Position numbers and translations under genes: made by a program. Source: a virus. Taken from it: a stretch of DNA of 23,887 bases. Numbering within the stretch: position 1 is the first letter of the stretch; the number at the start of each line of letters is the position of its first letter. The DNA is taken from the IMG/VR virus record IMGVR_UViG_3300011008_000259. The stretch is one strand, 5' to 3'. Positions 1-23,887 of the stretch are shown here, in pieces. The notes below the pieces were generated by a model that saw only the letters and a program-made list of their open reading frames with translations, made no database searches and was not told the DNA's origin.

Positions 1-112
1 ATAATAATCCAGTATATAATTTCGAGAATATTATCCAGACTGGATTACGTATAAACCCAATTCACATATTATAGAATTCCGGTTTTTGAAAAATTTTAAG
101 CCTCTTAATACG

Positions 113-137
113 TTTTTTAATTGTATATTATATATTA
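113..137 (+). promoter_or_regulatory. Conserved intergenic motif copy A (TTTTTTAATTGTATATTATATATTA), putative phage promoter upstream of the gene starting at 203
   Basis: The 17-nt core TTTTAATT(A/G)TATATTAT recurs at 1795-1820, 7460-7485 and 17390-17420 on the + strand and at 10662-10685 on the - strand. Every copy is intergenic and upstream of a co-oriented start codon. Confidence 0.5.
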
Positions 138-202
138 GTATAAGCTATAGATTATATTTAATTTGATCGATAACTTAACATTAAAGGAGGTTTAAAAAAT
201 CG

Positions 203-1723
203 ATGGGTAAGAAAAATAAAAAGGTTACTAATAATAACCGGCCTGGAGCTAATCACGCACGCTTCAGAAATATTAGTCTGAAGACAAAACAAGCTATTCT
301 TCAAGACATTGCTGCTGGAATGGATAGATATACTATTGCTAAAAAGCATAATGTGAGTTCCAGTGAAGTTAAAAGGCTAAAGAAATTTAATTCACGTGAA
401 ATGATGGATTTACGAAATTCGGAAATTTGTAATGATGTCACATTATCGGAGAAGGAAATGATGGATATGATTAAACCACCAATTGGATCAAGGTACAATT
501 CGATCTTCAATGCAGCATCTATTACTCAGGATTCTAGGATTAATCAAGATATACAAGATAAATCTATAGAATCTATAATAAAAGAAGTTGAGGAAGAGAA
601 GATCAAATCAGTTGAAGAGAAAGTAGTATTAACAGAGACTACAAAAATAGAAACTGAAAATATTACAACCAAACAGCATTTCGGAGCTAAAATTAAAGTT
701 ACCGATGATAATGTATTTAATATACTAGAAGAGTTGAAATCTCAGAGATATACTCAGAGAAAGATAGCCGAGATGTATGGAATATCTCCATCTCTTGTTG
801 GACAGATTAAGAATGGACAGGGGAGATTTAAAGCTATCATTGAACGTTATAAATCAATCAATGAAACAACTACATTGATTGATAAACCGGAATTAATTTC
901 TTCGAGTAAAGCAGATATTTTAAATGAAAATAATGCTATTGAAGTAGATTCCTTAATAGCAATTCCTACGGTGGAATCTATTAAAGATAGCGACAAAATC
1001 AATCAGCAAGTTAGTAAAATAATATCAAATGATAATATTCTTACTAAGCGCACTAAAGTTACTACTGGTATTAGAGTCGGAATGATTAATGGTAGACATG
1101 ATATGCCAGTAGATATATTTATCTTTGATAACGTATCCGATTCTTTGATGGTGGATTTTCCAAGACAACATCAGAAAGCATGTTCTAGAATACAAGAAAT
1201 TCTTGATAGCAAAACTAGTAATAGTACTGCTAAGAATTTAATAGTATATGTTACTGGATTAACTTCAGTATTAGCTTCTGTAATCAGAGCATGCTTAGAT
1301 CTTAAAGTTAATTTAAGATTATTACACTGGAATCCCAACAGAGGTAAATATTATCCTCAGGATATTTTTACAGAATTCGGAGATAATAAATCTGTTAAAA
1401 ACCTGTGTCCTCCACAGCTTGAGAATATTCCTTGTAGGCAGTTATTTACTTGTGGATGCACTGGTGTAGAATTTGCCAAGAGAGGTTATGGATATCAGAT
1501 AACTGAGATCTACACTAAAACGAATAAAAATAGCAATGGAGTTGATAAAGATATTACTTTATTTACTGATCAGGATTATGCATGGGCATATTACAGAGCA
1601 GCATGTGAGAATTCAACTAAGGATGTTAATATTATCCTTAATAAAGTTTGCTTTGATAATGAGTCGATGCTTATCGTGCAGAAAACTTTAAGTAAATTAA
1701 TTAATACTTTAAACAATAATTAA
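203..1723 (+). CDS. DNA-binding protein with two helix-turn-helix motifs and a C-terminal alpha/beta domain of unknown function
   Basis: 506-aa ORF; GGAGG 12 nt upstream of the ATG. HTH-like segments are LKTKQAILQDIAAGMDRYTIAKKHNVSSSEVKRL and FNILEELKSQRYTQRKIAEMYGISPSLVGQIKNG. No DDE triad recognised. Confidence 0.55.
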   Translation: MGKKNKKVTNNNRPGANHARFRNISLKTKQAILQDIAAGMDRYTIAKKHNVSSSEVKRLKKFNSREMMDLRNSEICNDVTLSEKEMMDMIKPPIGSRYNSIFNAASITQDSRINQDIQDKSIESIIKEVEEEKIKSVEEKVVLTETTKIETENITTKQHFGAKIKVTDDNVFNILEELKSQRYTQRKIAEMYGISPSLVGQIKNGQGRFKAIIERYKSINETTTLIDKPELISSSKADILNENNAIEVDSLIAIPTVESIKDSDKINQQVSKIISNDNILTKRTKVTTGIRVGMINGRHDMPVDIFIFDNVSDSLMVDFPRQHQKACSRIQEILDSKTSNSTAKNLIVYVTGLTSVLASVIRACLDLKVNLRLLHWNPNRGKYYPQDIFTEFGDNKSVKNLCPPQLENIPCRQLFTCGCTGVEFAKRGYGYQITEIYTKTNKNSNGVDKDITLFTDQDYAWAYYRAACENSTKDVNIILNKVCFDNESMLIVQKTLSKLINTLNNN

Positions 1724-1731
1724 TATTTATA

Positions 1732-1770
1732 ATACCATAAAGAGAAATCTCTATGGTATTATATTTTTAA
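1732..1770 (+). terminator. Rho-independent terminator after the gene ending at 1723
   Basis: Hairpin ATACCATAAAGAG-AAAT-CTCTATGGTAT followed by a T-rich tract. Confidence 0.6.
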
Positions 1771-1794
1771 ATTATTTTTTATTATATTAAATCG

Positions 1795-1820
1795 TTTTTT
1801 AATTATATATTATATAATTA
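1795..1820 (+). promoter_or_regulatory. Conserved intergenic motif copy B (TTTTTTAATTATATATTATATAATTA)
   Basis: Same 17-nt core as copy A. It lies about 30 nt upstream of the ATG at 1846 of the disrupted Bro-N gene. Confidence 0.45.
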
Positions 1821-1845
1821 TAATATACTAAGAAGGTATTTATTT

Positions 1846-2533
1846 ATGTATGAATTTAATTCTATATAAGAAGTGCTAAGTTACATATTCGAAGATAAGA
1901 ATATTACTATTATTAATATTCCCGGAACTCCTCATCCATGGTTTATTGTAGATGAGATTAGAAATGCGTTAGGATATATTAGAAATGAAGTCTTAGGAGT
2001 TCTAAACATTCACGAATTACGTATTTTATGAAGTCGCACCATGAATGATGGTGCGACTTCATATTTAACTAGTAGAAGTTTTAGATGTTCTAAATATTCG
2101 CGAATTGCATGTTTTAGTAAGTCACCCCATGAATGATGGGGTGACCTCCTATTTAACTAGTATTAGTGCTTATCGTCCGACTGTAATGATTATATCATTA
2201 CCAGGATTATTTGAAATTATAATGCGTTCGAGAATGCCTAAAGCTAGAGAATTTCAGCATTGGCTATATTTCTCTGTATTACCTACACTGTATTATAATC
2301 CTCAACTCGTTCAGCAGATTAATACTTTAAATACTGATCTTCAGCAAAGTAGATATTTAACTAATGCTTATCGTAATGAGTGTATCGATTTACGTAAAGA
2401 GAAGATTAAACTTAATAAAGAAGTTAATTCTCTTAATGAGAAAATCGAAAGCGATGATAATAGTTTTTATGATTTAGCGAATATTTGTCAGTTTTATAAA
2501 GATTTATTAGACGAAAATGGAATTTATTATTAG
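1846..2533 (+). pseudogene. Bro-N (BRO family N-terminal) domain gene disrupted by an in-frame TAA at codon 8 and an 88-bp tandem duplication that frameshifts it
   Basis: ATG at 1846 with SD AGAAGG, then MYEFNSI followed by TAA at 1867-1869. The same frame then continues EVLSYIFEDKNITIINIPGTPHPWFIVDEIRNALGYIRNEVLGVLNIHELRIL and ends at TGA 2029-2031. The C-terminal half of Bro-N (ISLPGLFEIIMRSRMPKAREFQHWLYFSVLPTL) is in the +1 frame inside ORF 2105-2533. Conceptually deleting one 88-bp unit (1999-2086) rejoins the two halves into one continuous Bro-N-like frame. Confidence 0.6.
1999..2174 (+). repeat. Two tandem 88-bp direct repeat units (1999-2086 and 2087-2174), each containing a perfect 10-bp-stem hairpin
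   Basis: Unit 1 contains GTCGCACCAT-gaatg-ATGGTGCGAC and unit 2 contains GTCACCCCAT-gaatg-ATGGGGTGAC. The units are about 85% identical, and the two stem differences between copies are compensatory on both arms. Confidence 0.8.
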
Positions 2534-2547
2534 TTTATAATATATAT

Positions 2548-2590
2548 ATATACTGTAGAGATAACTCTCTACAGTATATTTTGTCTAAAC
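2548..2590 (+). terminator. Rho-independent terminator after ORF 2105-2533
   Basis: Perfect 13-bp stem ATATACTGTAGAG-ataact-CTCTACAGTATAT followed by TTTTG. Confidence 0.6.
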
Positions 2591-2652
2591 TCTTTTTTTA
2601 TCTCATGAGCGACATTTTATTAAATTTATAAGATAATATAGAAAGGAGTCTA

Positions 2653-5385
2653 ATGATGTCAGATATTACTAGCAAACATTTTTATTGTCTGGCTAAAGAA
2701 TCTAATTTATATGTATTAGATCCTTATAAGCATGGAAGAGATAATAAGTTATTATTTTATTCTCATCTTAAAGATGCTATTGATGCTATGCCATCATTTG
2801 CCGAAAATGAATTATATTCTGTATATGTACCTACACTGATAGATAAATTAAAAATACATGATGCTGAATATGGAGTAATGATAGCTACTGAACCGATAAG
2901 AGTGAAATTTTGTGGTTTATGTAGAATAGAAAAAAATAGTGATTATTTTGATAGGTTTGAACAACGTCTTATAGTAGATGAATCTTCTAGAAATCTAGCT
3001 AAAGTTATTAGTGATGAATATAGAGATAATGGACCATTAAAAGATCTTGAAGATTTTAGTTATTTGCTCGATCATACTCCATTAGATAAAATATATTTAT
3101 CATCTGATTGGCATCTATTTAAAGAAAAATATAAAAAAGAAAAGAATAGAGTTAATATAGATAAGATAATAGATTGGTGTCAAGATAATATTAAACCTAG
3201 TGATATATTTATGTATCTTGGAGATATAAGTTATAGATTTGCTTCATTACAAGATCAACAAAAATCTGCTAAAATAATGAAATCTATACCTGGTCATAAA
3301 TGTTTAATACTTGGTAATCATGATGTATTTATTGGGCAAGAATATTATAAAGATGCTGGGTTTGATTATGTATTTGAAGAATATGAATGGAGAAATATAA
3401 TTTTTTCTCATAGGCCATTAAAAATGGAACTTGATAAAGATAAACTTAATATACACGGTCATATGCATGAAGAAGTTACTTATAGAACTAGTAATGGAGA
3501 TCATCATGTTAATGTATATCCTTATTTTTATAATAATAAACCTGTAAATTTAAAATTTATATTAGATCATAAACAAGAATTAATGAAAGACCATGTATGG
3601 GAACCTAACTATGGTTACGGTGAAGGAGCTTTACCTGTGAGGAGTTACTTTCAAACATTGCACAGTTCCTCGGGTAATATTATAATTAATGAGTTGGCTT
3701 CTAGATATGGACGTGAATCTAGAAGATCTGTAGTATATTTCTCTAAAAATATTAATAGTAAAACTATTAAAGATATGATAGAAAAATTATCTATACAGCT
3801 TAAAAATAAAGTTGCTATAAAATTACATTTTGGCGAGAAAGGTAATAAGAATTATCTTAATCCTGAATTATTAAAAGATACTGTAGAATATTTAACTAAT
3901 AAAGATTATGATTATGCTTTAGTAGATTGTAATACCACATATGGTGGTTCTAGAGATACTACTGAGGGACATCTTAAAGTTGCTAGAGAGCATCATTTCT
4001 CTGATAATTATAAAGTAGAGATTTTAGATGCTAATGGTGGTATGACATTAAGTAATCCTGAATATAATAAGATAGAAAAAGAATTAGATAAAATAAATAC
4101 TAAAGAAGATATTAAATTATATCAGTTAAAATCTACACCCGGAATACATATTAAAGAAATTGATATTGGTAGCGGAATAAAAGATTACGGTAGTATGATA
4201 GTATATACCCATTTTAAAGGTCATGAAATGGCTGGATTTGGTGGAGCTATTAAGAATATTGGTATGGGTCTTGCTACTGGAAGAACTGGTAAGATGCAAA
4301 TCCATAGAGATTGGAAATCTGATAATTTATTCTTAGAGAGATTAGTAGAATCTGCTAATACTATAACATCATTCTATGATGGTAAAATGATATTTATTAA
4401 TATATTAGCTAACATATCATTGGAATGCGATTGCCATGGAGATTCTAAAGTGAAACCTGTGATGGACGATATTGGTATTGTTGCTGGTAGTGATATTGTT
4501 GCTGTAGAACAAGCATCTATAGATCTTATTAGAAAAGCTTCTGATAATAAAGAACTTATGGAACAAATATCTAATATCGGAGCTTATCATGCTATAGAGT
4601 ATGCTGAATGGTTAGGAATGGGTAATAGAGAATATATATTAAAAGATATTAATTGTAATAATATTAATATAGATGAATGTATACAAACTCATATGGGTAA
4701 ACATGTAACTGAATCTAGTATAGATGAATCTTTCTTATTATCTGATGATGATTTAATGTATAATTTCGATAAATTTTTATCTGGTGAGACTAATATGGCT
4801 CTTGTAGTAGGATTCTCCGGATCTGGTAAAAGTACTATAAGTGCTGCTATGAAAATGAATTCTAATTTGACTGTATTTTGTTCATTAGATGAATTGATTA
4901 ATATTGCTGATGGATTAATACAATTAAATCAAGCAAGTACTATAATGCAAAAATATTATAATCAAGTCGGAATTAAGCTATTACAATCTAGTGATTATTT
5001 AGATTATTCTTATAAAGCTGTTAATATATATTATTCTTTTATAAAATGGATTGATGATGTTGCTATGCATAGTAGTAATATTAAATTTGTTGTTGAAGGT
5101 CTCTGGCCATTATGTTTTAATGATAGGCCTGAAAGGTTTCAAAATATATGTGTTATTATCAAAGGAACTTCGTGGTTAACATCTACTTATAGAGCAGCTA
5201 ATAGAGATCAAAATAGACAAGATATTATGGCTAGATATGGTATGAAAGTATTTAAAAATGCTTTCCTCCGTTTTATAGAATATATTAAAAATAATTCATA
5301 TAGATTTGATAATAAAGATTTAATGATTAAAAATATAACTAAGTGGAGAGAATATTTTACTGCAAAACAAATAATGAAAAAATAA
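2653..5385 (+). CDS. Large multidomain protein: N-terminal unknown region, calcineurin-like metallophosphoesterase, DUF362-like domain, C-terminal P-loop kinase-like domain (polynucleotide kinase-phosphatase-like)
   Basis: 910 aa; SD AAAGGAG. MPP motifs are SSDWH, YLGDISYR, LGNHD, HRP and HGHMH. The P-loop is GFSGSGKST with a downstream SLDEL, which resembles T4 Pnk-type kinases. The central region carries KLHFGEKGN, THFKGHEMAGFGGAIKNIGMG and CDCHGD, which I remember as DUF362-like patterns. Confidence 0.6.
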   Translation: MMSDITSKHFYCLAKESNLYVLDPYKHGRDNKLLFYSHLKDAIDAMPSFAENELYSVYVPTLIDKLKIHDAEYGVMIATEPIRVKFCGLCRIEKNSDYFDRFEQRLIVDESSRNLAKVISDEYRDNGPLKDLEDFSYLLDHTPLDKIYLSSDWHLFKEKYKKEKNRVNIDKIIDWCQDNIKPSDIFMYLGDISYRFASLQDQQKSAKIMKSIPGHKCLILGNHDVFIGQEYYKDAGFDYVFEEYEWRNIIFSHRPLKMELDKDKLNIHGHMHEEVTYRTSNGDHHVNVYPYFYNNKPVNLKFILDHKQELMKDHVWEPNYGYGEGALPVRSYFQTLHSSSGNIIINELASRYGRESRRSVVYFSKNINSKTIKDMIEKLSIQLKNKVAIKLHFGEKGNKNYLNPELLKDTVEYLTNKDYDYALVDCNTTYGGSRDTTEGHLKVAREHHFSDNYKVEILDANGGMTLSNPEYNKIEKELDKINTKEDIKLYQLKSTPGIHIKEIDIGSGIKDYGSMIVYTHFKGHEMAGFGGAIKNIGMGLATGRTGKMQIHRDWKSDNLFLERLVESANTITSFYDGKMIFINILANISLECDCHGDSKVKPVMDDIGIVAGSDIVAVEQASIDLIRKASDNKELMEQISNIGAYHAIEYAEWLGMGNREYILKDINCNNINIDECIQTHMGKHVTESSIDESFLLSDDDLMYNFDKFLSGETNMALVVGFSGSGKSTISAAMKMNSNLTVFCSLDELINIADGLIQLNQASTIMQKYYNQVGIKLLQSSDYLDYSYKAVNIYYSFIKWIDDVAMHSSNIKFVVEGLWPLCFNDRPERFQNICVIIKGTSWLTSTYRAANRDQNRQDIMARYGMKVFKNAFLRFIEYIKNNSYRFDNKDLMIKNITKWREYFTAKQIMKK

Positions 5386-5494
5386 TATTTTATTATAGTA
5401 ATAACATAAAAAATAATAAAAATCTATTCTCTATTTATCTTATTTAGATTATTATTATTTATATAAATTATTTTAATAAAAAGGAGTCTTAACT

Positions 5495-6190
5495 ATGTTA
5501 GGCGGATATTTAATTAAAGTTGTTCCTGGTAAACTTCCTCAGAAAGTTGCTTCTGGTTTTGATAAGGTTTTTAATGGTTTTACTGGTGCTAGCTATACTC
5601 CCATTGCATATCTCGGTCATCAGGTTGTTAATGGAATTAACCACGCAGTTCTTTGTGAACAGAATCTTGTAACTGCTAAAGATGTTAAGGGTATTGCTAT
5701 TGTCGTTCTTAATGAAAAACCCGGTGATATCGGTGGAGAATCATTAGAGCTTGTTGAGATTAAATCATGCTTCACTGATAAAGGCATGAAACTTGGTGGC
5801 ATTAACATTACTCCTTCAGCAGAGATTCCTGAAGATGCTATGAAAGTTTGGAATAAGCATTTCGGAAGTGGTTTCTTTGGTGCTTCGAATAAACCATTTG
5901 CTCTTCTTGCTACACAGGTTGTTCATGGAGTTGCTTATTTCTATGCTGTTGAATCAACTATGATTGTTTCACCTATTGGGAATGACGGTCTTGTTATGAG
6001 TGCTGGCAATAATAAGTCAATTACTATTGTTAAACTCTTTAGCGAATATCCTGAGATGCAGTCTATGACTATTCTCGAAGGTGTTGAAGATGCTATTCTT
6101 GAGGGTACTGGAGAAGCAGCTCCTGGAGTGCTTGGACCTGTGCTTGTTGATAATCAGAAGAATGTTGTTAAGTACGCTTTTAATTGGTAA
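5495..6190 (+). CDS. Highly expressed 231-aa protein made of two tandem ~95-aa repeats, each with a cystatin-like Q-V-V-x-G motif
   Basis: SD AAGGAG. Repeat 1 is GFTGASYTPIAYLGHQVVNGINHAVLCEQ and repeat 2 is GFFGASNKPFALLATQVVHGVAYFYAVES. Codon usage differs sharply from the neighbours (GC about 38%; frequent CTT, GTT, GGT and CAG). Confidence 0.5.
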   Translation: MLGGYLIKVVPGKLPQKVASGFDKVFNGFTGASYTPIAYLGHQVVNGINHAVLCEQNLVTAKDVKGIAIVVLNEKPGDIGGESLELVEIKSCFTDKGMKLGGINITPSAEIPEDAMKVWNKHFGSGFFGASNKPFALLATQVVHGVAYFYAVESTMIVSPIGNDGLVMSAGNNKSITIVKLFSEYPEMQSMTILEGVEDAILEGTGEAAPGVLGPVLVDNQKNVVKYAFNW

Positions 6191-6203
6191 GTAAGTTATT
6201 TTA

Positions 6204-6240
6204 TTCTCTCTAGTCATTTGACTAGAGAGAATTATTGTAC
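6204..6240 (+). terminator. Rho-independent terminator after the gene ending at 6190
   Basis: Perfect 13-bp stem TTCTCTCTAGTCA-tt-TGACTAGAGAGAA followed by TTATTG. Confidence 0.6.
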
Positions 6241-6274
6241 AAAAAATATTAATATATGAAAAGAGGAAAATAAT

Positions 6275-6955
6275 ATGAGTGTTATAATAGGTGAAAATGG
6301 TATAATTCAATGCAGAGAAGATAAAATGATGATCCCTCTTTTAAGAGGCGATGATAAGATTAAATTAGATAATTTTTATAATTTTTTTATTAAACCTATG
6401 ATGTCCGGGTTTGTTGATATGGTATTTGATGTTTATAAACCCGTATTAGAAACAGCTATTAATAATTCAAGTGAATTTATTAAAAATACTGTTAAGATTA
6501 TTGATGAGCCATATGAGCATGTTATTTTAAAAAATAATGAAATAGCATCAGTTAGTGATATGTACGATACTTATGGTAAAGTATTTATGAAATATGATGC
6601 TCATAGATATAATATTGATGATACTGATGAATATACCGAACTTCAAGCTAGAGTATCATATTTAGGTGATTTTTATAATGAAGTTAACGATTCTATATGG
6701 AAACTAGATATAACTGAAATCTTAAAAGTGTATAATTTTGATAATAATAAGATACAGTTAGAAGGCCCATTAGCAGTTATAGATATGAATTTTAATAGCG
6801 ATCAGACTATTGCAGTATTTTGGTGCAGACCTAATATTGAAATAATGATTCCTTTGATTAAGGATACTTCATTAAGATTAGATAGTATATTACATTCAGA
6901 AAATAAAATATTAGATTTAAAACGTGAAATAGCTCAACTCTCATTAGTAAAATAA
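6275..6955 (+). CDS. Hypothetical protein
   Basis: 226-aa ORF with SD AGAGGAAA; no recognisable motif. Confidence 0.6.
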   Translation: MSVIIGENGIIQCREDKMMIPLLRGDDKIKLDNFYNFFIKPMMSGFVDMVFDVYKPVLETAINNSSEFIKNTVKIIDEPYEHVILKNNEIASVSDMYDTYGKVFMKYDAHRYNIDDTDEYTELQARVSYLGDFYNEVNDSIWKLDITEILKVYNFDNNKIQLEGPLAVIDMNFNSDQTIAVFWCRPNIEIMIPLIKDTSLRLDSILHSENKILDLKREIAQLSLVK

Positions 6956-6972
6956 ATTATAATATATAACTG

Positions 6973-7431
6973 GTGATCGATATGAGTGATAAAACTGCAT
7001 GGGTAGAGAAAAAATTTAAAATTTATGAACCGGGTAAATTAATACCTGATCTTAATAGAGTTTATGATGAAACATCATATAAAGAATCCATGGAGAATGA
7101 CCGTATTAAAGAATTAATGAAAAGTCATATGTTTCCTCTGTTGACTCATAATTATGTATTAAAACAAATTAATGATCCCAATTTATCTGAGGCAGCAAAA
7201 CTTAGTTATAAACCCGGAAAAGAGTTAGGTATAGTAACTGATTGGAAAATCGGAGAAATTACAACTATAATAAAACCAGAATATGTAAAAATCATCGATG
7301 ATTTAAAAATTGATACTGTTTTCCATTATATGATTGGAACAGAAGTGTATAAAAGTGAAGATGATTCTTATACGATAATTCGTAATATTAAAGTTATATT
7401 CTTTTATTTGAAAAATATAGAAATAAATTAA
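6973..7431 (+). CDS. Hypothetical protein
   Basis: 152-aa ORF with a GGTGA SD 5 nt upstream; no recognisable motif. Confidence 0.55.
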   Translation: MIDMSDKTAWVEKKFKIYEPGKLIPDLNRVYDETSYKESMENDRIKELMKSHMFPLLTHNYVLKQINDPNLSEAAKLSYKPGKELGIVTDWKIGEITTIIKPEYVKIIDDLKIDTVFHYMIGTEVYKSEDDSYTIIRNIKVIFFYLKNIEIN

Positions 7432-7459
7432 TATTTTTTTATTTATAAAGCTTAAATCT

Positions 7460-7485
7460 AATTTTAATTATATATTATATAATTA
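7460..7485 (+). promoter_or_regulatory. Conserved intergenic motif copy C (AATTTTAATTATATATTATATAATTA) overlapping the upstream terminator stem
   Basis: Same 17-nt core; about 55 nt upstream of the ATG at 7539. Confidence 0.45.
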
Positions 7486-7521
7486 ATGATACCGTTTCCG
7501 GTATCATTAATTTATTTTTTT
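7481..7521 (+). terminator. Rho-independent terminator after the gene ending at 7431
   Basis: Perfect 14-bp stem AATTAATGATACCG-tttc-CGGTATCATTAATT followed by TATTTTTTTG. Confidence 0.7.
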
Positions 7522-7538
7522 GAAAGGATTTTTATATT

Positions 7539-23887: not shown

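Follow-up and report, generated by a model that had tools for sequence, protein, structure and literature searches.

What is a short AT-rich sequence doing when it recurs at five places between the genes of an uncultured virus? The window analysed here, a stretch of 23,887 nucleotides of viral DNA taken at its full length (IMG/VR record IMGVR_UViG_3300011008_000259), was the subject of a preliminary description that reported five copies of an identical 15-17-mer, took them for a dedicated phage promoter "as with T4 late or middle" promoters, and suggested that the motif be tabulated genome-wide. Here we report that the five copies are very probably early promoters of an uncultured AR9/PBS1-like jumbo phage, read by a virion RNA polymerase (vRNAP). 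This reading is built on sequence comparison, and it is weighed below against three others, in which the copies serve the host polymerase, another phage-specific enzyme, or a DNA-binding protein or mobile element.

G+C makes up about 27% of the window, its ORFs lie almost all on the + strand, and they are preceded by strong Shine-Dalgarno sequences. It is essentially a whole metagenomic contig (ENA ERZ3810914 NODE_307, 23,949 bp, with about 69 bp more at one end), fragments of which are also found in JGI sample 3300011005. Megablast of the whole window against a collection of 50,697 phage records gave no match, and the 291-aa protein found none there by tblastn either. A 360-aa protein (19718-20800) matched there only the Bacillus phages AR9, PBS1, Internexus, Goe21 and BpSp and Listeria phage LPJP1, each with a record of 224-256 kb; AR9 and PBS1 are one species, Takahashivirus PBS1, and BpSp has been grouped with them in published work. 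The window is also syntenic with a 249-kb IMG/VR contig (L121) at 24-54% amino-acid identity, and several of its proteins have homologs that adjoin vRNAP genes in other contigs. Judged by these likenesses, the window is part of an uncultured AR9/PBS1-like jumbo phage.

Four exact copies of the 17-mer TTTTAATTRTATATTAT are present in the whole window, all on the + strand (at 115-131 and at the cores of copies 2, 3 and 5 in Table 1). The minus-strand copy departs from it by one mismatch (TTTA for TTTT). The recurrence first described is borne out. Among 100 dinucleotide-preserving shuffles the exact 17-mer was found on average 0.00 times, with 0/100 reaching four; with up to two mismatches allowed, the window holds six matches against 1.03 expected, and no shuffle reached six. 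When the copies are aligned together with their flanks, a TTAA about 10 nt upstream (4/5 copies) is followed by a T-tract, by a core AATTRTATATTAT that is invariant across all five, and then by ATA. The base that follows the octamer TATATTAT after six intervening nucleotides is G, A, A, G and G in copies 1 to 5, and this purine gives the predicted starts listed in Table 1.

Table 1. Predicted early promoter copies and associated hairpins in the window
Feature	Position	Strand	Details
Predicted early promoter copy 1	105..138	+	TTAA 105-108; TTTTTTAATTGTATATTAT 113-131 (T-tract + core); predicted +1 G 138
Predicted early promoter copy 2	1787..1820	+	TTAA 1787-1790; core 1797-1813; T 1819, predicted +1 A 1820
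Predicted early promoter copy 3	7452..7485	+	TTAA 7452-7455; core 7462-7478; predicted +1 A 7485
Predicted early promoter copy 4	10662..10685	-	TTTAAATTGTATATTAT 10685-10669; predicted +1 G 10662; then RBS GAAAGGAAGTGAT, ATG 10609
Predicted early promoter copy 5	17383..17416	+	TTAA 17383-17386; core 17393-17409; predicted +1 G 17416
Degenerate sixth copy	18344..18356	+	13-mer core AATTGTATATTAT only, in last codons of 291-aa ORF
Hairpin AATGATACCGTTTCCGGTATCATT	7481..7512 (stem-loop 7485-7508)	+	-12.4 kcal/mol, z -3.7; starts at predicted +1 of copy 3; T-run after
Hairpin	17418..17441	+	+3 to +26 of predicted copy-5 transcript; -9.2 kcal/mol, z -2.7
Hairpin, T-runs on flanks	1728..1763		closes single-gene unit begun by copy 1
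Terminator-like hairpin	2548..2579		closes unit begun by copy 2
Terminator-like hairpin	10019..10048	+	closes unit begun by copy 3
Terminator-like hairpin	18378..18405	+	closes unit begun by copy 5

All five copies are intergenic, and counted from the end of TATATTAT, the nearest plausible start codon is 71 nt away for copy 1 (ATG 203), 33 or 59 nt for copy 2 (ATG 1847 or GTG 1873), 60 nt for copy 3 (ATG 7539), 59 nt for the minus-strand copy (ATG 10609) and 74 nt for copy 5 (ATG 17484), in keeping with the placement first described (all intergenic, 30-75 nt from start codons). The chance of finding 5/5 between genes is fairly put at about 0.3^5 rather than 0.08^5 once the AT-richness of the spacers is allowed for. 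Since the bare octamer is common (31 occurrences in the window, about one third of those outside the five copies also being intergenic), specificity sits in the full 17-20-mer.

A sixth, core-only copy (Table 1) is to be added to the original count of five. The T-tract is absent from it (GAAC stands there), as is the T-purine pair at +18/+19. AR9 vRNAP has been reported not to tolerate single deviations from its promoter consensus (PMC5312081), and with flanks as degenerate as these the sixth copy is probably not functional.

Copies 1, 2, 3 and 5 each head a unit that consists of essentially one gene followed by a hairpin. The genes encode, in order, a 506-aa HTH protein (203-1723), a disrupted Bro-N protein (1847-2533), an 821-aa protein resembling the MVP shoulder and SPFH domains (7539-10004) and the 291-aa protein (17484-18359). 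The early motif is absent from the blocks 2653-7431, 10840-17326 and 18435-23707, which are presumably read by another polymerase class. Two of these blocks contain very large multidomain proteins (2653-5385 and 10840-14604) with a common phosphoesterase module, 12391-12872 being 67% identical in nucleotides to about 3093-3581. A 910-aa protein combines the phosphoesterase with DUF362 and a weak AAA_17 match, and in a 1254-aa protein the phosphoesterase is joined by GNAT acetyltransferase, transglutaminase-like and DUF6582 domains; homologous modules adjoin vRNAP genes in several related contigs.

Some of the genes behind the copies have features of their own. The Bro-N gene is interrupted by an early stop or frameshift after seven codons and carries an 88-bp tandem duplication (1987-2074/2075-2162, 82% identical) with GC-rich hairpins at 2031-2060 and 2121-2145. 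The 821-aa protein has Major Vault Protein shoulder and repeat domains (Pfam PF11978, 1e-23; PF17795, 3e-8) and a weak SPFH/Band-7 match; AR9 gp180 is annotated as an SPFH-domain lipoprotein. A Bro-N/KilAC (Ant) gene is present in multiple copies, at 18435-19223 of the window and in three further loci (L142 12258-13097, L150 2786-3241 and L159 10906-11676), with 35-71% amino-acid identity among the paralogs. In L150 a predicted early-promoter copy, with an identical +1 hairpin, lies 59 nt before the paralog, and in L142 one lies about 760 nt before it; upstream of the window's own gene there is only the degenerate core at 18344.

The minus-strand copy was originally assigned to a "lone minus-strand gene". 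Its orientation does match an ORF of 113 aa (10609-10268) with a good ribosome-binding site, a sequence that also follows two motif copies on sister contigs. A homolog search with this ORF, however, returned nothing, self-hit included, and codon-usage scoring was ambiguous both for it and for the convergent + strand ORF 10095-10541, which it overlaps by about 274 nt. The + strand ORF matches phrog_2018 only over its first 78 aa, and coding potential drops within the overlap for both ORFs. With no homolog, an ambiguous codon score and an overlap with a PHROG-matched ORF, copy 4 may drive either an orphan gene or an antisense RNA against ORF 10095-10541.

A scan of IMG/VR for the motif gave mostly single chance matches; it also gave clusters, which lie on contigs of the sample series that includes the window (3300011008 and 3300011005). 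Twelve such sister loci add 24 unique copies of the core. A 106-kb contig (3300011008_000045) has at least eight motif copies together with an ortholog of the vRNAP beta'-N subunit (L134 2481-3845, minus strand), which matches AR9 gp144 at 29% identity (1e-46) and does not match the non-virion paralog. In tblastn searches the sister loci also yielded orthologs of the AR9 DnaB-like helicase, DNA polymerase, RNase H, GroEL and intron-split terminase. No RNA polymerase gene lies on the 23.9-kb window contig itself. In tetranucleotide composition the sister contigs correlate with the window more closely than any other fetched locus (r 0.991-0.992), a hairpin at +1 is common to both, their Bro-N/Ant paralogs are 84% and 77% identical in nucleotides to the window's, and an 88-nt intergenic segment of the window (6-93) recurs at 91% identity at L152 8653-8743 (contig 3300011008_000333). 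From the sample series, the composition, the paralogs and the motif itself we infer that the window belongs to the same genome as the vRNAP genes.

Scans for tRNAs found none in the window or the 12 sister loci, and Rfam at gathering thresholds gave no match of any kind in the window, L134, L152 or L122. On L152 the homolog of segment 6-93 is followed by a stretch that is GC-rich and apparently structured (about 8760-8880) and that lies downstream of the intron-split terminase pieces; the shared segment may be part of an intron or of a repeated element.

The window and the 12 sister loci together (87% coding by a crude ORF call) contain 29 unique sites, and these provide the tabulation that the preliminary description had suggested. 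Placement and orientation both follow the genes: 24 of the 29 are intergenic, and with two more that touch an ORF edge 26 sites are not wholly inside a called ORF, of which 23 have a co-oriented called gene downstream. Of the remaining three, one has a 37-aa ORF and its ribosome-binding site downstream, one a non-coding repeat array of about 700 nt, and one the window's uncalled minus-strand ORF. Downstream of the core, T is found at +18 in 25/29 sites and a purine at +19 in 28/29; the positions 6N downstream of the core lay outside every search pattern. The predicted +1 across this phage's sites is A in 19 cases and G in nine. The search patterns introduced some bias into the T-tract and TTAA columns; of ten sites that came up secondarily, TTT stands at -4 to -2 in 7/10, and TTAA is not universal.

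The non-coding array is found at L134 3908-4690 (IMGVR_UViG_3300011008_000045), where a motif copy is followed by about 700 nt with a longest ORF of 37 aa. Fifteen units of 37-38 nt make it up, every one carrying an RTGAAT(T/C)A and an AAATAAnTTT box, and a strong terminator hairpin stands at its end; Rfam has no match for it. Possible identities are a transcription-activated origin or iteron array, a non-coding RNA with repeats, and a series of ATG-AAT-stop minigenes.

Hairpins recur at the predicted 5' ends. Across the window and sister loci, 10 of the 29 predicted transcripts open with a stable hairpin, its start lying at +1 to +3, and the ATACC..GGTAT hairpin of copy 3 is found at +1 in L142 and L150 as well. 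Such hairpins fit the predicted start site and could serve as 5' stabilisers. The one at copy 3 is either a leader stem-loop at the 5' end of the transcript or a terminator for the unit before it, and with its T-run directly after +1 it could equally terminate or attenuate the copy-3 transcript.

The same orientation data bear on the idea that the copies are operators for a phage DNA-binding protein such as the 2xHTH protein, or else iterons, recombination sites or the core of a mobile intergenic element, which we consider extremely unlikely. An HTH gene does lie behind copy 1, and copies 2 and 3 are nearly palindromic (AATTATATATTATATAATT), with reverse-strand near-matches at 1807-1823 and 7472-7488. 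The palindrome is missing, however, in copies 1, 4 and 5, and with 2/5 copies palindromic the operator reading was rejected. The strict orientation towards downstream genes, the conserved T-purine 6 nt downstream and the fixed range of distances to start codons also speak against it, and the flanking sequence is not conserved, contrary to what a mobile element would suggest.

For the identity of the promoter class, the closest comparison is with Bacillus phage AR9. Its early promoters, mapped by dRNA-seq and primer extension, have the consensus AAATATATATTAT-(6N)-G+1, and they are active in the absence of protein synthesis and are ascribed to the virion RNA polymerase (Lavysh et al. 2017, PMC5312081). 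We extracted the 34 annotated early promoters from the AR9 genome (NC_031039). All of them carry TATATTAT in the same register as the window motif, and the first, at position 47, reads AATTATATATTAT, which is exactly the 13-mer core of the window. A purine 6N downstream of the octamer and a T before that purine are common to both phages, as is an intergenic position 30-120 nt upstream of co-oriented genes. An element containing TTAA about 10 nt before the 13-mer is likewise shared in part, as CCGTATTAAA in 8/34 AR9 promoters and as TTAA in 4/5 window copies. The two phages differ 5' of the octamer, where AATTR stands here and AAATA in AR9, and in the conserved T-tract (TTTT), which brings the conserved length to about 17-20 nt here as against 13 in AR9. 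They differ also at +1, where A is predicted about twice as often as G here and AR9 has G.

Orthologous genes are marked in the same way. On the sister contigs the motif lies directly upstream of the DNA polymerase gene (L141; AR9 gp151) and of the RNase H gene (L153; AR9 gp240), both identities being confirmed by Pfam, and in AR9 both genes have annotated early promoters. In two other phage lineages the gene homologous to the window's HTH gene also has such a sequence in front of it, TTTTAATTATATATTAT-6N-G in L135/L140 and a form of the motif with two mismatches in L170. In the 249-kb contig AATTGTATATCAT-6N-G stands before the homolog of the 291-aa gene; across the rest of that syntenic block promoter positions are not conserved gene for gene, and the 291-aa gene is the only one with the variant.

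A further set of loci was chosen by the polymerase and not by the motif. An alignment of vRNAP beta' from L134, L095 and AR9 retrieved 80 loci out of at least 218 IMG/VR relatives, and 79 of these (964 kb, 91% coding), lying outside the sister contig and selected by vRNAP beta' homology only, form an independent set. The exact 13-mer has 29 unique sites in it and none in reversed-sequence controls; 27 of these sites lie between genes, and N5-TG follows in 23. With a looser 10-mer, the flank consensus in the vRNAP-chosen loci is TTTAATTR-TATATTAT-A-N4-TG, which is the window motif. The motif therefore tracks possession of the virion polymerase across a large, mostly uncultured clade. Seen from the other side, about 80 of the roughly 160 loci that were fished by the motif alone carry AR9 homologs.

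The IMG/VR stretches that encode AR9-type vRNAP beta'-N relatives, loci L169-L248 among them, number at least 218; many are on contigs of 200-310 kb, and many have HMP-style (7000000xxx) sample numbers. Together they suggest that AR9-like jumbo phages form a large uncultured clade with a common TATATTAT-N5-TG motif.

The placement and orientation statistics for the window and about 1 Mb of related DNA, together with near-identity to a mapped AR9 promoter, uphold the original proposal of a dedicated, co-oriented phage promoter that is not due to chance. By homology with AR9, we infer that the motif is transcribed from the predicted +1 and that vRNAP is the enzyme that reads it. Sequence on its own cannot name the enzyme, because a host sigma-A -10 element would likewise look like TATTAT at -12 to -7, 7 nt before the start.

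Strong promoters of the host sigma-A (sigma-70) type, with TATTAT as the -10 element and the T-tract and TTAA as an UP-like element or a weak -35, are nevertheless an improbable explanation. TATTAT shares 5/6 positions with TATAAT and has the expected distance to a conserved purine, the upstream region is AT-rich, and the strong Shine-Dalgarno sequences indicate a Firmicute-type host. There is no -35 hexamer, however: read directly, the hexamers at 16-18 nt spacing have about 2/6 matches to TTGACA. Nor is there an extended -10 TG at -15/-14, because the R is one position off. In a first-half scan the five copies were absent from the best 60 of 75 sigma-70-type matches, and sigma-70-like sites were not above shuffles (75 vs 91; 112 vs 106). 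Conservation at 17 or more nearly invariant positions reaches well beyond sigma contacts and is in the style of a phage polymerase, unlike degenerate host promoters, and the motif's occurrence follows possession of a phage vRNAP rather than host type. The same consensus works in AR9 without new protein synthesis and is ascribed there to the injected virion polymerase (PMC5312081). Infection by the related PBS2 is reported to be rifampicin-resistant.

A dedicated phage promoter might also be used by another enzyme or at another time, namely by the non-virion polymerase for middle or late genes, or by the host core polymerase with a phage sigma-like factor. AR9-like phages do have genes for a second polymerase and for a sigma-like HTH protein, and elsewhere some motif-bearing genes lie near structural-type genes, for example on L152. 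We regard such a reading as highly unlikely: the mapped late consensus of AR9, AACA-(6N)-TA/G, is quite different (PMC5312081), and the motif-bearing DNA polymerase and RNase H genes are orthologs of genes with early promoters in AR9. AACA-N6-TR was found 16 times upstream of genes, as against 12.2 +/- 3.3 in shuffles and nine in antisense, so that no late class could be defined; this null result fits published remarks that the late promoters of these phages are not predictable from sequence. A simple test for enrichment of oriented 7-mers recovered only the early motif and Shine-Dalgarno sequences.

Under the preferred reading, that of early promoters for vRNAP, a multisubunit RNA polymerase packaged in the virion would be injected along with the DNA and would recognise the near-invariant (T)TTTAATTRTATATTAT, centred at about -10. 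Transcription would start at the purine seven bases after the motif, with six nucleotides between and usually a T before the purine, and would need neither host RNA polymerase nor new protein synthesis. Each copy in the window would head a short unit, mostly of one gene, ended by a hairpin terminator. One could go further and suppose that the T-tract, with or without the upstream TTAA, is a second recognition module gained by this vRNAP, which would give the polymerase a specificity distinct from that of AR9, and that early transcripts also have non-coding roles; we hold this extension to be unlikely. Its non-coding part could draw on the third of early transcripts that begin with a hairpin at +1 and on the array of about 700 nt on the sister contig, as an origin or a decoy RNA.

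In practical terms, the motif marks the window as DNA of an AR9/PBS1-like jumbo phage and points to the genes probably expressed first: the HTH regulator, the Bro-N remnant, the MVP-shoulder/SPFH-like protein, the orphan ORF or antisense RNA, and the conserved 291-aa protein. AATTRTATATTAT-N5-TR is a simple tag with which contigs of this poorly sampled phage group can be recovered from metagenomes, and its uses lie in early-gene annotation and in the recovery of AR9-like contigs. AT-rich early promoters read by vRNAP are established for AR9, phiKZ and phiR1-37 and predicted for others, so that the finding extends a known principle and adds no new one.

Among known systems, AR9 is the closest and others resemble the window's motif in part. 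According to a review, an AT-rich motif of this kind, with its centre near -10, stands before the early operons of every jumbo phage that encodes RNA polymerase (PMC7598289). Staphylococcus phage MarsHill, an AR9-like phage with both RNA polymerases, has TATATTAT upstream of 29 genes (bioRxiv 10.1101/2020.12.14.422802); this was a purely bioinformatic find, the likeness consists in the octamer, and the host lineage differs. Phages of the phiKZ type follow the same logic, with an injected multisubunit polymerase, a highly conserved AT-rich element and a start fixed 6 nt downstream (PMC5312081, PMC7598289), but their consensus sequence differs from the window motif. PhiKZ-like phages also form a nucleus; here no chimallin was noticed, without a systematic search for it.

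The analogy with phage T4 in the preliminary description captures one aspect, a short phage-specific promoter class reused across the genome. The late promoters of T4 (TATAAATA, gp55) and its middle promoters (a MotA box with a -10 element) serve the host core polymerase together with phage factors, after the early phase. Their sequences do not match: TATAAATA is not conserved anywhere in the alignment of the window copies, in which the motif is TATATTAT. The window motif matches instead the early, host-independent class, and its right analogue is the vRNAP early promoter of AR9 and phiKZ.

Follow-up and report, generated by a model that had tools for sequence, protein, structure and literature searches.

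The reading frame at positions 1846-2533 of the window (the whole stretch of viral DNA analysed, 23,887 nucleotides) is a pseudogene, a decayed member of the phage Bro-N (antirepressor-type) multigene family. The hairpin that it carries twice, once in each copy of a tandem duplication, is the local form of a palindrome fixed at one codon position in the Bro-N genes of very different phages. A fixed-position, base-paired palindrome of this kind in Bro-N genes was apparently undescribed.

A decayed Bro-N gene with three lesions

The gene follows a ribosome-binding site (AAGAAGGT, 1830-1837) and, as the earlier note had read it, starts at ATG 1846, meets TAA at codon 8 (1867-1869) and resumes in the same frame. 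Past this TAA the frame is open as far as TGA 2029-2031, which closes the 5' fragment (1846-2031, plus strand). Relatives read MYEFNSIQEALNYIFED... at the 5' end, with CAA (Gln) where the pseudogene has TAA, and have a Gly codon (GGA or GGG) in place of the TGA. The 3' fragment is an ORF at 2105-2533 (plus strand) in the +1 frame, whose product, MIISLPGLF...LPTLYYN, corresponds to the C-terminal half of Bro-N followed by a coiled-coil tail, and for which gene callers propose internal starts (P0013, 103 aa; P0023, 134 aa). By itself this ORF scores 39.8 bits against the Pfam Bro-N profile (positions 57-96), whereas the repaired product reaches 46.4 bits against PF02498 (cut-off 25.6; profile positions 10-96), and profile-profile comparison with canonical Bro-N gave a probability of 99.3%.

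TAA 1867-1869, TGA 2029-2031 and a +1 shift interrupt the frame, and the relatives are collinear without such lesions. The gene is thus disrupted, as had been proposed; the duplication to which its inactivation was ascribed is one lesion of three, alongside the TAA at codon 8 and the TGA in copy 1. Similarly, removal of one repeat unit had been expected to restore a single ORF: only deletion of copy 1 removes the TGA, and the TAA stays either way. Two ways of reading through the stops were rejected. Stop-codon reassignment finds no footing in the window, where TGA is the stop of 0/19 genes and a sense codon in no long ORF, and where no tRNAs are present; the +1 frameshift would, besides, remain uncured. 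A 21-nt bypass at the TAA, from ATA 1864-1866 to ATA 1885-1887, is contradicted by homologs that encode the intervening QEALNY, so that a CAA-to-TAA nonsense change accounts for the TAA.

A promoter-like conserved motif of 34 nt (1787-1820, plus strand; direct-repeat families D2 and D3) lies upstream of the pseudogene. It recurs at 105-138, 7452-7485 and 17382-17420, and also upstream of the homologous genes in related loci L002, L003, L005 and L007. An intrinsic terminator for the Bro-N transcription unit lies at 2548-2579 (plus strand). The intact paralog previously reported at 18435-19223 (plus strand) is confirmed, and contains Bro-N plus ANT/KilAC domains. An exact-sequence look-up of the 142-aa ORF returned no record, DNA searches of cultured phages with the window gave no match, and relatives were found neither in a first JGI metagenome scan nor in a genome scan. 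At the domain level, a Bro-N query had hits in 1,318 of the 50,697 cultured-phage records.

An 88-nucleotide tandem duplication carrying two hairpins

TRF and a repeat finder agree on a period of 88, 2.0 copies and 81-82% identity, with 16 differences and no indels. Copy 1 (1987-2074, plus strand) is the more diverged and contains the TGA; copy 2 (2075-2162, plus strand) is stop-free and in frame with the 3' ORF. The earlier note was right about the 88-bp tandem duplication, which shifts the Bro-N frame by +1, and placed its register (1999-2086/2087-2174) 12 nt too far 3'. Related genomes bear out the view of a disruption: all 12 relatives whose DNA was compared have a single unit and none has an in-frame duplicate, so the duplication is a lesion rather than a coding repeat. 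A second assembly (ENA ERZ3810914 NODE_307, 23,949 nt), possibly built from the same reads, shows no difference over 5,533 nt, a span that takes in the duplication.

The two copies are each other's closest relatives and share derived states (ATTC.CGAATT, TTTAACTAGTA) found in no other allele. Over 26 nt the hairpin core of copy 2 does not differ from that of relative L001; it could for this reason be a gene-conversion import, in which case the copies need not have acquired their compensatory differences where they now stand. The borders of the duplication show no usable direct repeat, with a match of at most 3 nt in register; an 8-mer, AGTNTTAG, occurs near both borders and is 6 nt out of register, and microhomology-mediated slippage was accordingly rejected. 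For lack of usable flanking microhomology, slippage through the hairpin is no more than plausible.

Hairpin 1 (2027-2063) has a perfect 16-bp stem (2027-2042/2048-2063) with TGA 2029-2031 in its 5' arm, a GAATG loop (2043-2047), and the most stable 44-nt fold of the whole window (-27.2 kcal/mol). Hairpin 2 (2115-2151) has a 10-bp core (2121-2130/2136-2145), the same loop, and three outer pairs beyond two mismatches. The GAATG loop had thus been correctly described, whereas the stems are of 16 bp in copy 1 and 10+3 bp in copy 2 rather than a perfect 10 bp in each unit. Folding of each hairpin gave RNA energies of -27.4 (copy 1) and -19.8 kcal/mol (copy 2), z = -8.9 and -4.1 versus shuffles, in agreement with the proposed structures; with DNA folding parameters z was -10 for hairpin 1 and -4.7 for hairpin 2, and both strands are equally foldable. 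Differences mirrored on the opposite arm had also been claimed, at two stem positions: the compensation is real and involves three pairs (copy 1 vs copy 2, unit positions 43/75, T-A vs G-C; 50/68, G-C vs A-T; 52/66, A-T vs C-G). Two further stem differences are mismatches, in copy 2 only.

A simple terminator scan flags only the copy 2 hairpin, with the tail CTCCTATTTA; no T-run follows the hairpin of copy 1 or those of relatives such as L003 and L033, and the true terminators of the window have 4-5 T. Over the region of the hairpins (1700-2700) the best Rfam match was tsr33, whose 23.7 bits fall far short of its gathering score of 109, and no C4-like RNA was found in this region.

Covariation and fixed position in the related genes

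That pairing has been preserved as a nucleic-acid structure, which had been concluded from the two copies, is borne out by the relatives and by Bro-N genes generally, which are much stronger evidence than the comparison of two copies.

Across 12 related units, the hairpin keeps its codon register while 14 of its 16 pairs have changed on both sides. In the ungapped alignment of these units (A2), 84.9% of cells are paired, versus 35-45% in slid controls, and none of 500 shuffles reached the observed pairing and both-sided changes. In copy 2 and in the nine clade relatives (for the latter by coordinate subtraction), 56 nt separate the stem centre from the IIS(E/L)PG motif downstream of it, and other Bro-N paralog clades have unrelated stems at the equivalent spot. 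In eight genes the native hairpins exceed synonymous recodings in stability by 4-7 sd. Several intact family members (L007, L005-4071 and L032-364) have lost the hairpin, which indicates that whatever role it has is dispensable. In the stems, G·T pairs show no excess over A·C (7 vs 8). An exact-pattern scan of IMG/VR with the hairpin core gave 19 matches, all of them unrelated chance ones without extended stems. In some relatives an SD-like GGAG or GAGG precedes the ATG of the loop; an internal translation start at this ATG, chosen by gene callers for P0006 and P0023, was considered and set aside, its pattern being inconsistent across the family.

The palindrome in canonical Bro-N genes of diverse phages

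In 79 canonical Bro-N genes from diverse phages, with GC contents of 35-73%, the centre of a stem lies 35 nt ahead of the IISEPGLY motif, on its upstream side. A protein-anchored register test gave 69.6% pairing at this position versus 27.1 ± 7.7% in other registers. When synonymous codons were permuted within each of 78 canonical genes, 47.4 ± 1.2% pairing was expected and 69.2% observed (z = 17.7). A perfect stem of at least 8 bp is present in 30 of 66 genes, every one centred 10.7-11.8 codons upstream of the motif, versus 6/66 and 1/66 genes for the flanking control segments. Cultured phages with the stem include Gordonia BearBQ and Acinetobacter Ab105-2phi, whose genes gp54 and ORF77 have strong stems, and Lactococcus D4840; sense-strand G·U pairs occur in a few cultured-phage stems (two in Acinetobacter, one in Lactococcus). 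The intact paralog of the window has an imperfect canonical hairpin, AAAGGGGGCGCAT-AAA-GTGAGCACCCTT, centred at 18601, in which Watson-Crick pairs occupy seven of the nine positions tested (at distances of 3 to 11 nt from the centre on both sides).

An SD-like AAGGG characterises the 5' arm, and an in-frame ATG or GTG frequently opens the 3' arm. The covarying residue pairs V/D, P/R, G/P, T/S and H/V-M track codon complementarity and not side-chain chemistry, and the residues encoded by the hairpin form the least confident loop of an AlphaFold model. Neither the clade set nor the canonical set shows a bias between G·U and A·C; in this comparison, conserved K...P codons confound the outer positions of the canonical stem. 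Among 20 related or canonical loci no Rfam family covers the hairpin; just upstream of three canonical Bro-N loci lie a C4 antisense RNA (one locus) or sRNA-Xcc1 (two loci).

Rearrangements cluster on the hairpin

Bro-N genes break and recombine at this hairpin. Three gene pairs, otherwise 93-100% identical, differ only in a 60-95-nt patch centred on it; in L005, a 7C/6G imbalance within the stem (poly-C) shifts the frame of another paralog; and in L001 an extra partial copy of the unit, in non-coding DNA downstream of the gene, has identical arms and an exactly inverted loop. The patch swaps, the loop inversion, the poly-C frameshift and the 88-nt duplication are all located on the hairpin. 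The stem of copy 1, which is non-coding, has been strengthened, to -27.2 kcal/mol versus -11.8 ± 4.2 under nine random substitutions (p ~0.0007). Template switching is known to homogenise arms, make multi-base compensatory changes and invert spacers (PMC8794818, PMC8604942), and footprints of this type are found in the loop inversion of L001, the extension of copy 1 to 16 bp and the both-sided changes in 14/16 pairs.

Maintenance of the palindrome and alternative explanations

We lean towards a DNA-level palindrome, kept complementary by template switching from arm to arm, whose instability caused the duplication in this window, and consider this account somewhat better than an even guess. It is favoured by the clustering of rearrangements on the hairpin, by the lack of a G·T excess over A·C, by the equal folding of both strands, by the inverted loop of the L001 remnant and by the strengthened stem of the non-coding copy 1. 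In Bro-N genes generally, the segment encoding a variable loop just upstream of the conserved IIS(E/L)PG strand contains a GC-rich palindrome, which folds as an 8-17-bp hairpin with its centre 35 nt upstream of the motif in canonical genes and 56 nt upstream in the AT-rich clade. Arm-to-arm template switching, or short-tract gene conversion, would fix a change on both arms in one step, and the same process would lengthen stems and could flip the loop; selection for a cis function may reinforce the complementarity of the arms. Because the sequence forms secondary structure, the hairpin would be the fragile, recombinogenic point of the gene. In this window it would have led to the tandem duplication of the surrounding 88 nt, with its +1 frameshift, and a later G-to-T change in copy 1 would have completed one more base pair and created the TGA simultaneously.

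Some observations sit less easily with the DNA-level account. Positional conservation across distant phages is what selection for a function would give, and a purely mutational, self-maintaining palindrome is not known to persist over such divergence. The sense-strand G·U pairs in a few cultured-phage stems would fit an RNA role, several intact family members do without the hairpin, and the duplication is without a flanking direct repeat of useful length.

Alternatively, the hairpin may be a selected cis-acting RNA element in the Bro-N mRNA that keeps the dose of a potentially toxic antirepressor-type protein low, as a translation-elongation brake, a leaky attenuator, a gate for internal starts, or a site at which RNases enter or are kept off; the duplication would then be a chance event in a gene on which selection had already relaxed. 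A position, a pattern of covariation and a constraint on synonymous sites that hold across diverse phages are what such an element would leave, and sense-strand G·U pairs in some cultured phages, the SD-like 5' arm (AAGGG) with a 3' arm often opening on an in-frame ATG/GTG, and the terminator-like hairpin of copy 2 point the same way. Moreover, RNA control of canonical Bro-N genes is already known, with C4 or sRNA-Xcc1 upstream of three loci, and both non-coding copies (copy 1 of the window and the L001 remnant) remain inside the transcription unit. However, there is overall no G·U excess over A·C, the loop of the L001 remnant is inverted, no U-tract follows the stem in relatives including L003 and L033, no Rfam family matches, and intact genes without the hairpin exist; we therefore regard an RNA element as possible but rather unlikely. 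The hairpin could also be a selected cis-element built into the sequence coding for the Bro-N domain and travelling with the domain when it is shuffled, either as an autoregulatory site for the nucleic-acid-binding Bro-N protein or as a universal expression brake, a proposal to which we give clearly less than an even chance.

The remaining explanations are all improbable. Two strain variants of a variable segment might have been concatenated by the assembler, given the low coverage (~5x) of the ENA assembly and the hypervariability of the hairpin segment between strains; this is very improbable, since the junction needs spanning reads, the copies share derived states absent from other alleles and are each other's closest relatives, and two assemblies match base for base. 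We give equally little weight to a small mobile palindromic element (a MITE, or one resembling a Rickettsia palindromic element) inserting in frame into genes. The extra partial copy in non-coding DNA downstream of the L001 gene and the exchange of patches around the hairpin between genes would suit it, but neither the window nor ~60 kb of related loci contains copies outside Bro-N genes, bar the adjacent L001 remnant, neither terminal repeats nor target duplications were seen, and the position relative to the protein motif is fixed in all clades, canonical genes included, and therefore speaks for vertical inheritance with the domain and not for insertion. Complementarity as a by-product of protein constraints, with paired residues of a beta-hairpin using reverse-complement codons, has next to no likelihood: amino-acid identity alone does give 47% pairing versus 27% in random registers, but synonymous positions contribute 22 further percentage points (z = 17.7), the covarying residue pairs follow codon complementarity rather than side-chain chemistry, pairing is kept or improved in non-coding copies, and the encoded residues are the least confident loop of the AlphaFold model. 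Hardly any credence is due, likewise, to programmed translational bypassing of the T4 gene 60 type, with take-off at TTA 2026-2028, the A site occupied by the TGA at the base of the 16-bp hairpin, and landing at TTA 2114-2116, 88 nt downstream, which would make a full-length Bro-N with a single unit (junction ...HELRIL/VSHPMNDG..., peptide ...HELRILVSHPMNDG...). Take-off and landing codons match, the stop lies directly 3' of the take-off codon within a strong stem-loop (2027-2063), a second stem-loop stands just past the landing site, joining yields a Bro-N sequence free of interruptions, and gene 60-like and UUA-linked cases are known in phages (PMC5462505, 10.1101/2022.08.31.505936, PMC10732093). 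Nevertheless, any tandem repeat produces such a codon match automatically, translation from the only RBS-linked start is blocked by the TAA at codon 8, the insert is present in 0/12 relatives, the landing site is without an SD-like element on its 5' side, and the gap of 88 nt far exceeds the 50 nt of gene 60.

Relation to known systems

Quasi-palindromes are template-switch hot spots in E. coli, in phage T4 rIIB, in yeast and in rRNA stems (PMC8794818, PMC8604942, PMC7202029). The Bro-N palindrome resembles them in its multi-base compensatory changes, in the homogenisation and extension of its arms, in the exact inversion of a spacer (the L001 remnant), in frameshifts and duplications at the repeat, and in the equivalence of the two strands without G·U bias. 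Unlike them, it stands at a fixed codon position across very distant phages and persists through complete turnover of the stem sequence. Such a combination is not known from mutational hot spots and suggests that selection plays a part as well. With RNA structures conserved within ORFs it has in common a fixed position, pairing covariation, constrained synonymous sites and amino acids shaped by pairing; in contrast to these, it matches no Rfam model and does not favour G·U pairs.

The resemblance to the bypass of T4 gene 60 lies in a stop that directly follows a codon repeated further downstream and stands at the base of a stable stem-loop, and in the restoration of the protein by joining of the two codons. 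Here, however, the codon match follows trivially from the duplication, a TAA blocks translation upstream, the gap is of 88 nt and the insert is missing from all relatives.

In the immI-type control of phages P1 and P7, the C4 antisense RNA (Rfam RF01695) regulates antirepressor genes. The shared trait is control at the RNA level of Bro-N/KilAC antirepressor genes, C4 or sRNA-Xcc1 lying upstream of three canonical loci, whereas the sites of C4 action are close to the operon's 5' end rather than in an intragenic hairpin. Rickettsia palindromic elements are palindromic repeats inserted in frame in genes; in both cases a palindromic segment is translated within a protein, in a region tolerant of variation, but the Bro-N unit is not dispersed in unrelated genes, being inherited with the domain at a fixed position.

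Implications for Bro-N genes

For the window itself, the consequence is one of annotation: the two small ORFs of 1846-2533 should give way to a single Bro-N pseudogene. The wider interest lies in the abundance of the family, Bro-N/antirepressor-type genes being among the commonest accessory genes of phages. A fixed palindrome would explain the mosaicism of Bro-N genes, their frequent breakage and their hypervariable patch, and would offer a natural system in which self-maintenance of a palindrome by template switching can be set against the need for selection. It would amount to an unrecognised layer of constraint or regulation that survives complete sequence turnover and shapes protein sequence. 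Were the hairpin a cis-element built into the domain, it would dictate the amino-acid pairs of the loop, since both residues need reverse-complement codons, and a gene family that ranks among the commonest in phages would be a widespread case of protein sequence constrained by nucleic-acid structure.

The disrupted Bro-N gene and its tandem repeat

The window has a G+C content of 27% and carries all its sizeable ORFs on the + strand. Its Bro-N gene starts at ATG 1846 (+), just downstream of a good ribosome-binding site (AAGAAGGT, 1830-1837), and meets a first in-frame stop, TAA, at 1867-1869 (+); the frame is then open up to TGA 2029-2031, and a 3' ORF (2105-2533, +) continues in the +1 frame. 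Once repaired, the product scores 46.4 bits against Pfam Bro-N (cut-off 25.6). The earlier note had correctly observed a Bro-N gene disrupted together with a duplicated hairpin unit, as well as an intact paralog, a Bro-N plus KilAC gene, at 18435-19223. Tandem Repeats Finder and a repeat finder agree on a single period-88 repeat at 1987-2162 (copy 1, 1987-2074; copy 2, 2075-2162), whose copies show 16 differences and no indels; the two 88-bp units of that note are present, but it had placed their boundaries 12 nt too far 3'. Both copies encode the same peptide, each in its own frame (copy 1, EVLGVLNIHELRIL*SRTMNDGATSYLTS; copy 2, EVLDVLNIRELHVLVSHPMNDGVTSYLTS). Over 5.5 kb, the duplication included, the window agrees without a difference with a second assembly of this phage (ENA, 23,949 nt), possibly from the same reads. 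The stop codons of the 19 long ORFs of the window are TAA (17) and TAG (2), with no TGA; TGA as a sense codon was found in none of these ORFs, and no tRNA genes in the window.

Each copy contains a hairpin with the loop GAATG, and both are stable when folded as RNA. In copy 1 the stem is perfect over 16 bp (2027-2042 with 2048-2063; -27.4 kcal/mol, z = -8.9), not 10 bp as first described, and in copy 2 it consists of a 10-bp core and three outer pairs (-19.8 kcal/mol, z = -4.1). As DNA, the two strands fold equally well. Pairing-preserving differences between the copies do exist, but they affect three stem pairs, changed on both sides, rather than two, and two more differences are mismatches in copy 2 only. 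The copy 1 hairpin is the most stable 44-nt fold of the whole 23.9-kb window, surpassing every intergenic terminator. Changes in the copy 1 lineage strengthened the stem although this copy sits behind stop codons: nine random substitutions give -11.8 +/- 4.2 kcal/mol against the observed -27.2 (p ~0.0007), and the G-to-T change creating TGA also completed a base pair with an A of the 3' arm.

Relatives and recurrent gene loss

Protein searches returned 22 relatives, all metagenomic, among which DNA was compared for twelve distinct genes. The comparison of single and duplicated states proposed earlier found a single unit in all 12. At the position of the window's TAA these relatives have CAA (Gln); at the position that is TGA in copy 1 and GTA in copy 2, they have a Gly codon (GGA or GGG). 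Since the copies are each other's closest relatives, with derived states in common, the duplication arose in the window's lineage. The homologs refute the idea that translation hops 21 nt across the first TAA.

Other members are damaged too: the Bro-N gene of contig L002 has TAA at codon 9 (~2017-2019), that of L003 has ACG in place of the start ATG (~7773-7775) and an upstream mini-ORF, and in L005 one paralog carries a TAA nonsense codon (~3939-3941) and a further one is frameshifted within its own hairpin. Pseudogenisation is therefore common in this Bro-N family, and these independent changes suggest recurrent loss of Bro-N genes. Taken locally, a Bro-N pseudogene whose hairpin unit is duplicated is nothing out of the ordinary.

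Related contigs (L030 1001-2401; L035 5418-5687, 702-1256; L029 886-2415) encode a tubulin homolog, an intein-containing dCMP deaminase, a radical SAM protein and a DEAD/ResIII helicase, a gene content in keeping with an AT-rich phage lineage of large size (at least 100 kb); the one relative in IMG/VR is 106 kb.

Cassette borders and large proteins

A conserved AT-rich promoter-like motif, TTAAATC.TTTTTTAATT[AG]TATATTATATAATTA, lies upstream of several genes of the window (105-138, 1787-1820, 7452-7485, 17382-17420) and before homologous genes of relatives (L002 ~1935-1970, L003 ~7680-7715, L005 ~3650-3690, L007 upstream of 1601); it probably serves the phage as an early or middle promoter of its own. 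Adjoining it at gene-cassette borders, a conserved terminator stem-loop recurs (CCATAGAGAGAAATCTCTATGG, with the covarying variant CCTAGAGAGAAATCTCTAGG; window 1730-1770 and 18376-18416; L001 ~797-820, L002 ~1885-1910, L007 ~1482-1512 and 2067-2096). In T4-type phages, promoter/stem-loop cassettes mediate module shuffling, and the arrangement in the window is alike. An 821-aa protein (7539-10004) has matches to the Major Vault Protein shoulder domain (PF11978, 1e-23) and to a vault repeat (PF17795), and vault-type domains are unusual in a phage protein. Two giant multidomain proteins (2653-5385 and 10840-14604) have in common a ~360-nt paralogous phosphoesterase module (repeat families D4-D7); they differ in that one has DUF362 and the other GNAT acetyltransferase and transglutaminase-like domains.

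A covarying hairpin at a fixed codon position

The hairpins of 12 related units share one codon register and lie 56 nt 5' of the MIIS(L/E)PG motif, in a gap-free 49-column alignment. A 16-pair structure has 84.9% paired cells, against 35-45% with the 3' arm slid by 1-3 columns, with both-sided changes in 14 of the 16 pairs; in 500 shuffles, no observed measure was attained even once. The stems are widely dissimilar (AAATCCGAGACCCCAT in L003, 17 bp; GAACTCACCATAT in L032; AATTTGCAA in L035), and in other paralog clades of these phages the corresponding position has stems of unrelated sequence (AGCTTCCCCCA/TGGGGGAAGCT in L004, AGAAGTTCTTGGC/GCCAAGAACTTCT in L035, TTGCTTGTGATA/TATCACAAGCAA in L033). 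In eight genes, synonymous recodings are less stable than the native sequence by 4-7 sd. The residues that the hairpin encodes (74-84 of protein P0001) form the domain's least confident loop in an AlphaFold model. Another paralog clade has a second, moderately stable intragenic hairpin (-16 kcal/mol), conserved between L032 (405-448) and L033 (269-312), in the SAKTSPRIGDFWYW segment downstream of the ISLPG motif.

Because distant canonical Bro-N genes found by chance also had 9-10-bp stems, we surveyed 80 canonical loci from IMG/VR (66 distinct genes for the stem scan, 79 for the register test). Within the 87 nt upstream of IISEPGLY, the longest perfect stem reached at least 8 bp in 30/66 genes (maximum 12), against 6/66 in the preceding and 1/66 in the following 87 nt, and all 30 stems were centred 10.7-11.8 codons upstream of the motif. 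In the register fixed by the protein motif, nine pairs were 69.6% Watson-Crick, against 27.1 +/- 7.7% over all other registers; within-gene permutation of synonymous codons gave 47.4 +/- 1.2% pairing against 69.2% observed (z = 17.7). The consensus AAGGGT-N5-loop-N5-ACCC(T/C)T encodes D-E-K-G-[VT]-[H]-x-[VIM]-[DS]-T-P-G-G-x-Q, whose variable residues co-vary as reverse-complement codons (V/D, T/S, H/V or H/M, G/P). The hairpin occurs in the cultured phages Gordonia BearBQ, Acinetobacter Ab105-2phi, Lactococcus D4840 and Pseudomonas CF74b, is weaker in Staphylococcus, Streptococcus and Paenibacillus phages, and is imperfect in the window's intact paralog (centre 18601). Profile-profile alignment assigns the hairpins of the AT-rich and canonical groups to one shared inter-element loop, which has ~20 more residues in the AT-rich clade. 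Bro-N genes in general carry such a hairpin. No Rfam family covers it, and our literature search turned up no paper that connects Bro-N genes with a hairpin or palindrome; a covarying palindrome at a fixed codon position across the family appears undescribed.

Immediately upstream of three canonical Bro-N genes, Rfam C4 antisense RNA (RF01695) and sRNA-Xcc1 (RF02221) score above gathering thresholds (L051 377-449, L079 410-496, L071 453-541), which suggests P1-immI-like RNA control of antirepressor-type genes.

Rearrangements and the nature of the palindrome

Rearrangements are concentrated at the hairpin. In three gene pairs (L001/L003, L033/L037, L035/L032), flanks 93-100% identical enclose a hairpin-centred patch of 60-95 nt that is 33-67% identical. 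L001 carries a second, partial unit (676-760), which falls after the Bro-N stop codon and before the terminator. This unit has the same arms as the main copy and a 5-nt loop in exact inversion (CATTC instead of GAATG), and its flank on the 3' side is similar to the L003 allele. In L005 (IMG/VR UViG_3300011008_000045), a third Bro-N/KilAC paralog (4847-5700; P0022) is split by a +1 frameshift at a poly-C run in its own hairpin stem, 7 C facing 6 G, and the truncated product is also present in an ENA contig.

The synonymous-site tests exclude an explanation by protein constraint alone. We lean towards a DNA-level palindrome whose arms would be kept complementary through arm-to-arm template switching, a process for which compensatory changes at several bases, extended stems and inverted spacers are documented (PMC8794818, PMC8604942). 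This fits the equivalence of the two strands, the L001 loop inversion, the strengthening of non-coding copy 1, and stems in which G·U is not enriched over A·C. Template switching may be reinforced by selection on a cis-element, most simply an mRNA hairpin; as the primary explanation such an element is a tentative alternative, to which the conservation of position among very distantly related phages, a small number of G·U pairs on the sense strand and the C4 and sRNA-Xcc1 matches, as signs that Bro-N genes are otherwise under RNA control, lend weight. A mobile palindromic element is unlikely, given copies confined to Bro-N genes at a fixed position. The local anatomy would suit a gene 60-like bypass across copy 1, but the upstream TAA contradicts it and all relatives lack the insert, so that we regard it as highly improbable.

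Whether template switching or a selected element maintains it, the palindrome is the fragile point of the Bro-N gene. The 88-nt duplication is one product of this fragility, by a mechanism that is still putative because no useful microhomology was found flanking it. Mosaicism and breakage centre on the Bro-N palindrome, and its effect on the protein sequence is visible.

Follow-up and report, generated by a model that had tools for sequence, protein, structure and literature searches.

The Locus and its Tandem-Repeat Gene

The stretch of viral DNA analyzed here (IMG/VR record IMGVR_UViG_3300011008_000259, 23,887 nucleotides, in the following termed the window) has a GC content of ~27% and carries all of its long open reading frames on the + strand. 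Among the genes of mobile-element and phage type that it carries are Bro-N and KilAC antirepressors, a gene for a 910-aa protein with phosphoesterase, DUF362, and ATPase domains, one for an 821-aa Major-Vault-Protein-like protein, and one for a 1254-aa protein (10840-14604) that combines GNAT, phosphoesterase, transglutaminase-like, and DUF6582 domains. The gene studied here encodes a 231-aa product, the features of which are compiled in Table 1. Ribosome-binding-like sites comparable to its AAAGGAG precede many other window genes, and this site is therefore no special expression signal; a scan for promoters and terminators has yielded no signal above shuffle expectation.

Table 1. Features of the cystatin-like gene and its product (positions in the window; profiles A1 and A3 are described in the text).
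Feature	Residues	Position	Strand	Basis
Shine-Dalgarno-like AAAGGAG		5480-5486	+	8 nt upstream of the ATG; sequence reading
Cystatin-like gene, 231-aa product		5495-6190	+	ORF, ATG start
Cystatin-like domain 1	1-97	5495-5785	+	AlphaFold2 model; hhalign A1 vs. A3
Elements of domain 1	beta1 5-11, helix 16-25, beta2 32-44, beta3 48-58, beta4 64-74, beta5 84-94			AlphaFold2 model
Putative N-terminal trunk, Gly3-Gly4 preceded by Leu2	3-4	5501-5506	+	Conservation
QVVNG, first hairpin loop (L1) of domain 1	43-47	5621-5635	+	Between strands 32-44 and 48-58, AlphaFold2 model
Cystatin-like domain 2	98-199	5786-6091	+	AlphaFold2 model; internal repeat alignment
Elements of domain 2	beta1 103-108, helix 113-123, beta2 130-142, beta3 146-158, beta4 171-182, beta5 188-198			AlphaFold2 model
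Leu100-Gly101-Gly102, putative trunk motif of domain 2	100-102	5792-5800	+	Conservation
QVVHG, first hairpin loop (L1) of domain 2	141-145	5915-5929	+	Between strands 130-142 and 146-158, AlphaFold2 model
Low-confidence C-terminal tail, ending KYAFNW (6170-6187)	200-231	6092-6187	+	pLDDT

The two aligning repeats of ~95 aa that had been noticed in an initial annotation of the sequence are clearly present in the 231-aa protein. A local BLOSUM62 alignment of its halves has given a score of 69, which has been reached in none of 1000 shuffles (27.2 ± 4.8, maximum 51). The motif proposed for the repeats has been recovered in its main part, as GF.GAS..P.A.L..QVV.G[IV].[HY] matches exactly twice (residues 28-50 and 126-148), whereas its '..[LV]..E' end had been mis-registered and the full pattern matches nowhere; the Glu sits five residues past the [HY] position in each repeat. 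Two or more Q.V.G matches occur in 0.2% of composition-preserving shuffles of the protein.

From a GC content of about 38%, the gene had further been credited with the strongest codon-usage shift in the window and its product with great abundance. The value itself is correct, since 38.1% is the window maximum, held jointly with the ORF at 17484-18359, but GC3 amounts to only 0.23 and falls within the range of the other genes (0.10-0.35, with 0.35 in ORF 17484-18359). The excess is instead located in the first codon position (GC1 of 0.56 vs. 0.30-0.46 in other genes), and Gly, Ala, Val, and Pro together account for 35% of the protein vs. 10-22% in the other window genes. Consequently, the high GC content reflects the amino-acid composition and not a codon bias, and the conclusion on abundance loses its basis. 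The protein contains two Cys in total, C54 and C92, the former being replaced by Ala in 48 of 56 homologues, and it has no signal peptide, as the ORF begins directly at the trunk (MLGGY).

Predicted Fold

The AlphaFold2 model of the protein (pLDDT 85, pTM 0.80) is composed of two strand-helix-four-strand (beta-alpha-beta4) domains and a low-confidence tail from ~residue 200. The cystatin fold, with its N-terminal strand and a five-stranded antiparallel sheet that wraps a long helix, appears twice. The best Foldseek matches have been a two-domain sesame phytocystatin (E 5.6e-4), fetuin-B, and latexin, followed by the cystatins E/M and C and stefin B, with probabilities of 0.87-1.0; stefins are found among these fold matches at 16-19% identity. 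QVVNG and QVVHG are each placed in the beta2-beta3 loop, which is the position of the L1 inhibitory hairpin of cystatins. The idea of a tandem-repeat protein with cystatin-like QVVxG motifs, initially drawn from the letters of the sequence, is accordingly borne out by a model that shows the alpha+beta wedge twice and QVVxG in the first hairpin each time. In the tail, the mean pLDDT of 10-residue blocks drops to 43-57 from residue 201 and stays below 50 at residues 214-230; judged from the model, residues 200-231 are probably disordered.

Homology to Cystatins and Stefins

Scans of the window protein with Pfam, PHROG, and NCBIfam have returned no model match, PHROG structural families included, and the Pfam model PF00031 (Cystatin) has failed to match this protein or its 56 close homologues at a threshold as loose as E ≤ 10. 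Likewise, a phmmer search of the PDB has given chance-level matches only (e.g., an acyl-CoA thioesterase at E 0.32). As the available models miss the window protein directly, its homology to cystatins has to be argued transitively. A search for homologues has initially returned >140 clusters, and an alignment of 56 phage homologues has provided the family profile A1. With this profile, an exhaustive search of 1.84 billion representatives has retrieved 1837 relatives at E ≤ 1e-3 (counted as representatives at 50% identity) and 855 at E ≤ 1e-10, and bacterial surface lipoproteins have been retrieved with E-values as low as 1e-105. Compared with the PDB directly, A1 reaches a stefin at E 0.86, with QVVHG aligned to CsStefin-1, and hhalign against five cystatins has covered 17 columns only, with a probability of 7% for repeat 1, 72% for repeat 2, and 61% for both pooled. 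This short segment pairs QVVNG with QVVAG and QVVHG with QVVAGTNY of stefin A.

The distant relatives comprise lipoproteins of bacteria as well as proteins with SLH or LPXTG anchors, with 1-6 domains each, for which the domain consensus reads GGW...AFxKA...GxxYxPVAYLGxQVV[AS]GTNY...LC...VYxDLxGN. PF00031 has been matched by 17 and the SQAPI model by 13 of 72 such proteins, both on the same QVVxGxNY segment. One of them, P0179, is related to A1 at E 8e-38 and scores 45.3 bits on PF00031 (cut-off 22.2) as well as above the SQAPI cut-off, and another, P0188, reaches 23.2 bits on PF00031 (gathering cut-off 22.2). Aligned by hhalign with A3, a profile of 41 single-domain bacterial sequences, A1 has given a probability of 99.8% (E 2.8e-29) over 89 columns, i.e., the whole domain. 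A3 in turn has returned 18 matches among all PDB sequences, 16 of which are cystatins or stefins. The best match, Cystatin-A2 (8gqq, E 0.003), spans the domain from its GG trunk through its final strand, with GG paired to GG in this protein and in a tick cystatin, and human stefin A is matched with a probability of 79%. Along this path, we consider it very probable that the 231-aa protein belongs to the cystatin superfamily as a divergent member. Of the initial cystatin interpretation, the fold, the QVVxG hairpins, and a transitive homology have thus been retained, whereas the arguments from abundance and from the neighboring gene have been lost.

Conservation of the Putative Wedge

Among the 56 aligned homologues, G3 is found in 55 and position 2 is occupied by L, V, F, or I; from its location before beta1, the G3-G4 pair would correspond to the N-terminal Gly that stefins and cystatins conserve. 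The pair in domain 2 is nearly constant, too (G101 56/56, G102 55/56), and follows L, M, or F at position 100, so that both trunks have a hydrophobic residue in front, comparable to the P2-like position in cystatins. In the first hairpin of domain 1, position 43 is Q in 33 and K in 23 homologues, and V45 (53) and G47 (54) are nearly fixed, while the hairpin of domain 2 keeps Q141 in 51, G145 in all 56, and Y148 in 55 sequences. The second hairpin of domain 1, NEKPGD, is conserved in at least 51 of 56 homologues at N73-E74-K75 and in 36 at P76; that of domain 2 (L2) is variable and contains indels, and the Pro-Trp of the second hairpin of type-2 cystatins is absent. In domain 1, N49-H50 (His in 53/56) replaces the N-Y of classical cystatins. 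Positions of the beta-sheet are near-invariant as well (G31, Y34, A38, Y39, G41, N49, Q56), and the trunk, hairpin, and core motifs are also kept in the bacterial relatives. This pattern of conservation fits an inhibitory wedge.

C-Terminal Tail Peptides

Many homologues end in LGYAFTW and/or LGxPLGEWP-COOH, and the KYAFNW end of the window protein is the local form of LGYAFTW. Of 267 proteins of the family, 94 contain the pattern [YF][AS]F[TN]W, often as their extreme C-terminus. The second peptide, LGxPLGEWP, also ends an unrelated ~180-aa family, here termed X, which comprises at least 665 clusters and is present in at least 146 IMG/VR loci; 57 out of 81 X copies end in PLGEWP. When DNA was scanned for a pattern of the LGxPLGEWP tail plus a stop codon, at least 120 stretches were returned. 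Among the matches listed (120), 81 belong to the X family and 17 to the cystatin-like family, two fusions being counted in both sets, and 24 of the matches listed fit neither; they include ~17 lipoproteins of phages, a 97-aa family represented twice, and ORFs that are short or truncated. In eight proteins, X forms an N- or C-terminal fusion with the tandem cystatin unit, and in five loci the two are encoded side by side or close together. The PLGEWP-tailed lipoproteins have given no Pfam match; a likeness of their 'VDAVTGE' segment to PepSY is unsupported. LGxPLGEWP is thus a portable C-terminal peptide common to at least four unrelated families in these phages.

Distribution and Genomic Setting

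The cystatin-like gene has been found in at least 45 IMG/VR viral loci, most of them on contigs of 100-500 kb. One homologue is located on a 388-kb contig that also encodes a tRNA synthetase and a capsid protein of the Gp23 type, another on a 281-kb contig, and the closest relative on one of 120.8 kb; some viral contigs carry two gene copies, and some proteins are four-domain duplications. The identical 231-aa protein is also encoded on a 23.9-kb ENA contig and a JGI contig, where the genes follow one another in the same order. Among 50,697 deposited phage genomes, no match has been obtained to the protein (tblastn) or to the whole window (megablast). In species-representative genomes, relatives have been detected in ruminant-gut MAGs of Fibrobacter, Christensenella, Clostridia, Oscillospiraceae, and Synergistaceae, and they occur in isolates of Oribacterium and Lactobacillus, too. 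The gene is a recurrent accessory gene of ruminant-gut jumbo phages. In 192 out of 267 proteins of the family, domain 1 begins no later than residue 12; the leaderless form is the phage type, and the form with a signal peptide or lipobox is the bacterial one. No neighbor gene is shared across 48 phage loci and 43 genome loci once antisense shadow ORFs have been discarded, and only an ECF sigma factor recurs, next to seven of the bacterial lipoprotein genes.

Comparison With Known Systems

A close resemblance has been found to stefins (type 1, MEROPS I25A; e.g., human stefin A and B, and those of Fasciola and Clonorchis), which likewise consist of a ~95-aa domain without signal peptide and disulfides. 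The M-x-G(G) start of the phage protein compares with M-x-x-G in stefins, the topology of beta1, helix, beta2, QVVxG, beta3, beta4, and beta5 is the same, the Pro-Gly in the second hairpin of domain 1 (N73-E74-K75-P76-G77) is reminiscent of LPGQ in stefin A, and stefins are the best sequence-level matches in the PDB. In contrast to them, the phage-encoded protein has two domains per chain and a 30-aa tail, is missed by PF00031, often carries Lys in place of the Gln of hairpin 1, and has N-H for N-Y after this hairpin. Its individual domains are thus stefin-like, but with two of them and a tail in 231 aa the protein is no canonical single-domain stefin.

Bacterial stefins and cystatins, including one from Oribacterium, have been described in silico in a survey that does not mention phages (Kordis and Turk, 2009; PMC2784779). 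Together with the lipoproteins that carry 'GGW...QVV[AS]GTNY' domains, they are clear homologues with the same trunk, hairpin, and core motifs, tandem domains are common in them, and they come from the same habitats (gut and rumen Clostridia, Oribacterium, Lactobacillus). As the bacterial proteins possess signal peptides or lipoboxes and SLH or LPXTG anchors, they are located outside the cytoplasm, whereas the phage form is leaderless and differs also in its particular tail motifs and in NEKPGD as second hairpin. Tandem cystatin-fold domains also exist in multidomain cystatins (potato multicystatin, two-domain phytocystatins, kininogen), in latexin, and in fetuin-B, which have been the top structural matches to the two-domain model. 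All of these are, however, eukaryotic, secreted or vacuolar, and at most 13% identical, and latexin and fetuin-B use other surfaces for inhibiting metallopeptidases. Latexin, in which a helix joins two cystatin-like subdomains and metallocarboxypeptidases are inhibited via the interface of these, has given no sequence match, and it is not characterized by QVVxG or trunk motifs. As virus-encoded cystatins, the survey notes only those of polydnaviruses (bracoviruses; PMC2784779). They show that viruses can capture and use cystatins, but they are insect-derived, single secreted type-2 domains of a eukaryotic virus directed at insect host proteases, and have no relation to phages.

Proposed Function and Alternatives

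With a probability of about 0.55, the gene may encode an inhibitor of the stefin type, leaderless and bivalent, whose targets would be papain-like cysteine peptidases encountered in the infected cell or after lysis; activity, peptidase class, bivalency, and site of action are all part of what we infer here. Each domain would offer a wedge in which both hairpins, the first of them with QVVxG, are combined with the hydrophobic-Gly-Gly trunk. This wedge would reversibly obstruct the cleft at the active site of a papain-like cysteine peptidase (clan CA, family C1) and would itself stay uncleaved. Having two domains, one molecule could hold two enzymes, and the missing leader peptide would place its action in the cytoplasm of the infected cell or call for a release at lysis. 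In the rumen, cysteine peptidases have been described as the major bacterial peptidase type and as important in protozoa (PMC6908469), which makes an inhibitor of such enzymes plausible in this ecosystem. It counts against the inhibitor that no papain-like peptidase gene has been found linked to the cystatin-like gene in the phage or bacterial loci examined, that Lys often takes the place of Q43, that the second hairpin has no Pro-Trp and varies in domain 2, and that direct comparisons with cystatin sequences and models give weak matches or none.

Not all cystatin-fold proteins inhibit cysteine proteases, as is known from monellin, latexin, fetuin-B, and SQAPI. One may therefore think of a non-inhibitory adaptor or structural module, e.g., virion-associated or involved in assembly, that is recruited via its C-terminal tail and has kept QVVxG for folding or for binding a partner other than a protease. 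We hold this view to be a tentative one and rather doubtful. The many beta-sheet positions among the invariant residues, which are not confined to the loops, would agree with it, as would the conserved tail motifs of the family and the recurrence of the LGxPLGEWP tail in at least three unrelated phage families, as expected for a docking or sorting peptide. The tandem unit is, moreover, fused or adjacent to the unrelated phage domain X in ~9 of 48 loci, the homologue on the 388-kb contig lies 5 kb from the Gp23-type capsid gene, and monellin and CRES are precedents for a cystatin fold without inhibition. However, the three wedge elements are largely kept in both domains and also in the bacterial relatives, which is hard to explain by folding alone, the neighborhood contains no conserved structural genes and the protein matches no PHROG structural family, and the window protein itself lacks the PLGEWP tail, while the GC argument for its abundance is void. 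A further view would retain inhibition and exchange the target, as precedents for other protease classes exist in latexin (metallocarboxypeptidases), fetuin-B (the metallopeptidases astacin and meprin), SQAPI (aspartic peptidases), and the legumain-binding site of the cystatins C, E/M, and F. The SQAPI matches of the distant relatives, P0179 among them, and the family-specific invariant N49-H50 in domain 1 would point in this direction. Yet latexin and fetuin-B do not combine the trunk Gly with QxVxG as this protein does, the Pfam families SQAPI and Cystatin are sisters that match the same QVVxGxNY segment, and the hydrophobic residue before Gly-Gly suits the S2 preference of papain-like enzymes, and we regard another protease class as quite improbable.

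In the initial annotation, the gene had been placed next to a protein with two papain/transglutaminase-fold domains, and a functional tie between both had been considered. A product dedicated to the transglutaminase/papain-fold domain(s) of the 1254-aa protein, as its inhibitor or chaperone within one gene cluster, might be suggested by the common strand of the two genes, by their distance of 4.65 kb, and by a Pfam Transglut_core/DUF553 match in the 1254-aa protein, given that transglutaminase cores share the papain-like fold. This match supports a transglutaminase-like domain, but Pfam places a single region (residues 725-797) and not two, and with a start 4.65 kb downstream and four ORFs in between the two genes are not neighbors in the strict sense. 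Within 10 kb of the homologues, none of the other window genes has been found in ~50 loci, including the vault-like gene and any relative of the transglutaminase-like domain (0 of ~50); the few partial matches to the 1254-aa protein near homologues fall on its phosphoesterase, 158-306, and DUF6582 regions, outside the transglutaminase-like region. No relative of the 1254-aa protein has been found in IMG/VR, while the cystatin-like gene is widespread, and three IMG/VR relatives of the vault-like protein are located on contigs without a cystatin-like gene. No cystatin is known to inhibit a transglutaminase-like domain. Since the supposed partner is missing within 10 kb of the homologues in all of the ~50 loci, the pairing of inhibitor and target is unsupported, and we rate it as extremely improbable.

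Returning to the stefin-type inhibitor, a more far-reaching version would unite it with the tail peptides. Leaderless bivalent phage stefins directed against host or environmental cysteine peptidases would then share the LGYAFTW / LGxPLGEWP-COOH signal for sorting or docking with X, the lipoproteins, and the 97-aa family. This combination is speculative and we deem it unlikely. If true, the signal may direct its carriers to the virion, to a compartment of the phage, or to a partner they have in common, and phage cystatins would constitute a new phage protease-inhibitor class and the tail a new phage targeting signal.

Implications

The phage-borne, leaderless tandem form is a new variant within a known inhibitor superfamily. 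It belongs to a large branch (1837 representatives at 50% identity) that has been missed by Pfam, PHROGs, and NCBIfam, and the family merits a profile model that would end its annotation as 'hypothetical'. If the protein is inhibitory, a protease-inhibitor class would be added to the repertoire of phages, and its presence would point to a cysteine peptidase that is relevant in infection, be it in host defense, in turnover, or for the survival of virions after lysis.

A Shared C-Terminal Tail in Ruminant-Gut Jumbo Phages

The nonapeptide LGxPLGEWP, directly followed by the stop codon, forms the C-terminal end of at least four unrelated protein families encoded on ruminant-gut jumbo-phage contigs, namely the X family of ~180-aa phage proteins, the tandem cystatin-like proteins, phage lipoproteins (208-240 aa in length among the matches listed) and a 97-aa family. 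The nonapeptide is a candidate sorting or docking signal.

Coordinates and features of the window and of loci from other contigs or genomes (L-numbers, own coordinates)
Feature	Location	Strand	Remarks
Bro-N-family gene, 142-aa ORF	window 2105-2533	+	partial Bro-N match
Giant multidomain protein, 910 aa	window 2653-5385	+	phrog_547 phosphoesterase, DUF362, AAA-type ATPase
Major-Vault-Protein-like protein, 821 aa	window 7539-10004	+	Pfam scan: MVP_shoulder (1.1e-23), Vault_3 (3e-8), Band_7 (weak)
Giant multidomain protein, 1254 aa	window 10840-14604	+	GNAT, phrog_547 phosphoesterase, Transglut_core/DUF553, DUF6582
291-aa ORF	window 17484-18359	+	GC3 0.35
Antirepressor	window 18435-19223	+	full Bro-N + KilAC
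LGxPLGEWP tails, examples	L042:12157-12756, L046:10803-11153, L047:8093-8419, L048:1782-1997; also loci L100-L297		
Short family forms	L067, L068, L070, L071, L077		Synergistaceae/Fretibacterium MAG contigs
Pairing of cystatin-like lipoprotein gene and sigma-factor gene, examples	L072:8603-9451, L076:9271-9639, L087:6496-7095, L088:966-1526, L090:1729-2340		

Genomic Setting of the Cystatin-Like Gene

The window contig carries two Bro-N-family genes, which is consistent with its origin from a phage or mobile element; the shorter of the two has a single match to Bro-N, which is confined to the final 40 of the model's 96 positions. Phage homologues of the Major Vault Protein were described for the first time in 2023, in a preprint (10.1101/2023.11.10.566534). 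Three relatives of the vault-like protein of the window, sharing 45-47% identity with it, have been found on IMG/VR contigs, and the cystatin-like gene is absent from all of these contigs. A few other jumbo-phage loci contain sequences partly related to the phosphoesterase and DUF6582 portions of the giant proteins. The strongest codon-usage shift, which the initial annotation had assigned to the cystatin-like gene, belongs instead to the 291-aa ORF, whose third-position value lies above the range of 0.10-0.24 seen in the other window genes, and which has an overall GC of 37.9% and no match in Pfam or PHROG.

Relatives in Bacterial Genomes

Among the homologues of the tandem protein, the short forms of Synergistaceae/Fretibacterium contain one detected domain each, and with ORFs of 93-135 aa they are the family members nearest in size to canonical stefins. 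A conserved (I/L)LGGWNLDE opens the family match in these forms; in L070 it stands at the very beginning of the 93-aa ORF. The gene for a cystatin-like lipoprotein is adjoined, in seven bacterial genomes, by that of an ECF-type sigma-70 factor, and this gene neighborhood hints that the bacterial relatives would be under envelope-stress regulation.
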